From Actinomycetes bacterium (GTDB taxonomy: Bacteria > Actinomycetota > Acidimicrobiia > Acidimicrobiales > Acidimicrobilacustridaceae): a DNA stretch of 64,000 bases. Within the stretch, counting starts at the first letter, position 1, and each line of letters starts with the position of its first letter. Positions 1-64,000 of the stretch are shown piece after piece. Below the pieces are notes generated by a model. The model did not search any database. It was not told the DNA's origin and worked only from the letters and a program-made list of their open reading frames with translations. The position numbers and the translations under genes are program-made. The DNA is taken from positions 36,845-100,844 of the forward strand of contig JBAXGZ010000001.1 in NCBI GenBank assembly GCA_037139155.1. Reading direction: 5' to 3'.

Positions 1-3000
1 AAACCGCCACGATCGATGATCACGATTCGAGCCTCGTCGCGACCCGCAGGATCGACATGACCCTCGATCGCGTAGCGGGTGTACCCAAGCACCTCTTCAA
101 CCAACGGCTCAAGGGCAGCGAGGGTGCGTAGCGTCGAATAGGTCAAGCGATCACGCGACACGCCGGTGCTGAGAACGGACTTCACCAACGGAACCTGCAT
201 GAGGGTTTCGTCACTGCGCGAGATTCCGACGGTGACTGTCTTGGCCTGATGCTTGATGGCGTCGACAGGTCGGGTGAGTTCATCAATCGCCGAAGTCAAC
301 GCGGCCACAAGATCTTCGAGAACAACTGCTGGAGTTCCGACCTTGCCATATTCGACTTGATAGGACTCAAGCGGTACCGAACCGAGAGCGAACCGCCAGA
401 CCGTCGCGAGACGGACCGCGGTACTGGCCTCTAAGTGACCGTTGTAGTCCCCATTTCGGAGACCATCGAAATAACGCGACGCAAGGGTCGTAAGTAATGG
501 ACGTAATTGCCGGAGCATCGACTCGCCGTCGCCGGACAATCCTCCGGCCACCGCAGCGTCAATAGCAGCGCGAGCCTCGCGGAACGGTCGAGCCTGTGCG
601 TCGATCGCCAATGCAGCTTCGTAACCGAAGAGGTGGCCGACCATTGTCGAGAGGATGAAGGCCAGTCGTGGATGAACCTCGGGAACTGCAATCACCTGCA
701 GGGCGGCGGAAAAACGCTCTTCGCCCTGGGTGGCAATGACGACGGGGGCGGCCTTGTGGGCCCGGTAGATCGCTACTTCCTTGGCAACATCGTCAGCGGT
801 CGAGCCCTGAAGCCCGGCCGCGCACACCAGAATCATCGGCTCAGAAGACAGGTCAATATGCTTTTTGTCTTCGGTGCCGTCGCACGCGATTGCCTTGTAA
901 CAAAGCTCGGAGAGTTTGATCCGAACCTCCTCGGCTGCGATGCGATTGGCCCCGTTCCCCACGATCGCCCAATAGCGACGTGAGGGCGCGACCCGAGAGG
1001 CAGCTGCTTCGATGTCGTCGCGTAATGCGAATGTGCGCTCAAGCGCATCCGGTATTTGTCGCAATCCATCAAGGACTGCCGACCGGTCAGGAGAAGTTGC
1101 TCCCATAGCGTCGGCGAGTGCGGCCGCAAGCAAGAAACAAGCGGCGATCTGTGCGTAGAACGCTTTGGTCGATGCAACGCTCATCTCGACGTCGCGACCA
1201 TCGGATGTGTAGAGAACGCCATCGGCTCGATCGGTGAGATCACTATTGCGTCGATTCACGATCGCGATGACATGAGCACCGCGAGCGCGAACCAAATCGA
1301 CCGTTCGATTGGTATCGGTCGTCGTCCCGGACTGACTGACAGCGACCACGAGTGTGTCGTCCATCGAATCATCGAGGTGGAATCCACTCAGTTCCGTTGC
1401 CAGGATCGATTCAGCCGTAATCGGGGCCGACGGCGCGAATGCCGCGAGACCTTCGAGAAGTGCCCGGCCGGCAACGGCAGCAGTGCCTTGGCCAATGGCG
1501 AGGACTCGAGTGATCGTGCCGTCAGCCAATGCACGACGCACATCAGGAGACAACACGTCGTCACCGAGGACCACATCTGGGTGGCCGTCGATCTCAACGA
1601 GTTTTCCGCGCAGAGTCTTTCGGAACGAGGCCGGGGCTTCGCCGATTTCTTTGAGAAGGAAATGAGGAGAATCGCCGCGGTCGATGTCACGGGTGGTGAT
1701 CTGTGCCTCGGCGAGATCGTCTTCGGTAACCGGAATTGCGGTTCCGTCGTAGGCCCAACGCTCAATGCCCGCACGTTCACCAGCGCGACGTCCGAGGAGT
1801 CGTACCACCTGACCACTACTCGCCGGATTTGAAGGGTCGATGGGAACATCACCATCAAGGCGCAGGTACGACGACGTTTCCTCGACAACCCCGTAGGGCT
1901 CACTCGCAACAATGAACGAGTCCTCGGCAATGCCGATATACAGCGCTTGGCCACTGCCACGAAGGGCAAGGAAAAGTGAGTCGGCCGCATCGGCAGCACT
2001 CGCAGCAATCGCCACCGAACCCTCGAGTTCGTTCACGGTGGATCGGAATGCATCAAGCACACCAGTTCCGTCGGCCATGGCGCGGGAGGTAAGCGTGGGG
2101 ATGACTTTGGCGTCGGTCGTGATCTCGTCGGCGATCTTCAGTGACTGCGCCGCCTTGAGATCGGCGAAGTTATCGACATCTCCATTGAGAACAGCGGTGA
2201 CGTATGCGCCTTCGGTCTCGTCAATTTCGTCGGAGTTCAGCGGATGGGCATTGGGCTGGCTGATGATGCCCACACTCGCCCATCGCGTATGCCCAAGAAC
2301 AACAGCTTCAACCGTGTCCGAACCCAGCGCGTGGCGAAGTAGCGGATCACTCATGATCGCGGTGCGTAGAGCGCGGGTGTTGTCGCCTAGTTCCCCGATC
2401 TCAGCTGCGGCTTTATAGACGAAACTCAGGTGACCTTCCGGAGTCCGCACGGCCATCGATCCGAAAAGTGGGTCGGCGGCGCGATCGGCGATCACCGCGC
2501 GAAGTGCCGGTGACGAGAGATCAAGGCCGTGATTGCGGACGAGTAGGTGGAGTCCCGCGCTGTCGCGCCCGCGCACCTCTAATCGATCGAGGGCTGACAG
2601 TGCTTGATGAACTGAGAGGGCAACGCCGATAGCTGCAGGAGCCAGCGGTTCACCAACCGGACCGACGCCCTCAAGCAGGGAGCTCACTCCATCGACAGCC
2701 CGGAGCCGATCGCGCTGCACCGCCCAGACCGCATCCTTCAGTTCGATGACTGCAGCGTTGAGTCGCTCAAGATCGCGACCGGTCATCTCCCGCTGGCCAT
2801 GTGCATCGGAATCGAGATGACGCTCAAGTTCGGCCACCTGACGGGCCAGACCGTCGATCAGGTTCTCGGCAGCCACGCGCAGCCCTGGGGCTTCGAGCAA
2901 CGCTCGAACACCAGCAACACCGCGGAGCGATCGATCGGCATCGGCGACGGCGTGAGCAGCATCAACGACGGGGCGATCGGTGACAGGACCGGCCGCGCCA

Positions 3001-3122
3001 CTCCGGGAGGCCATGATGGCGGCCAATATCTCTGAGGCCACCGCGAGGCGGTCGAGGACCTCGGCCGAGCCCGGGGGCTGGCGGAGCGATGGACGTCGGA
3101 CGACGGCAATGATCCCGCACAT
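1..3122 (-). CDS. glmS: Oversized glutamine--fructose-6-phosphate aminotransferase-like protein (>1040 aa, 3' end outside window)
   Basis: Absent from the ORF track because there is no stop in the window. Translated by hand from ATG 3122 in spot-checked segments: MCGIIAVV, DRLEVRGRDSAG, LGHTRWAS..NAHP, IKLSELCY, EDKKHID, HQAKTVTVG. Lies directly downstream of glmM. Confidence 0.85.
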   Translation of the reverse strand, partial: MCGIIAVVRRPSLRQPPGSAEVLDRLAVASEILAAIMASRSGAAGPVTDRPVVDAAHAVADADRSLRGVAGVRALLEAPGLRVAAENLIDGLARQVAELERHLDSDAHGQREMTGRDLERLNAAVIELKDAVWAVQRDRLRAVDGVSSLLEGVGPVGEPLAPAAIGVALSVHQALSALDRLEVRGRDSAGLHLLVRNHGLDLSSPALRAVIADRAADPLFGSMAVRTPEGHLSFVYKAAAEIGELGDNTRALRTAIMSDPLLRHALGSDTVEAVVLGHTRWASVGIISQPNAHPLNSDEIDETEGAYVTAVLNGDVDNFADLKAAQSLKIADEITTDAKVIPTLTSRAMADGTGVLDAFRSTVNELEGSVAIAASAADAADSLFLALRGSGQALYIGIAEDSFIVASEPYGVVEETSSYLRLDGDVPIDPSNPASSGQVVRLLGRRAGERAGIERWAYDGTAIPVTEDDLAEAQITTRDIDRGDSPHFLLKEIGEAPASFRKTLRGKLVEIDGHPDVVLGDDVLSPDVRRALADGTITRVLAIGQGTAAVAGRALLEGLAAFAPSAPITAESILATELSGFHLDDSMDDTLVVAVSQSGTTTDTNRTVDLVRARGAHVIAIVNRRNSDLTDRADGVLYTSDGRDVEMSVASTKAFYAQIAACFLLAAALADAMGATSPDRSAVLDGLRQIPDALERTFALRDDIEAAASRVAPSRRYWAIVGNGANRIAAEEVRIKLSELCYKAIACDGTEDKKHIDLSSEPMILVCAAGLQGSTADDVAKEVAIYRAHKAAPVVIATQGEERFSAALQVIAVPEVHPRLAFILSTMVGHLFGYEAALAIDAQARPFREARAAIDAAVAGGLSGDGESMLRQLRPLLTTLASRYFDGLRNGDYNGHLEASTAVRLATVWRFALGSVPLESYQVEYGKVGTPAVVLEDLVAALTSAIDELTRPVDAIKHQAKTVTVGISRSDETLMQVPLVKSVLSTGVSRDRLTYSTLRTLAALEPLVEEVLGYTRYAIEGHVDPAGRDEARIVIIDRGG

Positions 3123-3134
3123 GAGAAAAACAGC

Positions 3135-4484
3135 CTAGGCCGAGCAGGCGCGAACGACGGCTGCAACAAGGTTGCCAGCGGCCGCTTCGGCCTGCTCCAC
3201 GGTTGGAGCCTCGACCATGACCCTCACTAATGGTTCGGTCCCACTCGGACGGATAAGGACGCGGCCCCGGGTGCCCAGAGAAGCTTCGACCGCCGCCACC
3301 TCTTCAGCAATCGCTTCGGCCAGGAATTCCGCGATGTCATCCCGAGGAGTTTCAAGCCTCACATTGCGCAGCACCTGAGGAAGTCGCTCCATGACCTGAG
3401 CCGCAAGTTCGGAAAGCGGCGCCTCTGAGCGACTCACGAGGTCGACCAAACGCACACCGGAAAGAATTCCATCGCCGGTCGTGGCGAGATCGGCGAAGAC
3501 GATGTGTCCGGACTGTTCGCCGCCAAGTGAACTTCCCGTGCGTGCGAGCGCTTCGAGCACATGGCGATCACCAACTGGTGTTTCGACGACGTCAATGCCT
3601 TGCGCCTCCATCGCCAGACGGAATCCAAGATTCGACATCACCGTGACGACGACCTGATCGTTGGCGAGCAAACCCCGTTCACGCAGGTCGCACGCAAAGA
3701 GCGCGATCAATTGGTCACCGTCGATCAGGTTCCCGAGTTCATCGACAGCGAGAAGGCGATCAGCGTCGCCGTCGAATGCGAGACCAAGAGCGGCACCCGA
3801 TCCAACGACCGCTCGCTGCAGTGATTCGGGATGAGTCGAGCCGCATTGGTCATTGATATTGCGTCCGTCTGGTTGCGCATGCAGCACTTCGACATCGAGA
3901 CCGAGCGACCGAAAGATCTGCGGCGCAACCGAAGATGCTGCGCCGTTGGCGCAATCGATGACGATGCGCAATGGCGCGACCGATTCGACCACAGCTCCGA
4001 TCGCGTCGCACCACGCTCTGACCGAAGCTTCAGTGTCAGTGTCAGCCGCCGCTACCGCCGCGCGCGGTGAACTCTTTGGCTCGGCAACGAGTGCCTCCAG
4101 TGCCGTATCAAGTGCCGATTCGAGCGCGCTCTCGAGTCCATCGGACAACTTGCGGCCGCCAGCCGCGAAAAACTTGATGCCGTTATCGGACCACCGATTG
4201 TGGGATGCCGAAATGACCGCACCGGGAACATTGCGCTGCGCGCACACCCATGCCACCGCGGGAGTGGGCACGACCCCCATCCGCAATGGTTCGGCATCGC
4301 CGCGCAAAAGACCGGTCGCAAGTGCATTCGCGATTCGCTCTCCCGATTCACGGGTGTCGCGGCCAATGACGAACGTCGTCGCTCCAAGTACCTGCGCCGC
4401 GGCCTGTCCCAATGCGATAACGAGCGCGTCTGTGAAGTCCGACGCGGGCCCACGCACACCGTCGGTACCGAATCGGAGAGTCAT
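3135..4484 (-). CDS. glmM: Phosphoglucosamine mutase
   Basis: FGTDGVRG, ISASHN, FDGDADR, GGEQSGH and RPSGTEP motifs. Confidence 0.96.
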   Translation of the reverse strand: MTLRFGTDGVRGPASDFTDALVIALGQAAAQVLGATTFVIGRDTRESGERIANALATGLLRGDAEPLRMGVVPTPAVAWVCAQRNVPGAVISASHNRWSDNGIKFFAAGGRKLSDGLESALESALDTALEALVAEPKSSPRAAVAAADTDTEASVRAWCDAIGAVVESVAPLRIVIDCANGAASSVAPQIFRSLGLDVEVLHAQPDGRNINDQCGSTHPESLQRAVVGSGAALGLAFDGDADRLLAVDELGNLIDGDQLIALFACDLRERGLLANDQVVVTVMSNLGFRLAMEAQGIDVVETPVGDRHVLEALARTGSSLGGEQSGHIVFADLATTGDGILSGVRLVDLVSRSEAPLSELAAQVMERLPQVLRNVRLETPRDDIAEFLAEAIAEEVAAVEASLGTRGRVLIRPSGTEPLVRVMVEAPTVEQAEAAAGNLVAAVVRACSA

Positions 4485-4501
4485 AGCCCGCCGTGCTGGG
4501 A

Positions 4502-4894
4502 TTAGCGCTTCGAGTACTGCGGAGCCTTACGGGCCTTCTTGAGGCCGTACTTCTTCGATTCCTTCTTGCGATCATCGCGAGTGAGGAATCCGGCCTTCTT
4601 CAGTTCACCGCGAAGCTCGGGATCAAGTTCGATGAGTGCACGGGCAATACCGTGACGAAGCGCGCCGGCCTGACCAGAGATGCCGCCGCCATCGATGTTG
4701 CACACGATGTCGTAGACCTCGTCGGTGCTCGTGAGACGAAGCGGTTCGGTGAGGATCATGCGATGTGTCTCGGACGGGAAGTAATCGACGACCGGACGCT
4801 TGTTGACGGTGATGGTGCCTGTGCCAGGACGAAGCATGACGCGTGCAACTGCACGCTTACGACGACCGGTTGACTGAACGAGGGGGTTCGACAT
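4502..4894 (-). CDS. rpsI: 30S ribosomal protein S9
   Basis: [22 protein letters not shown]-terminal KAPQYSKR. Confidence 0.99.
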
Positions 4895-4911
4895 TGTCTG
4901 TTCCTGACCGC

Positions 4912-5358
4912 TCAGCGAGCCTTGGCGTGGGCGAATTCGATGGTTTGCGGATCCTGCGCGGCGTGGTTGTGAACCGGGCCGGCATAGACCTTGAGCTTCT
5001 TGATCATCTGGCGACCAAGACGATTCTTCGGGATCATCCCGCGAACGGCGCGACGCACCGCTTCTTCGGGCTTGTCCGCGATCAACTGACCGTAGGTCTT
5101 GGTGCGCAGACCACCCGGGTAACCAGAGTGACGATGCACGAAGAGCTTGTCGCCCTTGTTCGAGGTGAGCACGACCTTGTCAGCGTTAATCACGATGACG
5201 TGATCGCCAGTGTCGATGTGCGGGGTGTAGGTCGGCTTGTGCTTGCCGCGGAGGATCGTGGCAACTTCCGTCGCGAGACGACCGAGAACCATGCCTTCGG
5301 CGTCAACGACATACCACTGACGCTGGATCTCACTGACCTTTGGGGTGTAGGTGCGCAT
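4912..5358 (-). CDS. rplM: 50S ribosomal protein L13
   Basis: [32 protein letters not shown]. Confidence 0.99.
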
Positions 5359-5445
5359 GGCGCAGCCCTTCTGCTTGGGTCCACCCGAAGGTGGCTATCG
5401 AACGAAGTCCGGCGTCGGCAGCAAAACTGCGCACCGGAGCGGAGG
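5359..5445 (-). promoter_or_regulatory. Structured rplM 5' leader (possible L13 autoregulatory element)
   Basis: CCACC-UUCG-GGUGG hairpin (5381-5394) and a UCCGGUG/CGCCGGA stem enclosing GCAG/CUGC. Family assignment is inference. Confidence 0.4.
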
Positions 5446-5449
5446 AGAG

Positions 5450-5479
5450 AGCCTACGGGTAGGCCCCGAACCAAGGCAA
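5450..5479 (-). promoter_or_regulatory. SigA-like promoter for rplM-rpsI
   Basis: TTGCCT-N18-TAGGCT on the minus strand. Confidence 0.5.
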
Positions 5480-5511
5480 CTCTGCCCCCTCGGGGCCGAA
5501 TTTTCCCGGCC

Positions 5512-6363
5512 TCAGTAGCCGACCTCCCACAAGCAGAGACCCTGCGGTGGCGCTACCCCACCGGCCACCGAGCGGTCGTGCGCTCGAATAATTCCGGCCA
5601 TTTCGCCCGGTCGACGAAGGCCTCGGCCCATTTCTACAAGGGTGCCGACGATGGATCTGACCATTTGATGGCAGTAGGACGAGGCTCGGATGTCGAAGCG
5701 CAAAACCCCTTCGCCAAGATCCAACCAGGTGGCTTCATGGACCCGTCGCATCAGCGATGGTTCGAATCCGGTCGCAGGATTTGGCTTGGGCCGGCGACAG
5801 AAACTCGAGAAATCGTGGAGACCGTAGAGAGCATCGCAGCCGAGGTAAAGCGCGCGGATGTCGAGTTCCTGGGGCACCCACCAGGTTGTGGCAGCAAGGA
5901 ACGGATCGGGGATCGGTCGATTCACGATGGTGTAGCGATAGGAACGCCAGAGAGCTGAGAACCGAGCATCGAAATCAGGACCGGCGACCTGTGCATCGCG
6001 AATCACGATCGCTGGGACACAGAGCTGGTTAATTGCTCGAGCTAACCGTGTCGGCGAACCCTTCCCCGACACGATGAGTTCGGTCGCAACATCAAAGGAA
6101 ATCACCTGACCCCAAGCGTGCACGCCCGCATCGGTACGTCCAGCGATCGACAAGGCAACGGGGTGTTCGACACAGCGCTCGATTTCGGCGCGAACCGTGC
6201 CCGCAACCGTTTCGACGCCGTCGTTCTCGGCCATCCCCCGGAACTTCGAACCGTCGTAGGCGAGCGTCATTCGAAGACGCGTGAACCCGGCAGTCGGCGC
6301 CGGGACCTCGATCGGCGTGCGCGAAACGGCCGACCACGTTTGGTCGGCCGTCATCACAGACAT
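5512..6363 (-). CDS. truA: tRNA pseudouridine(38-40) synthase
   Basis: LAYDGSKFRG, AGRTDAGVHAWGQV, FDARFSALWRSYRY, HQMVRSIVG. Start is 6363 or 6354. Confidence 0.96.
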   Translation of the reverse strand: MSVMTADQTWSAVSRTPIEVPAPTAGFTRLRMTLAYDGSKFRGMAENDGVETVAGTVRAEIERCVEHPVALSIAGRTDAGVHAWGQVISFDVATELIVSGKGSPTRLARAINQLCVPAIVIRDAQVAGPDFDARFSALWRSYRYTIVNRPIPDPFLAATTWWVPQELDIRALYLGCDALYGLHDFSSFCRRPKPNPATGFEPSLMRRVHEATWLDLGEGVLRFDIRASSYCHQMVRSIVGTLVEMGRGLRRPGEMAGIIRAHDRSVAGGVAPPQGLCLWEVGY

Positions 6364-6379
6364 TTTCGTGCTGCTGGTC

Positions 6380-6733
6380 TCAGACCAGCTCGATGCGTGC
6401 CATCGGCGCATTGTCGCCTTGACGCGGGCCGAGCTTCAGGATGCGGGTGTAGCCACCCGGGCGTCCTTCATAACGCGGTGCGATGTCGGAGAACAGCTTT
6501 GACGCCATTTCCTTATCACCCATGAACGACACGACCTGACGGTGACGGTGGACGCCACCCTTCTTGGCCTTGGTGATGAGCTTCTCGGCGATGGGACGAA
6601 GCGCCTTCGCCTTCGCTTCGGTGGTGACAATGCCCTCGGCCGCAAACAACGAGGCCGCGAGGTTCGCCATCATCAGGCGTTGGTGAGAGGCGCTACCGCC
6701 GAATCGTTTGGACCTACGTGGGGTTCCAGGCAT
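6380..6733 (-). CDS. rplQ: 50S ribosomal protein L17
   Basis: [28 protein letters not shown]. Confidence 0.98.
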
Positions 6734-6739
6734 AGCGAA

Positions 6740-7678
6740 TCAATCCCGGTTCTTGAGCGACAGACCGCGCTCATCGAGTTTCTGGATGACCTCATCAAGC
6801 GACTTCTGACCAAAGTTGGTCACCGCAAGAAGATCGTCCTCGGACTTGAGGAGGAGTTCACCGACGGTGTTCACCTGGGCACGCTTGAGGCAATTACGGG
6901 GACGCTCGGAAAGATCGAGATCCTCGATAAGGAGGTCGAGATCGGGCGAACCAGCGTGAGTAATGCTGACCTCGCCGAGTTCGAGACCCTTCGGCTCGTC
7001 GCTCATTTCGGCCACAAGCGTGACCAGCGACTGGAGGGTTGCCCCGGCTGAGGCAAGTGCTTCACGAGCGGTGATCGAACCGTCGGTCTCGATGTCGAGA
7101 ACCAGACGGTCGAACTCGGTCGACTGCTCGACGCGAGTCGGTTCGACTGCGAAGGTCACACGACGCACCGGCGAGAAGATCGAGTCAACCGGGATCACAC
7201 CAATGGTGTTGGTCGACTTGTTGCGCTCGGCCGATACGTAGCCACGACCCTCTTCGACGGTGACGTCGACGGCGAGTCGACCCGACTCGTTGATCGTGGC
7301 GATGTGGAGCTCCGGATTGAGGATCTCAACGTCGGAGGTCGTGACGATGTCACCTGCGGTGACGACGGCTGGACCCTTGACATCGATTCGGAGCGTCACC
7401 GCATCAGCACTGTGAACCCGAAGGACAAGGTCCTTGAGGTTCAAGATGATGTCGGTGACATCCTCAGTGACACCCTTAATGGTGTCGAATTCATGGAGAG
7501 CCTCGTCGAACCGCACCTGAGTGACGGCTGCGCCGGGGATTGATGAGAGAAGGGTGCGGCGCAATGAGTTGCCGAGCGTGTGGCCGAAGCCAGGCTCCAG
7601 CGGTCCCACCGCGAACAACTGACGATCGCCATCGGCGTCGCCAAGCGCTTCAACCTTCGGTCGCTGCATAACCAGCAT
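6740..7678 (-). CDS. rpoA: RNA polymerase alpha subunit
   Basis: PLEPGFGHTLGNSLRRTLLSSIPG, alpha-CTD NFGQKSLDEV. Confidence 0.99.
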   Translation of the reverse strand: MLVMQRPKVEALGDADGDRQLFAVGPLEPGFGHTLGNSLRRTLLSSIPGAAVTQVRFDEALHEFDTIKGVTEDVTDIILNLKDLVLRVHSADAVTLRIDVKGPAVVTAGDIVTTSDVEILNPELHIATINESGRLAVDVTVEEGRGYVSAERNKSTNTIGVIPVDSIFSPVRRVTFAVEPTRVEQSTEFDRLVLDIETDGSITAREALASAGATLQSLVTLVAEMSDEPKGLELGEVSITHAGSPDLDLLIEDLDLSERPRNCLKRAQVNTVGELLLKSEDDLLAVTNFGQKSLDEVIQKLDERGLSLKNRD

Positions 7679-7761
7679 GTGTTCCTACCTCGGTTCCGTA
7701 CGTTCGATTTCGTGAACTTGCACAAGAGCGTGATCGACGGCGTCGACCAGGCCCGGGGCAC

Positions 7762-8379
7762 TTACTTGGAATAGAGCTCGACGATGAGCTGCTCGCGCAC
7801 CGGCACGTCGATCTGATCGCGATGTGGTGCTGCCAGAACGGTGACACTGAAGCCACCGTCGCCAGACTCGAGCCACGCCGGAGGCGTGCGATCGAGAACC
7901 TCGCGGTTCCACTGGATAACGACCAACTCGCGGGTCTTGTCGCGAAGAGTGATGATGTCGCCCTTACGCACGCGATAGCTCGGGATGTCGACGCGCTTGC
8001 CGTTGACATTGATGTGTCCATGGCCCACGAACTGACGAGCCTGAGGACGAGTCGCTGCCCAACCGGTGCGGTACACGACGTTGTCGAGACGCATCTCGAG
8101 GAACCGGAGCATGTTCTCGCCGGTCACACCCTCGCGACGGTTCGCTTCCTCATAGAGGTTGCGGAACTGCCTCTCGGAAAGTCCATACGTGAAACGCGCC
8201 TTCTGCTTTTCCTGCATCTGGAGCAGGTACTCGCTGGGGTTGCCACGGCGACGCGTACGTCCGTGCTCGCCTGGTGGGTATGGGCGCTTCTCGAGGGCGA
8301 CAGTCTCGCCCTTCGTGCCGAAAATGTTGGTGCCGAGACGACGCGAAACGCGGGCCTTCGGGCCGGTATAACGAGCCAT
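7762..8379 (-). CDS. rpsD: 30S ribosomal protein S4
   Basis: MARYTGPK, QEKQKARF, RLDNVVYR, ELYSK. Start trimmed to ATG 8379. Confidence 0.99.
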   Translation of the reverse strand: MARYTGPKARVSRRLGTNIFGTKGETVALEKRPYPPGEHGRTRRRGNPSEYLLQMQEKQKARFTYGLSERQFRNLYEEANRREGVTGENMLRFLEMRLDNVVYRTGWAATRPQARQFVGHGHINVNGKRVDIPSYRVRKGDIITLRDKTRELVVIQWNREVLDRTPPAWLESGDGGFSVTVLAAPHRDQIDVPVREQLIVELYSK

Positions 8380-8381
8380 GT

Positions 8382-8780
8382 TCAGACCCTCCGACGCTTG
8401 GGCTGACGGCAACCGTTATGCGGAACCGGAGTGACATCCTTGATTCCGGTCACTTCGATGCCAGCACTCTGGAGGCTGCGGATCGCCGTTTCACGACCGG
8501 AACCCGGTCCCTTGACGAGCACGTCGACCTTGCGGACGCCATGTTCCATGGCGCGCTTGGCGCATTGCTCGGCAGCCATCTGCGCTGCAAACGGCGTCGA
8601 CTTACGCGAGCCCTTGAAGCCGACGTTGCCGGCCGAAGCCCACGACAGAATGTTGCCGTCCTGGTCGGAGATGCTGACGATGGTGTTGTTGAACGAGCTC
8701 TTGATGTGAGCGACGCCGTGAGTGACGTGCTTGCGTTCCTTCTTGCGGGGCCGACGGCCGCCGCTTGTGGGCTTTGCCAT
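8382..8780 (-). CDS. rpsK: 30S ribosomal protein S11
   Basis: [23 protein letters not shown]. Start ATG 8780 overlaps the rpsM stop. Confidence 0.99.
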
Positions 8781-9157
8781 CAGCGCGCCACCTTCTTCTT
8801 GCCGGCAACGGTCTTCTTGGGACCCTTGCGTGTACGTGCGTTGGTGTGAGTGCGCTGACCGCGAACGGGAAGACCACGACGATGGCGCAGACCCTGGTAG
8901 CAACCGATCTCCATCTTGCGACGGATGTCCTGATCGACGTCGCGACGCAGATCGCCTTCGACCTTCAGGCTGGCATCGATGTAGCCACGAATCTTGTTGA
9001 CCTCTTCGTCAGTGAGGTCGCGAACTCGGGTATTCGGACTGATTTCAGTGGCTTCACAAATCTGCTTGGCAGTTGTGTTACCGATTCCGTAGATGTAGGT
9101 AAGGCTGATTTCCAGGCGCTTTTCACGCGGGATATCAACACCGGAGATACGTGCCAT
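8780..9157 (-). CDS. rpsM: 30S ribosomal protein S13
   Basis: [25 protein letters not shown]. Confidence 0.99.
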
Positions 9158-9160
9158 GGA

Positions 9161-9274
9161 TCAGCCCTGCCGTTGCTTGTGACGAGGGTTTTCACAAATG
9201 ACCTGCACGCGACCATGGCGGCGGATCACCTTGCACTTCTCACAGATCTTCTTGACGCTTGGGCGTACTTTCAC
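9161..9274 (-). CDS. rpmJ: 50S ribosomal protein L36 (Zn-binding type)
   Basis: Hand translation from GTG 9274: [37 protein letters not shown]. Too short for the ORF track. Confidence 0.98.
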
Positions 9275-9390
9275 TGCGTTTGTTCCTTTCGCCCGGACTC
9301 TGCCGGGAACATCGGAGCGAAGTTGTGAGCCGAAGCCACACCCCTCCGATGGGTCCGATCCTTCTGATCAGACACTCGCTTGTGTTCAGT

Positions 9391-9426
9391 TGTCGTGTTG
9401 CTGGTGTTGCTGGTGTTGCTGGTGTT
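9391..9426. repeat. 9-bp tandem repeat (AACACCAGC)x3 plus a degenerate fourth unit
   Basis: Minus strand reads T-AACACCAGC-AACACCAGC-AACACCAGC-AACACGAC, beginning inside the infA TAA stop. Confidence 0.85.
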
Positions 9427-9649
9427 ACTTGTACCGATAAGTGATCCGACCACGAGTCAGGTCATACGGCGTCAGCTCAACTTGGACGCGATCACCGGGC
9501 AGGATACGGATGTAATGCATCCGCATCTTTCCGGAGATATGGGCCAAAACTTTGTGGCCATTTTCGAGTTCGACGCGGAACATGGCGTTCGGCAGCGGCT
9601 CGGTGACCGTTCCTTCCAGAACGATCGCGTCTTCTTTGGGCTTAGCCAG
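9425..9649 (-). CDS. infA: Translation initiation factor IF-1 (CTG start inferred)
   Basis: [41 protein letters not shown] lies 8 nt upstream of an in-frame CTG at 9649. Confidence 0.97.
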
Positions 9650-9855
9650 GACACTGTCTCCTGTGTGATGGATCTGAAAACCCTGCTCAGGACCGCGCAA
9701 AGGCGGGTTCCCGGACAAGGGCGGACTGAAGACCCTACCGGTCGGACCCGCTGGCTCCAAATGCGCCTCTGAAGGGCCGAGAGAGTGCGATCGCTCTGGC
9801 CGCCCTCAGGGGTACACCAGTTCGACTGTAATCTTCGCTTCCTCTTCGACCCCGA

Positions 9856-12800
9856 TCACGATTCCTTGCGGAGCGCGAGGTGAAACGAGGTGAATGTCCG
9901 CCCCATGTGCTCAAGCAGGATATGGGGATAACGGGCATAGGTGACGTGGTGCGTCCAAAGTCCGCCGAGCTGCGCAACCTGGCGATTTTGGTCTTCAGCA
10001 ACGTCAAGGAAGGGTGAGCGCGACGCCCAGGTCTCGGGGGACACCGAAGCATCGAACGGTTCAATCAACGACCACTTTCGATCGCCGAGGAAGACCGTTC
10101 GGATGTCCTCGTCATCAAAGAGCAGAGCCCCAGGGATCCCTGGGCGATCACCCTCGAGGCGGAACTCGGAAGCGACCGAGAGAATTCCCCCGGGACGCAG
10201 GACTCGCCACGCCTCGTCGAGCGAACGTGCCACGTCGTTTCGGTCACCGAAATGCTCAACGGAACTCGACGAAAACACACCGGAGACGCTCTCGTCGGGA
10301 AGGTCGAGCGCGAGGGCGTTCATATCCTCCACTCGCAGGCGCGTCGGGTCCCAAATGAACGGCCAGTGTCGTCCTGGATTGACGAGCATCGAAGAATCAG
10401 CGCTCTCATCCCAGCCTTCGGCTAGGTAGAGATCAGTCGCGATGACCTCCTTCGCGAAACGGGTCAGATAGAACACGGTCGGTTCATTTCCCGCACCAAC
10501 ACCGAGGAAACGATGAGATCCGTCGAGCAAACCAGCCTCGCGAAACGAGAGAACGGCCATCGCTACTTCCCAGTATTTGCGATATTCACGAGCCGATGGG
10601 AACTCGGGACCGAAACGCAGCAGCTCATGCGCAAACACATCACGAATCACATCGCGAAGTCGCGGTGTCACAAAATCTTCGACCTCACAAATTTTCGAAA
10701 GGGAGAGGTTCCGTTCAAGGAGTAACGGTTTCTCGATCACTAGTTCCGAAGCACGATCTTGAACACGAATCGCGGGGAGATCTTCGCAGAGCCACTCGGT
10801 GACTCTCCGAAATTCTTCCTCGAAGCGAAGTGGATCGACGTTCGAGCGATAGCGATCGGTTTGGATCGCAACGAATGTGGATCGATTCGCGACTGTGGCT
10901 CGGAGCGCTCGCAACGCGTCGATCGGATCGTTCGGTGAGAAATTCCAGGGTCCGTTACCGAGCAATTCATCGTGCGCCGCAATCGAAGACAACACGACTG
11001 GGGTTCCGCGTTCAAGGGACTCAATAACCGAGAGTGAAAAACCTTCATGAAGCGACGGGATAATGACCGCTTCAGCACTCCGAAGTATCGAATCGAAATC
11101 GTCATCCGCGATCTGACCTCCAATTCGAAAGCGATTCCGTTCAAGCCCTAGCTCTAGCGCCAGCGTCGTCAACGCGACCCGATGCTCATCGGACATCGAG
11201 GCAATGACGACGACATCGAGATCGGTTCGATCCAGAACAGCAAACGGAACTGCTGCCGCCACACCCACAAGGAGATTTTTGTGCGGGAGCCCATTTCCCA
11301 CAACGACAACGTGTGATCGTCGAGTCGTTCGTGATTCTCTCCCTGCTTGCGTCACTGATTCGCCCAGCCGTGTCAATCCCGGCGCACATCCCGTTTCTAC
11401 GATGCACTCGGGGCGAACCCCCAACTCGATTGCCTCGGCAGTCGACGACGCGGAAAGAGTAAGCAGCTTCCCGTACCCCCCGATGCATTCAAGTCCATAT
11501 TGATACTCCAGAAACTCAGCATCTGTTCTCAAAAAACTGTCTGGGTAGGTTCCCATAATCGAATCAAGCCACACTCCAGCGCTACGCACCGATGGCGACC
11601 TCGACAACCGCACCTGTAGATCGGTTTTTCGGTGGATAAACGGGGCTAACTGAAGAAAAGATCCAACCCGTCGACCATTCTCCCGTCCCCATACGCCGTC
11701 GAATCGCTCAGCAAGGTCCGCCGGAAGTGGCGGTAAGTCCATCGAAGCAAGTTGCCATACCTCTACGGCATCAGGAACCGAAGCAAGAACTACCTCGAGG
11801 GCATTTCGAGCATGGGTGCGTGTGCCACACATGACCGCCAACTGGGCCCCTCGAGTGTCAATCAAGAGCACTTTCGGCCAATCAACATCTCCTGCCGGGT
11901 CTGTGCCTATCGAACGGAACCTTCGCAACTCGCTCAGCCCCGCCGCCGCGGCCTCGTCTCCTGAAAGCGATTCGATGAGTTCCCACTCCCGATCGTCAAG
12001 CAACAGTGGTGATGTTGTTCGTCGGGAACGGAGACGAGCAGTGACGGACTTTGCCATTTTGTGAGAACCGGAATGATCCGAGATGGTCGCGGTTCTCGAA
12101 CCAATGGTCGGCGCAATCCGCTCGAAGGCACGACCCGGAGCACTGAACTCGGCGACTTTTGCTTGGACGTTCGATGGATTGCTCAATTGCTTGCGCCGAA
12201 GTCGCCAGAGGTGGTTGGCGAGGGGGAGCACGAGTACCCGAAACGGACGGGCGAGTTCCACAAGCACTCGGCCAAGTTCGTACTCCCAACTTGCCTCAAG
12301 GGCCCAGATGCGATGTTCGTTGGAGTTTGCCCGATGTTCTTCAGCAGCAATCCGAGCGTCGCGTTGTTTGAGTTCCTCCCGACTTTGCCGCAACGCGACT
12401 TCGGCTTCCTTTACTTGCTTATCTCGCTCAAGCACTGCGCGGGTCAGTTGCGCCTCTGCCTCACCGTGTCCTTCACCGAAGGCTGCCTTCTGAAGCGCTT
12501 CAAGCAACGGCCATTGGAAAAATCCATCGATTGGAGAAACCGGTTGTGCGAGACGTTGCCGCAGGTCGGGTCGGTCTGCTCTTGAGTAGAACCGATTGAT
12601 CCCATCATCGATCGAGAATTCATACCCCGCTTCGAGAACAACTGGTTCCCAACTCGCATGGGACGGTGCCCACGTCGACGGGTCTATTGATTCAATGACC
12701 AACACCAAAGGACGGAAACGTTTCCAATCATTGGAGGAAATAACTTCTTCTTCGGCTCCCTCAACGTCGATCTTTAAAAACCCAATTTCTCGGTTTTCCA

Positions 12801-13224
12801 AGTAGCGGTCGAAAAGCTCCTTGAGAGTAAGAGATTGCACAGCAACAATTTCTCTCCGCTCATCGAGTGCACCGGAGAATGTCTCGGCCTCGGTATAGAT
12901 CGAGGAAAGATCGAGGTGGGGATACCGCAAGGTGAATTCAATCTCTCCCGAACGACGCGAAACGGCAACCTGCAAAGTCAGATCGCGGGGACGCTCACTC
13001 GATAGGAGTGATGCATTCGGACCCGGCTCAACATTGATGCCGCTCCAACCCCTTTCGGAAAAGAGTCGGGTCACCGAGAAATCTGTCGGATGCCCGGCAC
13101 CAATATCTACATAGATGCAGTCGGTCTCAGTCGATAACGCCTTCCAGAGACGGACATCTTCGAAGTTCTGCGCGTAGGAAATCGGTGCGACGTGTACCTG
13201 ATCGTCACCCTCAACAGAAGTCAT
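9856..13224 (-). CDS. Multidomain FkbM methyltransferase + coiled coil + GT4 glycosyltransferase + class I SAM methyltransferase (1122 aa)
   Basis: FkbM: SYAQNFED, YVDIGAG, GINVEP, LKIDVEGAE. Heptad-rich segment EAEAQL...ALEASW. GT4: PSLHEGFSLSVIES, GTPVVLS. C-terminal methyltransferase: FLGVGAG, SSSSVEHFG. Confidence 0.8.
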   Translation of the reverse strand: MTSVEGDDQVHVAPISYAQNFEDVRLWKALSTETDCIYVDIGAGHPTDFSVTRLFSERGWSGINVEPGPNASLLSSERPRDLTLQVAVSRRSGEIEFTLRYPHLDLSSIYTEAETFSGALDERREIVAVQSLTLKELFDRYLENREIGFLKIDVEGAEEEVISSNDWKRFRPLVLVIESIDPSTWAPSHASWEPVVLEAGYEFSIDDGINRFYSRADRPDLRQRLAQPVSPIDGFFQWPLLEALQKAAFGEGHGEAEAQLTRAVLERDKQVKEAEVALRQSREELKQRDARIAAEEHRANSNEHRIWALEASWEYELGRVLVELARPFRVLVLPLANHLWRLRRKQLSNPSNVQAKVAEFSAPGRAFERIAPTIGSRTATISDHSGSHKMAKSVTARLRSRRTTSPLLLDDREWELIESLSGDEAAAAGLSELRRFRSIGTDPAGDVDWPKVLLIDTRGAQLAVMCGTRTHARNALEVVLASVPDAVEVWQLASMDLPPLPADLAERFDGVWGRENGRRVGSFLQLAPFIHRKTDLQVRLSRSPSVRSAGVWLDSIMGTYPDSFLRTDAEFLEYQYGLECIGGYGKLLTLSASSTAEAIELGVRPECIVETGCAPGLTRLGESVTQAGRESRTTRRSHVVVVGNGLPHKNLLVGVAAAVPFAVLDRTDLDVVVIASMSDEHRVALTTLALELGLERNRFRIGGQIADDDFDSILRSAEAVIIPSLHEGFSLSVIESLERGTPVVLSSIAAHDELLGNGPWNFSPNDPIDALRALRATVANRSTFVAIQTDRYRSNVDPLRFEEEFRRVTEWLCEDLPAIRVQDRASELVIEKPLLLERNLSLSKICEVEDFVTPRLRDVIRDVFAHELLRFGPEFPSAREYRKYWEVAMAVLSFREAGLLDGSHRFLGVGAGNEPTVFYLTRFAKEVIATDLYLAEGWDESADSSMLVNPGRHWPFIWDPTRLRVEDMNALALDLPDESVSGVFSSSSVEHFGDRNDVARSLDEAWRVLRPGGILSVASEFRLEGDRPGIPGALLFDDEDIRTVFLGDRKWSLIEPFDASVSPETWASRSPFLDVAEDQNRQVAQLGGLWTHHVTYARYPHILLEHMGRTFTSFHLALRKES

Positions 13225-13278
13225 TTTGGATCAAAATCTCCGCATAGATATCGTCAATCTTCGGTGCGTACGGGCACC

Positions 13279-13290
13279 TAACGTAGCCCT
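13279..13290 (+). promoter_or_regulatory. Possible -10 element giving a leaderless transcript
   Basis: TAACGT ends 6 nt before ATG 13291, with no Shine-Dalgarno sequence. Confidence 0.35.
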
Positions 13291-14760
13291 ATGCCACCTG
13301 ACGTCCACCCGTTTCCCATGGGTGCCGCCCGCAGTCTCCAACTTCTGTCGAAGTTGCTTTCTTCGCCGGTCGTTGTGATCGATGCCGGAGCGCGATGGGG
13401 TGTCATGCCTTCGTGGTCCGCCCTCGGTAACCAAGTGAATGTCATTGGATTTGAACCCGAACCAGAAGAGGCTCGTGAACTTGAGTCGAAGTATCGCGAC
13501 GATGACCAGATTGAAATCGTGGCGATGGCGTTGGGATCGACGGCAGGGAACATTCCTCTGAAAGTCACGCCAGATGCGTCGGGATCTTCGTTCTACACTC
13601 CAAATATTGGTGACCGGATGTCACCAGGTGTTGATCTCGACGTGGTCGCGACTATCAACGTTGAAATGACCACACTCGACGATTGGGTCGCTTCTTCGCG
13701 ATTCGATCGAGTGGATGCCATGAAACTCGACGTTCAGGGTGCGGAATATGAAATATTTCTCGGCGCATCTGATTCGCTTTCGACAACACGAATCCTCCAA
13801 ACCGAAATGCATATGAATCCCCTGTACGAGGGAGCGAAACTTTTCGGGGACAATGATGCTCTTCTCCGAAGTCATGGTTTTGAGTTGTGGATGCTCCCAA
13901 CGCTTGCCCACTACCGCCCAAACCGCGATGGCGGCGCCGTCATAGATCGCGTCGATGTTCATTGGTTCAATGACATTCCTGTTCCCGTTCCCACCGAAGG
14001 AGCACAACTTTCTTGGGCCGACGCGATCTACATAAAGAGTGATTTCGCGCGCATCGTTGATGGCACCTCCGCGGAATCCCTCCTGCGCGATGCCGTTCTT
14101 GCGATTGGCATGGACCAATTTTCACTTGCGATTGATGCCCTGAATGCAGCGAGGTCGCTCGCCAAGCCTGAGACTCATGCCGTCATCGATGCTGCTGCTT
14201 TGTCGTTGCGCTACCAATCGCCCAGTCTCGCCTTCGCAAACTCCCGGATAGCCCACCTCGACTCGATCGCCCAACCGCTCACCGATTCCTATTCGGTCGA
14301 TTTGCGCGCACCCCTTAACGGATGGGGATGGCATGACCCGCTTCCAACTCCCGATGGTGGATGGATCCGCTGGACCGGTCCGCAACGAGAGTCGTCCGTG
14401 CATATCCCCATCACGTTGGACGTTGGTTCGATCATCAGAGTCGTGGTTGTCCGCGCTGCTGCCGCTGAACTCATCGAGTCAGTTGTCCTTGAGGTAAACG
14501 GAGTTGTCGTCGAAACCGTTCTCACTGAATCGGAAATCGCCGGTATTCCGACCTTCATCATCGAAGGTCGCGTTACTCACACTTGGGAAGAATCCCATTC
14601 GCGACTGATTCTGCGGGTGGCGAAAACCGTGCCGTGGAAATCAATTGATGAGTCTTCGAACGACGCGACCGAATATGGGATTGCCATCAAGGACATCACC
14701 GTCTCGCCGGAAAAATCGACGTGGCGAACTCTGCTCGTGAAGAAGTTCAGGGGAGCGTAA
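13291..14760 (+). CDS. FkbM family methyltransferase with C-terminal beta-rich domain (489 aa)
   Basis: VIDAGAR, VIGFEP, MKLDVQGAEYEIFLG, QLSWADAIY. C-terminal GWGW..IRWTG..LEVNG segment. Overlaps the map stop convergently by 14 bp. Confidence 0.8.
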   Translation: MPPDVHPFPMGAARSLQLLSKLLSSPVVVIDAGARWGVMPSWSALGNQVNVIGFEPEPEEARELESKYRDDDQIEIVAMALGSTAGNIPLKVTPDASGSSFYTPNIGDRMSPGVDLDVVATINVEMTTLDDWVASSRFDRVDAMKLDVQGAEYEIFLGASDSLSTTRILQTEMHMNPLYEGAKLFGDNDALLRSHGFELWMLPTLAHYRPNRDGGAVIDRVDVHWFNDIPVPVPTEGAQLSWADAIYIKSDFARIVDGTSAESLLRDAVLAIGMDQFSLAIDALNAARSLAKPETHAVIDAAALSLRYQSPSLAFANSRIAHLDSIAQPLTDSYSVDLRAPLNGWGWHDPLPTPDGGWIRWTGPQRESSVHIPITLDVGSIIRVVVVRAAAAELIESVVLEVNGVVVETVLTESEIAGIPTFIIEGRVTHTWEESHSRLILRVAKTVPWKSIDESSNDATEYGIAIKDITVSPEKSTWRTLLVKKFRGA

Positions 14761-15490
14761 GAATTTCGGGGCCATCGGGGCCGATCGCAATGGTGTGTTC
14801 GAAGTGGGCAGCCCAAGATCCGTCAGCCGAAAGCACCGTCCAACCGTCCTCGGTAAGGAAGGTCTCGGCCTCGCCAATGGTCACCATCGGCTCCACGGCG
14901 AGGGTCATGCCCTTCTTGAGCTTCCCGCCCTTCCCCGGCACCCCGTAGTTGGGAACCTCCGGGGCCTCATGCATGGCTCGCCCGATGCCATGGCCTACAT
15001 AGTCGCGGACCACTGAAAAGCCGGCCTGCTCAACCACGGCCTGAACCGCGGCACCGATGTCACCCAGCGTGTTGCCCTCGACCATGGCTGCGATGCCCGC
15101 GGCCAGTGAGGCCTCGGTCACCGAAATGAGTCGAGCCGCCTCGGGAGAGATTTCCCCCACCCCGGCGGTAAATGCGGCATCGCCATGCCAACCCTCGACC
15201 ACCGCACCACAATCGACGGAAATGATGTCGCCCTCGTTGAGCACGATTGGGCCTGGGATGCCATGGACGATCACGTCGTTGGGTGACGCGCAGATGACTG
15301 CGGGGAAGCCGTGATAGCCGAGGAAGTTCGACGTCGCTCCCCTGTTGTCAATGACTTTCCGTCCGATGGCATCGAGGTCGGCAGTGGTGACACCAGGACG
15401 AATCGCAGCGCGGATCTGTTCGTGCATCTCGGCGACGACACGACCGGCGGCGCGCATATGTCGAAGTTCGTCCTGCGAACGAGTTTTCAT
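14747..15490 (-). CDS. map: Methionine aminopeptidase type I
   Basis: SVDCGA, WHGDAAFT, GHGIG, AVEPM, AHFEHT. Confidence 0.98.
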   Translation of the reverse strand: MKTRSQDELRHMRAAGRVVAEMHEQIRAAIRPGVTTADLDAIGRKVIDNRGATSNFLGYHGFPAVICASPNDVIVHGIPGPIVLNEGDIISVDCGAVVEGWHGDAAFTAGVGEISPEAARLISVTEASLAAGIAAMVEGNTLGDIGAAVQAVVEQAGFSVVRDYVGHGIGRAMHEAPEVPNYGVPGKGGKLKKGMTLAVEPMVTIGEAETFLTEDGWTVLSADGSWAAHFEHTIAIGPDGPEILTLP

Positions 15491-15497
15491 TCGAAAC

Positions 15498-16145
15498 TCA
15501 GCGCGAAAGACGAGTGTCGATGGTGCTCAGAAGACGACCAAAGACCTCGTCGGGACTACCAAGTCCGTCAACTTTGACCAACAAACCTGACGATTCATAA
15601 AAGTCAATGGTTGGTTGGGTTTCTGTGGTGTAGGCAGCAAGGCGCTTGGCAATTGATTCGGGGGTGTCGTCCGCGCGTTGAACAACTTCGCCCCCACACT
15701 TATCGCACACCCATTCCGTTGACGGCGGCGCGGCGACGGAGTAGATCGCCCCGCATTGTGCACACACGCGGCGAGATGAAATACGCTCAAGTACAACGTC
15801 TTCAGGAACGACAAGGTCGATCGCGACATCGATGGTTGCGAACTTCGACATCCCTTCGGCTTGCACAACCGTGCGCGGAAAGCCGTCAAGAAGAAAACCG
15901 TTTGCTTGCACATCGGCTTGGTTGAGTCGTTCTTCCACCACGCCGAGAATGATCTGGTCCGAGACAAGGCCACCGGCGTCCATCACGGCCTTCGCTTCGA
16001 TGCCAAGAGGCGTACCGGCGGCAACCGCAGCGCGCAGCATGTCTCCGGTGGAGATGTGCGGAGTTCCGTAATGCGCTGAAAGCCGCTCGGACTGAGTGCC
16101 CTTGCCTGCTCCCTGCCGTCCGAAGATGAGCAGACGAGCGGTCAT
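15498..16145 (-). CDS. adk: Adenylate kinase (long Zn-lid type)
   Basis: GRQGAGKGT, HISTGDMLR, LLDGFPR, lid CAQC...CDKC. Confidence 0.98.
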   Translation of the reverse strand: MTARLLIFGRQGAGKGTQSERLSAHYGTPHISTGDMLRAAVAAGTPLGIEAKAVMDAGGLVSDQIILGVVEERLNQADVQANGFLLDGFPRTVVQAEGMSKFATIDVAIDLVVPEDVVLERISSRRVCAQCGAIYSVAAPPSTEWVCDKCGGEVVQRADDTPESIAKRLAAYTTETQPTIDFYESSGLLVKVDGLGSPDEVFGRLLSTIDTRLSR

Positions 16146-17458
16146 TACTTCAGGAATCCTTCATAGTTCCGCATCATCAACTGGCTATCGATCTGCTTCA
16201 TGGTCTCGAGGGCGACGCCCACCGCGATGAGGATCGAGATACCGGTGAAGGACACCTGCGTACCTGGAAGGTAGGTAGTGAGGATGTAGGACGGAACCAG
16301 TGCAACAGCAGCGATGAAGAGAGCGCCGGGAAGGGTGATTCGTGACAGCACCTTGGCGAGGTAACGCTCAGTCTGGGGACCGGGACGAATGCCAGGAATA
16401 AAGCCACCCTGCTTACGAAGCTGATCAGCCTGCTTCACCGGATCGAAGGTGATGGCGGTGTAGAAGTAGGCGAACCCAATGATCAGAAGACCGAAGATGA
16501 TCATATGAATCGGAGCATTAGGCGTAACGAGGTTTGAGTTCACCCAATCCTGCGTGCTCTTACCCCAACCGTCAGCTGGCAACACGAAGCTGAGCAACTG
16601 CGGAAGGTACAGAACCGAACTAGCGAAGATGATCGGGATAACGCCCGACTGGTTCACCTTGAGGGGGATGTAGGTGCTCTGACCGCCGTACTGACGACGA
16701 CCAACCACACGCTTGGCGAACTGCACGGGGATTCGACGTTGACCCTGTTCGACATAGACGATTGCGACGGTGATGAGCGCATAGCCGGCGAGAACCAGGA
16801 TCACAGCGATCCATCCACCGTTGGCCTTGATCGTGGCCATCTGGCTCGGGAGCAAGGACACAACCGAGGCGAAGATCAGCAATGACATGCCGTTGCCGAT
16901 GCCACGCTGGGTGACAAGTTCACCCATCCACATAAGCAGCGCAGTACCGGTCGTGAGCGTGAGGATGATGAGCAGCACGCGCCCCACGGTGAAGTTGGGG
17001 ATGAGGTCAAGGCCAGTGGTGTTGCCTCTCGTGAGACCACCGCCGCCGTTATGGAACAGATAGGCCAAACCAGTGGCCTGAAGAATGGCGATGCCCATCG
17101 TCACATAACGGGTCCACTGTGTGATCTTGCGCTGACCAACAGCGCCCATGTTCTGCCATTCCTCAAGCTTGGGAATAACGACACCGAGGATCTGCATGAT
17201 GATCGACGCAGTGATGTACGGCATGATGCCAAGAGCGAAGATCGCGAAGTTGGTGAGTCCACCACCGGAGAACAACTTCAGGAATGCCAGCACGCCACCC
17301 GAATCGGCTTGCGACTTGAGTTGCTTAAGCGCCGCGGTATCAATTCCGGGAACGGGAAGATGAGCGCCCAGGCGATACAGGGCGATGATCAGCAACGAGA
17401 ACAGGACCTTGTTGCGAAGGTCCTGGACCTTGAAGATGTTCTTGAGATTTGCGAGCAC
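16145..17458 (-). CDS. secY: Preprotein translocase SecY
   Basis: IFALGIMPYITASII, GIGNGMSL, GGFIPGIRPG. GTG start at 17458. Confidence 0.99.
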   Translation of the reverse strand: MLANLKNIFKVQDLRNKVLFSLLIIALYRLGAHLPVPGIDTAALKQLKSQADSGGVLAFLKLFSGGGLTNFAIFALGIMPYITASIIMQILGVVIPKLEEWQNMGAVGQRKITQWTRYVTMGIAILQATGLAYLFHNGGGGLTRGNTTGLDLIPNFTVGRVLLIILTLTTGTALLMWMGELVTQRGIGNGMSLLIFASVVSLLPSQMATIKANGGWIAVILVLAGYALITVAIVYVEQGQRRIPVQFAKRVVGRRQYGGQSTYIPLKVNQSGVIPIIFASSVLYLPQLLSFVLPADGWGKSTQDWVNSNLVTPNAPIHMIIFGLLIIGFAYFYTAITFDPVKQADQLRKQGGFIPGIRPGPQTERYLAKVLSRITLPGALFIAAVALVPSYILTTYLPGTQVSFTGISILIAVGVALETMKQIDSQLMMRNYEGFLK

Positions 17459-17508
17459 CGAGGTCACTCCTACCGCCGGCTACGAGACCAGCAGTTCGTC
17501 AACAGTCG

Positions 17509-17997
17509 TCAGCGGTTCGTGAACTGATTGCCCTTTGCGGGAGGACGACGCTCGCCCCATGGCAAAGGAATGGTCTCGACGGTACCGCCAGCGGCAGTGA
17601 TCGCGGCTTCGGCCGACTTCGAGAACGCATGTGCTCGAACGGTCACGGCACGCGTGATCTCGCCACGACCCAACACCTTCACGAGGGAGCCCTTTCCGAC
17701 AAGGCTTTGCTCTAACAGCGACACCGGATCGACAATGTCGAGACCTGAATCGTTGATGGTGTCGAGGTTGATGGCCTGGTATTCGACGCGGAAGGGGTTA
17801 TTGAAACCGCGAAGCTTCGGGACACGCATATGCAGCGGGTTCTGACCACCCTCGAAACGAGCGGGAATGGACGTACGCGCGCTTTGGCCCTTGGTACCGC
17901 GGCCTGCGGTCTTGCCGCCCTTGCCACCAATACCGCGGCCGACGCGCTTGCGGCGACGGTTGGAGCCCTCAGCGGGCTTGAGATCATGAATCTTCAC
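17509..17997 (-). CDS. rplO: 50S ribosomal protein L15
   Basis: RVGRGIGG, GRGTKGQ, FEGGQNPL. GTG start at 17997. Confidence 0.98.
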   Translation of the reverse strand: MKIHDLKPAEGSNRRRKRVGRGIGGKGGKTAGRGTKGQSARTSIPARFEGGQNPLHMRVPKLRGFNNPFRVEYQAINLDTINDSGLDIVDPVSLLEQSLVGKGSLVKVLGRGEITRAVTVRAHAFSKSAEAAITAAGGTVETIPLPWGERRPPAKGNQFTNR

Positions 17998-18004
17998 GAT
18001 GTCC

Positions 18005-18205
18005 TCACTTGCTGGTCGAGCCGAGCTCGACCTCTTCGACCGAGATGAGATGCGGGACACGAGCGATCATGCCGCGAATCTCAGGACGGTCGGGAAGGGT
18101 GTTGGTCTTGCCGATGCCACGGAGACCAAGTGCACGCAGTGTTCCGCGATGCTTGGGCTTCGTGCCGATCGACGACTTGATTTGAGTGACCTTAAGTTCT
18201 GCCAT
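18005..18205 (-). CDS. rpmD: 50S ribosomal protein L30
   Basis: [24 protein letters not shown]. Confidence 0.97.
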
Positions 18206-18768
18206 CACGCGACCTCATTGGGGACGTGCGGGCCGCGCTCGGAAAGCTTGAATGCTTCGAGCATGCCCTTCGGAACGAACTCTTCGGGTGAAAGGCCACG
18301 AAGTCGAGCGACCTCATAGGGATCTTTCAGCGCCTGCAGCCCAGCAATGGTTGCCCGAGCCACATTGATGTGATTCGAGGAGCCAAGCGACTTGCAGAGA
18401 ACGTCGTGGATGCCAGCCTCTTCGAGGATGGCGCGTGCGGCGCCGCCGGCGATAACACCAGTACCAGGAGCGGCAGGCTGAATGAGGACGCGACCGGCGC
18501 CCATACGACCGACAACCGGGTGGGTCACGGTCGTACCCGCCAACGGCACCTTGAAGAGATTCTTCCGAGCCTCTTCGGTGCCCTTCTGAATAGCCAGAGG
18601 AACTTCCTTGGCCTTGCCATAACCGAGACCGACATGGCCGGCACCGTCGCCGATCACCACAAGAGCGGTGAAGGAGAAACGACGACCGCCCTTGACGACC
18701 TTGGCAACTCGATTGATGTTGATCACGCGTGACTCGCGCAGTGCGAGGGCGTCAGCGTTGAGGGCCAT
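18205..18768 (-). CDS. rpsE: 30S ribosomal protein S5
   Basis: [31 protein letters not shown]. Start trimmed to ATG 18768. Confidence 0.99.
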
Positions 18769-19133
18769 CAGAACTCCAGTCCTGCTTCTCGGGCGGCATC
18801 GGCAACTGCGGCCACACGACCGTGGTAGAGGAATCCACCGCGATCGAAGACGACCTTGTCGATCCCTGCAGCCTTCGCTCGCTCGGCAAGAAGTTTGCCG
18901 ACAGAGGTCGCTGCAGCGATGTTGCTCGTGCCGCCGGTGACGACACCAGTCTCGACAGTCGACGCCGCGGCAATGGTGCGACCGCTGATGTCGTCGATGA
19001 TCTGTGCATTGATGTGACGGTTGGATCGGTAGACCGCCAGACGAGGACGAGCTGCGGTGCCACGCACCTGCTTGCGCACTCGACGATGACGACGGATCCG
19101 CGCATCGCGCTTCTGCTGTGCTTTGTCGCTCAT
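18768..19133 (-). CDS. rplR: 50S ribosomal protein L18
   Basis: [22 protein letters not shown]. Confidence 0.99.
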
Positions 19134-19135
19134 AT

Positions 19136-19675
19136 CTACTTCCCTGCCTTACCGGCTTTGCGGGCGACATATTCGCCCTTGTACCGGACGCCCTTGCCCT
19201 TATAGGGCTCGGGCTTACGGAGTGCACGGATGTCAGCGGCGACCTGACCGACAGTTTCCTTGTCGGTTCCCCTCACGAGGATCTGCGTCGGGGCAGGTAC
19301 CTCGAAGGTGATGCCGGCCGGAGCGACGACGCTCACTGGGTGACTGAAACCAAGAGCGAGGTCGAGCGCAGTGTCGCCCTTCGCGGTGGCGCGGTAACCG
19401 ACGCCGATGATTTCAAGTTCCTTGGTGAAGCCTTCGCTTACGCCCACAACCATGTTGTTGACAAGCGAACGAACCAGGCCATGCAATGCACGGTTCTGAC
19501 GTTCGTCGTTTGGACGTTCGACGATGAGTTCAGCGCCTTCCTGACGGATGGTGATCTCACCGGGGAGGTCTCGGTCAAGCGTTCCTTTGGAACCCTTGAC
19601 TGTGACGTGCTGACCGGAAATCGAAACCTCGACTCCAGCGGGCACCGGGATAGGAGCGCGTCCTACTCGTGACAT
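19136..19675 (-). CDS. rplF: 50S ribosomal protein L6
   Basis: [19 protein letters not shown]. Confidence 0.99.
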
Positions 19676-19684
19676 GTCAGCCCC

Positions 19685-20089
19685 TTACCAAACGAAGCAC
19701 AGGATCTCGCCGCCCATGCGACGCTTACGCGCCTCACGGTCGGTCATCAGACCCTGACTGGTGGACAGGACAGCGACTCCGAGGCCACCGAGAACCCGAG
19801 GGATCTTGTCGGCCTTTATGTAGACGCGGAGGCCCGGCTTCGACACGCGCTTGACACCAGAGATGACGCGCTTGCGTTCGGGCGAGTACTTCATGGTGAC
19901 GGTGAGAACCGAACCGGGACGGTTCGGATCGTCAGCGATGGTGAAGCCTTCGATGTATCCCTCAGAGAGAAGGAGTTGTGCGAGGGCTTCTTTCACCTTG
20001 GAGGAGGGCATGCGCACCTCATCGTGCATCGCGGTGTTCGCGTTGCGGATGCGGGTCAGCATGTCGGCGATGGGATCTGTCATTGTCAT
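19685..20089 (-). CDS. rpsH: 30S ribosomal protein S8
   Basis: [26 protein letters not shown]. Confidence 0.99.
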
Positions 20090-20102
20090 GTTGTCGCCTC
20101 CC

Positions 20103-20288
20103 TCACCAACTGGCCTTTTTCAGACCAGGAATTTCGCCAGCGTGTCCGAGTTCGCGAAGGCAAACACGGCAGAGCTGGAACTTGCGGTAGACAGCACGAG
20201 GCCGTCCGCACTTCTGGCAACGGGTGTAACCACGAACCTTGAACTTCGGGGTCTGACGTTGCTTATTAACGAGCGCCTTTTTGGCCAT
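20103..20288 (-). CDS. rpsN: 30S ribosomal protein S14, Zn-binding type
   Basis: 61 aa, RCQKCGR and LCRVC. Confidence 0.98.
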
Positions 20289-20860
20289 TACTGCTGCCCC
20301 TCACGCTTGAACGGGAAGCCGAAAGCATCGAGCAGGGCTTTGCCCTCGGCATTGGTCTTGGCAGTGGTCACGATCGTGATGTCGAAGCCGCGGGGGACGT
20401 CGATCTTGTCGTAATCGATCTCCGGGAACATGAGCTGCTCCGGAAGACCAAAGGTGTAGTTGCCGTGTCCGTCAAAGGACTTCGGCGACAGTCCGCGGAA
20501 ATCGCGAATGCGGGGAATCGCCAGGCTGATGAGCCGGTCGAAGAACTCCCACATGCGATCGCCACGAAGCGTGACCTTCACACCAATGGCATTGCCTTCG
20601 CGCAGTTTGAAACCGGCGATGGACTTCTTGGCCTTGGTCACGATGACCTTCTGGCCGGTGATCCGCTCGAGATCACGCACGGCACCATCGAGCAGAGAAG
20701 ACTGCGCGAGGGCCTTGCCGACACCCGAGTTGATCACGATCTTCTCGAACCGCGGAACCTGCATGATGTTGTCGAGTTCGAGCGTGCCCTTGAGCTGGGT
20801 ACGAATCTCATCGTTGTAGCGGGTCTTGAGCCGAGGAACACTCACCGTTGCGGTGCTCAT
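20288..20860 (-). CDS. rplE: 50S ribosomal protein L5
   Basis: [23 protein letters not shown]. Start ATG 20860. Confidence 0.99.
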
Positions 20861-21168
20861 GCGAGATCTCCTTCGCACTTGCGGCAGATCCGGACCTTGG
20901 TGCCATCGGGCTCAAAGCGATAACCGATACGTGTCGGCTTCTTGCATGAGTTGCAGATGATGGCAACGTTGGAGACCGGAAGTGGCATCTCTTTGTCGAT
21001 GATGCCGCCGCTGTTGGTCTGACTTACGGGCTTCTGGTGCTTCTTGGCAATGTTGACGCCGTCGACGATGACCTTTCCCTTTTCGGGAATGGAACGGGTG
21101 ACGGTTCCGACCTTGCCGCGGTCCTTGCCGGAGAGCACCTGGACGCGATCGCCCTTGCGGATCTTCAT
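20857..21168 (-). CDS. rplX: 50S ribosomal protein L24
   Basis: [26 protein letters not shown]. Confidence 0.98.
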
Positions 21169-21536
21169 CACAACACCTCCGGGGCGAGTGACACGATTCG
21201 CATGAACTTCTTGTCACGCAGTTCACGACCCACCGGGCCGAAGATGCGCGTGCCACGAGGCAGCATGTTGTCGTTGATCAACACCGCAGCGTTCTCGTCA
21301 AACTTGATGTAGGAGCCGTCGGGACGACGCTTTTCCTTCTTGACTCGGACGACGACGCACTTGACGACATCGCCCTTCTTCACGCCAGCGCCAGGAATGG
21401 CGTCCTTGACCGTTGCGACGAAGACGTCGCCGATCGAGGCGTAACGGCGACGTGTGCCACCGAGAACCTTGATGCACAGGACTTCCTTGGCACCACTGTT
21501 ATCGGCGACTCGAAGTCGGGATTCCTGCTGAATCAT
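21168..21536 (-). CDS. rplN: 50S ribosomal protein L14
   Basis: [23 protein letters not shown]. Confidence 0.99.
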
Positions 21537-21811
21537 CGTGCACGCTCCACAACATCGAGGACACGCCAGCGCTTCGTCTTTGAAAGCGGGCGGGTCTCCT
21601 GCACACGAACCTTGTCGCCCACGTTGAGATCATTGGTCTCGTCGTGGACGTACAACTTGTTCGTGCGCTGAACGGTCTTGTTGTAGCGAGGGTGACGAAC
21701 GCGGTCGGTCACTGCGACGACAGCGGTCTTGTCCATGGCCGTCGAAACGACCATGCCCTCACGAATTTTGCGCGGATTGGCGCGCTCGGTGGCCGTAGTT
21801 TCCTCAGCCAT
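21533..21811 (-). CDS. rpsQ: 30S ribosomal protein S17
   Basis: [28 protein letters not shown]. Confidence 0.99.
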
Positions 21812-22044
21812 CAGGCGTTCTCCTCGTTCTGCGTCAGCGCTTCGGCTGCGGCGATCTCGCGGCTACGCAATTCAGTATTGAGTTTGGCAACCTGTTTGCG
21901 CACCACTCCGAGACGGGCGGTGTTGTCGAGCTGACCAGTGACATGCTGGAAGCGGAGGTTGAAAAGTTCTTCCTTCGCTGATGCCAGCCTGTCGAGCAGT
22001 TCGCCGTCGCTGATATCGGGAAGCGATTCCTTTGTCTTCGCCAT
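21811..22044 (-). CDS. rpmC: 50S ribosomal protein L29
   Basis: [18 protein letters not shown]. Start trimmed to ATG 22044. Confidence 0.97.
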
Positions 22045-22460
22045 CAGAACCCCTCCTCGCGGGCAACGAAGCGAGCCTTGATCGGCAGCTTCTGAATGGC
22101 CCGGTCGATCGCCGCACGGGCGACCTCGGGGTCGTTGTAGGACAGTTCGAACATGATGCGACCGGGCTTGACCACGGCGACCCAACGTTCGGGATTGCCC
22201 TTTCCTGAACCCATGCGGGTTTCGGCGGGCTTCTGAGTGACGGGCTTGTCCGGGAACACATTGATCCAGACCTTGCCGCCACGCTTGATATGGCGGGTCA
22301 TCGCGATACGGGCGGCCTCGATCTGACGGGCAGTGATCCAACCCGGTTCGAGGGCCTGGATGCCGTAGTCACCAAACGTGACCTCGGTTCCACCCTTTGC
22401 TTGACCCTTCATGCGACCGCGCTGCTGCTTGCGGTGCTTGACCTTCTTAGGCATCAACAT
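22044..22460 (-). CDS. rplP: 50S ribosomal protein L16
   Basis: [16 protein letters not shown]. Confidence 0.99.
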
Positions 22461-22462
22461 GT

Positions 22463-23365
22463 TCAGTCACCATCCCCGGGACGGAAATGCGGGGTTTCGT
22501 GGGGCTGGCGAGTGGAACGCTCGATCTCTTCTTCCTCGGCGAGAAGTCGCTCGAGCTCGGGATCGGCCTCCTTCACCAGCGGAGTTGCTTCGATGTCTTC
22601 AATCAGTTCCGAATCGGCATCGCGCTTGCGACCCGCAGCTGAGGAGACGACCTTGCGGGGACGAGCGTCACCGGAAGGTTCACCAACAGCCATCGCCGCT
22701 TCACGGGTGGCCTTGTCATCGAGCACGCTCTTGTAGGGGAGAATGTCGCCCTTGTAGAGCCACACCTTCACGCCAATGCGGCCGTAGGTGGTCTTTGCTT
22801 CACGGAAGCCGTAGTCAATGTCGGCGCGAAGCGTGTGCAACGGGACTCGACCTTCGCGGTACCACTCAGTGCGTGACATTTCTGCGCCACCGAGGCGACC
22901 CGCGCACTGAACGCGGATGCCAAGGGCACCGGCTTTCTGTGCGTTCTGCACAGCACGCTTCATGGCACGACGGAAGGCAACACGACCAGCAAGCTGATCG
23001 GCGACACCCTGAGCGATCAGCGCAGCGTCGAGTTCAGGCTGCTTGATCTCCTGGATGTTGAGCTGGACCTTGTTGTTGCCGGAAATCTTGGTGAGACCGG
23101 CTCGGAGGCGATCGGCTTCTGCGCCACGACGACCGATAACGATGCCGGGACGAGCAGTGTGCACGTCGACACGGAGACGGTCACGGGTGCGCTCGATCTC
23201 AACACGACTGATCGCGGCATGCGGCAGCTGTGTCATGAGGTAATCGCGGATCTTCCAATCCTGAATGAGGTTGTCGGAGTATTCGCGACGATCGGCGAAC
23301 CAACGCGACTTCCAGTCGGTGGTCACGCCGAGGCGGAACCCGTACGGGTTGACCTTCTGACCCAT
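22463..23365 (-). CDS. rpsC: 30S ribosomal protein S3 with C-terminal extension (300 aa)
   Basis: [36 protein letters not shown]. Confidence 0.99.
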
Positions 23366-24048
23366 CAGTCTTCCTTCCCGTCGGTCTCGACGGCTTCGTC
23401 GGCTACTGCATCTTCGACACCAGCGTCATCGACAACCACGGCGTCATCGACAACCACGGCTTCAGCGACAACGACGTCGTCGGTCTCTGCGTGGTCATGA
23501 TCGTGGTCATGATCGTGGTCATGGTCATGATCGTGATCGTGATCGTTCTCTTCTTCGACCTTGCGTTCGGCCTTGGCCTGACGGCTGCGAGCCACACGTT
23601 CACGACGTGCTTCGGCTGCAGCGCGTCCACCAGAGACGCGGCCACTAGCGGCTTCACGCTCACGAAGCTTCTCGAGATCGTCGGTCGACAGGCGACTCAC
23701 GATGATCGTGATGTGGCAGGTGCGCTTACGAATGCGCGTGGCACGACCACGAGCACGGGGACGCCAGCGCTTCAGAGTCGGGCCCTCGTCAGAGAAACAG
23801 GCCGAGACGAAAAGTTCGTCGGCCGGGATCTGGTTGTTGTGCTCGGCGTTGGCGATTGCCGACTCGAGACACTTCAGGACAACGCGAGCAATGTCGCGTT
23901 CGGCCATTTCGAGCACCTCAAGTGCTCGTGAGACCGGGAGTCCGCGGATGAGATCAAGGATCTCGCGGGCCTTATACGCCGATGAACGGACGTACTTGAC
24001 CTCGGCGCGCACGCCCGGACGCTCGTTGGTCTTCGCACCGAAGGCCAT
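23365..24048 (-). CDS. rplV: 50S ribosomal protein L22 with long acidic/His C-terminal extension (227 aa)
   Basis: [32 protein letters not shown], followed by a (DH)9 tract. Confidence 0.98.
23491..23544 (-). repeat. Coding (Asp-His)x9 tract within rplV
   Basis: Nine GAY-CAY dicodons with mixed synonymous codons. Confidence 0.95.
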
Positions 24049-24326
24049 CAGCGGCGTCCCTTCTTCTCTTGGCCGGCATGGAACCTGAAGGTTCGCGTCG
24101 GGGCGAACTCACCAAGCTTGTGGCCAACCATCGCCTCGGTGACATACACCGGGACGTGCTTGCGACCGTCGTGGACGGCCATGGTGTGGCCAACCATTTC
24201 GGGGATGATCGTGGAACGACGAGACCAGGTCTTGATGACCTTCTTTTCGTTCTGTTCGTTGAGTGCGTCGACCTTCTTAAGAAGATGGTCGTCGACAAAC
24301 GGACCCTTTTTGAGGCTGCGAGGCAT
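24048..24326 (-). CDS. rpsS: 30S ribosomal protein S19
   Basis: [26 protein letters not shown]. Confidence 0.99.
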
Positions 24327-24337
24327 GTCGTCCTCTC

Positions 24338-25174
24338 CTAACGCCGTGAACCGCGGGTGCGGCGACGACGGACAATGAGTTTCTGTGACGGCTTGGTCTT
24401 GTCACGGGTACGGCCTTCGGACTTACCCCAAGGCGACACCGGATGACGACCGCCGGAGGTCTTACCTTCACCACCACCGTGCGGATGGTCGACCGGGTTC
24501 ATGGCCACACCGCGGGTCTGGGGCTTGACGCCCTTCCAGCGGTTACGACCGGCCTTACCGATCTTGATGAGTTCATGCTCGGAGTTGCCAACCTCGCCAA
24601 CAGTGGCGCGGCAGTCAATCGGAACACGACGCATTTCGGTGCTGGGAAGACGAAGAGTGGCGTAATCGCCCTCTTTGGCGACGAGCTGAATGCTCATGCC
24701 AGCGCTGCGCCCCATCTTGCCGCCACCACCGGGCTTGAGTTCGACGTTGTGCACGACGGTACCGACCGGGATGTAACGCAGCGGAAGTGCGTTGCCAGGA
24801 CGGATGTCTGATCCTTGACCGCTTTGCAAAATGTCGCCGACCTGCACACCCTTCGGGGCGAGGATGTAGCTCTTCGCTCCGTCGTGATAATGGAGGAGTG
24901 CGATACGGCAGGTGCGGTTGGGGTCGTATTCGATCGCGGCGACGGAAGCGGGAACGCCATCCTTGACGCGACGAAAATCGACGAGACGGTACCGCTGCTT
25001 GTGACCGCCACCCTTGTGACGGGCGGTCTTGCGACCGTAGGAGTTACGACCACCGGTGCGGTTCTTGGGAACCACCAGCGAACGTTCCGGCGTGTCCTTC
25101 GTGATCTCCGCGAAATCGGAGACCGTCTGGAAACGACGACCAGGACTAGTTGGTTTGCGCTTACGAAGAGCCAT
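24338..25174 (-). CDS. rplB: 50S ribosomal protein L2
   Basis: [24 protein letters not shown]. Confidence 0.99.
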
Positions 25175-25180
25175 GGTTCC

Positions 25181-25486
25181 TTACCCCTCGAACAATTCGA
25201 TGCGGTCGCCAGCGGCGAGAGTGACGAAGGCACGCTTCTGGCCCGCCTGCGAACCGAAGGTTCCGGTACGACGGTTGCGCTTGCGCTTGCCATTGCGATT
25301 GAGCGTGTTCACCTTGAGGACCTTCACTCCGAAGATCGACTCGATGGCGTCGTGAATCTCGGGCTTCGAAGCGTCGGGATGAACAACGAATGTGTACACG
25401 TTTGTGTCGAGAAGCGAATAGCTCTTCTCGCTTACAACAGGACGGATGATGATGTCCCGCGGGTTCTTGGCGCGGAGATCTTTCAC
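25181..25486 (-). CDS. rplW: 50S ribosomal protein L23
   Basis: [19 protein letters not shown]. Confidence 0.98.
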
Positions 25487-26103
25487 TTCGATTCCTCCAC
25501 GTTCGGCAGGGTCGACTTGGTGAACACAACGCAGTCAGAAACGAGTACGTCGTAGGTGTTGAGTTCCGCGGTCTCGATGATGTGGACATGACCAAGGTTG
25601 CGGAAGCTCTTCCACGCAGCAACATCGCCACGGTCGAGCACCAACAGCACCTTGCCCTCGACGCCGAGTGCAGCAAGAGCCGCAATTGCGCCCTTGGTCG
25701 AAGGAGCGTCGAACTTCCATTCATCGACAACGATGACCTTGCCCTCAGACGCACGGTCGGACAGAGCCGAACGAAGCGCGAGCTTGATCATCTTCTTGGG
25801 GGTCTTCTGGGCGTAGCTGCGGGGCTTGGGGCCGAGCGCAACGCCACCACCGATCCAGTTCGGCGAACGAGTCGAACCAGCGCGAGCGCGGCCGGTGCCC
25901 TTTTGCTTCCAGGGCTTCGCACCGCCGCCGGAAACCTCGGCGCGGGTCTTGGTGCTCTGCGTGCCTGAACGGCGTGCCGCAAGCTGTGCGGTCACGACCT
26001 GATGCATCACCGGAACATTGGGCTCGATGCCGAAGGTCGTGGCATCGAGTTCGATCGAGCCAGCGTCAGCGCCGGCTGGGGTCTTGACGGTCACAGTTGC
26101 CAT
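25483..26103 (-). CDS. rplD: 50S ribosomal protein L4
   Basis: [33 protein letters not shown]. Confidence 0.99.
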
Positions 26104-26756
26104 CACGCATCACCCTTCGAGTGAATCTTCACTGCGTCGCGGATGACCACGATGCCGCCCTTGGGGCCAGGCACCGCGCCGCGCACGAGCAGCAAATTCT
26201 TTTCGGGATCGGCAGACACGACGCGCAGGTTGAGCGTGGTGACTTTCTCTGCACCCATACGACCAGCCATACGCGTGCCCTTAAACACGCGGGCCGGTGT
26301 GGCGCAGGCACCGATCGAGCCAGGAGCACGATGGACTCGGTGGGCACCGTGGGATGCGCGCTGGCCTTTGAAGTTGTGACGCTTCATCGTTCCGGCGAAA
26401 CCCTTGCCCTTGCTCACGGCAGTCACGTCGACGAACTCACCAGCGGCGAGCGTGTCGACTTTGATTTCCTGTCCAACTTCGAAGTCGTCGACACTGTCGA
26501 GGCGAAGCTCGAGAACGCGCTTGCCGGCGGCGACGCCAGCCTTTTCGAAGTGACCGCGATCGGGACTGTTCAGCTTGCTGGCTTTCTTCTCACCGAAGGT
26601 GACCTGCAATGCGTTGTACCCATCGCGTTCAACGGTCTTGATCTGCACCACGCGCATTGGAGCGACGTGCAGCACGGTCACGGGCACAACGCGGTTCGCG
26701 TCATCCCATACCTGTGTCATGCCGACTTTTTCGCCGACTACTGCTTTGTTCGCCAT
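26103..26756 (-). CDS. rplC: 50S ribosomal protein L3
   Basis: KVGMTQ, DGYNALQ, SKGKGFAG, RAPGSIG. Start ATG 26756. Confidence 0.99.
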   Translation of the reverse strand: MANKAVVGEKVGMTQVWDDANRVVPVTVLHVAPMRVVQIKTVERDGYNALQVTFGEKKASKLNSPDRGHFEKAGVAAGKRVLELRLDSVDDFEVGQEIKVDTLAAGEFVDVTAVSKGKGFAGTMKRHNFKGQRASHGAHRVHRAPGSIGACATPARVFKGTRMAGRMGAEKVTTLNLRVVSADPEKNLLLVRGAVPGPKGGIVVIRDAVKIHSKGDA

Positions 26757-26824
26757 AACGGCAACGATCTTTCTGTTGTGGTTTGCGTCGAGTCGGACAT
26801 GCGGGGACCGGCCCTTCATGCCAA

Positions 26825-26953
26825 CGCTCGGCACGGGAAAACCCGGCCGAGCGCCTGTCGGTTGTGCTGCGGGGTATCTACCGAAGTAGACCGTCGCAGA
26901 CGTCGGTTCGATCGACGTAGAGGTGCGGTTGGCGATCTTCCGGAGAAGACCCC
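26825..26953 (-). promoter_or_regulatory. Multi-hairpin rplC 5' leader
   Basis: Stems at 26825-26853, 26877-26890 (UUCG loop), 26900-26918 and 26936-26949. Confidence 0.55.
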
Positions 26954-26970
26954 TGTTGCACGGAGGTGAA

Positions 26971-26999
26971 ACTCTAGGGGTTCGGCCGCCTTAGACCAA
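26971..26999 (-). promoter_or_regulatory. SigA-like promoter for the rplC operon
   Basis: TTGGTC-N17-TAGAGT on the minus strand. Confidence 0.55.
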
Positions 27000-27043
27000 A
27001 TCCCGATGTTGCGACGCCTCAAGAGCATTGAGCCACGAGGCCC

Positions 27044-27075
27044 TTGACCTTGTACCACGCATATGTGGTACAAAT
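27044..27075 (+). promoter_or_regulatory. TA promoter with overlapping palindromic operator
   Basis: TTGACC at 27044. Perfect inverted repeat TTGTACCAC-N6-GTGGTACAA at 27050-27073. -10-like TACAAA(T) ends 5-6 nt before ATG 27081. Confidence 0.7.
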
Positions 27076-27080
27076 GCCCC

Positions 27081-27494
27081 ATGCCCTCGGATCAGATCCT
27101 CGAACAGATCAGTGCCTTGCTCGCAAATGAGGACGATTCCACGGTCAATACCTCAATGCGGCTGCCGGCCACGCTCCGCGAGGCTGCCGCCCTCGCCACC
27201 GAACACCTGGGCCTGGCCCCATCCACCACGGCCTATACCGCTCAACTCCTGCGCTCAGGCATCGAAGCCTCTCTCTTGGCCGCCGTTCTCGAGGCCCATT
27301 ATGAGGACCTGCCTTCGGACCGACCGTCCCTGGCCGAGATCACCCTCGGAGTGGCCGAAATCGACGGCAACCCCCTCGCCCACCGGCCCGACCTCATTAC
27401 GAAAGCGGCCGAGGAGATCGTGGCGACCCACCCCAGCGCGACTCCTGACGATGTCCTCCTTTGGGCCGAGGCCCAACGGCTGGTCCGTTCATGA
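27081..27494 (+). CDS. Putative antitoxin with ribbon-helix-helix-like motif
   Basis: NTSMRLPATLREAA motif. Stop overlaps the toxin ATG (ATGA). Upstream palindrome. Confidence 0.6.
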   Translation: MPSDQILEQISALLANEDDSTVNTSMRLPATLREAAALATEHLGLAPSTTAYTAQLLRSGIEASLLAAVLEAHYEDLPSDRPSLAEITLGVAEIDGNPLAHRPDLITKAAEEIVATHPSATPDDVLLWAEAQRLVRS

Positions 27495-27907
27495 TCGTTG
27501 TGATCTTGGACAACGAAGCCGTCCAAGCCATCCTCCAACCCCATCATTCGAAGTTCCGTGTTGTGGCCAGTCGACTTGAAGCGGCACGTTGGCGATCGAC
27601 GAACCACACACAGGTGTCGCTTCATGTTCCTGCGACCGTTCAGGTGGAGGCGGGCTGGGACCGAACCTCCAAAAGATCGGTCCAGATCAACCGCTACCCC
27701 ATCACCATCAGCGCGCTCGACTCACCGTCGGCTGATGCCGCAGCGCGAATCGTCTCCGAACATTCCGTGACACCCGCAGACGCGCATGTGGGAGTGCTTT
27801 GTCAGAAACTTGCGGCGAGAAATGTTCGCGTCATCGTTCTCACAAGTGACCCCGATGACATTGAACTCGTCGCATCACCCACCACGATTACTGCACTTCG
27901 AATCTGA
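27491..27907 (+). CDS. PIN-domain (VapC-like) toxin
   Basis: Acidic PIN residue spacing: VILDNEA, PATVQVEAG, PADAHV, LTSDPDD. 138 aa. Confidence 0.72.
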   Translation: MIVVILDNEAVQAILQPHHSKFRVVASRLEAARWRSTNHTQVSLHVPATVQVEAGWDRTSKRSVQINRYPITISALDSPSADAAARIVSEHSVTPADAHVGVLCQKLAARNVRVIVLTSDPDDIELVASPTTITALRI

Positions 27908-27914
27908 TCAAGCG

Positions 27915-28697
27915 TTACAAACCCATGCGCTTTGTGACGCCATGATCGCGGCCGGCGGTGTAGCCACCATCAACAGCAATCGTTTGTCCCGTAACAAACG
28001 ACGCGTCAGGAGAAGCCAAGAATGCAGCAACTGCAGCGATTTCCGACGGGCGTCCAAGCCGACGGAGCTTGTGCTCCTCTTTGATCTCCTGGAGCATCTC
28101 GTCCATCTCGGGATCACCGAGTCCGCGCAGCATCGGCGTGTCGATGAATCCGGGACAGATCGAGTTCACTCGGATTCCCTGGCGGCCATAGTCGATCGCC
28201 ATGTTCTTGGTGAGAATCGCCACGCCACCCTTCGACGCGTTGTACGAACTTCCGCCGGCAGTTCCTTCGAGTCCTTCAACGCTGGCGACGGTGATGACGC
28301 TCCCCCGCTCTCCGTCGATTGGCTCCTGCGCCAGCATCTTGGTGATGACGTGTTTGCATGTCGTGAACGTGCCGGTGAGGTTGATATCGAGTGTGCGTGT
28401 GAATGTTGCAACGTCGACAAGATGCACCGGACCGCCCGCGGGAATTCCGGCAAAGGTGCACACAACGTCGATACGGCCGGTGAGTTTCGAGGCCTCTTCG
28501 ACCCATGCCGCGATTGCTGATTCGTCAGTCACATCGACATGGGTGAATGTGGTCGGATGCACTGCACCATCAACGGGCGGCTGTACGTCGGAACCAACGA
28601 CGATCGCGCCTTCAGCCAGAAAGCGTTCGACTGTTGCGGCGCCAAGACCTGAAGATGAACCAGTGACCAACACGACCTTGCCGTCGAAACGACCCAT
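27915..28697 (-). CDS. Short-chain dehydrogenase/reductase (classical SDR)
   Basis: VLVTGSSSGLG, DINLTG, YNASKGG, IRVNSICPG, TGQTIAVDGG. Start ATG 28697. Confidence 0.93.
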   Translation of the reverse strand: MGRFDGKVVLVTGSSSGLGAATVERFLAEGAIVVGSDVQPPVDGAVHPTTFTHVDVTDESAIAAWVEEASKLTGRIDVVCTFAGIPAGGPVHLVDVATFTRTLDINLTGTFTTCKHVITKMLAQEPIDGERGSVITVASVEGLEGTAGGSSYNASKGGVAILTKNMAIDYGRQGIRVNSICPGFIDTPMLRGLGDPEMDEMLQEIKEEHKLRRLGRPSEIAAVAAFLASPDASFVTGQTIAVDGGYTAGRDHGVTKRMGL

Positions 28698-28760
28698 GAC
28701 TTCCCCCAACGTTCGAGTGACCACACTGTGCGGTCGAATGATGTGCGCAACATAGCGTGA

Positions 28761-28793
28761 CAAAGCAAAGGGCCCCCGCCGAAGCGAGGGTCC
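28761..28793 (-). terminator. Intrinsic terminator after rpsJ
   Basis: GGACCCTCGC-TTCG-GCGGGGGCCC (one mismatch) followed by TTTGCTTTG. Confidence 0.75.
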
Positions 28794-28834
28794 TTCCCGA
28801 ATTTCAGTTCTGATGTCGCCCGAAACGGAGGAAC

Positions 28835-29155
28835 TCAGACCTGCTGGATCTTGATTTCGATGTCGACACCAGCCGGGAGGTCAAGACGCTGGAGCGAATC
28901 GACCGTCTTCGGGGTGGGATCAACGATGTCAAGGAGACGCTTGTGGATGCGCATCTCAAAGTGCTCGCGTGAGTCTTTATCCTTGAAGGGACCGCGAATG
29001 ACGGTGTAGCGATGCTTCTCGGTAGGAAGCGGCACCGGTCCACGAACCGTTGCACTCGTGCGGATGACGGTTTCCACGATCTTCTTCGTCGACTGGTCGA
29101 CGATCTCGTGGTCATACGCCTTCAGGCGAATGCGAATCTTCTGCTTGTCAGCCAT
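28835..29155 (-). CDS. rpsJ: 30S ribosomal protein S10
   Basis: [26 protein letters not shown]. Start ATG 29155. Confidence 0.99.
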
Positions 29156-29171
29156 GTTCAGTTTCGACCGA

Positions 29172-30362
29172 TCACTTAAGGATCTTGGTGACGCGGCCGG
29201 CGCCGACGGTACGGCCACCTTCACGGATGGCGAAGCGCAAGCCCTCTTCCATCGCGATGGGGTGGATCAGTTCAACAGTCATCTCGGTGTTATCACCCGG
29301 GATACACATTTCCGTGCCCGCCGGAAGCGAAATCTGACCAGTCACATCAGTCGTACGGAAATAGAACTGCGGACGGTAGTTCGTGAAGAACGGCTTATGA
29401 CGACCGCCTTCTTCCTTGGTCAGAACATAGGTCTGAGCCTCGAACTCGGTATGAGGAGTAATGGAACCAGGCTTCGCGAGCACCTGACCACGCTCAACAT
29501 CTTCCTTCTTCGTTCCACGAAGAAGCGCACCAATGTTGTCTCCCGCACGACCCTCATCAAGAAGCTTGCGGAACATCTCAACACCAGTACACGTCGTCTT
29601 CTGCGTCGCCTTAATACCAACGATCTCAATTTCATCACCGGTATGAACAATGCCCTGTTCCACACGACCAGTCACAACCGTGCCACGACCAGTGATCGTG
29701 AACACATCTTCAATCGGCATAAGGAACGGCTTGTCAGTGTCACGCTCAGGCTGAGGAATGAACTCATCAACAGCAGCCATCAACTCAAGAATCTGAGCAG
29801 TCGCTGTCGGATCACCCTCAAGGGCCTTCAACGCAGAAACCTTGATAACCGGAACATCATCACCCGGGAACTCATACTCATTCAGAAGCTCACGAACCTC
29901 AAGCTCCACAAGATCAAGAAGTTCCTCATCATCGACCATGTCGACCTTATTCAGAGCAACAACCAACGACGGCACACCAACCTGGCGGGCAAGAAGAACA
30001 TGCTCACGAGTCTGAGGCATCGGACCATCAGCAGCCGAAACCACCAAAATCGCACCATCAACCTGAGCAGCACCAGTGATCATGTTCTTGATGTAATCAG
30101 CATGACCCGGCATATCAACATGCGCGTAATGACGATTCGCAGTCTCATACTCAACATGAGAAATATTGATCGTGATACCACGCTCACGCTCTTCCGGCGC
30201 CTTATCAATATTCGCAAACTCAGTAAACGAATTATTCGTCGGATCCGCATCAGCCAACACCTTCGTGATCGCCGCGGTCAACGTGGTCTTACCATGATCG
30301 ATATGACCCATCGTGCCCACATTCGCGTGGGGCTTGGTCCGCTCGAACTTCTCGCGTGCCAT
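29172..30362 (-). CDS. tuf: Elongation factor Tu (copy in the str operon)
   Basis: [31 protein letters not shown]. Confidence 0.99.
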
Positions 30363-30441
30363 TGCTTTCTCCTGTGTCGTTGTGCCCTGCGGCGATTGCT
30401 ATGAATTGGAAAGGTGCGGTTGCTACTAGAGAACTTCGAAA

Positions 30442-32529
30442 TCATTCACCGCGGAGGCGGGTAACGATTTCTTCCTGAACGTTCGACGGCATTTGCTGAT
30501 AGGAGTCGAACTGCATGGTGTACGTGGCTCGACCCTGGGTGCGTGAACGAAGGTCAGTAGCGTAACCGAACATCTCCGAGAGGGGTACCTGCGCACGAAT
30601 GATCTGCGAGTTGCCCTTCTGCTCCATACCGCCGAGCTTGCCGCGACGGCTGGAAAGATCGCCCATGACGTCGCCCATGTAGTCGTCGGGAGTCGAAACT
30701 TCGACGTTCATGATCGGTTCGAGCAAGCACGGCTTGGCCTTACGTGCAGCTTCCTTAAACGCCATAGTTCCGGCGATCTTGAAGGCCATTTCCGAAGAGT
30801 CAACGTCGTGGTACTTGCCATCGGTGAGGATCGCTCGCACGTCGACAGTCGGGTATCCGGCAAGAACGCCAGCCGAAAGTGCCTGCTGAATGCCGGCATC
30901 AACTGATGGGATGTATTCCTTCGGGATACGGCCGCCACTGATCTTGTCGAGGAATTCGTAACCGCCACCAGGGCCGGTGTTCTCGAGCGTGATGGTGACT
31001 TCGGCGTACTGACCCGAACCACCCGACTGCTTCTTATGGGTGTAGGTCGAGTTTTCGACGGTCTGAGTGATGGTCTCGCGGTAGGCCACCTGTGGCTTAC
31101 CAACCGTGGCATCGACCTTGAACTCACGGAGCATGCGGTCGACCAGCACCTCAAGGTGCAATTCGCCCATGCCGGAGATGACGGTCTGTGCCGTGTCTTC
31201 GTCGGTACGCACCTGGAAGGTGGGATCTTCCTCGGCAAGCGAGAAGAGCGCTTTCGACATCTTGTCCTGATCGGCCTTGGTCTTGGGTTCGACCGCCACG
31301 TGGATAACGGGCTCGGGGAAGATCAGCTCTTCGAGCACCAGCGGAGCTGACGGATCGCACAGCGTGTCGCCGGTCTTGGTGTTCTTGAAGCCGATACCGG
31401 CAACGATGTCGCCAGCGAATGCAGTGTCGAGATCCTGACGATCATTTGCATGCATTTCGAGCAAGCGACCGATGCGCTCCTTCGACTGTGTACGAGCGTT
31501 CATCACCTGGCCACCCTTTTCAAGGGAGCCGCTGTACACGCGGAAGTAGGTGAGTTTGCCGACGTGCGGGTCGGTCATGATCTTGAATGCAAGAGCAGCG
31601 AACGGCGCGGTGTCTGAAGGCGGGCGCTCGAGGTCCTGATCGCCCTTCAGGCTGGTTCCGGTTACCGGCGGGAGGTCGATCGGCGACGGAAGGTAGAACA
31701 CGACGGCGTCGAGAAGCGGCTGCACGCCCTTGTTCTTGAATGCGGTGCCGTTGAGAACGGGAATGATGTCGCCAGCGATGGTCGCCTTGCGGATCGCGGC
31801 GCGCAATTCATCGACAGAGATCTCTTCTTCACCGATGAACTTTTCGAGCAGTACTTCATCGACGGAAGCGACGGTTTCGATGAGGTCGGCACGGTAGGCC
31901 TCGGCATCGTCTTTCATGTCAGCGGGGATCTCTTGGACCTCCCACGTGGCACCGAGTTCTTCGTCGAGCCAGACGAGTGCGTCCATGGTGACGAGGTCGA
32001 CAACGCCCTTGTAGTTGCCTTCCGCACCGATTGGCAGCTGCAGTACCGCGGTGTTGGCTTCGAGGCGGTCCTTGATGGAATCAAGCGCGGCGTAGAAGTC
32101 GGCACCCAAACGATCCATCTTGTTTACGAAGCAGATGCGAGGAACGTTGTACTTGTTTGCCTGACGCCACACTGTTTCGGTCTGCGGTTCGACACCGGCA
32201 ACACCGTCGAACACAGCAACGGCACCATCGAGCACACGAAGTGAACGCTCGACCTCGACGGTGAAGTCGACGTGACCGGGGGTGTCGATGATGTTGATGC
32301 GATGGTCTTCCCAAAAGCACGTGGTCGCAGCAGAGGTGATGGTGATGCCGCGCTCTTGTTCCTGAACCATCCAGTCCATGGTGGCGCCACCGTCGTGAAC
32401 CTCACCGATCTTGTAGTTCTTACCGGTGTAATAGAGGATTCGCTCGGTCGTGGTGGTCTTACCCGCATCGATGTGGGCCATGATGCCGATGTTGCGGGTC
32501 TTATCAAGAGGATGCGGGCGGGATGCCAT
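30442..32529 (-). CDS. fusA: Elongation factor G
   Basis: [35 protein letters not shown]. Confidence 0.99.
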
Positions 32530-32605
32530 CGTCAGGTCCTGTCGTGTGACTGGCGGTCAGGGAAATTGTGAAGGAACGAAGTGGGGGGAACGAGTTGTTT
32601 CGCGA

Positions 32606-32632
32606 CGACGCCCCGCACACGGCGGGGCGTCG
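32606..32632. other. Perfect 11-bp GC hairpin between rpsG and fusA, without a U-tract
   Basis: CGACGCCCCGC-ACACG-GCGGGGCGTCG. Confidence 0.7.
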
Positions 32633-32651
32633 GCATGAACCAACGTGGTGC

Positions 32652-33122
32652 TTACCAGCGGTAGTGAGCGAAGGCCTTGTTGGATTCAGCCATCTTGTAG
32701 AGATCTTCACGACGCTTGATTGATGCGCCAACGCCGTTGGCGGCATCCATCAGTTCGTTCGCAAGACGCTCGGCCATCGTGCGCTCACGGCGCTGACGCG
32801 AATATCCGACGATCCAACGAATGGCGAGCGTGTTGGCACGACGAGGGCGAACCTCAACCGGTACCTGATAGGTAGCGCCACCAACACGACGGCTACGAAC
32901 CTCAAGCTGCGGCTTCACGTTGTCGACTGCACGCTTCAGCGTGGACAACGGTTCAGAACCGGTCTTGGCTTCGATCATGGTGAGTGCTTCGTACACGATG
33001 CGCTCGGCGGTCGAGCGCTTGCCGCGCTGGAGGACCTTATTGACGAGCTGCGTTACGACGACCGACCGATAAATCGGATCGGGCATAAGTTCGCGGCGCG
33101 GTGCGGGACCCTTACGAGGCAT
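32652..33122 (-). CDS. rpsG: 30S ribosomal protein S7
   Basis: [28 protein letters not shown]. Start ATG 33122. Confidence 0.99.
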
Positions 33123-33123
33123 A

Positions 33124-33495
33124 TCAGCTTTCCTTCTTGGCGCCGTAACGGCTACGGGCCTGCTTGCGATCGCGCACACCCGAGGTATCGAGGGTGCCGC
33201 GGATGATCTTGTAACGCACACCCGGAAGATCCTTCACACGACCACCACGCACGAGCACGATGCTGTGCTCCTGGAGGTTGTGTCCTTCACCGGGAATGTA
33301 CGCAGTGACTTCCATGCCCGATGAAAGACGAACACGAGCAACCTTGCGGAGTGCAGAGTTCGGCTTCTTCGGCGTGGTCGTGTAGACGCGCGTGCACACG
33401 CCCCGTCGCTGCGGAGCGCCCTTGAGGGCCGGGGTCTTGCCCTTTGCGGGCTTCGACTGACGGCCCTTACGGACCAACTGCTGAATGGTGGGCAC
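33124..33495 (-). CDS. rpsL: 30S ribosomal protein S12
   Basis: [28 protein letters not shown] start at 33495. Confidence 0.99.
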
Positions 33496-33551
33496 AGCGA
33501 ACCTTTCTGGCGTTCGTATCGCAACGGGGACCGGCCCCGAAGCGGAGGGCA

Positions 33552-33581
33552 AGGTTAGGGGGGTCAGCCCGATCTGAGCAA
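33552..33581 (-). promoter_or_regulatory. SigA-like promoter for the str operon
   Basis: TTGCTC-N18-TAACCT. Confidence 0.55.
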
Positions 33582-33602
33582 ACCCCCCGTCACCGGGACT
33601 TC

Positions 33603-36600
33603 TTAGGACTCTTCGGCTGCGTCACTCTCGTGAGTGATATCGGCCTCAGAAGCTGCGGCTGTAACTGGGAGATCGATCACCTGGGCATCGGGGAGTTCTT
33701 CCCCGGCTTCGGCCAGATCTCCAGCACCGGCAACCATCTCGGCGGCCATGGCAGCCTCGGCGGCGGCATCGGCCAGTGCAGCCAATTCGTCCAGATCAAC
33801 TGGGGCTGGGGTGATGACATCGCCGGCCATGCGCTCGGCGAGGAGATCGGCGAGATCGCCGCCCTCTTCGTCGTCGCCTGATGACCAGAACTCCATCGGC
33901 TGATACTCAGGCGCTGCGGTGGAAATGTCTCGGTACTTCGACATTCCGGTACCCGCAGGGATGAGCTTGCCGATGATGATGTTCTCCTTGAGGCCGAGCA
34001 GCGAGTCCGAACGGGACTCGATGGCAGCTTCGGTGAGCACCCGAGTGGTCTCTTGGAAAGAGGCCGCCGACAACCATGAATCGGTAGCGAGCGACGCCTT
34101 GGTGATACCCATGATCTCGGGGCGACCCTCGGCGGGTTGCTTGCCTTCCATCACGAGTGCACGGCTGGCATCTCGGTACACCTTTGAATCGACGCGCTCG
34201 CCGGGAAGGAAATCGGATTCGCCCGCTTCTTGCACGGTGATCTTGCGCGTCATTTGACGAACGATGAGTTCGATGTGCTTATCGTGGATCGGCACGCCCT
34301 GATCGCGGTACACCTTCTGCACCTCGGTCACAAGGTACTGCTGGGTTTCCTGCACACCCTTGATCTCGATGAGTTCCTTGGGATCGCGAGGACCGTCGAC
34401 GATGGGATCGCCAGCGGCGATTTCCTGACCATCGGTGACCTCGAGACGAGCAAGACCAGAAACGATGTAGGCCTCTTCGGTGCCATCGTCGGCAATGACC
34501 GTGATGACACGACCCTTCCCTTCGTCCTCACCAATCCGCACGACTCCACTGATGCGCGAGAGCGTCGCTTTGCCCTTCGGGCTGCGAGCTTCGAACAATT
34601 CAACAACGCGCGGCAGACCGCCGGCGAGGTCGGTACCGGCGACGCCGCCAGTGTGGAAGGTACGCATGGTGAGCTGGGTACCAGGCTCGCCGATCGACTG
34701 TGCTGCGATGACACCGACGGCCTCGCCAACCTCGATCAACTTGCCAGTGGCCAGCGAAAGTCCGTAGCACGCTGCCGACACCCCGAGATCGGAATCATCA
34801 GTGAGAGGCGACAACACGCGGACGCGGGTGACCTGCTGATCATCACGAAGGAGCGCGACTTCGTCGTCGCCGAGGACAGTGCCCTTGGCAAGGACGGTGC
34901 CGTCCGACAGCGTGACATCGTCGGCGAGCGTTCGGCTGTAGAGACGAGTCTCGAGCCACGCCCGCTTGCCAGGACGATCAGCTTCGATGTCCTCGATCCA
35001 GATGCCGCGAACCGGTCCACCAGATGCAAACGGGTCCTCATCGTTGATGATGAGTTCCTGGGCAACGTCGACGAGACGACGGGTGAGATAGCCCGAGTCA
35101 GCGGTACGAAGTGCGGTATCGACCAGACCCTTACGTGCACCGGGAGTAGAGATGAAGTACTCAAGCATCGTGAGGCCTTCACGGAAGTTCGACTTGATCG
35201 GACGAGGAATCATGTCGCCGCGAGGGTTCGCCACAAGACCGCGCATACCTGCGATCTGGCGAACCTGCATCATGTTTCCTCGTGCACCCGAACCGACCAT
35301 CATGTCGATCGGGTTGAACTTGTCTTCCTTCAGGCTGGCTTCCATGGCAACACGAACTTCGTCGGTTGCTGTGGTCCAGATCTCAACTTCCTTCTGACGA
35401 CGCTCACCATCGGTGATGATGCCGCGACGGAACTGGGTCTCGACCTTTTCTGCTTCCTTCTCGTGACGGTCCAGGATCTCCTTCTTGACTGCAGGAGTCT
35501 TGACATCCTCAATCGAGATGGTGAGACCAGACTTGGTTGCGTAGCGGTAGCAAAGATCCTTAATGCGATCGAGGCTCGACGCCACATCGGCCTTGTCGTA
35601 GTTGTGAGCCAGATCATCAACGATTCGACCCATGGCCTTCTTGTCGATTCGCGCGTTCTGGAATTCAAAACCCTTCGGCAAGGTCGTGTTGAAGAAGATG
35701 CGACCGGCAGTGGTGGTTCGGTAGGTCTTGCGCCCAGCCTCTTCACCCATGACGTGATCAGGATGGCGATACTGAATCAGAGAATGCAGATCAATATCTT
35801 TTGCTTCGTAGGCCCGCTCGATCTCTTCGAGATTCCGGAAGACACGACCTTCACCAGGACCGTTGTCGACCTCTTCGGTCAGGTAGTACGCACCAATGAT
35901 CATGTCCTGCGTCGGGGTGACGAGGGGACGACCATCAGCCGGCGACAAAATGTTGTTGGCCGACAGCATGAGCACGCGGGCTTCGGCCTGCGCTTCCGCC
36001 GAAAGCGGAAGGTGGACCGCCATCTGATCACCGTCGAAGTCAGCGTTGAACGCTGCGCACACGAGCGGGTGAATCTGGATGGCCTTGCCCTCGACGAGCA
36101 CTGGCTCAAAGGCTTGGATGCCAAGACGATGCAACGTAGGAGCACGGTTCAACATGACCGGATGTTCCTTGATGACATCTTCAAGAACGTCCCACACCTG
36201 CGGACGACGACGCTCAACCATCCGCTTGGCGGACTTGATGTTCTGCGCCAGTTCGGTGTCGACAAGCTTCTTCATGACAAACGGCTTGAACAGTTCCAAC
36301 GCCATGAGCTTCGGCAAACCGCACTGATGCAGCTTGAGCGTCGGGCCGACCACGATGACCGAACGGCCTGAGTAGTCGACGCGCTTGCCGAGAAGGTTCT
36401 GACGGAAACGACCCTGCTTACCCTTGAGCATGTCCGACAGTGACTTGAGCGGACGGTTGCCCGGACCGGTCACCGGTCGACCACGACGACCGTTGTCGAA
36501 CAACGCGTCGACGGCCTCTTGGAGCATGCGCTTTTCGTTGTTCACGATGATCTCAGGAGCACCAAGATCAAGGAGTCGCTTCAGACGGTTGTTACGGTTG

Positions 36601-37706
36601 ATCACACGGCGGTAGAGGTCGTTGAGATCAGAGGTCGCGAAGCGGCCGCCATCGAGCTGCACCATCGGGCGAAGTTCGGGCGGAATCACCGGGACGACAT
36701 CGAGGATCATGGCGCGCGGATCGTTGATCCGACGGCCGTTCTCGTCGCGACGGTTGAAGGCCGTGACAATTTTCAGACGCTTGATGGCCTTCTGCTTGCG
36801 CTGGGCCGAAAGCGGCTTCTGACCCTCGGCGGGATCGATCTGCTCACGCAGACGAATCTCGTCGGCATCAAGGTCGATGCGGTTGATCATGTTGGCGATG
36901 GCTTCTGCACCCATGCCACCCTCGAAGTATTCGCCGTAGCGATCTTCGAGTTCACGCCAGAGCATCTCGTCCTCAATGATCTTGCGAGCAAAGAGTGACT
37001 TGAATTCGTCGAACGCACGCTCGACGAGATCGCGCTCCATGTCGTAGCGCTCACGAATGGACTGAAGATCCTTGTCGGCGGCGCGTTGACGGGCCTTGAT
37101 GTCGGCGTCCTTCGCACCTTCCTTCTCGAGACCCTTGACCTCGTCTTCGAGATCCTTGTGACGGCGATCAAGTTCAAGACGGAGGTCTTTCTCGATCAGG
37201 TCCTTTTCGGCGAGCATGTCCTGCTCAAGTGCCTCGAGGTCCGCGTGACGACGCTCATCGTCGACCCACGTAACCAGGTTGGCCGCGAAGTAGATGACCT
37301 TTTCGAGCTGCTTGGCCTTGATTTCTTCACGGGCTTCAGTGCCCATGAGGAGATACGCCAACCATGACCGAGTGCCGCGTAGGTACCAGATGTGAACAAC
37401 CGGAGCGGCGAGTTCGATGTGACCCATGCGCTCGCGTCGGACCTTCGAACGGGTGACTTCAACGCCACAACGCTCGCAAATGATGCCCTTGAAACGGACA
37501 CGCTTGTACTTACCGCAGTAGCACTCCCAGTCCTTCTGCGGGCCGAAGATCTTCTCGCAGAACAAGCCGTCTTTTTCGGGCTTGAGCGTGCGGTAGTTGA
37601 TGGTCTCCGGCTTCTTGACCTCGCCGTTCGACCACGTACGGATGGAATCCGCGGTGGCAAGACCGATACGAAGTTGATCAAATGTGTTGACGTCAAGCAT
37701 TGCCAT
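33603..37706 (-). CDS. rpoC: RNA polymerase beta' subunit
   Basis: [27 protein letters not shown]. Start ATG 37706 or 37700. Helical N-terminal lineage insert and acidic C-terminal tail. Confidence 0.99.
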
Positions 37707-37710
37707 GACT

Positions 37711-40700
37711 TCAGCCCCTCTCTGCCTGGCGGCGGGCATCTTCTTCATCACTGCCGCGTTCCGGACGTGAGAGATCGATGCCGAGTTCTTCGGCGGTACG
37801 GAAAATGTCTTCGTCGAGCTCACGCATCTCGATCTCGGCGCCAGAGGTGTTGAGGACCTCAACGTTGAGACAAAGTGCCTGCATTTCCTTGATGAGAACC
37901 TTGAAGCTCTCGGGGATGCCGGGCTCAGGAATGTTTTCTCCCTTGACGATGGCCTCGTACACCTTCACGCGGCCAAGAACATCGTCGGACTTAATGGTGA
38001 GAAGTTCCTGCAGACAGTACGCAGCGCCATACGCCTCGAGTGCCCACACCTCCATCTCACCGAATCGCTGACCACCGAACTGCGCCTTACCACCCAGCGG
38101 CTGCTGAGTGATCATGGAGTACGGGCCAGTCGAACGAGCGTGAATCTTGTCGTCGACCAAATGCGCGAGTTTGAGGATGTAAACGACACCGACGGTGATC
38201 GGGTTGTCGTACTCCTCGCCGGTGCGGCCGTTGAAAAGCGGGATCTTTCCGTTGTCCTGCATCATGCGACCGTTGTCGCCGTAACGGGGATCGGTTGCTT
38301 CGGGATGCAGATTCTGGAAGATCGACTTGATGGTCGGGTGCTTGCCTGCGCCCTCGAGTTCATCCCAGTGAGCACCGTCGAAGACGGGCGTGGCGATAAG
38401 CGTGGCCGGAGGCGTCACCGGGCGGGTCTTCTTCTCGGTGCCTCGCACCGCTTCCTGACCAACCGACTCGCCGTTGACGGTCCAGCCATAGCGAGCGGCG
38501 TAACCAAGATGCGCTTCGAGCACCTGGCCGACGTTCATTCGGGACGGAACACCGAGCGGGTTAAGGATGATGTCGACAGCAGTGCCATCGGCCATGAAGG
38601 GCATGTCCTCGAGGGGAAGGATCCTGGAGATAACACCCTTGTTGCCATGACGACCGGCGAGTTTGTCGCCCACGCTGATCTTGCGCTTCTGAGCGACATA
38701 CACACGGACGAGTTGGTTGACACCCGGGGGAAGTTCGTGACCGTCGTCGCGGCTGAACACCTTGACGTCGATGACCTTGCCCTTTTCGCCGTGCGGAACC
38801 TTGAGTGAGGTGTCGCGAACTTCGCGAGCCTTCTCACCGAAGATGGCACGAAGGAGACGCTCTTCAGGAGTGAGTTCGGTCTCGCCCTTCGGGGTGACCT
38901 TGCCCACAAGAACATCGCCAGCCGAAACCTCGGCACCGACACGGATGATGCCGCGCTCGTCGAGGTCGGCGAGGATTTCGTCCGAAAGATTTGGAATGTC
39001 TCGCGTGATTTCTTCCGGACCTAGTTTGGTGTCGCGAGCATCGATCTCGTGTTCCTTGATGTGGATCGACGTAAGAACGTCGTCCTTCACCAAGCGCTCA
39101 GAGAGGATGATGGCGTCTTCGAAGTTGTAGCCCTCCCATGGCATGAAGGCCACGACAAGGTTCTTTCCGAGAGCGAGTTCGCCGTTATCAGTCGACGGGC
39201 CGTGAGCGAGGATGTCGCCCTTCTTGATGACCTGACCCTGAGCGACAATCGGCTTCTGGTTGATGCAGGTGTCTTGGTTCGAGCGCTCGAACTTGAGCAG
39301 TCGATATACGACCCGGCCCTGGGTCTTGTACTGCACCGTGATGGCGTTGCCATCGACCTCGGTGATGGTGCCGTCATCATCAGCGATGATCATGTCGGCA
39401 GCATCGCGAGCAGCGCGTGACTCGATGCCAGTACCGATGTACGGAGCTTCCGCACGCAGCAACGGCACTGCCTGACGCTGCATGTTGGCGCCCATGAGCG
39501 CGCGGTTTGCATCGTCGTGTTCGAGGAAGGGAATGAGTGCCGTTGCGACTGAAACGATCTGCTTGGGCGAAACGTCCATGAGCTGAACTTCAGCGGGAGC
39601 AACGTTTGAAATTTCGGTGGTTGCACCGAAGAAGACGTCACGTTCGAGCATGAGCTTCAGTTCACCAAGCGTTGCCGCCTGCGGTGAACGACGCACAAGA
39701 ACACGATCGGCCCTGAACGTGCCATCGGGGTTGAGCGGCGCGTTCGCCTGCGCGACGACGTATTCCTCTTCCTCATCGGCTGCGAGGTAGACGATTTCAT
39801 CGGTGACTCGACCGTTCACGACCTTGCGGTACGGCGACTCGATGAAACCAAACGCGTTCACGCGAGCGAAGGTTGCCAGCGCACCGATGAGACCGATGTT
39901 CGGACCTTCAGGAGTCTCGATCGGACACATACGGCCGTAATGGCTGAAGTGAACGTCGCGAACTTCGAAGCCCGCACGCTCACGCGACAAACCGCCTGGG
40001 CCGAGCGCCGAAAGACGACGACGGTGGGTAAGTCCAGAAAGCGGGTTGACCTGATCCATGAACTGCGACAGCTGCGAGGTTCCGAAGAACTCCTTGATCG
40101 ACGCAACGACCGGACGAATGTTGATGAGGGTCTGCGGCGTGATGGCCTCGACGTCCTGGGTGGTCATGCGCTCACGCACGACACGTTCCATACGTGACAG
40201 ACCGATGCGGACCTGATTCTGGATGAGTTCACCGACCGAACGGATACGACGGTTGGCGAAATGGTCCTGATCGTCGAGTCGGTAACCCGGCTCGGCGTTT
40301 ACAAGATTCAGCAGGTAGGTCGTGGCGGCAAGAACTTCAGACGGCGTAAGCACCGACTGATCGAGTTCGGGACGCTCAACCTTGATGTTGAACAGTTTCT
40401 CGATCTTGTCGAGTTCCGGTCCAAGTTTGCGGTTGAGCTTGTAGCGACCAACACGTGAAAGGTCGTAGCGACGGTTCTCGAAGAACGCGTTACGGAAGTA
40501 GGCCTTGGCTGAATCGACCGACGGCGGTTCGCCCGGACGAGCACGCTTATAGATCTCGACCAGCGCTTCATCTTGTGTCGGCGCGAGGTCGCGATCTTTT
40601 TCCCACTGACCTTCAAGGAAATCGAAGTGACGCACGAAACGATCGAGGAAGCCCGGGAAGTTTTCTTCGTCGTATCCGAGTGCACGAAGGAGGACGAAAA

Positions 40701-41304
40701 GGCTGAGACGACGCTTGCGGGCAACACGTGCACCGGCAGTGACGTCCTTACCGGGCTTTTGCTCGACGTCGAACTCGATCCACTCACCGCGGTAGGGGTG
40801 AATGGTGCCAGTGACGAGCTGATGCTTCTGGAGGTTACGAAGACGGAAACGCTCACCGGGCTGGAAGATGACACCGGGCGAACGGACGAGCTGCGAAACA
40901 ACAACACGCTCGGTGCCGTTGATAACAAACGTGCCCTTGTCGGTCATCATCGGGAAGTCGCCCATGAACACGGTTTGTTCTTTGATTTCCCCGGTTGACG
41001 CGTTCATGAAACGCGCACGCACGAAGATCGGCGCAGAGAAGGTCATGTCCTTCTCTTTGCACTCCTCCACCGTGAACTTGGGCGGCGGACGCAGATCTTC
41101 ATCTTCAGGATCGAATTCGAGTTCGAGCTGAAGCGTTTCGGTGAAGTCCTTGATCGGACTGATGTCGCGGAAGGTTTCCGCGAGACCAGTGTGAAGGAAC
41201 CATTCGAAAGATTCGCGTTGGATCGCGATCAGATCGGGAAGGTCAAGAACTTCGTCGAGATTCGCGAACGAATAACGGTCACGGACGGTCGGACGAGCAG
41301 ACAA
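37711..41304 (-). CDS. rpoB: RNA polymerase beta subunit
   Basis: [27 protein letters not shown]. Confidence 0.99.
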
Positions 41305-41538
41305 GGAAAGCTCCTCGGTGAAGGAATGGCGTGACGCACTGCACGAACCGGGGTGAACCGGACCCGGGCGCGTCGCAACGTCGGAGACGGTTCGAGGCGG
41401 CCCGGAGCGCAGCAGGGCGGACCATGGATCCTAGGGGCAGGACGCGAGGAAGAGCAACCCTGGAATTCCGGCCGTTTCGGCGAATTCAGGCGCTCACTCG
41501 GGGGATCATCCACTCCTGCCCCGTTTGAATTGCGCGGA

Positions 41539-41567
41539 AACCTAGACCCCTCCCCCGCCCGGGTCAA
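41539..41567 (-). promoter_or_regulatory. SigA-like promoter for rpoBC
   Basis: TTGACC-N17-TAGGTT. Confidence 0.65.
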
Positions 41568-41610
41568 GCATCTCTCCCCTGCGACGCCCCGTCGACTCCC
41601 CATGACGACC

Positions 41611-41648
41611 CGAAAAACGACACTGGCCCGCCCCGAAGGGCGGGCCAG
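41611..41648 (-). terminator. Terminator after rplL
   Basis: CTGGCCCGCCC-TTCG-GGGCGGGCCAG followed by TGTCGTTTTT. Confidence 0.8.
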
Positions 41649-41680
41649 CACACACGCCTGACGGCGAGTATCGAACCGAA

Positions 41681-42061
41681 TTACTTGAGTTCGACAGAAG
41701 CGCCGGCACCCTCGAGGGCGGCCTTTGCCTTCTCTGCGTCTTCCTTCGAGGCGTTCTCGAGGACGGTCTGGGGGGCGCCGTCCACAAGATCCTTGGCCTC
41801 CTTGAGACCAAGATTCGTCAGTGCACGCACCTCCTTGATGACCTGGATCTTCTTGTCGCCAGCGCCAGTGAGAACGACGTCAAATTCGTCCTTCTCGGCA
41901 GCGGCTTCGCCGCCACCTGCACCAGCAACCGGAGCTGCCGCAACTGCCACCGGAGCAGCAGCCGAAACGCCGAACTTCTCTTCGAAGTCCTTGAGTAGTT
42001 CACTGAGTTCGAGGACCGACATACCGGCGATCGCGTCGAGGATTTCTTCCTTGGTTGCCAT
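41681..42061 (-). CDS. rplL: 50S ribosomal protein L7/L12
   Basis: [26 protein letters not shown]. Confidence 0.99.
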
Positions 42062-42063
42062 TT

Positions 42064-42792
42064 TCAGCTCTCCTGGGTGTCACCCTCGGCATCAGCCGGG
42101 GCAGCGTCGTTGGATTCGGCGGTGGCATCAGCCACGGCCTCGGGTGATTCGGTGGTGTCATCGGCTGCGGGAGCCTCGGCCTCTGCCTCAGCAGCGGCCT
42201 CTGGTGCGGCGGTCTCTTCGACAGCAGGTTCGTCGGCCGGGGTCTCGATGACCTCGGGTGCTCCGCCCTGCTTTTCGATGAGTGCTGCCAGTCCGTAGGC
42301 GAAATCGCGAGGAAGTGCCTGCAGAAGTCCAGCGAACTGCACCATCGGGGCAGCAATGAGGCCAGCCAGCATGGCCAGCAGTTCCTCACGCGGTGCCACG
42401 TCGGCAAGTGCCTTGGCATCGGCCTCAGAGAGCAACTTGTCTCCGAGAACTCCGCCCTTCACCACCAGGTTGGGATTGCCCTTCGCGAATTCACGCAGGG
42501 CCTTTGCGACGGCAACGGGGTCTCCGGTGCCGCCAGCGGGAACGAAGGCGATGGCCGTCGGTCCAGTCAGGTGTTCGTCAAGATCAAGACCAAGTTCGTT
42601 CGTCGCACGACGCACGAGCGTGTTCTTGTAGACCTTGTAGTCACCACCGGCTGCACGAAGTGCCGCTCGAAGCTCGGCCAGTCCACTGACGTTGATTCCG
42701 CGGTACTCGGTGAGCAGGACGGCTTCGGCATCGGTGAAGCGCTTACGCACCTCATCGACCACGGCCACCTTTTCCGGTCTCGGGTTTTCCAT
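42064..42792 (-). CDS. rplJ: 50S ribosomal protein L10 with acidic Ala/Glu-rich tail
   Basis: YRGINV, VYKNTL, GPTAIAF. Start ATG 42792. Confidence 0.97.
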
Positions 42793-42959
42793 CGCACCTC
42801 CTCTCATCTGGTGTGTCTCTTCCGGATCGCCGGCGCTGGGCGCCGGTTCACCGCTGGGCTGGCGTCGACCGGAAGAACCGATCGGCGCCGGGTTGCCACG
42901 CTGGTGATTCCCGGCCCGGATGGGCTGAAAAAAACACAACGGGGCGTCCGCCGCGTAGC

Positions 42960-43050
42960 GCGAGAACGCCCCGAAAGTCGGAGGTTCACCTCGTCAGGTG
43001 GGTTCCGAGGAACCTGTTACACCCCGAAGGGCACCGGATGTCTGCGGCGA
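42960..43050 (-). ncRNA. Probable L10 leader (autoregulatory cis RNA)
   Basis: AGACAUCCGGUG...CACCUGACGAGG core with a UUCG-capped stem upstream of rplJ. Matches the L10-leader pattern as recalled, not a model search. Confidence 0.55.
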
Positions 43051-43162
43051 GCGGATTCAATTGCCATCGCGAGCGGACTCTCGATGGGTGTTCCCGAAGG
43101 AACGGACTGAGGACTGTAGTGGTGGGCTCGCCACGCTGGCCAGCCCGCTCACTGCGAACGAC

Positions 43163-43870
43163 TTAGACCTCGTCGAGGACGAGCATGCGCTGGGGGTCAA
43201 GCTTGACACCCGGGCCCATGGTCGAAGACAGCGAGACCTTCTTGAAATAGCGACCTTTGGCCGAGGAAGGCTTGGCCTTCTCGAGTTCTTCGAGCACGGC
43301 GCGGAGGTTGGCCAGAAGGGCGGAACCCTCAAAGGAGACCTTGCCGATCGGGACATGCACATTGCCCTGACGGTCGGTGCGGTACTCGACCTTTCCACCC
43401 TTGAAGTCAGCGACGGCCTTGCCCACATCGGGGGTGACGGTGCCGGTCTTGGGATTAGGCATAAGGCCGCGCGGGCCAAGTTGACGGCCCAACTTGCCGA
43501 CCTGAGGCATGAGGTCAGGAGTGGCGATGACGAGATCGAAATCCATCATTCCGCCTTCAACCTCGGCGAGGAGTTCCTCGGCGCCAACAAATTCCGCTCC
43601 GGCATCGCGAGCGGCCTGAGCAGCATCGCCCGAGGCGAATACCGCGATACGGACATCGGTGCCGGTTCCCGAAGGAAGTCCAACGGTGCCGCGAATCATC
43701 TGGTCGGCCTTACGAGGATCGACACCAAGGCGAACCGAAAGTTCGACGGTCTCGTCGAACTTCGCAGTGGCCATGGACTTGACCTTTTCGATCGCCTGAG
43801 CCGAGCCGAACTGAGCGGCTTTGTCGTAGGAGGCTGATGCTGTCTTGTACTTCTTACCGTGCTGTGCCAT
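43163..43870 (-). CDS. rplA: 50S ribosomal protein L1
   Basis: [29 protein letters not shown]. Confidence 0.99.
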
Positions 43871-43970
43871 TTCGGCTCCCTCGGGTCAGGCACCTAAGTG
43901 CAAACGATTCACCTGCCGGGCGAGGTCGTCCTCGGCATGGTGGGTCCGCAGGTGCGGACCGGAACTGCGA

Positions 43971-44396
43971 TTAGCGAACTTCGATGCCCATAGAGCGGGC
44001 GGTACCGGCGACCTGGAGGCGTGCAGCCTCAATATCGTTGGCGTTGAGATCGACCATTTTGACCTGAGCGATCTCGGTGACCTGCGCGTCGGTGATGGAA
44101 CCAGCGACGGCCTTCGACGGAGTCTGCGAGCCCTTCGCCAGCCCAGCGGCCTGCTTGATAAGCACAGAGGTCGGAGGGGTCTTGAGAACGAACGTGAAAC
44201 TGCGATCTTCAAAGATCGTGATTTCCACGGGCACGATGGTGCCCTTCTGTGCCTCGGTCTTCGCGTTGTATTCCTTGCAGAAATCCATGATCGCGACGCC
44301 ATGCGGGCCGAGCGCGGTACCAACGGGCGGGGCCGGGTTGGCTCCACCTGCGGGGATCTGGATTTTCACAACGGCCGAAACCTTCTTCTTGGCCAT
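43971..44396 (-). CDS. rplK: 50S ribosomal protein L11
   Basis: [27 protein letters not shown]. Confidence 0.99.
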
Positions 44397-44503
44397 GATT
44401 GCGACTCGCTTCTTTTCTTTCGTTCCTGCGCCCAGCGGGCGGCAGGAGATTCTGACGGTTCGATACCGACTCTGACAATTCCTCCGGCCGAGACCGGTGA
44501 TTC

Positions 44504-45298
44504 CTACAGCTTGGCGACCTGTGAGAACTCAAGTTCCACGGGCGTCTCACGTCCGAAGATGTTGACCAGCACCTTGACCTTGAGCTGATCCTCATTGATC
44601 TCGACGACCTCGCCGGAGAAGTCGGCGAACGGACCTTCCTTGACACGAACGGTCTCGCCCTCCTCGTACTCGAGGCGAGGCTTACCGCGCTTGGTGGTGA
44701 CTTCTTCAGAGTCATCCGGGACGGTGAGGAAGTTTTCGACATCACGGCGAGGCAGTGGCGAAGGCTTGGCTCCCTGACCCACGAAACCAGTGATTCCTGG
44801 TGTGTTGCGGATGACGTACCAAGAGTCGTCGGTCATATCGCACCGAACGAGGAGGTAACCGGGGAAGACCTTCTTCTGAACGACCTGCTTCTTGCCGTTC
44901 TTGAACTCGACGACGTCCTCCATAGGGATGACGCATTCATGGATGCTTTCTTCCATGTTCATCGACTGGGTACGGGCTTCGAGGTTTTGCTTGACCTTCT
45001 TTTCGTAGCCCGACTGCGTATGAACGACATACCAGCGACCGGGACGATCGAAAGGACTTTGCGGACGCGGACGCGACTGCTCGAGCAGTTCGTCGGTGTC
45101 GATCACGTCAAGCTCGATATCGAGGTCGGTGTCGATCACGGTGTCGATCACAGTGTCGATCACGGTGTCGATCACTTCGATATCGCCCGCGTCATCGATA
45201 ACGATGTCGATCTCTTCGGTGATCACTTCAACAATCACGTCGGAGTCCGATGCTTCGATCGCATCGTTCGAGAAATTGGAATCGTCGTTCATGGTCAT
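44504..45298 (-). CDS. nusG: Transcription factor NusG with ~85-aa acidic N-terminal extension
   Basis: [38 protein letters not shown] 45298 overlaps the secE stop. Confidence 0.98.
45129..45176 (-). repeat. 12-bp tandem repeat x4 encoding (VIDT)4 in the NusG extension
   Basis: Plus strand GTGTCGATCACN x4. Confidence 0.9.
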
Positions 45299-45591
45299 CA
45301 GGTGTTGAACAGTTTCAGGACGGCCTCGGAGAACACCCAATCGATCCCGAAGATCAAAAGAGTGAAAAAGATGAGGGTGATGATGGTGATAAGGGAGTAA
45401 TTGATGGTCTCGGAACGGGTGGGCCAGGCCACCTTGCGCAGTTCCGACCGAACTTCACGAGCGAACTCGACCGGACCGGTCCGCTCCCTTGTGCGTTGTT
45501 GGTTGCCACGACGGGCGCGAATGGGTTCGCCATCGGGGCCAAGTTCACCCTGACGCTGCAACATTCGTTTTTGTTCTCTGTTGAGAGCCAT
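45298..45591 (-). CDS. secE: Preprotein translocase SecE
   Basis: EVRSELRKVAWPT followed by a single transmembrane helix. Start ATG 45591. Confidence 0.96.
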   Translation of the reverse strand: MALNREQKRMLQRQGELGPDGEPIRARRGNQQRTRERTGPVEFAREVRSELRKVAWPTRSETINYSLITIITLIFFTLLIFGIDWVFSEAVLKLFNT

Positions 45592-45641
45592 CGAGACACT
45601 TCCAGTACGTTTCGCGTCAACCGCAACGCGGATGTTTTGAG

Positions 45642-45714
45642 CAGGGCAGGAGGGACTTGAACCCCCAACCGTCGGTGTTGGAGACCGGTGCTCTACCAAT
45701 TGAGCTACTGCCCT
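45642..45714 (-). tRNA. tRNA-Trp (CCA)
   Basis: AGGGCAG/CTGCCCT acceptor stem, anticodon loop CT-CCA-AC, T-loop GTTCAAG. 3' CCA not encoded. Confidence 0.95.
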
Positions 45715-45844
45715 AGGGCACTACGCCGGGCTTGAAAGGGTAGCAGCCGACGCGTTCGGCCAGACCCCTGCAGGTCCGAATGGGAAAGACTAGGCCTCCT
45801 CCCCCATCGGTTGCGAACCGGGATTTCTCTGAAGGTCTGCGCCC

Positions 45845-46207
45845 TCAGGCCGACCGGCGACGAGTCGCCAGAACCAGGACGCCTCCGACCCCAGCGGCAG
45901 TGGCCGCGGCCAACCCCACGATCGAGACCGCCCGGCGACCAGCGATCCGATGGCGTTCCCTTCGCTCGACCGCCGAATCGAGTCCCTCAAGGAGTTGGTC
46001 GAGAATCTCCGGATCGGCCGGTACCGGGAGATCCCTCAGACTGGCGAGAGCACGACGGAGTCGCCGAAATCGGGCCAAATCAGCCTGACACCGGAGGCAC
46101 TCGGCAACATGCTCGGCGTCAGCGGTCGACAGGAGTTCGGGGTTCTCGACCAGATCGGGCATGAGTTCGGCGAGCCGATCACACGGCCGGGCGATCAATT
46201 TCGCCAT
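45845..46207 (-). CDS. Zinc-binding anti-sigma factor (ZAS/zf-HC2-like) with C-terminal transmembrane helix
   Basis: C..HVAECLRC motif, terminal hydrophobic helix plus RRR. Start overlaps the sigma 3' end. Confidence 0.75.
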   Translation of the reverse strand: MAKLIARPCDRLAELMPDLVENPELLSTADAEHVAECLRCQADLARFRRLRRALASLRDLPVPADPEILDQLLEGLDSAVERRERHRIAGRRAVSIVGLAAATAAGVGGVLVLATRRRSA

Positions 46208-46832
46208 CGGAACTCCCCTCTGCATGGGAACGCAAGAAGACATCGTCACGCAATCGGTGGCGGGCTCGGTGCAATCGGACCTTGGCTGCCGAGACCGAGA
46301 TACCCAGTTCTGCGGCGATCACCTCGTGGGAAAGGTCGTAGATGTCCCGCAGCACAACGACCGCCCGCAACTTCGGCGGGAGTGCAGCCAACGCTTTCTG
46401 CACCGCATCACGGAGAGTCGCCGACTCAGAGCGACCGACGGGATCAACGCTCGGAGAAAGATCGTTGAGTTCTAGGTCGTCATCAAGTTCTTCGTGACGA
46501 TGCCGGCGACGACGACCGAGATGCGTCGACGCGCAGTTTGCCGTGATGCGATAGAGCCACGTGGTAAATCTCGCATCGCCGCGGAAGCGACGAAGTCCAC
46601 GGTAGGCCCGCAAGTAAGCCTCTTGACAGACATCGCGAGCATCCTCGGCATCGCCGGTGAGACGGAAGGCGAGCGCGTACGTACCAGACCACGTTCGGCG
46701 CACGAGCGCATCGAACGCGCTGCGATCTCCCGCTCGCGCTTCGGCGACCAGCACCGCCAGTTCAGAGTGCCCCGGACGCGCCACGTCGGTGACAGCCCGA
46801 AGGGCCACCACCGACGTCGACTCGACATGCAC
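46179..46832 (-). CDS. ECF RNA polymerase sigma factor (start uncertain)
   Basis: GDRSAFDALV, DARDVCQEAYL, RFTTWLYRI, region 4 EVIAAELGISVSAAKVRLHRAR. Confidence 0.93.
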   Translation of the reverse strand: MHVESTSVVALRAVTDVARPGHSELAVLVAEARAGDRSAFDALVRRTWSGTYALAFRLTGDAEDARDVCQEAYLRAYRGLRRFRGDARFTTWLYRITANCASTHLGRRRRHRHEELDDDLELNDLSPSVDPVGRSESATLRDAVQKALAALPPKLRAVVVLRDIYDLSHEVIAAELGISVSAAKVRLHRARHRLRDDVFLRSHAEGSSDGEIDRPAV

Positions 46833-46858
46833 CGACGACGTGTCGTCGGTGTGCTTAT

Positions 46859-47023
46859 TCAGCGGGTCTCCTTGTGTGCGGTATGCACACGATCCCACTT
46901 GCAGTACTTCATGAGCTCAATGCGCTCACGATCGTTGATCTTGTTCTTCTTCGTGATGTAGTTGCGACGCTTGCACACCTGGCATTCCAAGGTGACAGCA
47001 ATTCGCTTGTCGTTGCGGGCCAT
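46859..47023 (-). CDS. rpmG: 50S ribosomal protein L33
   Basis: Hand translation: [54 protein letters not shown]. Confidence 0.97.
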
Positions 47024-47034
47024 AACGGCTGCTC

Positions 47035-48225
47035 CTACTTAAGGATCTTGGTGACGCGGCCGGCGCCGACGGTACGGCCACCTTCACGGATGGCGAAGCG
47101 CAAGCCCTCTTCCATCGCGATGGGGTGGATCAGTTCAACAGTCATCTCGGTGTTATCACCCGGGATACACATTTCCGTGCCCGCCGGAAGCGAAATCTGA
47201 CCAGTCACATCAGTCGTACGGAAATAGAACTGCGGACGGTAGTTCGTGAAGAACGGCTTATGACGACCGCCTTCTTCCTTGGTCAGAACATAGGTCTGAG
47301 CCTCGAACTCGGTATGAGGAGTAATGGAACCAGGCTTCGCGAGCACCTGACCACGCTCAACATCTTCCTTCTTCGTTCCACGAAGAAGCGCACCAATGTT
47401 GTCTCCCGCACGACCCTCATCAAGAAGCTTGCGGAACATCTCAACACCAGTACACGTCGTCTTCTGCGTCGCCTTAATACCAACGATCTCAATTTCATCA
47501 CCGGTATGAACAATGCCCTGTTCCACACGACCAGTCACAACCGTGCCACGACCAGTGATCGTGAACACATCTTCAATCGGCATAAGGAACGGCTTGTCAG
47601 TGTCACGCTCAGGCTGAGGAATGAACTCATCAACAGCAGCCATCAACTCAAGAATCTGAGCAGTCGCTGTCGGATCACCCTCAAGGGCCTTCAACGCAGA
47701 AACCTTGATAACCGGAACATCATCACCCGGGAACTCATACTCATTCAGAAGCTCACGAACCTCAAGCTCCACAAGATCAAGAAGTTCCTCATCATCGACC
47801 ATGTCGACCTTATTCAGAGCAACAACCAACGACGGCACACCAACCTGGCGGGCAAGAAGAACATGCTCACGAGTCTGAGGCATCGGACCATCAGCAGCCG
47901 AAACCACCAAAATCGCACCATCAACCTGAGCAGCACCAGTGATCATGTTCTTGATGTAATCAGCATGACCCGGCATATCAACATGCGCGTAATGACGATT
48001 CGCAGTCTCATACTCAACATGAGAAATATTGATCGTGATACCACGCTCACGCTCTTCCGGCGCCTTATCAATATTCGCAAACTCAGTAAACGAATTATTC
48101 GTCGGATCCGCATCAGCCAACACCTTCGTGATCGCCGCGGTCAACGTGGTCTTACCATGATCGATATGACCCATCGTGCCCACATTCGCGTGGGGCTTGG
48201 TCCGCTCGAACTTCTCGCGTGCCAT
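47035..48225 (-). CDS. tuf: Elongation factor Tu (tRNA-linked copy)
   Basis: Protein identical to 29172-30362. Stop is TAG rather than TGA. Confidence 0.99.
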
Positions 48226-48279
48226 GGTTTTCTCCTGGTGCCTTTCGTGGCCATTGCCTGTTTTGGTACGACTGTCTCG

Positions 48280-48408
48280 GTACTTCGTGATTCTGGGTAC
48301 TTGGTGATTCTGGGTACTTCGTGATTCTGGGTACTTCGTGATTCTGGGTACTTCGTGATTCTACGTACTTGGTAATTCCGGGTACTTCATGGTTCTAGGT
48401 ACTTCGTA
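48280..48408. repeat. 17-bp tandem array, 7 units plus a partial unit
   Basis: Consensus GTACTTCGTGATTCTGG. Units start at 48280, 48297, 48314, 48331, 48348, 48365, 48382 and 48399 (partial). Confidence 0.95.
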
Positions 48409-48482
48409 CTGCGGTTCCTGCGATTTCGAAACATTGGTGCGATCCTGCGCTATCTGCACCGAGTGGGAACCGGATTCCCGAT

Positions 48483-48559
48483 TGGTGTCGGCGGTCGGAC
48501 TTGAACCGACGACCACTCGATTATGAGCCGAGTGCTCTGACCAGCTGAGCTACGCCGAC
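48483..48559 (-). tRNA. tRNA-Met (CAT), elongator type (Ile2 not excluded)
   Basis: GTCGGCG/CGCCGAC acceptor stem, CT-CAT-AA loop, encoded CCA. Confidence 0.93.
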
Positions 48560-48595
48560 ATTTCGGCCGACTGGGCCGGAGCCCCTTCGGCACAG

Positions 48596-48668
48596 AGCCC
48601 CCTGACAGAATCGAACTGTCGACCTTTTCCTTACCATGGAAACGCTCTGCCGACTGAGCTAAGGGGGC
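48596..48668 (-). tRNA. tRNA-Thr (GGT)
   Basis: GCCCCCT/AGGGGGC acceptor stem, TTTCC-AT-GGT-AA-GGAAA anticodon arm. Confidence 0.96.
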
Positions 48669-48752
48669 GCGTCGGGCAAGCCCGACAAAGGAGGCGTCAT
48701 CTTGCCACGCCCCACCGGGGATTCCCAACTCACGACCGGGGCCGCCGGTACG

Positions 48753-49247
48753 GTGACGGACGTGAACCTCCGTCTCGCCCGTTCCGAAGATGCCGAAGCG
48801 ACCCGAGAGATCTATAACACCGAGGTCACTGGATCCACCGTCACCTTCGATTTGGTCCCCCGTTCCATCGAGGATCAGCTCGCGTGGCTCGACCAACGTT
48901 CAGGAGCCATGGCCGTCGTGGTCGCCGAAATCGACGGCCAGGTGGTGGGGTTCGCCTCGCTCTCGCCGTACCGAGACCGACCGGCCTACGCCACCACTGT
49001 CGAGGACTCGGTCTACGTCCACGCCGACTTCCGAGGCCAGGGAGTGGCCCGAGCGCTGTTGGCCGAAATCCTCGACATCGCCGTAACCCGCGGGTTCCAT
49101 GCCGTCATGGCCAGAATCGTGGGCGGCCACGATGCCTCGATCGGTCTCCACACGTCACTCGGCTTCGAAATCGTTGGCACCGAGCGGGAAGTCGGCCGAA
49201 AGTTCGGCAAATGGCTCGATGTCATGATCATGCAGCGCATGCTCTGA
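48753..49247 (+). CDS. GNAT N-acetyltransferase, phosphinothricin/methionine-sulfoximine acetyltransferase-like
   Basis: EIYNTEV..TVTFD, EDSVYVH, RGQGVARALL, GRKFGKWLDV. Start is GTG 48753 or 48762. Confidence 0.88.
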   Translation: MTDVNLRLARSEDAEATREIYNTEVTGSTVTFDLVPRSIEDQLAWLDQRSGAMAVVVAEIDGQVVGFASLSPYRDRPAYATTVEDSVYVHADFRGQGVARALLAEILDIAVTRGFHAVMARIVGGHDASIGLHTSLGFEIVGTEREVGRKFGKWLDVMIMQRML

Positions 49248-49304
49248 GCCTCGCTCGTCTGCATTCGGAGGGTACCGAGCGCTCCGCTAAGGTTCCCCCC
49301 TTCA

Positions 49305-49389
49305 GGGTCGGTGCCCGAGTGGCCAAAGGGAACGGGCTGTAAACCCGTCGGCTATGCCTACGATGGTTCGAATCCATCTCGGCCCACCA
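49305..49389 (+). tRNA. tRNA-Tyr (GTA)
   Basis: Type II long variable arm, CT-GTA-AA loop, encoded CCA. Confidence 0.96.
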
Positions 49390-49474
49390 TCCGGCCCCCG
49401 CCCGTCGGGCGGGGCTGCCGGACGGAACCGAGTCGCGATCGCCGCATCCGGCGAGTCGACGGAACGAGGAAACC

Positions 49475-49963
49475 ATGCCGAGCTTCGATGTCGTGTCAGA
49501 GGTTGACGAGCAGGAAGTCCGCAATGCGGTCGACCAAGCCTCGCGAGAACTCACCACTCGCTTCGATTTCAAGAACACCAACTCCTCGATTGAGTTGAAG
49601 GACCTCTCGATTGAGATGGCGTCGGCGAGCGCCGACCGCCTCACTGCGGTTCGCCAAGTTCTCGAAGAGAAGTTGGTCAAGCGCAAGGTTTCGCTCAAGT
49701 CGCTTGACTACGGCAAAGTCGAAGATGCCGCCGGCGGCACCGTTCGCCAGACCGTCAAGATTGTCGCCGGCATTTCCAGCGACAAGGCCAAGGCAGTCAA
49801 CAAAGCCATTAAGGAACTGGGCCTCAAGGGCGTATCGTCACAAACTCAAGGTGAGCAGGTCCGCGTCACCGGCAAGAAGCGCGACGATCTCCAAGCAGTG
49901 ATCGCCGGACTGAAAGAGGTCGATCTTGAGATCCCTCTGCAGTTCGAAAACTTCCGCGACTGA
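49475..49963 (+). CDS. yajQ: YajQ family nucleotide (cyclic di-GMP)-binding protein
   Basis: MPSFDVVSEVD, RFDFK, QGEQVRVTGKKRDDLQ, QFENFRD. Confidence 0.96.
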   Translation: MPSFDVVSEVDEQEVRNAVDQASRELTTRFDFKNTNSSIELKDLSIEMASASADRLTAVRQVLEEKLVKRKVSLKSLDYGKVEDAAGGTVRQTVKIVAGISSDKAKAVNKAIKELGLKGVSSQTQGEQVRVTGKKRDDLQAVIAGLKEVDLEIPLQFENFRD

Positions 49964-49982
49964 TTCGCGCCTTATTCGCGCC

Positions 49983-50461
49983 TTATTCGTAGTAACCCGA
50001 GTGGATGTACACACACGGGATTCCTTCGCCGTGAAACATGTCGGCATTCCGGCGGTCGTCTTCAAACGCGAGTTTCAAATCGAATCCGTAGTCGCGCAAT
50101 TCACCGACGGTGCGTTGTTTAAATTGCCACGCCTCTTGACCTGATCGGTCTTCGCGCATGCACAGCAGATCCCAACGCAATTCGTGACGAACCAGCCATT
50201 CGAGCGTCTGCGGCTGCACCCGTAACGGACGAGCCGTCAACAGCACAACATGAAGTTCGGGCGCTAGAAGGCTGAGAAGTCGCGCCAGTTCATGAATGAC
50301 CTCGTCGTCTCCACAGGCCTCAAAGAAGGCGTTCCAGTCTCGGTTGGCGATGTGATGTTGACGATCACTGGCGTTGGAAAGCACACCATCCATATCGAAA
50401 ACGACTGCGGGCCCCGCCACAACCTCGGCGGCACGCCACTTCCAATTGGGTTGCGTCACGC

Positions 50462-50465
<4 letters not shown>
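49983..50465 (-). CDS. HAD-superfamily phosphatase resembling the T4 PNK 3'-phosphatase domain
   Basis: VFDMDGVL, LLTARP, FKQ, AFEDD. GTG start overlaps the acs stop. Confidence 0.75.
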
Positions 50466-52420
<1,955 letters not shown>

Positions 52421-52498
52421 GATGCCCCCTGGGCTGTTGGTCACGGCTCGATCCAACACACGCTTGAGCCTACCGGCCGATGAGAACCCGATTCCGAG

Positions 52499-53611
52499 TC
52501 ACGAAGGCCGACGTACCGTCCACTCCGCCACAAGGAAAGCGCCAAGTCCTCCCGAGTCGAGAAGCGCCTCGGCCTCTCCAATTCGACTGCGGGCCCTCAG
52601 TGCGGACAGGTCGGGCGACGCGGCTCGTTCATTCCATAGCACTCGACCCTCTTCGACAAGTTCCTCAATCCCGAGAGCAGTGAGGAACTCCCGTTGGGAG
52701 GTGATCGAGGTCGGTTGATCAACCGTCACGAGTTGATCGATAGCGATATCAGTGGTGATGTCCCACGCACCGGGGGCATCGAGAGGATGACCACCGCGCT
52801 CCTGTCCGGCGAACGTGCGCAACCAGCCCATCTCTGGGCGGGCGGCAATCTCTGCTGTTGTTGTGCCGTAGTCGATGACTATCACCACACCGCGATCGAG
52901 TCGATCGATCGCGGCCATGAGCCACTGCACCGCTTGCTCTTGCAGCGGCATCCACTCCCCCGCAACGGCCGATGACAACACCGAATCAAGCGAAATGGGA
53001 ACCTCAGTTGGAGTGACAACGAACTCAAGACCATCTTCGGCGTGATGCACGTCGAGTCGTTCGAAGTTTCCTGCACCATCGTGCCGAACGATGTCGAACG
53101 CCAGATTGTCGAGAAGTTCATTGGCCAAAATCACACCAGTGATTCCGTAGGGCGCTATCGGGCTCGACGCGAATTGCGGCCCGGGACCTACGCCGCGGAT
53201 GAACGAGTCGACACCGGCATCATCGAGATCTCCGAGCCAGTTTTCGAGATGATCGACATGCAAGGCGCGTTGTTCTGCGGAACGCTCCACCATGAGATAC
53301 CGCAGTGCCGACGCACAAGCGGGAGAAGCGAAGGCAATCGATCGTGCAAGAGTTCCGGGCCCTGCACCGAACTCAACGACGACGAAGGTGTCGGGCGAAC
53401 CCAGAGAGAGCCACTCTTCATCTAGACGGCGAGCAATCAACGCGCCGAACAGCGGCCCAACTTCAGGACTGGTCAAAAAATCACCGCGCCGGCCCGCCCG
53501 ACCAGTAGTCGCGTAGAAACCGATCGCTTCGTCATAGAGCGCAATGTCCATGTAACGCGTAAACGACAGTGTTGTTCCGACCGGGAACCGAGAACGGAAC
53601 TCGTCGTTCAT
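52499..53611 (-). CDS. NDUFAF7/MidA family SAM-dependent methyltransferase
   Basis: YMDIALY, GDFLTSPEV, VEFGAGPG, ANELLDNL, IDYG, DIT. Confidence 0.88.
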   Translation of the reverse strand: MNDEFRSRFPVGTTLSFTRYMDIALYDEAIGFYATTGRAGRRGDFLTSPEVGPLFGALIARRLDEEWLSLGSPDTFVVVEFGAGPGTLARSIAFASPACASALRYLMVERSAEQRALHVDHLENWLGDLDDAGVDSFIRGVGPGPQFASSPIAPYGITGVILANELLDNLAFDIVRHDGAGNFERLDVHHAEDGLEFVVTPTEVPISLDSVLSSAVAGEWMPLQEQAVQWLMAAIDRLDRGVVIVIDYGTTTAEIAARPEMGWLRTFAGQERGGHPLDAPGAWDITTDIAIDQLVTVDQPTSITSQREFLTALGIEELVEEGRVLWNERAASPDLSALRARSRIGEAEALLDSGGLGAFLVAEWTVRRPS

Positions 53612-53642
53612 GGCTTGTCAGCGCAACGCGAACCGCAACGGG

Positions 53643-55154
53643 TCAGCGCAACAGTGAGAACAGGGTGACCTGGTCGGTGAAGTGCGTAAGCGCTCCGGGG
53701 AACACACCCCACACCAGCGTGAACGCCATGGTGATGATGAGAGCGAAGGAGAGCGACGCCGGAACCTTGATCGGTGTGCGATCGCCATCGGGAGCATCAT
53801 CCATCCACATCACACGGATGAGGCGGCCGTAGTAGCCAAACGCGATAACTGAATTGAGACCGACAATGACGGCAAGGATGTAACCCGATGCGGATCCGGC
53901 CGAGGCAAGGGAACTGAAGATCGAGAGCTTGGCAAACCAACCCGCTGCCGGGGGAATGCCGGCCAAAGAGAACAGGAAGACGGTCATACATACAGTGAGG
54001 GTCGGGGCATAGGAGAACAAGCCGCCGAAACTCTTGATGTCTGCCGAACGAGTCTTACGAGCAACAGCGAGAACGACGGCGAACGCACCAAGGTTCATGC
54101 CGGCGTAGATCAGCAAGTAAATAACAATGGAACGCAGGGCTTCGCTACCGGTTCCGAGGGTGGCACCAGCAACTGCCAGCGGCGCAAGGATGTAGCCAGC
54201 CTGCGCGATGCCCGAGTACGCGAGCATTCGGACGACGTTGGTCTGGCGAAGGGCAATCAGGTTTCCAACCGTCATTGACAGGGCCGCTAGTGCCCACATG
54301 AGCGGTTCCCACACATCGCTGCGACCGTAGAAACCAATGAACAGAACATTGAGAATGGCGACGAAACCGGCGGCCTTCGATGCAACAGCCAAAAATGAGG
54401 TGACCGGAGTAGGCGCACCCTCGTATGTATCGGGTGCCCACTGATGAAACGGCACTGCCGAAACCTTAAAGGCGAAGCCGATAAGCACGAAGGCGATACC
54501 GAGGGTAATGATCGGCTGCGACGAGACATACGAACCGAGATCGGCACCGATTTCCACGAGCAGAGTGGAACCGGTGATGCCGAAGATCAGCGACATTCCG
54601 TAGAGCAGAATCGCCGATGCGAAAACACCCATCAGGTAGTACTTAAGGCCGGCTTCGTTGCTCTTCTGATCCCGTTTGCGCCATGCCGCCATCATGTAGG
54701 CCGGAATGGAGATGAGCTCAAGGGCGACGAAGATGCTGATGAGGTCGCGGGCTGATGCCATGACCATCATGCCGAGGATCGACGAAAGCAGGAGCGTGTA
54801 GTACTCGCCCTCGTAGTAGTCGCCTTCAGCGATGTAGTTGGTCGAAAGCAGGATGACGATGTATCCAGCAACCACGAACAGTGCCTGAAGGATGAGCGCG
54901 TAATTGTCGACAACGAACCCACCGTCGAACATCACACGGTCGACGCCGTCGTAGGCCAGTGAAGCGATCGGGATCAGCGCGAGGAGCAATCCGATACCAG
55001 CGATCGATGAAGACGCCCATCGCGAGCGCTCGCCAGTGAACGCGTCCAGCAGGATCAACACCACGATGGTCGCAGCCACGATGATTTCGGGCGCGAGCGC
55101 GTGATAGTCGAGGCTGGGAGCGCTCCAAGCGAAGGTCAGCAACTGGGCGAGCAA
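53643..55154 (-). CDS. nuoN: NADH-quinone oxidoreductase subunit N
   Basis: FVALEL, SNEAGLKY, FKVSAVPFHQWAPDTYEGAP. Confidence 0.97.
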   Translation of the reverse strand: MLAQLLTFAWSAPSLDYHALAPEIIVAATIVVLILLDAFTGERSRWASSSIAGIGLLLALIPIASLAYDGVDRVMFDGGFVVDNYALILQALFVVAGYIVILLSTNYIAEGDYYEGEYYTLLLSSILGMMVMASARDLISIFVALELISIPAYMMAAWRKRDQKSNEAGLKYYLMGVFASAILLYGMSLIFGITGSTLLVEIGADLGSYVSSQPIITLGIAFVLIGFAFKVSAVPFHQWAPDTYEGAPTPVTSFLAVASKAAGFVAILNVLFIGFYGRSDVWEPLMWALAALSMTVGNLIALRQTNVVRMLAYSGIAQAGYILAPLAVAGATLGTGSEALRSIVIYLLIYAGMNLGAFAVVLAVARKTRSADIKSFGGLFSYAPTLTVCMTVFLFSLAGIPPAAGWFAKLSIFSSLASAGSASGYILAVIVGLNSVIAFGYYGRLIRVMWMDDAPDGDRTPIKVPASLSFALIITMAFTLVWGVFPGALTHFTDQVTLFSLLR

Positions 55155-55158
55155 CGGA

Positions 55159-56718
55159 TCAGCCTCCGAGCCCGTTCACGATCGCGATGGTGTGGGAGAC
55201 CGCACCGTCGGTGACCTTGAAGATGATATTGGGAACGAAACCAAGCACGACGATGAGAATAAGCATCGGAGTCCAGGCCACCCACTCGGTGAACGTGACG
55301 TCGTGCAAGTGCGGATCGTCCTCAAATTCCTTGGTGGGGACACCGAAACCGACTCGTTGGTACATCCACAGAAGGTACGAAGCGGCCAAGACGGTGCCAA
55401 CCGCAGCTACCACCATCAGGACCCGGAAGAACGCGACGTTCAGACCAAGACCGGGGTTGTACGCCGAGAGAATCGCGGGGAACTCGCCCCAGAAGCCAGC
55501 CAGACCGGGAAGACCGAGCGAGGCCATGACCGAGAAACCGAGGATCCAGCCCATATGCGGCATCGACTTGAGCATTCCGCCCAATCGGGAGATATCAAGG
55601 GTGTGGTAGCGGTCCTTTGTGGAGCCGGCCACGAAGAAGAGCATGCCGGTGATGAGACCGTGAGCAACCATGCCGAAGATCGCAGCTTGGAAACCAAACG
55701 TGGTGAGTGTGGCGATACCAAGCATCACAAAGCCCATATGCGAAACCGAAGAGAACGCGATCAATCGCTTCATATCCGATTGCGCCAAACAGCAGAACGC
55801 TCCGTAAATGATGCCGATGACGGCAAGCAAACCGATGAACGGTGCCCACTTCTCCGCTGCCCCAGGAAGGATCGGAATAGCGATGCGGATGAAGCCGTAG
55901 GTTCCGAGCTTCAGGAGCACTGCAGCAAGGATGACCGAGCCAACGGTCGGCGCTTGGGTGTGCGCGTCGGGCAACCATGTGTGGAACGGGAACATCGGGA
56001 CCTTGATACCGAAGCCCATGAACATGCCGCCGAAGATCCAAAGTGCAGCGCCGGTGGAAATACCAGTGGCGAGTTCGGGGAGAAGGCGCATATCGAATGA
56101 ATGCATCATCTCGCCGTTGACCGGAATCTTGTCGGAGAGGAAGTACAGCGAAAGGAAGGCGACGATCATGAGCGCCGAACCGAACAGCGTGTAGAGGAAG
56201 AACTTGAGCGACGCGTATTGGCGCTTCTCGCCACCCCAGACACCGATCATGAAGTACATCGGCAGAAGTACGACCTCAAAGAAGACGAAGAAGAGGATGA
56301 GATCCTGAGCCACGAACGAGCCGAGCATGCCCGTCTCGAGGATGAGGATGAGAATAAGGAATGCCTTGGGGTTCTTCGGTTCCGGGAAATGGTTCCAGGA
56401 GTAGATGATGCACAACGGCACGATCAACAAGGTGAGCGCAATCATCGGCAGCGAAATGCCGTCGATGCCAACGATGTAACGACTGTTGATGATCGGGATC
56501 CACGCCTTGTCGACCACGAACTGGAGCCGTCCGCCCGCGTCGTAGTCGAAGTTGGTCATGATCAGGATGCCGATGAACCCCACCACAAGGCTCGACGCCA
56601 GCGCGACGACCTTATGGAACTGCTCTCGGGCCTTGGGCACGACCAACATGGCGAGCGCTCCCACAAGGGGGAGGAACACCATCAGGCTGATACCCCAACT
56701 GTTCAGGAAATCTGTCAT
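55159..56718 (-). CDS. nuoM: NADH-quinone oxidoreductase subunit M
   Basis: FFEVVLLPMY, FPFHTWLPDAHTQAP, LKLGTYG. Confidence 0.97.
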   Translation of the reverse strand: MTDFLNSWGISLMVFLPLVGALAMLVVPKAREQFHKVVALASSLVVGFIGILIMTNFDYDAGGRLQFVVDKAWIPIINSRYIVGIDGISLPMIALTLLIVPLCIIYSWNHFPEPKNPKAFLILILILETGMLGSFVAQDLILFFVFFEVVLLPMYFMIGVWGGEKRQYASLKFFLYTLFGSALMIVAFLSLYFLSDKIPVNGEMMHSFDMRLLPELATGISTGAALWIFGGMFMGFGIKVPMFPFHTWLPDAHTQAPTVGSVILAAVLLKLGTYGFIRIAIPILPGAAEKWAPFIGLLAVIGIIYGAFCCLAQSDMKRLIAFSSVSHMGFVMLGIATLTTFGFQAAIFGMVAHGLITGMLFFVAGSTKDRYHTLDISRLGGMLKSMPHMGWILGFSVMASLGLPGLAGFWGEFPAILSAYNPGLGLNVAFFRVLMVVAAVGTVLAASYLLWMYQRVGFGVPTKEFEDDPHLHDVTFTEWVAWTPMLILIVVLGFVPNIIFKVTDGAVSHTIAIVNGLGG

Positions 56719-56735
56719 CGAATTGTCCTGGGCTC

Positions 56736-58961
56736 CTAGACGACGAACACGAGTACACCGGCGAGGACGACCGCGCCGGCAAAGAGGATCGAGGCGTACT
56801 GCTGGACCTTGCCGGTCTGGATCTTGCGGAGCAGTTGACCTGCGCCCTCAGAACCTTGGCCGGATCCATTCACTGCACCATCGATGATGATCTGATCGGC
56901 GAAGACATAGACGAATCCGGCGATCTTTCGAGCGCCGAGTCCGATGCCATTCACAATTCCATCGAGGATGTTCTGGTTGAACCAGTTGGCCGCGCGGGCG
57001 ATGGGGCCCTTCGTGCTGCCCGCGATGACTCCGGTGTAGAGATCATCGAGGTAGTACTTGTTCTCGAGGAACGTGTACCCGGCATGGGCGACCTTGTTGC
57101 GCGAGGTCAGACCATGGGGGCCACGGTTCTTCTCGAAGTACTGATAGGCGATGAACAAACCAGTAGCCGCCAGGATCGTCGAAACGACTGCGAGCCAAGG
57201 TGTGAACTCAGCGTGCTGCAAGGGCGGGAAGGCGAAGGTCGGCTCGACGAAATGCTCGAACCTCGTGGTGACACCGCTGGGTAGTTTCACGCCGAAGAAG
57301 TTGCCTGGGAAGTTGGTGAAGCCAAACACGACCGCGCAACCAGCGAGGATGATCAGCGGAACGGTGATGACCTTCGGGGACTCATGCGGATGCGCATGAC
57401 CGCGGTACTTACCCCAGAACGTGAGCCAGTAGGCCCGGCCCATGTAAGCGGCAGTGAGGAACGCCGTGATCAGACCGAAAATCAGCATGATCGTGTATGC
57501 GTTTTCCTGACCGTTCGCCGCTCCGGCAAGGATCTCGTCCTTGGACCAGAAACCGGCGAGCGGGAAGATGCCAGCGAGGGCAAGGGTCGCGATGAGGAAT
57601 GTCGCGTGTGTGACCGGCATCTTTTTGCGGAGGCCACCCATCTCTCGCATATCGAAAGTGTGGTGACAGGCATGACTCACCGAACCTGCACCGAGGAATA
57701 GGCAGGCCTTGAAGAACGCATGGGTGAAAAGGTGGAACACACCCGCGGTCCAAGCACCGACACCCAAGGCCATCACCATGTAGCCGAGCTGCGAAATCGT
57801 TGAGTACGCCAAGACCTTCTTGAGATCGTGCTGCACGAACGCCAGAAGGCCACCGATGATGGTGGTGAAACCGCCGATGAACGCGACGTAGTGGAACGAG
57901 CTACTGCCGATCGCCAGACCCGAGAAGAACACTGCGTAGAGACGAGCGATCAGGTACACGCCGGCAACAACCATGGTCGCGGCGTGGATGAGCGCCGAAA
58001 CCGGTGTCGGCCCCGCCATGGCGTCAGGCAACCACGTATGCAGCGGGAACTGACCCGACTTCGAGGTGACACCGCCGAAGAGACACAACGCCCCAATGAG
58101 AAGAAGGGTGGTGTTGGCATTGCCTGACAGCGCGTACTCATTGATATGGAGCACATTGAAACTGGTTCCACCAGCGGCGAAGAACGTGATGATCACGCCG
58201 AGGATGAGACCAATATCACCAACGCGGTTCGTGAGGAAGGCCTTGAGCGCGGCGTCTGTGTTCTTCTTCTCTTCCCACCAGTGGCCGATCAGACCGAATG
58301 AACAGACGCCCACCAATTCCCAGCCCACCAACATCTGCAAGGTGTTGGAGCTCAGAACATAGAAGAGCATCGAGGCAGTGAAGAGGGAAAGGAATGCGTA
58401 GTAGTGGGTGAAGCGAACATCACCATGGAGATACTCAGTGGAGTAGATGTGCACCAGCAAGGAGATGATGCAGACCGTGATGAGCATCATCGCCGCGAGA
58501 CCATCGACCAAAGTGCCGAATTCGAATTCCAAGCCACCGATCTGGAACCAGGTGACTGTACGCACCACCGGCGGTACCGACTCATGTTCGCCGCCGTGTT
58601 CCGAACCGGCTTCGGCTGAATGTCCGTCGGTCGCGGTGGCATGCGAATCGGTCGACACGGTCTCGCCGGAATCCTTGGTGGCGGCGTTGACCTCTTCGCC
58701 AATCGTCTCGCCGGTCTGCGGGGTGAGCCCGTTCGCTTGAAGGATGTCGGCAGCCAACGCGGCTCCGGTAGGCGGGTGATTTACACGGCTAATCCAGTTC
58801 CCGGCCACCACGACCGAGAGGATCAGACAGATGGAGACTGCGGCGATGCCGATCCCGGCAGTAGCGCGGGTTCCCCAACGCTTGCCGAAAAAGAGAATCA
58901 CGAGGAACGATGCCGCCATGAGGGCGGGGATAATCCAGACCTTGTCGATCATGTTGAACAC
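56736..58961 (-). CDS. nuoL: NADH-quinone oxidoreductase subunit L
   Basis: GWELVG, TNRVGD, KSGQFPLHTWLPDAMAGPTPVSALIHAATMV. Start is 58961 or 58952. Confidence 0.97.
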   Translation of the reverse strand: MFNMIDKVWIIPALMAASFLVILFFGKRWGTRATAGIGIAAVSICLILSVVVAGNWISRVNHPPTGAALAADILQANGLTPQTGETIGEEVNAATKDSGETVSTDSHATATDGHSAEAGSEHGGEHESVPPVVRTVTWFQIGGLEFEFGTLVDGLAAMMLITVCIISLLVHIYSTEYLHGDVRFTHYYAFLSLFTASMLFYVLSSNTLQMLVGWELVGVCSFGLIGHWWEEKKNTDAALKAFLTNRVGDIGLILGVIITFFAAGGTSFNVLHINEYALSGNANTTLLLIGALCLFGGVTSKSGQFPLHTWLPDAMAGPTPVSALIHAATMVVAGVYLIARLYAVFFSGLAIGSSSFHYVAFIGGFTTIIGGLLAFVQHDLKKVLAYSTISQLGYMVMALGVGAWTAGVFHLFTHAFFKACLFLGAGSVSHACHHTFDMREMGGLRKKMPVTHATFLIATLALAGIFPLAGFWSKDEILAGAANGQENAYTIMLIFGLITAFLTAAYMGRAYWLTFWGKYRGHAHPHESPKVITVPLIILAGCAVVFGFTNFPGNFFGVKLPSGVTTRFEHFVEPTFAFPPLQHAEFTPWLAVVSTILAATGLFIAYQYFEKNRGPHGLTSRNKVAHAGYTFLENKYYLDDLYTGVIAGSTKGPIARAANWFNQNILDGIVNGIGLGARKIAGFVYVFADQIIIDGAVNGSGQGSEGAGQLLRKIQTGKVQQYASILFAGAVVLAGVLVFVV

Positions 58962-58966
58962 GACGA

Positions 58967-59281
58967 TCAGCCCTTCAGCATGTCGACATCATCGATGTCG
59001 ATGCTCTGTCGGTTCCGGTAGATGAGCAGAACAAGTGCGAGGCCGACTCCGACCTCGGCCGCAGCGACTGCGATCACGAAAAGCGCAAACACTTGGCCGG
59101 ACACGTTGGCCACATCGTTGGCGTTCCAGTAGGCACCGAACGCAACGAGGTTGATGTTGACGGCGTTGAGGATGAGTTCGATAGACATCAGAACGAGAAC
59201 GCCGTTCTTGCGAGCGAGAACTCCATAGACGCCGATGCAAAAGAGAATCGCAGCAAGGAGCAGGAACTGGTTGAGAAACAT
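58967..59281 (-). CDS. nuoK: NADH-quinone oxidoreductase subunit K
   Basis: LMSIELILNAVN, AAAEVGVGLA. Confidence 0.97.
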   Translation of the reverse strand: MFLNQFLLLAAILFCIGVYGVLARKNGVLVLMSIELILNAVNINLVAFGAYWNANDVANVSGQVFALFVIAVAAAEVGVGLALVLLIYRNRQSIDIDDVDMLKG

Positions 59282-59790
59282 CAGTCGCGCCTCGCAATCA
59301 CGATGGCGCCGATAAGCGCGGCGAGGAGCAGTACTGACAGCACCTCAAACGGAAGTAAGTACGTGGAGAAAATCGAATCGCTCACCTGAGCGGTCCTCTG
59401 CACCATCAGATCTCCGAATTCGGTGTCCTTAAACCCATCGATAAGGGAGTACCCCATGAGTCCAAGGAGCAGCACTCCGATCCCACCGGCAATAAGTTTG
59501 GCCGACTTCTTATTGTCGAGGTCGTCATCGGTGCCGGTCTTGGCTCGCGTGAGCATGATGCCGAAAAGGAACAGGACGATGATTGCGCCCAGGTAGACAA
59601 GCACCTGGGTGATGGCCACAAACTCCGAGGCCAAAAGGATGTATTGCGCTGCCGCTCCAGCGAGCACGAGGACCAGCCACAGCGCCGCGTGCATGAGGTT
59701 CTTGCAGGTCACGACGCGAAGCGCACCGACGACCATGAGCGCCGCAATGACGTAGAACGCGATGTTCTGGGCAACGAGAAGGGCCAGCAT
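59281..59790 (-). CDS. nuoJ: NADH-quinone oxidoreductase subunit J
   Basis: QVLVYLGAIIVLFLF, PFEVLSVLLL. Start ATG 59790. Confidence 0.95.
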   Translation of the reverse strand: MLALLVAQNIAFYVIAALMVVGALRVVTCKNLMHAALWLVLVLAGAAAQYILLASEFVAITQVLVYLGAIIVLFLFGIMLTRAKTGTDDDLDNKKSAKLIAGGIGVLLLGLMGYSLIDGFKDTEFGDLMVQRTAQVSDSIFSTYLLPFEVLSVLLLAALIGAIVIARRD

Positions 59791-60299
59791 CAGCGCGGCA
59801 CCTTCTTCACCTTGGCATCCGAACCGGCTTCGTAGGGCTCGAAATCGGGAACGGTTTGCATCCACTGATCGAGACGGGTCTTGTCGTGGAGTAGATCGGC
59901 GATGCGGATTTCGGAGTACTCGTGCTCGGGACTCCAAAACAGTGCGTCGAACGGACAGACTTCGACACAGATTCCGCAGTACATACAGAGAGAGAAGTCG
60001 ATATCGAAACGGTCGAGTTCGTTCTTCTGTCGAGGCTTACCACCCTCACGGCGGGGCGGGGCGAGGTACTTGTGCGCCTCGATGAAAATGCACCAATCGG
60101 GACACTCACGCGCGCAGAGCATGCATGAGGTGCAGTTCTCCTCTTGAAGCGCAATGACACCGCGCGCCCGAGGTGCAACCTCTTCGCGCTCATGCGGGTA
60201 GCGAGTGGTCTGTGGCCCATCTTTGAGCGTCTTGACCATCTCGCCGAACGTCACGCCGAGACCCTTGATAAGACCAGGAACCTTGGGCTTGGGGGGCAT
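59790..60299 (-). CDS. nuoI: NADH-quinone oxidoreductase subunit I
   Basis: Two 4Fe-4S motifs, [12 protein letters not shown] and [12 protein letters not shown]. Start ATG 60299. Confidence 0.96.
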
Positions 60300-61336
60300 T
60301 AGAGCACCACCTTCAGCACGGCCGTGACGACAATGTTCACAAGGGCCAGCGGAATAAGAACCTTCCACGCCAAGCTCTGGAGCTGATCTTCACGGAAACG
60401 GGGATAAGTGAACCGGACCCAAAAGATGATGAACGCAACGAGCATCACCTTGGCAAACAGAACCGCAGGGCCGAGGACGTAGTACCAATCGCTCGAAGTG
60501 GGCAGCCACGGAACAGCCCAGCCGCCGAGGAACAACACTGCAGCGATACCAGCGAAAGCGAATGCAGTTGCGAATTCGGCAAGGAAGAAGATGAGGAAGC
60601 GGAAGCCGGTGTATTCAACCTGGTAACCGGAAACGATCTCCGATTCCGCGACCGGCATGTCGAAGGGTGGCTGTGTGAGTTCGGCCTGCACAGCGGCGAT
60701 AAAGATAAAGAAACCAAGGAACTGGGTGAGGATGTACGGAAAGCCAATGCCGCCCCAGCCAAAGATTGTCCCATCAGCCTGCGCTAGGACGATGCCGTTA
60801 AGGCTCATGGTGCCGGCCTGAATAACAACTCCGATAACCGCGAGAACCATGGGCAACTCGTAGGCAATGAGCTGACCAGCGGCTCGCAGCGCACCCATGA
60901 GTGAGTACTTACTCGCCGAGGACCAGCCCGCCATGAGCACGCCGATCACGGAGAGCGACGAAATGGCGAGCACAAAGAACACGCCGACATCGAGGTTGGC
61001 GACGACGAGGTGCATCGACGCAGGCAATGCCACGTAGAGAAGAAGCGTGGACATGAGCACCACGAGAGGTGCGACCTTGAAGACCCAACGATCGGCTCCA
61101 TTGGGAGCGATGTCTTCCTTCTGGAGGAACTTCACACCATCAGCAAGCAACTGCAGGGTTCCGCGCGGACCGGCTTCCTGCGGACCGAGACGGCTCTGCA
61201 TCCACGACATGATCTTGAAGAGGAAGACCATGCCCAAGATAAGTGCAGTGGTGGGAACAACAGCACTGATGACGAGGACCTTGATGAGGGTCGACATCCA
61301 ATAGGGCGGCGCAAAGGAAGCGAGTACGTGCATCAT
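60299..61336 (-). CDS. nuoH: NADH-quinone oxidoreductase subunit H
   Basis: [29 protein letters not shown]. Confidence 0.97.
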
Positions 61337-62508
61337 CGGTCGATGTCACCCAAGATGAAATAGAGGCTTCCAAGGATCGAGATGAGATCGGGAACGTACG
61401 CACCCCGAGCTACCCACGGCACGACAGAAATGTTGTTGAACGACGCCGAACGAATCTTGACCCGGAACGGAACGAGGTCGCCCTTCGACACCACGTAGTA
61501 ACCCATTTCGCCGAGTGGATTCTCGGTAGCCACATAGGCCTCGCCCTCGGGCACCTTGATGATGCGCGGGACCTTGGCCATAACGGGGCCACTGGGAATG
61601 GTGTCGAGGAGTTGCTTGACGATCTTGGCCGCTTCGCGGGTCTCTTGAAGTCGCACCCACGTACGTGCGAAACAATCGCCGTCGGGGTGAGTCCAGACCT
61701 TCCAGTCGGCTTTGTCGTACACCAAACCTGGTGGGCAATTGTCCCGGCGGAGATCCCAGTCGACTCCCGAGGCACGAAGATTGGCACCCGAAAGTCCGTA
61801 TGACAGTGCGATTTCGGCAGGAATCACGCCGATGCCCCGAGTACGAGCCTGGAAGATCTCGTTACCAACAAGCAGATTTTCCAACTCGTCGCAGAAGGAA
61901 AGGAGTTTGTCCATCGCCACGTGCGACTGTTCGATCCAACCCTTGGGAAGATCGTCTTTGAGTCCACCGATGCGGTCGAAGTTGGGATGGAATCGACCAC
62001 CAGTGGCCGATTCGATCTGATTAAGAACCCATTCACGGTCGCGGAAGGCATAGAAGCCAGCGGTCATACCGCCAAGTTGCAGACCGAAATCACCGAGGAA
62101 GAGAGAAATATTCGCGACTCGCGACATTTCAAAAAGAATGGTTCGGATCCACTGCGCTCGAGGCGGAGCTTCGACCCCCATCAACTTCTCGGCGGCGAGG
62201 ATGAATGGCACCTCATTGGCGAAACTGCCCAGCCAATCGATGCGATTAATGAGCGCATTGATCTGCGGGTAGGTCCGGACCTCGGTCAGTTTTTCGTATC
62301 CGCGGTGCATGTAACCGCACATCGGTTCGGCCGAGATCACCTGCTCGCCATCGAGTTGAGCGATGATGCGAAGCGTGCCGTGGGTCGCAGGATGCTGCGG
62401 TCCCATATTGAGGGTCATGCCCTCGCTCTCGAAATCGATGTTGACGCGGTTATCGACAGCTTCGGCGGCGAGTTCGGCAACCGACTGGGGATCGCTGACA
62501 GCGGTCAT
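61333..62508 (-). CDS. nuoD: NADH-quinone oxidoreductase subunit D
   Basis: NMGPQHPATHG, GYMHRGYEK, C-terminal GDIDR. No NiFe cysteines. Confidence 0.96.
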   Translation of the reverse strand: MTAVSDPQSVAELAAEAVDNRVNIDFESEGMTLNMGPQHPATHGTLRIIAQLDGEQVISAEPMCGYMHRGYEKLTEVRTYPQINALINRIDWLGSFANEVPFILAAEKLMGVEAPPRAQWIRTILFEMSRVANISLFLGDFGLQLGGMTAGFYAFRDREWVLNQIESATGGRFHPNFDRIGGLKDDLPKGWIEQSHVAMDKLLSFCDELENLLVGNEIFQARTRGIGVIPAEIALSYGLSGANLRASGVDWDLRRDNCPPGLVYDKADWKVWTHPDGDCFARTWVRLQETREAAKIVKQLLDTIPSGPVMAKVPRIIKVPEGEAYVATENPLGEMGYYVVSKGDLVPFRVKIRSASFNNISVVPWVARGAYVPDLISILGSLYFILGDIDR

Positions 62509-63188
62509 TCGCCCTCTCCTTCCTCTTCAGCAACACCTGGCATCGGTTCAACGTCGACGATGCCGGGCCACGGGCGCACCCGACGGGCCAGCAACGGGAA
62601 GTCCTTGCGCAAAGGATGGCCCACGAAATCGGCGGGCAAATACATGTTGATCATGTTCGGATGTCCGTCGAACGAGAAGCCGAACATCTCGCGAGCCTCA
62701 CGTTCGTGCCAGTTCGCACCGGCGAACACAGTCGACCAGGTACCGGCGGTCAGATCGTCATCGGGAAGATCACATTTAAAGGTGATGCCCATGCCCGCGC
62801 TGATCGAATACAAACGAGCGAGAAGTTGGAATCGCGTCTCGCCACCGGCGTAACCCTGCACCATTGGTTCGGGTTCGTTTGCAGGGGCACCAGACACAAT
62901 GCGGTCTTCTTGGGAGTCCATGTCGCGACCGAACGGCGAAGGAAGCCAATCGATAGCCGAGAGGAAGTCGAAGAAGCGATATCCCATCGCCTTCGCGACT
63001 TCAGCAGCTGCCACCCAGTTGGCGCGATCAACGCGGATCCAGAGATCGTCACCCGGACGGATATGCGAACCGACCACGCCGTCGCCGAGGCGCGACGTGA
63101 ACTCGGCCAGTACGGCCTCGCGAACCTCGTCAGTAACGGGCGCTGCCTCTACGGGCGTCTCGGTCTCAGCCGACGACAATTGGCTCAC
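62505..63188 (-). CDS. nuoC: NADH-quinone oxidoreductase subunit C (start uncertain)
   Basis: [27 protein letters not shown]. Confidence 0.93.
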
Positions 63189-63666
63189 CCTTCCAACGCT
63201 CGGCCATGTCTTCATGGGCGATGCGCTCCTGCAGGAGGATGATTCCCTCGAGCAGAGCTTCGGGACGCGGAGGACAGCCGGGGACATACACGTCGACCGG
63301 GATCAACTGATCGACGCCCTTGGTGACCGAGTAGCTGTCCCAGTAAGGACCGCCGCAGTTCGCGCAGGACCCCATTGAGATGACGTACTTCGGATCGGGC
63401 ATCTGCTCATAGAGACGCACGACCGCCGGGGCGAGTTTGTCGGTGACGGTGCCGGCGATGACCACGAGATCGGCCTGACGAGGGCTGGCCGGGAACGGAA
63501 TCACACCGAGACGCATGACGTCGTAGCGAGGCGACGCGAACGCCGCTCCCATCTCGATCGCGCAGCACGCAAGGCCCCACTGGTAGGCCCAGATGGAGTA
63601 CTTACGCGAGATATTGAGGAGTTTGGACAGCGGCTTGGGCAACTTGCCGCTTTCGACTAAGCCCAT
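63166..63666 (-). CDS. nuoB: NADH-quinone oxidoreductase subunit B
   Basis: [30 protein letters not shown]. Start ATG 63666. Confidence 0.97.
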
Positions 63667-64000
63667 TGGAGCACCTTCTTCCGCCAGGCGTAGAGCAGAC
63701 CGAGGGCCAAGATGGCCACGAAAATGAGCATTTCGACAAGCCCGAACACGCCGTAAATCTCGAGTTGCGTGGCCCACGGGAACATGAACACCGCTTCGAC
63801 ATCGAACATGACGAACAGAAGTGCATAGATGTAGTAGCGGATCTGGCTTTGAGACCAGCCCGAACCGACTGGATCGACGCCCGATTCGTACACGAGGTAC
63901 TTCTGTTCCTGGGGGCGAACCGGTCGAAAGATCTTGCCGATGGCGAGAAGACCAGCGCCAAGGCCAAGACCAACGCCCGCGAAAATAGCGACGGTGAGGT
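63657..64000 (-). CDS. nuoA: NADH-quinone oxidoreductase subunit A (5' end outside window)
   Basis: [28 protein letters not shown]. The frame stays open to the window edge. Confidence 0.95.

Follow-up and report, generated by a model that had tools for sequence, protein, structure and literature searches.

A portable, divergently transcribed methyltransferase and glycosyltransferase gene pair as a likely accessory islet in the map-infA spacer of Acidimicrobiia

Multi-module proteins that carry glycosyltransferase and methyltransferase domains together with a coiled-coil ruler are established in the ABC-transporter-dependent pathway, and include WbdD, WbbB and ORF6 of K. pneumoniae O7 (PMC11231755). 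The mycobacterial 3-O-methylmannose polysaccharide (MMP) system consists of four separate genes, ManT, MeT1, pMeT3 and MmpH, which supply a soluble GT4 enzyme and O-methyltransferases and include no transporter (PMC9883506). Flexible genomic islets are small accessory cassettes that sit in spacers between conserved core operons and are exchanged by homologous recombination through the flanks. They have no integrase, att site or tRNA, show atypical GC and carry glycan-modification cargo; they are patchy among congeners at one identical site, and the same slot holds other cargo in other lineages. In M. tuberculosis, mapA (Rv0734) and infA (Rv3462c) lie far apart.

The locus described here, found in a window of 64,000 nucleotides (the whole stretch of DNA that was analysed) from an uncultured member of the Acidimicrobiales, resembles each of these systems in part. 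Its large protein has the glycosyltransferase and methyltransferase modules and the long helical, coiled-coil-like element of WbdD, WbbB and ORF6, and the genome has a Wzm/Wzt locus, as in WbdD/WbbB-type systems. However, the island has an FkbM-type methyltransferase and no kinase, no sequence similarity to WbdD or WbbB was detected, transporter linkage and co-variation are absent, and the host is a member of the Actinomycetota, whereas those of WbdD and WbbB are Gram-negative. Like the MMP genes, the island specifies soluble GT4 and O-methyltransferase activities with no transporter, but here the activities are fused and the methyltransferases belong to different families. It shares the features of flexible islets given above, at a size of 5 kb, with recombination through its flanks being probable; its slot lies between the spc-type and the infA/alpha ribosomal operons, which form one of the best-conserved strings of bacterial genes. 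The M. tuberculosis arrangement shows that gene order in Actinomycetota can naturally break at the map-infA junction, which is thus no indivisible operon; there a large-scale rearrangement parts the gene strings, while here a 5-kb cassette stands between them.

The minus-strand order at the locus is secY-adk-map, the large gene and infA-rpmJ-rpsM, with a plus-strand gene between map and the large gene. On the left flank is map (14747-15490, minus strand), which closes the spc-type operon and encodes a type I methionine aminopeptidase (TIGR00500, 297.8 bits, cut-off 171). The right flank is infA (IF-1; 9425-9649, minus strand; TIGR00008, 129.5 bits), which seems to start at a CTG codon 7 nt past the Shine-Dalgarno-like motif AGGAGA and is followed by rpmJ (9161-9274, minus strand). 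Using blastn against the empty-site congeners L001 and L002, we observed that homology ends at 14751-14757 and restarts at 9767, with 15-30 bp between. This defines an inserted segment of ~4.98 kb (9768-14750) that is absent in most congeners. The ORF list contains only two plausible genes within it, one for a 489-aa protein (13291-14760, plus strand) and one for an 1122-aa protein (9856-13224, minus strand, co-directional with the ribosomal operons). They diverge from an AT-rich intergenic region of 66 bp (13225-13290), which presumably holds the promoters of both.

A preliminary description of this DNA had reported ~5 kb with two divergent FkbM genes between map and infA, and the ORF coordinates agree with it, with PF05050 and TIGR01444 matches above their cut-offs. 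Both genes do encode an FkbM domain, but the large protein holds more than had been noted, namely a GT4 domain and a C-terminal Methyltransf_11 domain. The 489-aa gene and map are convergent, and the 14-bp overlap that had been pointed out between them exists at 14747-14760. A meaning for this overlap is not supported: it occurs in the present genome only, three other genomes with the pair at this site (G019, L128 and L129) have spacers of 15-26 bp instead, and the overlapping codons form a non-conserved, low-confidence tail of the 489-aa protein. The overlap is incidental.

The inserted segment has no integrase or transporter gene, no tRNA adjoins it, and its border repeats are short chance matches only, so that the hallmarks of an integrase-mediated genomic island (an integrase or recombinase, a tRNA or att target, flanking direct repeats) are lacking. 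A search of positions 8000-18000 against Rfam (E <= 1) gave no match, and the predicted folding of the 3' UTR of the large gene (z -0.7) and of the infA leader (z -1.5) was no better than that of shuffled sequences.

An alignment of 28 leaders from the genus revealed a promoter-like element, TTGGAG-N17-TAGGGT (9732-9760, minus strand), directly downstream of the insertion point. The element is found upstream of infA genus-wide, at occupied and empty sites, and its hexamers are kept also in genomes in which the sequence separating them has diverged. Since it precedes infA in both kinds of genome, infA probably has its own promoter with or without the island. A scan for consensus promoters and terminators yielded fewer matches than shuffled sequences and missed this element, because each hexamer fits the E. 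coli consensus at just 3 of 6 positions. The island lies exactly between the map stop and the conserved element, probably not inside a transcription unit, and the earlier view of a cassette inside an essential operon is not supported. The arrangement would be that of an islet lodged in the spacer between a spc-type operon ending in map and an infA-rpmJ-rpsM-rpsK-rpsD-rpoA-rplQ unit with its own promoter-like element.

The source genome is a MAG of 195 contigs and is small (2.6 Mb). The reported AT-richness of the island holds, with a GC content of 55.4% compared to 59.3% for the genome; only 0.9% of 5-kb windows genome-wide are as low (n=1836), and the GC3 of its genes falls at the 2nd-4th percentile among long ORFs. 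When we compared the locus with G019, island dS (1.25-1.26) matched that of the flanks (0.81-1.38), and so the island is not recent in these two genomes. The dN/dS values against G019 were 0.12 for the 489-aa gene and 0.13 for the 1122-aa gene; both are under purifying selection.

The 1122-aa protein (AF2 pLDDT 79) is built of four modules. The first (aa 40-203; 12616-13107, minus strand) is an FkbM methyltransferase domain, with scores above cut-off for PF05050 (86.9 bits, E 2.2e-24, cut-off 22.7) and TIGR01444 (50 bits, cut-off 37.7). It is separated from the remaining modules by a 95-aa long helical hairpin, coiled-coil-like (aa 252-347; 12184-12471, minus strand), which AF2 models as helices 252-311 and 313-347 at a pLDDT of about 60-70. 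The third module (aa ~450-815; 10780-11877, minus strand) is a retaining GT4 glycosyltransferase of GT-B fold, matched by PF00534 (47 bits, cut-off 26.4) and PF13692 (46.1 bits, cut-off 27), in which E727 and E735 of the EX7E motif are invariant in 24 homologues. The AF2 model of this region has the two Rossmann domains of GT-B enzymes, and Foldseek aligned it with SenB, MshA, PimA and ManT (target-normalised TM 0.6-0.7). The fourth module (aa ~840-1122; 9859-10707, minus strand) is a class I SAM methyltransferase (PF08241, Methyltransf_11, 40.2 bits); dense in invariant columns, it is the most conserved part of the protein and is weakly similar to O-methyltransferases that act on sugars, among them the D-glucose enzyme 6UV6, and to MitM. 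Residues 231-639 had neither a Pfam match (E <= 5) nor a PDB sequence match.

The 489-aa protein (AF2 pLDDT 79) combines an FkbM methyltransferase (~aa 28-250; PF05050 74.8 bits, TIGR01444 85.5 bits), a helical linker (261-326) and a C-terminal beta-sandwich (~330-475), and this last domain again gave no Pfam match (E <= 5) and no PDB sequence match. A class I methyltransferase fold is predicted for the FkbM modules of both proteins, and a whole-model Foldseek search returned only generic class I methyltransferases. Neither protein contains a hydrophobic segment of membrane-helix length. We also considered anti-phage defence and rejected it: neither protein had a PADLOC match (E <= 0.01), and the match to PF20706 ('GT4-conflict') spans 40 residues only.

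When we examined the same site in the genus, it was occupied in 4 of 27 informative congeners, one of which is without most of the 489-aa gene, while map and infA were contiguous in 23. The island is thus not fixed, contrary to what had been proposed. Both genes are present in the same layout in G019, L128 and L129, and the large gene stands alone at the site in G030 and G025:C135. The G030 spacer aligns with the 5' end of the 489-aa gene, ~4 sd above shuffles (z about 4), which is modest evidence for a remnant of that gene. Occupied congeners are scattered on the tree and require at least three changes, although this tree was built from the flanking genes adk and map alone, both of which may recombine, and any count of gains and losses is tentative. 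One MAG holds occupied and empty versions together. In the favoured reading, the two-gene islet entered the slot once within the genus; since then it has been passed on, lost or swapped, with homologous recombination through the well-conserved flanks as the probable route, and the G030 lineage deleted most of the 489-aa gene.

Beyond the genus, map and infA are contiguous in 50 of 68 other Acidimicrobiia loci that have both genes. The expectation that secY-adk-map-infA-rpmJ is normally contiguous is therefore borne out for most relatives, within and outside the genus, but not for all. In the remaining 18 the junction holds unrelated cargo of 0.6-4.8 kb, and at least seven further loci are without infA at that position. 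This cargo includes an oxidoreductase, GAF histidine kinases, TauE, a GT4, an HNH protein and a MacB-type ABC transporter. The map-infA spacer is a reused slot for accessory genes in Acidimicrobiia and is not the unusual site that it had seemed.

The pair itself is not tied to this slot. We observed it, again divergent, at unrelated loci in the other Acidimicrobiia L124 and L126 (42-47% identity), and L125 has the large gene by itself; the divergent layout is kept in L091, L124, L126, L128 and L129. It is a portable, divergently transcribed module that is present elsewhere in other genera, and it is not conserved class-wide at the map-infA site, a possibility raised in the preliminary description. 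The family is small: 5.8 billion proteins yielded only ~44 relatives, of which every named one is from Acidimicrobiia. In none of the four genomic contexts observed did the pair have linked glycan genes, nor were genes for transporters or lipid carriers linked to it in any context, and no hydrolase gene adjoined it. At the present locus, too, the glycan-type methyltransferases stand as first described, with no linked integrase, transporter or sugar-nucleotide genes.

Together, these results lead us to regard the segment, with a probability of roughly 70%, as a genuine accessory islet, a portable divergent pair between two transcription units that likely serves strain-variable glycan decoration. 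It is an optional insert, placed in a spacer where additional genes are common, and represents ordinary accessory biology and not the disruption of an essential operon. Judged from domain content, the pair would consist of soluble enzymes with three SAM-methyltransferase domains and one retaining GT4 glycosyltransferase. Since both proteins are soluble, they would most likely act on a glycan or oligosaccharide, the backbone of which the cell makes elsewhere, adding a sugar and O-methylating it, which would give a strain-variable decoration.

Several other readings were weighed against this. A chimeric join that placed foreign DNA between map and infA was a natural concern in a MAG of so many contigs, with an island of GC below that of the genome, and had been raised at the outset. 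However, five independent assemblies (G019, G030, G025:C135, L128 and L129) share these junctions and the island dS equals that of the flanks, so an assembly artefact is effectively refuted. The large protein could instead be a chain-terminating or length-setting enzyme of an ABC-transporter-dependent surface polysaccharide, like WbdD, WbbB or WsaE. The hairpin would then serve as a molecular ruler, capping of the non-reducing end would fall to the methyltransferases, and Wzt would recognise the cap for export through its C-terminal domain. The position of the 95-aa hairpin between the catalytic modules agrees with this, as does a locus on genome contig C75 with rmlC-rmlB-rmlD, a GT2, Wzm and a Wzt whose C-terminal extension matches Wzt_C weakly and below cut-off (24.9 bits, E 3e-5). 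But 31 of 34 congeners, carrying the island or not, have a Wzt with its C-terminal domain, and core polymer export therefore cannot depend on the cassette; as Wzt is nearly universal in the genus, its co-occurrence with the island gives no signal. The cassette was never linked to Wzm/Wzt in the four contexts, there is no kinase module, and PDB searches detected no WbdD-type sequence similarity. We consider this role unlikely.

Among solved structures, the one closest in sequence to the GT module is 7QSG (profile E 8.5e-15; next 2e-9), the MMP alpha-(1-4)-mannosyltransferase ManT of M. hassiacum (PMC9883506). This would suit a cytoplasmic synthase that makes a polymethylated oligo- or polysaccharide on its own, like the ManT, MeT1 and pMeT3 system with its activities fused in one chain. 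The solubility of all proteins, the lack of linked transporter or lipid-carrier genes, and the presence of one glycosyltransferase with three methyltransferase domains, as alternating glycosylation and methylation would need, are consistent with such a synthase. Still, the ManT alignment is local and takes in only the ~130 residues that surround the generic EX7E nucleotide-sugar site (36 bits), a stretch that PimA and MshA match as well; it falls short of full-length orthology, and PDB profile searches, run with each island protein, matched no MMP-pathway methyltransferase. This makes the synthase improbable, and we give slender odds to its fullest form, a self-sufficient enzyme pair in Acidimicrobiia that would be functionally analogous to mycobacterial MMP/MGLP and would travel between strains as a plug-in through the conserved ribosomal-operon flanks. 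If true, a single hairpin-scaffolded enzyme, together with a partner methyltransferase, would unite glycosyl transfer with two or three regiospecific O-methylations. The name FkbM comes from a macrolide O-methyltransferase, and secondary metabolites are frequent substrates of methyltransferases of the FkbM and MitM/AtmM types, so the pair might also tailor a small-molecule glycoside or natural product. The best fold match of the GT part is indeed SenB, a small-molecule selenosugar synthase, and the C-terminal methyltransferase weakly resembles 6UV6 and MitM, but all of these matches are weak and generic, the genome is small, and no PKS, NRPS or similar core biosynthetic genes lie beside the pair in any context; such a role is very doubtful.

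None of these findings overturns current understanding. The accessory-islet reading makes the junction of the spc-type and infA-alpha ribosomal operons a reusable docking slot in Acidimicrobiia and not an inviolable one; since the slot is reused and the infA element is retained, annotators and synteny-based binning should not call inserts there misassemblies. The cargo enzyme family is uncharacterised, and because it combines three methyltransferase domains with a GT4 glycosyltransferase, it is a candidate for generating glycan diversity at strain level among the Actinomycetota that abound in fresh water and soil.

The window lies at C1:36845-100844 of the Acidimicrobiales MAG (2.61 Mb in 195 contigs, 95.5% complete). 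On its minus strand, secY (17467-16145), adk (16145-15498) and map (15490-14747) are followed by infA (9649-9425), rpmJ (9274-9161), rpsM (9157-8780) and then rpsK, rpsD, rpoA, rplQ, truA, rplM, rpsI and glmM. Between map and infA lie a 489-aa ORF on the plus strand (13291-14760) and a 1122-aa ORF on the minus strand (13224-9856), both correctly placed and described by the preliminary description. We observed that this map-infA segment is an insertion. When L001 and L002, the empty-site public relatives closest to the window (map identity 91-93%), were aligned to it, homology ended at 14757/14751 and resumed at 9767, so that 15-30 bp correspond to ~4.98 kb in the window. The inserted segment has a GC content of 55.4% vs a genome mean of 59.3% (5-kb windows, sd 1.4%; 0.9% of 1836 are as low), and GC3 of both genes falls at the 2nd-4th percentile of long ORFs, confirming that the insert is compositionally odd. 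ORF inspection and a border-repeat search found no integrase (as had been claimed), tRNA or border repeats in the island.

An assembly artefact was rejected, since identical junctions were seen in five independent assemblies: the congener genomes G019 and G030, contig C135 of the congener G025, and two metagenome contigs (L128 and L129). G019 is collinear with the window across 9.6 kb at 79.5% identity. The 14-bp overlap of the convergent 489-aa gene and map is indeed present in the window; however, it is incidental, as the two stop codons are separated by 15-26 bp in G019, L128 and L129. The final 14 residues of the 489-aa protein fall outside the alignment and are modelled with low confidence.

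Both ORFs carry FkbM methyltransferase domains above curated cut-offs, in agreement with the proposed glycan-type methylation cassette. The large protein additionally contains a GT4 glycosyltransferase domain and, at its C-terminus, a Methyltransf_11 domain. We built AF2 models with homologue alignments (mean pLDDT 79). In the model of the small protein, a class I methyltransferase domain is joined by a helical linker (261-326) to a C-terminal beta-sandwich (~330-475), which has no match in Pfam or among PDB sequences. The large protein was predicted to comprise an FkbM methyltransferase (aa 20-230), a 95-residue helical hairpin (aa 252-347), a GT-B glycosyltransferase (aa 450-815) with invariant EX7E glutamates E727 and E735, and a class I methyltransferase (aa 840-1122), the most conserved part of the protein. 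Neither protein has a membrane segment, and a PADLOC search with both gave no match.

In a database search we found 44 relatives for the large protein and 34 for the small protein, and several of them form pairs on one contig. The same divergent pair, at 42-47% identity, occurs at unrelated loci in other Acidimicrobiia: in L124 it is flanked by a glyoxalase gene on one side and a GT1 and a two-component system on the other, and in L126 it adjoins a polysaccharide deacetylase. A third locus, L125, has the large gene alone. Consistent linkage to a transporter, flippase, polymerase or sugar-nucleotide gene was not seen. The pair is a portable module. In L126, a distant relative, the large gene (6399-9874) was called as two products, of 955 aa (FkbM and GT4) and 177 aa (Methyltransf_11), owing to a natural split or to a frameshift.

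Among 28 congeners matched by map, 27 were informative (in G002 the contig ends inside map). The island, which had been supposed to be fixed, is optional: the map-infA gap is ~100-250 bp in 23 of the 27, and four are occupied. The window's own genome (G000) and G019 have both genes, while G030 and G025 (C135) have the large gene only, co-directional with map and infA. G025 holds an additional empty version on another contig (C29, map intact), indicating strain heterogeneity in this MAG. In its occupied version, map matches in two overlapping frames (1410-2115) and is probably frameshifted; the two versions may reflect a strain mixture or a decaying copy.

Between G000 and G019, the island genes show the same dS as the flanks (1.25-1.26 vs 0.81-1.38), so that island and flanks have diverged together; the island dN/dS of 0.12-0.13 reflects purifying selection. 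Occupied genomes are scattered in an adk+map tree and require at least three changes, although these two genes may themselves recombine. The 277-bp spacer of G030 aligns to the map 3' end and ~12-14 nt past it, and likewise to nt 1-55 of the 489-aa gene and a portion of its N-terminal region (score ~4 sd over shuffled controls). The alignment suggests the two-gene form as the earlier state, from which G030 subsequently lost most of the 489-aa gene by deletion.

We further surveyed the class, where 80 Acidimicrobiia loci had map and 68 of these had infA downstream on the same contig. The expectation that map and infA are contiguous holds for 50 of these 68, with gaps <400 bp, as for the 23 congeners, but not for the other 18 (0.6-4.8 kb). 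Their cargo is unrelated to the cassette (pyridine-nucleotide oxidoreductase, GAF histidine kinases, TauE exporter, GT4, HNH protein, MacB-type ABC transporter), and class-wide conservation of the pair at this site was not found. At least seven further loci run from map to rpsM in ~300 bp and lack infA altogether; in the Acidimicrobiaceae loci L043, L051, L054, L056, L067, L072 and L073, where rpsM likewise follows map after ~300 bp, infA was not matched over 10 kb and must lie elsewhere in these genomes. Across this class the junction is thus a breakpoint and docking site that recurs, habitually used by accessory genes. In M. tuberculosis, too, map and infA are far apart.

Directly downstream of the insertion point, alignment of 28 genus infA leaders revealed a promoter-like TTGGAG-N17-TAGGGT (9760-9732), which is found whether the site is occupied or empty, with both hexamers kept even in divergent congeners whose intervening spacer has changed. 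It is probably infA's own promoter. The island, described earlier as inside an essential operon, therefore sits between the map stop codon and this element and, judging from conservation alone, between two transcription units and inside neither. The preliminary observation is thus confirmed, and its interpretation is borne out in part.

The apparent infA start (region 9640-9665, minus strand) is CTG (9649-9647), 7 nt after an AGGAGA motif; CTG occurs at the homologous position in 25 of 28 aligned genus loci and GTG in three basal ones (L115, L117, L118). In L128 and L129 infA was missed by gene calling, so that a 650-bp stretch there looks 'empty'. The infA promoter and leader region (~118 nt, 9650-9767, minus strand) is ~91% identical between species that share only 50-60% identity at synonymous sites; it is predicted to fold no better than shuffled sequences (z -1.45) and has no Rfam match. 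A perfect 9-bp tandem repeat, GTGTTGCTG (3.6 copies, 9395-9426), begins at the infA stop codon and occupies the start of the infA-rpmJ spacer.

A self-contained glycan-decoration module is the best-supported reading: a retaining GT4 would add a sugar, to be O-methylated at one to three positions, on an acceptor made by core genes. More specifically, the cassette may be a surface polysaccharide terminator of the methyl-capping, coiled-coil type reported for O antigens of Klebsiella and E. coli (PMC11231755). This model fits an rml-Wzm-Wzt locus in the genome, in which Wzt has an extension at its C-terminus; however, 31 of 34 congeners have Wzt, with or without the island, and in no case is it linked to the cassette. 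This locus (C75:1815-10503) encodes rmlC-rmlB-rmlD, GT2, a large membrane protein, Wzm, Wzt (C-terminal domain) and GT2, and is preceded by a 624-aa protein of repeated ~100-aa domains.

A second specific model is that the product may be a cytoplasmic methylated oligosaccharide, MMP-like, which would suit a soluble, transporter-free and self-contained cassette. The lead here is 7QSG (ManT, the methylmannose-polysaccharide mannosyltransferase of M. hassiacum; PMC9883506), which ranks first among PDB sequence relatives for the GT module. However, the underlying homology is generic, the match being limited to ~130 residues around the nucleotide-sugar site, a stretch that PimA and MshA match as well. 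The cassette belongs to the flexible genomic islets, and its cargo is of the glycan-modifying kind. The multi-module enzyme family that it carries is uncharacterised, and biochemical study of this family may be worthwhile.

Follow-up and report, generated by a model that had tools for sequence, protein, structure and literature searches.

In the window, that is, the whole 64,000-nt stretch of DNA analysed here, an islet found between map and infA holds two divergently transcribed genes, P0001 and P0002. The positions of the islet, of both genes and of the modules predicted in P0001 are collected in Table 1.

Table 1. Positions in the window of the islet, its genes and the modules of P0001
Feature	Position	Strand	Description or basis
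Islet, about 4.98 kb, from map stop to infA leader	9768..14746	.	blastn against empty sites
P0001, whole gene	9856..13224	-	1122 aa; FkbM - helical stalk - amphipathic helix - GT4 - class I methyltransferase
FkbM domain, residues 15-236	12517..13182	-	Pfam PF05050, TIGR01444, invariant columns, AlphaFold2 fold
Helical spacer, candidate coiled-coil stalk/ruler, residues 238-311	12292..12513	-	AlphaFold2 helix, family heptad periodicity
SW.YR.GR motif and Arg-rich amphipathic helix, residues 312-347	12184..12291	-	Candidate membrane-surface anchor/docking helix
GT-B fold, retaining GT4 type, complete, residues 388-815	10780..12063	-	Pfam Glycos_transf_1, Glyco_trans_1_4; Foldseek
Class I SAM methyltransferase, most conserved module, residues 838-1122	9859..10713	-	Pfam Methyltransf_11, invariant columns
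P0002, 489 aa, partner of P0001	13291..14760	+	Second, distantly related FkbM methyltransferase

A strain-variable islet in the ribosomal-protein operon

Comparison by blastn with empty sites in sister genomes (G021, G014 and G003) revealed that the islet stands in place of about 22-36 bp, and its GC3 is 0.56-0.58, as compared to 0.71-0.72 for the flanking genes. P0001 is present in about five of 24 genomes of the genus, and as such is accessory and strain-variable, with divergent alleles being found at the map-infA site in different lineages. The islet may hold a P0001-type gene alone, and often includes a second FkbM gene as well. P0001, with or without P0002, is described here as a strain-variable islet that a freshwater Microthrixaceae (Acidimicrobiia) genome acquired horizontally. 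No direct repeats or att-like sequences were seen when the islet borders were inspected by eye. A promoter and terminator scan of positions 9300-15600 returned fewer sites than did shuffled sequence and was taken as uninformative. The ribosomal-protein operon is among the most conserved of bacterial operons; a glycan islet of 5 kb between map and infA would represent unusual flexible-genome content inside it.

In P0002, Pfam and an AlphaFold2 model (pLDDT 81) place an FkbM domain at about residues 26-250, a four-helix bundle at 261-326 and a beta-sandwich at 334-472. About 20 homologues of P0002 share contigs with homologues of P0001, and the FkbM domains of the two proteins are only 27% identical. 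A PDB sequence search with P0002 gave no meaningful match, and Foldseek returned only methyltransferases for the model, with none matching the beta-sandwich. PADLOC assigned neither P0001 nor P0002 to a defence system.

Catalytic modules and spacer of P0001

The reading frame of P0001 is open across 3369 nt, with no internal stops, and its AlphaFold2 model has a mean pLDDT of 79. Pfam and AlphaFold2 agree with the four-module layout proposed in the initial annotation, namely, FkbM, helix, GT4 and second methyltransferase, and the motifs quoted there were located at residues 312 (SWEYELGRVLVELARPFRV), 727 (EGFSLSVIE), 908 (GVGAG) and 985 (SSSSVEHFG). About 28 full-length homologues (37-91% identity) were found in independent assemblies, proteins of equal or near-equal length fall into at least 12 clusters drawn from ENA, JGI and NCBI assemblies, and the signature residues of all three catalytic modules are invariant in an alignment of 24 homologues. 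The same modules occur as three adjoining separate genes in a Leptolinea MAG and as permuted fusions in Dormibacteria and Vicinamibacteraceae, and FkbM-helix-GT(-GT) relatives are frequent, accounting for 41 of the top 150 cluster representatives. It is scarcely credible that separate genes were wrongly joined in assembly or annotation, or that P0001 is a decaying pseudogene. In some relatives from long-read MAGs (L032 and L102) the gene is indeed in pieces, although these split copies come from error-prone long-read assemblies, and the open frame, the many independent relatives and the invariant catalytic residues effectively refute such an origin. Judged by sequence conservation, the fusion is real and conserved and all three catalytic modules look functional. 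Two of the concerns raised beforehand, namely, a fusion artefact and degenerate catalytic residues in either methyltransferase, were accordingly dispelled.

The N-terminal region belongs to the FkbM family, as reflected in a PF05050 match at residues 40-203 (E 2e-24; 86.9 bits, as compared to a curated cut-off of 22.7), in a TIGR01444 (NCBIfam fkbM_fam) match of 50 bits (cut-off 37.7), and in the presence of a SAM loop (VDIGAGHP, with D40, G42 and A43 invariant) and a D.EG.E motif (LKIDVEGAE, with K151, D153, E155, G156 and E158 invariant). Residues D207-Y213 are likewise invariant. At the other end of the protein, Methyltransf_11 matches residues 907-1016 (E 5e-10; 40.2 bits, cut-off 21.2) and AlphaFold2 predicts a Rossmann fold at residues 841-1122. 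A GxGxG motif I (LGVGAGNE, with G908, G910 and G912), an acidic motif II (D931), FSSSSVEHFG and RVLRPGG are invariant, such that the distinct second methyltransferase originally proposed is indeed of class I. This module also exists as a stand-alone protein, with over 590 clusters (about 50% identity). It represents a sizeable and strongly conserved family, no member of which is characterised, and is often adjoined by glycan genes.

Between the two methyltransferases, the predicted GT-B/GT4 domain with its E-x7-E signature was recovered by both Pfam and Foldseek. Glycos_transf_1 matches residues 638-780 (E 3e-12; 47 bits, cut-off 26.4), AlphaFold2 predicts a two-lobed GT-B fold, and Foldseek aligned residues of about 400-815 over 380-430 columns with the whole retaining GT-B enzymes SenB, MshA, PimA and ManT. 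With two Rossmann lobes, an EX7E motif (E727...E735, invariant) and the phosphate-binding lysine K649, the module is of the GT4-like retaining GT-B type; G467 and H471 (CGTRTHA), as well as G643, H648, K649 and N650, are also invariant. A Pfam 'GT4-conflict' match is confined to the EX7E region (40 residues) and was put down to general GT4 similarity. The best PDB sequence match with a family profile was 7QSG (E 8.5e-15; 57 bits, with the next matches scoring at most 39 bits), a modest score that concerns the C-terminal lobe only. 7QSG is ManT, the alpha-(1->4)-mannosyltransferase of mycobacterial MMP (PMC9883506).

From the N-terminus, P0001 is ordered as FkbM (residues 15-236), helices (252-311 and 313-347) and GT-B (388-815), based on Pfam and AlphaFold2. 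The spacer is modelled as a continuous 60-residue helix (252-311), followed by helices at 313-347 and 350-360. The model describes a monomer, the oligomeric state being outside its reach. Residues 340-360 were modelled with a pLDDT of about 90. A heptad-rich helix of some 50 residues had been proposed here; the long helix stands, whereas the heptad signal in P0001 on its own is weak (period 3.5, p=0.24; period 7, p=0.035), with a single hydrophobic stripe comprising V264, V271, L278, L285, I292, A299 and I306. In the spacers of 19 divergent relatives, by contrast, hydrophobic periodicity of 3.5 residues is pronounced (Fisher p 4e-9). Among relatives, spacer length ranges from 45 to 145 aa, and on a spanning tree built from similarity, six of the 12 length changes are whole multiples of 7, as compared to about 1.7 expected, although a Rayleigh test of the distinct lengths gives no more than a suggestion (period 3.5, p=0.02; period 7, p=0.11). 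The spacer of P0001 is thus a candidate coiled coil, supported mainly at the family level, and its polar 'a' positions would also suit a lone stable helix or a weakly held dimer.

The segment that follows, which had been suggested to be amphipathic, is strongly so, the hydrophobic moment of residues 312-333 being 0.59-0.60 (99.5th percentile within the protein) and their periodicity 3.6-3.67 (p 0.01-0.03). The SW.YR.GR motif is conserved among P0001 homologues, and no transmembrane segment was found in P0001. An amphipathic helix is therefore predicted at the base of the candidate coil, making for putative membrane association. By analogy, the order of FkbM, helix, amphipathic helix and GT follows the same geometry as in known ruler/terminator enzymes.

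Genome context and possible functions

Genes for wzm/wzt, a priming transferase or sugar-nucleotide synthesis were not linked to a P0001-type gene in any of at least five contexts, and a Wzm/Wzt transporter within 10 kb was absent from every context examined, such that the wzm/wzt neighbourhood envisaged for homologues in the initial annotation was not encountered. One relative has a GDP-mannose-pyrophosphorylase-like gene at a distance of 5 kb. The only Wzm/Wzt cluster of the host genome is on another contig (C75), unlinked to P0001, and across the genus P0001 shows no co-variation with a Wzt-CBM transporter, because Wzt is core (29 of 31 genomes) and P0001 accessory. The Wzt of this genome carries a Wzt_C-like C-terminal domain scoring 22-25 bits, below the Pfam cut-off of 30.4. 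The Wzm/Wzt-linked encoding that characterises the ruler class, with a cap-recognising CBM on Wzt, is thus not seen for P0001. More distant FkbM-helix-GT relatives are found in cell-wall glycan clusters together with an LCP ligase, GDP-sugar genes and Wzy_C.

The function that we tentatively favour, while granting it somewhat less than an even chance, is that of a 'terminator - coiled-coil - polymerase' glycan-assembly enzyme with an FkbM ruler cap, borne on the acquired map-infA islet. P0001 would be cytoplasmic or peripherally membrane-bound, and its retaining GT4 module would transfer a sugar from a nucleotide sugar onto a growing glycan, probably a lipid-linked cell-envelope glycan produced by core genes. 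ManT, the nearest solved relative of the GT module, uses GDP-mannose as donor. The C-terminal methyltransferase would O-methylate sugars during their addition, while the FkbM methyltransferase, held at the distal end of a stalk of roughly 9 nm with the amphipathic helix at its base, would methyl-cap the chain end as soon as the growing chain extends far enough to meet it; stalk length would therefore influence product length. P0001 might in this manner doubly O-methylate a surface glycan or glycolipid, as initially suggested. Counted in favour of the terminator-ruler function were the intact motifs, the helix, the family heptads, spacer lengths changing in steps of seven, the amphipathic segment, the conserved and permuted fusions, the Wzt_C-like domain of the Wzm/Wzt of this genome, the abundance of FkbM-helix-GT relatives with their cell-wall clusters, and the published ruler paradigm. 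Counted against it were the unlinked wzm/wzt, the missing Wzt co-variation, the sub-cut-off Wzt_C score, the weak heptads and polar 'a' positions of P0001, the single GT module and the fact that either methyltransferase might be the one that caps or the one that decorates. To our knowledge, one GT module allows for either a homopolymer or the addition of a single residue, and nothing else.

That single GT module is also in line with an enzyme that decorates and does not measure, in which GT4 would add one side-branch or terminal sugar to an existing cell-wall polymer, a glycolipid or a glycoprotein that core genes produce, the two methyltransferases would methylate different positions, and the helix would dimerise or scaffold. 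We consider this unlikely, albeit a serious contender. In its favour, genes for precursors, a primer or export are missing from the low-GC3 accessory islet, which may consist of a P0001-type gene alone, the core Wzm/Wzt-rml cluster occurs whether or not P0001 does, and the heptad signal is weak in P0001 itself. Yet the threefold variation of the spacer in heptad steps, alongside conserved catalytic domains, is hard to explain for the dimerisation helix of a one-shot transferase, and the domain order matches that of characterised ruler enzymes. Were decoration the true role, the islet would diversify surface chemistry among strains, for instance against phages or grazers. Less probable still is an MMP-like synthase of a cytoplasmic polymethylated polysaccharide, with a membrane-associated GT4 elongating an alpha-mannan, one methyltransferase acting on each residue, the other blocking an end and the helix setting a short, defined length, all within one chain. 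The rank of ManT as best solved relative, the MMP cluster's own complement of one GT4 and two methyltransferases without an exporter (PMC9883506), a host from the Actinomycetota, the unlinked export genes and the GDP-mannose-pyrophosphorylase-like neighbour in one relative all point this way. Against this, the ManT similarity is limited to one lobe, the PDB sequence search returned no MeT1 match at E<=1, no MmpH-like hydrolase gene adjoins P0001, the distant relatives reside in cell-wall clusters with LCP ligase and Wzy_C, and a distribution this patchy and strain-variable would sooner be expected of surface glycans.

A bolder version of the favoured terminator-ruler function appears improbable, namely, a self-sufficient, horizontally mobile one-gene machine that would polymerise a homoglycan, methylate every residue and cap it by length, the chain length being tuned in evolution through the gain or loss of whole stalk heptads, as a replaceable allele of the ribosomal-protein superoperon co-expressed with the translation apparatus. 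Were this so, the 'molecular ruler' principle of O antigens would be linked to the polymethylated polysaccharides of Actinomycetota. If the ruler function itself holds, the coiled-coil polymerase-terminator strategy, otherwise seen in Gram-negative O antigens and in the S-layer glycan of one Firmicute, would extend to uncultured freshwater Acidimicrobiia and several other phyla, here using FkbM as cap enzyme and with a second methyltransferase built in. Orthologues whose stalks naturally span 45 to 145 residues would then provide a ready-made test of length control.

Comparison with known systems

In the ruler paradigm, the terminator is distal on a coiled coil and the GT modules are proximal, the coiled coil being a mark of the strategy (PMC11231755, PMC2943079). 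The initial annotation did not recognise the architecture of P0001 as described; single chains of the order methyltransferase, coiled coil and GT, which both polymerise and terminate, have, however, been characterised, with Klebsiella pneumoniae O7 ORF6 and O12 WbbB (PMC11231755) and WsaE (PMC2943079) being cited as such. O7 ORF6 resembles the proposed architecture of P0001, in that a terminator with a methyltransferase stands at its N-terminus, a coiled coil at its centre and GT module(s) at its C-terminus, the terminator being distal and the polymerase proximal. It differs in that its methyltransferase is not of the FkbM type and is joined by a kinase and a CBM in generating a methyl-phosphate cap, in having two GT2 modules and no C-terminal methyltransferase, and in that its gene neighbours wzm/wzt and rml within an O-antigen locus of a Gram-negative species (PMC11231755). 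WbbB of K. pneumoniae O12 and Raoultella terrigena, according to the account of Williams et al. (2017) given in PMC11231755, also combines terminator, coil and GTs in one chain, but is described there as trimeric and wzm/wzt-linked, with a beta-Kdo glycosyltransferase (GT99) as terminator and two polymerising GTs.

WbdD of Escherichia coli O9a/O8 combines a methyl-based cap with a coiled-coil ruler, at whose base an amphipathic helix binds the membrane (PMC3482155; Hagelueken et al., 2015), features that the candidate stalk and helix of P0001 would parallel. WbdD contains no GT, instead recruiting WbdA, relies on a non-FkbM methyltransferase, places its amphipathic helix C-terminally and, in O9a, includes a kinase (PMC3482155). 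WsaE of Geobacillus stearothermophilus, a soluble, trifunctional enzyme of a Gram-positive species, is similar to P0001 as proposed here in that an N-terminal O-methyltransferase caps the chain that its GT domains extend, and is different in having two rhamnosyltransferase domains, no described coiled-coil ruler, no second methyltransferase and a gene within an slg cluster overlapping wzm/wzt (PMC2943079). The mycobacterial MMP system (ManT, MeT1, pMeT3 and MmpH), like P0001, involves one retaining GT4, two methyltransferases and no exporter, whereas it consists of separate proteins, for which neither FkbM nor a coiled coil is reported, includes a dedicated hydrolase and yields a cytoplasmic product (PMC9883506).

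The principle itself is hence already described, and only the combination of FkbM, one GT4 and a second methyltransferase is uncharacterised. P0001 differs from the ruler class in its FkbM-type cap, its single GT4, its very conserved second methyltransferase, the lack of linked wzm/wzt and its location on an islet.

Domain architecture and integrity of P0001

The ORF encoding the 1122-residue protein P0001 comprises 1122 codons without interruption, and its product contains three Pfam domains that each score above the curated cut-off, with the FkbM assignment also being backed by NCBIfam. All of the motifs quoted in the initial annotation were found where it had placed them. An AlphaFold2 model generated with 24 homologues as input (mean pLDDT 79) resolved those regions left blank by Pfam. 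When this model was considered by Foldseek, 380-430 columns aligned to the whole of the retaining GT-B enzymes SenB, MshA, PimA, and ManT. As such, the GT module is complete, extending beyond the C-terminal lobe alone.

Features of P0001, of its genomic surroundings and of related loci
Feature	Location	Details
P0001 gene	window 9856-13224 (-)	
FkbM (PF05050)	P0001 residues 40-203	Pfam, E 2e-24
Glycos_transf_1/Glyco_trans_1_4	P0001 residues 638-780	Pfam, E 3e-12
Methyltransf_11	P0001 residues 907-1016	Pfam, E 5e-10
FkbM fold	P0001 residues 15-236	AlphaFold2
Short helix	P0001 residues 238-248	AlphaFold2
Unbroken 60-residue helix	P0001 residues 252-311	AlphaFold2
Helices after long helix	P0001 residues 313-347 and 350-360	AlphaFold2
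Two-lobed GT-B	P0001 residues 388-815	AlphaFold2; disordered linker on each side
Rossmann methyltransferase	P0001 residues 841-1122	AlphaFold2
Insert	window ~9768-14746	4.98 kb
P0001-P0002 intergenic region	window 13225-13290	66 bp
Conserved element upstream of infA	window 9721-9767	
Long GlmS-like gene	window 3-3122 (-); L001 20017-23369; L011 10019-13489	
Split orthologues, two long-read MAGs	L102 6399-9874; L032 9950-13392	two or three ORFs
Leptolinea sp. UBA5203 genes	L084 9983-14898	
ZLKRG30 locus	L029 / L011, 1-3900	
Cell-wall glycan cluster	contig C75, 1-11617	outside the window

In an alignment of 24 sequences sharing 37-91% identity, the signature residues of all three catalytic modules are invariant, namely D40/G42/A43 (VDIGAGHP SAM loop) and K151/D153/E155/G156/E158 (LKIDVEGAE) in the FkbM module, G467/H471, G643/H648/K649/N650, and E727/E735 (EX7E) in the GT module, and G908/G910/G912, D931, FSSSSVEHFG, and RVLRPGG in the C-terminal methyltransferase, the most highly conserved module of the protein. 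Catalytic degeneration, a possibility raised in the initial annotation, is thus not seen. Nor is the ORF a fusion of separate genes created by assembly, since a word-indexed search of ENA, JGI, NCBI, and Logan assemblies yielded some 28 full-length relatives of 1079-1227 residues (12 of these being 1122-1132 residues long) from independent sources, and two named MAGs each proved to contain an unbroken ORF, of 1139 and 1165 codons. This all but rules out an artefact. The orthologues split in two long-read MAGs, for example into a 955-residue FkbM-GT protein and a 177-residue methyltransferase, are probably assembly frameshifts and, less probably, genuine splits.

Separate and permuted gene forms also support association of the modules in 'Rosetta-stone' style. 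A MAG of Leptolinea sp. UBA5203 (Chloroflexota) contains three adjacent genes in the order of the P0001 modules, encoding an FkbM protein (374 residues), a double-GT protein (827 residues), and the conserved methyltransferase (422 residues), and GT-...-MT-FkbM permutations occur in MAGs of Dormibacteria and Vicinamibacteraceae. Among the best 150 cluster representatives (50% identity), FkbM-helix-GT(-GT) accounts for 41, GT-MT for 17, and the exact FkbM-GT-MT order for only three. The C-terminal methyltransferase also exists in stand-alone form, as a large family of more than 590 clusters at ~50% identity annotated only as 'SAM-dependent methyltransferase', one member of which sits in a glycan cluster.

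The helical spacer and its base

The P0001 spacer is a helix rich in Ala, Glu, Arg, and Gln and nearly free of Pro or Gly, with a single hydrophobic stripe at seven-residue steps (V264, V271, L278, L285, I292, A299, and I306). Relative to shuffled sequences, periodicity gave p=0.035 for period 7 and p=0.24 for period 3.5, such that P0001 alone offers weak evidence for the coiled coil proposed in the initial annotation. Across 19 divergent relatives with barely alignable spacers, a 3.5-residue periodicity recurs consistently (Fisher p 4e-9). Between two conserved anchors, spacers measure 45, 52, 54, 59, 61, 68, 73, 76, 80, 83, 87, 98, 108, 129, 132, or 145 residues. Along a minimum spanning tree for which identity was computed on the protein without its spacer, six of 12 length-changing edges are exact multiples of 7 and three more are of the form 7n+3; the binomial probability of at least six of 12 at 1/7 is ~0.004, with the edges not being fully independent. 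These observations give good support, at the family level, for a predicted register-constrained coiled coil of variable length. Sixty helical residues would span ~9 nm, and the family range would correspond to roughly 5-20 nm.

The spacer is directly followed by a conserved SW.YR.GR motif and a segment rich in Arg. At 0.59-0.60, the hydrophobic moment of this segment ranks among the highest 0.5% of P0001 windows. The segment fits a candidate peripheral membrane anchor or docking helix, comparable to the one at the base of the coil in WbdD. No convincing transmembrane segment was detected in P0001 or in P0002, the product of the divergent neighboring gene.

The map-infA insert and the partner gene P0002

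P0001 and P0002 are encoded within the ribosomal-protein superoperon, in the order secY-adk-map/P0002 (+)/P0001 (-)/infA-rpmJ-rpsM-rpsK-rpsD-rpoA. Sister species of the genus have ~150 bp between map and infA, and alignment to three such empty sites revealed the insert to replace 22-36 bp. The two inserted genes have a GC3 of 0.56-0.58, compared with 0.71-0.72 in map, secY, and rpoA. A full-length P0001 copy was found in only ~5 of 24 species genomes, alleles at the site fall into two classes (75-91% and ~48-50% identical to P0001), and more distant orthologues are located elsewhere in the genome. P0002 accompanies the allele in the window and in genome G019 but not at loci L025, L026, and L029, the last of which also lacks operon map. 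The insert thus resembles a small islet of the flexible genome that can be replaced and is anchored by flanks of high conservation.

In the Acidimicrobiia MAG ZLKRG30, adk is directly followed by the P0001 homologue (48% identity); no operon copy of map separates adk from infA, and the assembly yielded only a second, ~40% identical map paralogue. Every genus genome examined (G005, G015, G011, G019, G014, G021, and G003) contains methionine aminopeptidase genes in duplicate, one in the operon and another that is ~40% identical to it and encodes ~310 residues. Upstream of infA, GGCGCATTTGGAGCCAGCGGG.C.GACCGGTAGGGTCTTCAGTCCGCC, kept at 89-93% in sister genomes, has a start that coincides exactly with the right-hand insert border, and it may serve infA as a leader or promoter element. 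In this lineage, the GlmS-like protein (GATase_6 + SIS) encoded downstream of glmM is, at ~1150 residues, roughly twice the usual length.

P0002 (489 residues) is a second FkbM methyltransferase, only 27% identical to the FkbM of P0001. Beyond this domain, the model (AlphaFold2 pLDDT 81) shows a four-helix bundle and then a beta-sandwich, for which neither PDB sequence search nor Foldseek found an assignable relative. Some 20 P0002 homologues share contigs with P0001 homologues, the latter down to 42% identity and including GT-MT forms without their own FkbM; P0002 is a frequent but dispensable neighbor. The intergenic region is relatively AT-rich, and neither gene shows a Shine-Dalgarno sequence there. 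Met10 (13318) may be the true start of P0002, which would match the 480-residue database entry P0193.

Possible roles and comparison with known systems

The best-supported reading, which is tentative, is that P0001 belongs with enzymes of the terminator-coiled coil-polymerase kind. At the membrane face, the GT4 would extend a glycan, which would be decorated by the neighboring C-terminal methyltransferase and capped by the distal FkbM. The wzm/wzt neighborhood suggested in the initial annotation is absent; no wzm/wzt, priming transferase, or full sugar-nucleotide pathway was found within 10 kb in any P0001-type context examined. Elsewhere in the same genome, a cell-wall glycan cluster encodes rmlC-rmlB-rmlD, a GT2, a DUF2142 membrane protein, Wzm, Wzt (405 residues), a further ORF, and a GT4. 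The Wzt_C-like C-terminal domain of Wzt scores 22-25 bits, short of the cut-off of 30.4. This Wzt is full-length in 29 of 31 genomes and thus core to the genus, and therefore does not co-vary with the islet. The cluster is preceded by a protein of at least 624 residues built from repeats of roughly 110 residues (GWA.DPDT...VHVYVDG...). For more distant relatives of the FkbM-helix-GT-GT form, the surroundings are clearly those of cell-wall glycan synthesis, with LCP ligase, GDP-sugar genes, and Wzy_C in the same cluster.

The accessory nature of the islet, its lack of precursor genes, and the single GT of P0001 favour a non-polymerising decorating enzyme in which the helix is only a scaffold, a less likely reading. 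Less likely still is an MMP-like synthase of a cytoplasmic polymethylated polysaccharide. The best solved relative of the GT module is ManT (7QSG; 57 bits vs. at most 39 for others), and the mycobacterial methylmannose polysaccharide (MMP) system, like P0001, combines one GT4 with two methyltransferases and no exporter.

In calling the architecture undescribed, the initial annotation went too far, as the principle was already known and none of the domain families is unusual. WsaE, for example, offers a Gram-positive precedent for a methyltransferase-GT fusion (PMC2943079). The novelty lies in the joining of a candidate FkbM cap domain and one GT4 to a second methyltransferase, deeply conserved and of an uncharacterised family, in the presence of this arrangement in Acidimicrobiia and other phyla that have been little studied, in the natural heptad-stepped series of spacer lengths, and in the position of the gene, as a variable islet, between map and infA.

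Follow-up and report, generated by a model that had tools for sequence, protein, structure and literature searches.

Why would a core ribosomal protein carry a run of alternating aspartate and histidine residues? The question is raised by rplV, the gene for ribosomal protein uL22, in a 64,000-nt stretch of DNA (the window) from a freshwater actinobacterium.

The uL22 gene and its surroundings

The gene occupies positions 23365..24048 of the minus strand and encodes 227 aa within the S10 operon. Upstream lies rpsS (uS19; 24048..24326, minus strand) and downstream the translationally coupled rpsC (uS3; 22463..23365, minus strand). The stop and start codons of the three genes overlap, the rplV start sharing 1 nt with the rpsS stop and the rplV stop sharing 1 nt with the rpsC start (TGATG). 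L2 is encoded upstream and L16 downstream, likewise on the minus strand, and the place between rpsS and rpsC is that of uL22. Profile searches agree with this assignment: residues 15-118 match PF00237 (Ribosomal_L22; E 4e-38, 130 bits against a cut-off of 28) and the protein matches TIGR01044 (NCBIfam rplV_bact; E 3e-38, 130 bits against a curated cut-off of 73.65). This core domain (23695..24006, minus strand), which includes a tunnel beta-hairpin of 15 residues, is normal, with AlphaFold2 (AF2) pLDDT values of 90-95 across most of its length and matches to uL22 chains in the PDB. The sequence-only reading had placed L22 near the tunnel exit, as is borne out by published work in which the exit ring consists of six proteins, L17 and L22 among them, and peptide deformylase docks between L22 and L32 (bioRxiv 10.1101/312850, 10.1101/2022.04.20.488877).

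The surroundings of rplV contain no hyp, ure or lar genes, and the gene shows no linkage to metalloenzyme maturation or metal transport. The sole other clear His-rich metal protein of the genome, a LarC-like protein, is encoded on another contig. It had also been pointed out that the same cluster encodes Zn-type S14 and L36 proteins and a Zn-lid Adk. The motifs are present (CxxC...CxxC in S14, CxxC...C...H in L36 and a Cys4 lid in Adk), but proteins of these types are common in Gram-positive bacteria, and as ordinary features they add nothing to the interpretation of the tract. uL22 itself has no paired CxxC and its extension contains no Cys, which places it outside the C+ zinc-ribbon proteins.

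The C-terminal extension

Past the core, uL22 continues for 109 residues. AF2 places a first helix at residues 122-135 (23644..23685, minus strand) and a second, Arg-rich helix at residues 140-168 (23545..23631, minus strand; modelled over 140-169 with pLDDT 73-90). Within the latter, R148, R149, R151, V152, S155 and R156 are invariant across 50 homologues, and the helix is presumed to anchor the extension to the rRNA surface. Both helices are shared with mycobacterial uL22, the alignment reaching query residue 148 in 5o60_T and 163 in 5v7q_S, so that alignment and AF2 model together identify an extended uL22 of the actinobacterial type. Translation of the ORF gives EEEN(DH)9AETDD at residues 165-190, after the core and the Arg-rich helix, exactly as had been read from the DNA. 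The (Asp-His)9 tract itself (residues 169-186; 23491..23544, minus strand) is a predicted divalent-metal-binding module that relatives share in position and composition. It is followed by an acidic tail of Val, Asp, Ala and Glu (residues 187-227; 23368..23490, minus strand), which finishes in a conserved ...DGKED with a K225 that is nearly invariant in homologues. The model is confident for the core and helices and disordered over residues 170-227, with pLDDT below 50 across the tract and of 31-40 in the tail. Part of the tail is built of an 18-nt tandem repeat (3.3 copies; 23423..23481, minus strand) encoding VVVDDA units, and relatives carry a variable number of such units (1-5 per tail). 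In some relatives one or two sunset-domain copies follow the HD tract; a profile search found no match to the sunset domain (NF051437) in uL22 of the window.

The extension can be compared with those in the actinobacterial uL22 structures, those of M. smegmatis, M. tuberculosis and Cutibacterium acnes. The C. acnes protein has a 43-residue extension directed into solvent and the M. smegmatis extension is disordered (PMC10085706), whereas the extension described here is 109 residues long and contains (DH)9. The literature searched reports neither a His tract nor a long acidic tail on mycobacterial or C. acnes uL22, which is a statement about reports and not about the sequences themselves; nor does it report such tracts on uL22, on ribosomal extensions or on trigger factor.

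Metal-binding His-rich tails are marked by clusters of His, spaced by acidic residues or Gly, within disordered sequence, and (DH)9 has this form. The tract gives weak profile matches to the His-rich regions of RcnA, UreE and ZrgA, and shares its low-complexity ligand set with RcnA/NicO, ZnuA, SlyD, HypB, UreE/UreG and LarC. In Salmonella RcnA the 18-residue repeat is identical, (HD)9, and is described as a Ni/Co site (PMC6760104). By its sequence, then, the tract belongs to a known type, the His-rich metal tails, and its novelty is the host: a core ribosomal protein of the S10 operon, where the hosts of the RcnA, ZnuA and HypB type are transporters or metalloenzyme accessory proteins.

Conservation of the tract and its DNA

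When the C-termini of L22 were surveyed across Acidimicrobiia, as the sequence-only reading had proposed, the tract was found in at least 12 family-level groups. Three or more clustered His occur at the same site, just past the Arg-rich helix, in 115 of the 118 nearest full-length homologues, and at least four His in 17 of 19 complete tails from congeneric species. Relatives overall carry between 0 and 15 His in the tract; in the nearest full-length homologues the range is 0-13 and the commonest count 8-9. Many of these sequences come from MAGs, in which repeat lengths can be mis-assembled. Cultured carriers also exist, namely IMCC26256, which belongs to another order, and KE-4 and TE-7, both of which are complete isolate genomes. 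Across 25 diverse representatives, with tails of 106-224 aa, the tract starts 42-62 residues past the core and always directly after the RRxRVAxSR helix.

Retention is not universal. Around 85% of the representatives of Acidimicrobiales uL22 tails have no tract; in two close relatives (G003 and G015) it has shrunk to one or two DH units, and within one genus it is present in G086 and missing from G148. Absence or random length in close relatives had been named in advance as evidence against a function: the range of 0-15 His and the few close losses go some way in that direction, but His is kept in the great majority. On an L22-core tree we counted 13 gains or losses of the tract, against a mean of 23 with shuffled labels, a count that is only rough because the tree is short (126 columns, quick method). 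The tract has therefore been inherited within clades, yet turned over many times.

Could such a pattern arise from neutral low-complexity drift, in which a GAY-to-CAY change is followed by hexanucleotide slippage and functionless DH runs come and go? GAY codons are frequent in the acidic tail, and TRF detects 6-nt and 12-nt periodicity in the tract DNA (12-nt period, 4.3 copies, 85% match) beside the 18-nt repeat of the adjoining tail. A range of 0-15 His, clean losses among close relatives and a 6/12-nt tandem repeat are what is expected of a slippage-prone low-complexity region, and the (HD)9 of Salmonella rcnA, itself a slippage-prone 6-nt repeat, was deleted within one in-vivo passage (PMC6760104). 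However, drift would not be expected to hold the tract at a fixed position when it could be scattered over tails of 100-220 residues, or to exclude His almost entirely from the rest of those tails, where it accounts for 0.28% of residues; the tails are bimodal, having either a tract or nearly no His. Composition is equally constrained. In the 69 distinct tracts H accounts for 48.6% of residues, D for 34.2%, E for 10.0% and G for 4.4%, which leaves only 2.8% for everything else, and the rare Q, Y and N occupy expected His positions and lie one base from a CAY codon. Moreover, interrupted, codon-mixed tracts, including one of 18 residues, persist unchanged in many sequences, and the occurrence in so many family-level groups is joined by convergence on two other exit-site proteins (see below). 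We consider drift distinctly unlikely. Conserved position and composition support selection on the peptide, and the tract is no private accident of slippage.

The codons themselves are less informative than had been claimed. The (DH)9 tract uses GAT five times, GAC four times, CAC five times and CAT four times, close to genome-wide use (GAT 48%, CAT 44%, a rough estimate from long ORFs), and this mixture had been taken to indicate selection on the peptide in place of slippage. Selection on the peptide stands, on the grounds of position and composition; the dismissal of slippage does not, since the DNA contains 12-nt and 18-nt repeats and the codon mix must have been copied in part by unit duplication. 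In favour of selection, synonymous third positions follow genome codon use, with the residues of the tract all unchanged.

A role at the level of nucleic acid, for example through an mRNA structure that regulates rpsC translation or through clustered GATC sites, is hardly credible. The tract does lie 126-179 nt ahead of the start codon of the coupled rpsC, and five GATC sites are formed at its GAT-CAY junctions. However, in relatives the same peptide is specified by other codons (GACCAC, GAGCAC), which form no GATC, conservation is at the residue level with exchange of D and E, and the distance from tract to rpsC differs widely between relatives. Because relatives keep the peptide and not the codons, we reject an RNA-level role.

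Other carriers of HD tracts

In-frame (H-D/E)n tracts were sought in approximately 600 Actinomycetota genomes, and (H-D/E)4H in a subset of 201 Acidimicrobiales genomes. Matches to (CAY GAN)n in the DNA were rescored in the HD frame and by Pfam, whereupon about half proved to belong to another frame, encoding for example poly-Thr in the clearer cases. Across the ~600 genomes the tracts lie mainly in known Zn/Ni/Co proteins (ZnuA, NicO/RcnA, LarC, HypA/B, UreG and CDF). The Acidimicrobiales subset contains the tract on uL22 in 11 genomes and on trigger factor in 6; the other carriers there are mostly ZnuA, NicO/RcnA-like proteins, LarC, HypB/UreG, CDF and a nitrile hydratase accessory protein. 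Carriers outside the known metal proteins comprised two thioredoxin-like proteins, LeuA/CimA, a TPMT-like methyltransferase and CtaD. The enrichment of uL22 for the tract is approximately thousand-fold over the average gene.

Three proteins of the tunnel exit carry the tract in the larger census: uL22, bL17 and trigger factor. The tracts on bL17 and trigger factor had not been anticipated in the sequence-only reading. The bL17 of another actinomycetotal lineage follows the same plan as uL22, a basic stretch followed by (HD)5-6 and then an acidic tail, and both tails finish in residues of the EEK/GKE type. In 8 genomes from 4 families the C-terminus of trigger factor is (HD)n, which repeats the plan of SlyD, an FKBP-type chaperone with a His tail. 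A genome with the tract on trigger factor only (G041) suggested that the uL22 and trigger-factor tracts might be mutually exclusive, which is ruled out by G476, where both proteins carry it.

The three-part plan common to uL22 and bL17 could also serve a purpose other than metal binding, either as a hinge that responds to pH or charge where the basic helix gives way to the acidic tail, or as a docking site for a partner protein at the exit. The pKa of His is near cytoplasmic pH. However, the trigger-factor tract forms the very end of the protein, with no basic helix before it and no tail beyond, and most other carriers in these genomes are known metal proteins, so that we regard a non-metal role as very unlikely.

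A further explanation accepts metal binding and treats the exit location as incidental: any abundant protein with a tolerant disordered end, whether ribosomal protein, trigger factor or chaperonin, would serve as a general cytosolic sponge that buffers Zn, Ni or Co in bulk or detoxifies them. His-rich tails are found on other abundant chaperones, such as mycobacterial GroEL1, H. pylori HspA and E. coli SlyD, all of them folding factors, unlike uL22. The three carriers uL22, bL17 and trigger factor rank with the most abundant proteins in a cell, close relatives lose the tract without obvious consequence, and it is an accepted view that ribosomes act as a zinc reservoir (PMC11672702, section 4.2.1). 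Against a sponge, uL22 and bL17, both members of the exit ring, are the only ribosomal proteins with the tract in the ~600 genomes. Long C-terminal sunset-domain variants of L4, S2, L20 and L17 are listed in NCBIfam, and neither census contained an HD tract on L4, S2 or L20. Likewise, 54 of 79 actinomycetotal bL17 genes encode extensions, but His occurs in one lineage only. On this evidence a general sponge is unlikely.

A candidate metal arm at the exit port

The reading that we prefer, with a probability of roughly one half, is that (DH)9 is a selected, multi-site metal-binding arm of modest affinity tethered beside the exit port, both the binding and the role being predictions. The uL22 core is shown in the literature to sit at the polypeptide-exit rim of the 50S subunit. 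From there the Arg-rich helix, of about 30 residues, would probably run along the rRNA surface, and beyond it AF2 predicts a flexible, solvent-exposed segment made up of the tract and the acidic tail of 41 residues. Metal coordination by alternating His and Asp is established for Zn(II), Fe(II), Mn(II), Ni(II) and Co(II), and judging by peptide chemistry nine His may hold roughly 2-4 ions with modest affinity. Since core position, exposure and ligand set coincide, every ribosome would carry a low-affinity, multi-site metal arm adjoining the exit port. Such an arm would most likely act as a local metal buffer or donor, with metalloenzymes docked on uL22, namely peptide deformylase and methionine aminopeptidase, or nascent metalloproteins as candidate recipients. 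Its length would drift through replication slippage in 6-nt and 12-nt units, with selection holding the H-D/E alternation and the position.

Several points weigh against the metal arm. The tract appears dispensable in some lineages, given the collapse in G003 and G015 and the loss in G148, and the exit-site case consists of two ribosomal proteins and one chaperone, all very abundant and with tolerant termini. Affinity is a further concern: a Zn(II) Kd of ~2e-7 M, as for an HD peptide with five His, is weak relative to the tightly buffered free Zn of cells, and a plain zinc store is therefore doubtful. Given the modest affinities published for short HD peptides, Zn would fill little of the arm at normal buffered levels.

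The sequence-only reading of the tract as a putative metal site is supported by (HD)n peptides, which experiments have demonstrated to be metal ligands (PMC11938343, PMC9472272, PMC6760104). Peptides of the sequence HDHDHDHDH are ligands of Zn(II), Fe(II) and Mn(II); for the 13-letter model peptide the respective Kd values are 1.8e-7 M, 6.3e-6 M (the best Fe(II) value of six model peptides) and 8.4e-5 M, and it is these values that weaken the reading of the tract as a plain zinc store (PMC11938343). In a venom peptide the primary Zn(II) site is VDHDHDH (PMC9472272). The C+ zinc-ribbon proteins (L31, L33, L36, S14 and S18, with Zur-regulated C- paralogues) carry metal stoichiometrically on the ribosome and have a proposed part in the metal economy of the cell (PMC11672702). 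Their sites are structural, folded Cys4 or Cys3His sites of very high affinity, whereas the uL22 tract is Cys-free, predicted to be disordered and multi-site, and probably of low affinity. If it does bind metal, the tract would extend the notion of a ribosomal metal reservoir to binding without Cys.

How metalloproteins obtain the correct metal, and whether loading can occur during translation, is an open question, and in a recent review the insertion of metal on the ribosome during synthesis figures as a model still untested (PMC11672702, sections 5.1.4.3-4). If uL22, where peptide deformylase docks, bears a natural metal-binding arm, that model would gain something concrete to work with, and the counterparts on bL17 and trigger factor add weight to the co-translational case. 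Taken further, the exit-port (His-Asp)n arms of Actinomycetota (uL22, bL17 and trigger factor), acquired repeatedly and sometimes two to a cell, might together form a co-translational metalation platform for Fe(II), Zn or Ni. Metal would be held and handed over at the docking place of peptide deformylase and methionine aminopeptidase, where nascent metalloproteins also emerge, before folding traps their sites. We put this forward as a speculative extension and consider it unlikely. Even if inert, the tract would be a clear example of low-complexity sequence that has lasted long, and at a fixed position, in an essential protein. The cultured carriers, IMCC26256, KE-4 and TE-7, can be set beside tract-less close relatives as natural controls, and the ribosomes of tract carriers may bear a natural His-tag.

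The uL22 extension and its Asp-His tract

The rplV ORF (23365-24048, minus strand) encodes a uL22 of 227 residues. It belongs to an S10 operon of normal layout, where it overlaps its neighbours rpsS and rpsC by one base at the stop/start codons. A full uL22 domain occupies residues 15-118 (Pfam PF00237, E 4e-38; NCBIfam rplV_bact, 130 bits). Beyond this core lies the sequence ...KVEEEN(DH)9AETDD..., after which an acidic tail of Val, Asp, Ala and Glu runs to a terminal DGKED. The (DH)9 tract covers residues 169-186 (23491-23544, minus strand). The sequence-only reading had described an L22 core, an Arg-rich helix, EEEN(DH)9AETDD, an acidic tail and mixed codons, and translation of the ORF together with the codon list agrees exactly.

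An AlphaFold2 model built on a 50-sequence alignment is confident over the core (pLDDT 90-95 for the most part). It predicts a helix at residues 122-135, an Arg-rich helix of 30 residues at 140-169 (pLDDT 73-90), and disorder from residue 170 to the C-terminus (pLDDT below 50). By these boundaries the tract starts at the exact end of the basic helix, which may anchor the tail on rRNA. Mycobacterial uL22 extensions in solved ribosomes align with both helices (5o60_T to residue 148, 5v7q_S to 163). The equivalent 43-residue extension is solvent-directed in the Cutibacterium acnes ribosome, and the equivalent in M. smegmatis is disordered (PMC10085706).

The mixed codons of the tract (GAT x5, GAC x4, CAC x5, CAT x4) had been taken to argue for selection on the peptide rather than recent slippage. 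In favour of selection, third positions fit genome-wide usage (GAT 48%, CAT 44%) and the residues are all unchanged. However, Tandem Repeats Finder detects a 12-nt unit (4.3 copies, 85% match) spanning the tract and an 18-nt repeat (x3.3) in the acidic tail at 23423-23481, and therefore both tract and tail have been shaped in part by unit duplication. An RNA-level role of the repeat is very unlikely, since relatives preserve the residues rather than the codons. By eye, the GAT-CAY junctions in the codon list create five GATC sites inside the 54 nt of the tract (23491-23544). These are probably incidental, as relatives using GACCAC lack them.

Conservation among uL22 relatives

In a large protein collection, an (H-D/E)n tract was found at the same site in almost all of the 120 closest proteins listed (identity of at least ~65%). 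At least three clustered His were present in 115 of 118 full-length nearest homologues (mode 8-9, range 0-13). Among congeneric species, 17 of 19 complete tails held at least four His, with a maximum of 15. Many surveyed sequences come from metagenome-assembled genomes (MAGs); the complete genomes of isolates KE-4 and TE-7 each encode 10 His in the tract, which is therefore not a MAG artefact. Further afield, the tract was found in ~21 of 150 representatives of 50%-identity clusters, the remaining tails, each longer than 100 residues, having 0-2 His.

Despite tail lengths of 106-224 residues, the tract of 25 diverse carriers starts 42-62 residues past the core and, where an RRxRVAxSR motif could be located, 4-15 residues past it. 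The composition of 69 distinct tracts was H 48.6%, D 34.2%, E 10.0%, G 4.4% and all else 2.8%; where Q, Y or N occasionally replaces His, the codon is one base away from CAY. Beyond the tract, 0.28% of tail residues are His. The survey of L22 C-termini across Acidimicrobiia proposed in the sequence-only reading thus gave a divided answer: position and composition are conserved, whereas length turns over and, in two congeneric species with intact flanks, has collapsed to one or two DH units. Rival readings of the tract are a neutrally drifting low-complexity stretch and a hinge sensitive to charge or pH.

On a short, rough tree of the uL22 core, 25 carriers in 127 sequences correspond to 13 gains or losses, against an average of 23 (minimum 18) for shuffled labels. 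This points to inheritance within clades, yet with many gains or losses.

Two further features of these tails were observed. The uL22 frame of locus L084 (G137:C3:976170-977445) continues without a stop into uS3 (...[15 protein letters not shown]...), which points to a fusion of uL22 with uS3 or to a stop lost in that assembly. In many Acidimicrobiia uL22 tails, moreover, the HD tract or acidic segment is followed by a single or double sunset domain (NCBIfam NF051437; loci L063, L065, L067, L079, L081 and L088; proteins P0123, P0127, P0129, P0130 and P0149). The sunset exception models returned by the NCBIfam scan were for L17, L4, S2 and L20, with none for L22.

Census of tract-bearing proteins

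A DNA pattern of (H-D/E)4H was searched in 201 Acidimicrobiales genomes from 83 family-level groups, and nearly all of the ~67 matching loci were retrieved and rescored. Approximately half were other reading frames (poly-Thr in clearer cases). In-frame tracts occurred on uL22 in 11 genomes (9 family-level groups) and on trigger factor in 6 (3 families). Carriers with a clear metal role were ZnuA (3 loci), NicO/RcnA-like transporters (3), LarC (2), HypB/UreG (2), a CDF exporter and a nitrile hydratase accessory protein; the others, by Pfam, were two thioredoxin-like proteins, LeuA/CimA, a TPMT-like methyltransferase and CtaD. By these tallies about half of true tracts lie on two ribosomal-exit proteins and the remainder mostly on recognised Zn/Ni/Co proteins; counted per gene, the enrichment for uL22 is roughly a thousand-fold. 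Putative N-terminal extensions, (DH)10 or His-rich, were seen in other Acidimicrobiales on a TPMT-like methyltransferase, a LeuA/CimA-type synthase and cytochrome oxidase subunit I (L109, G155:C5; L112, G032:C1; L142, G153:C28).

A stricter pattern applied to 401 Actinomycetota genomes again recovered the uL22 tract, in another Acidimicrobiales family (genome G476) and, elsewhere in the class, in two further family-level groups, with cultured strain IMCC26256 (AKL74415.1) among the carriers. The trigger factor tract recurred in G599 and G476, the latter bearing it on uL22 and trigger factor alike. In all, trigger factor (Pfam Trigger_N and Trigger_C) ended in (His-Asp)n, with as many as ~25 His, in 8 genomes of four Acidimicrobiales families (L089, G095:C7; L090, G154:C335; L132/L159, G041:C40; L148, G169:C95; L139, G047:C20; L141, G175:C237; L157, G599:C1; L285, G476:C18).

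A third carrier is bL17 (Pfam E 1e-37; L176/L195, G229:C17; L177/L194, G273:C2; L178, G355:C1; L196; L198), whose C-terminal extension shares the plan of the window's uL22: an Arg-rich stretch (RRGRLRRRR), an HD tract, (HD)5-6, and an acidic/Pro tail to EEKSE. This tract was found in three genomes of one genus in a different actinomycetotal family, with weaker tracts in two further genera, and was absent from five other members. Extensions occur in 54 of 79 diverse actinomycetotal bL17 genes, with His only in that one lineage. The window organism's own bL17 (6383-6739, no extension) and trigger factor are without a tract.

Location at the ribosome exit

In E. coli, L17, L22, L23, L24, L29 and L32 form a ring around the tunnel exit; the C-terminal helix of peptide deformylase occupies the L22-L32 groove, and the methionine aminopeptidase site overlaps on L22 or sits between L23 and L17 (bioRxiv 10.1101/312850, 10.1101/2022.04.20.488877). 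The same port is the docking site of trigger factor (PMC8185961). The two ribosomal carriers, uL22 and bL17, therefore both belong to the six-member ring, which has a chance of ~1% if two ribosomal proteins are picked randomly from ~54, and the remaining carrier is an exit-docked chaperone. Tracts are enriched on exit-site proteins, and this is suggestive, not proof, that the location is significant: all three carriers are also just abundant proteins whose ends are tolerant, and a location-independent metal sponge on abundant proteins is a rival reading. The uL22 tail may serve peptide deformylase, methionine aminopeptidase or nascent chains.

Metal chemistry

The metal chemistry of HD peptides is established. 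For the peptide [13 protein letters not shown]2, the Kd is 1.8e-7 M with Zn(II), 6.3e-6 M with Fe(II) and 8.4e-5 M with Mn(II), the Fe(II) value being the tightest among six His-rich model peptides (PMC11938343), and a venom peptide has VDHDHDH as its primary Zn(II) site (PMC9472272). Salmonella RcnA has an (HD)9 repeat identical to that of the window's uL22, described as a Ni/Co site and deleted (54-nt) within one animal passage (PMC6760104). The published Kd values suggest that the HD tract would be a modest-affinity, multi-site ligand, and the uL22 tail may bind metal in the cell. Cellular free Zn is buffered far below 1e-7 M and labile Fe(II) is micromolar. Set against the Kd values, these levels cast doubt on a simple zinc store; buffering metal or handing it over locally, or acting as a sink when metal is in excess, is more plausible.

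His-rich metal tails are a known type; for this putative one it is the host, the ribosome exit, that is new, and the literature searched had no account of a His tract on any of uL22, bL17 and trigger factor. The same cluster encodes zinc-binding forms of S14 (CxxC...CxxC, 20106-20300), L36 (CxxC...C...H, 9164-9367) and Adk (Cys4 lid, 15501-16160), as had been claimed. The source genome has just one further clear His-rich metal protein, a LarC-like one, identified by eye as a 452-aa ORF on contig C10, outside the window, with the N-terminus HSHDHSH...HTHTHSHTH; its relatives L126 and L144 match Pfam Ni_insertion. On contig C5, also outside the window, a perfect (Glu-His-Asn)7 repeat precedes a domain in a predicted 387-aa ORF.
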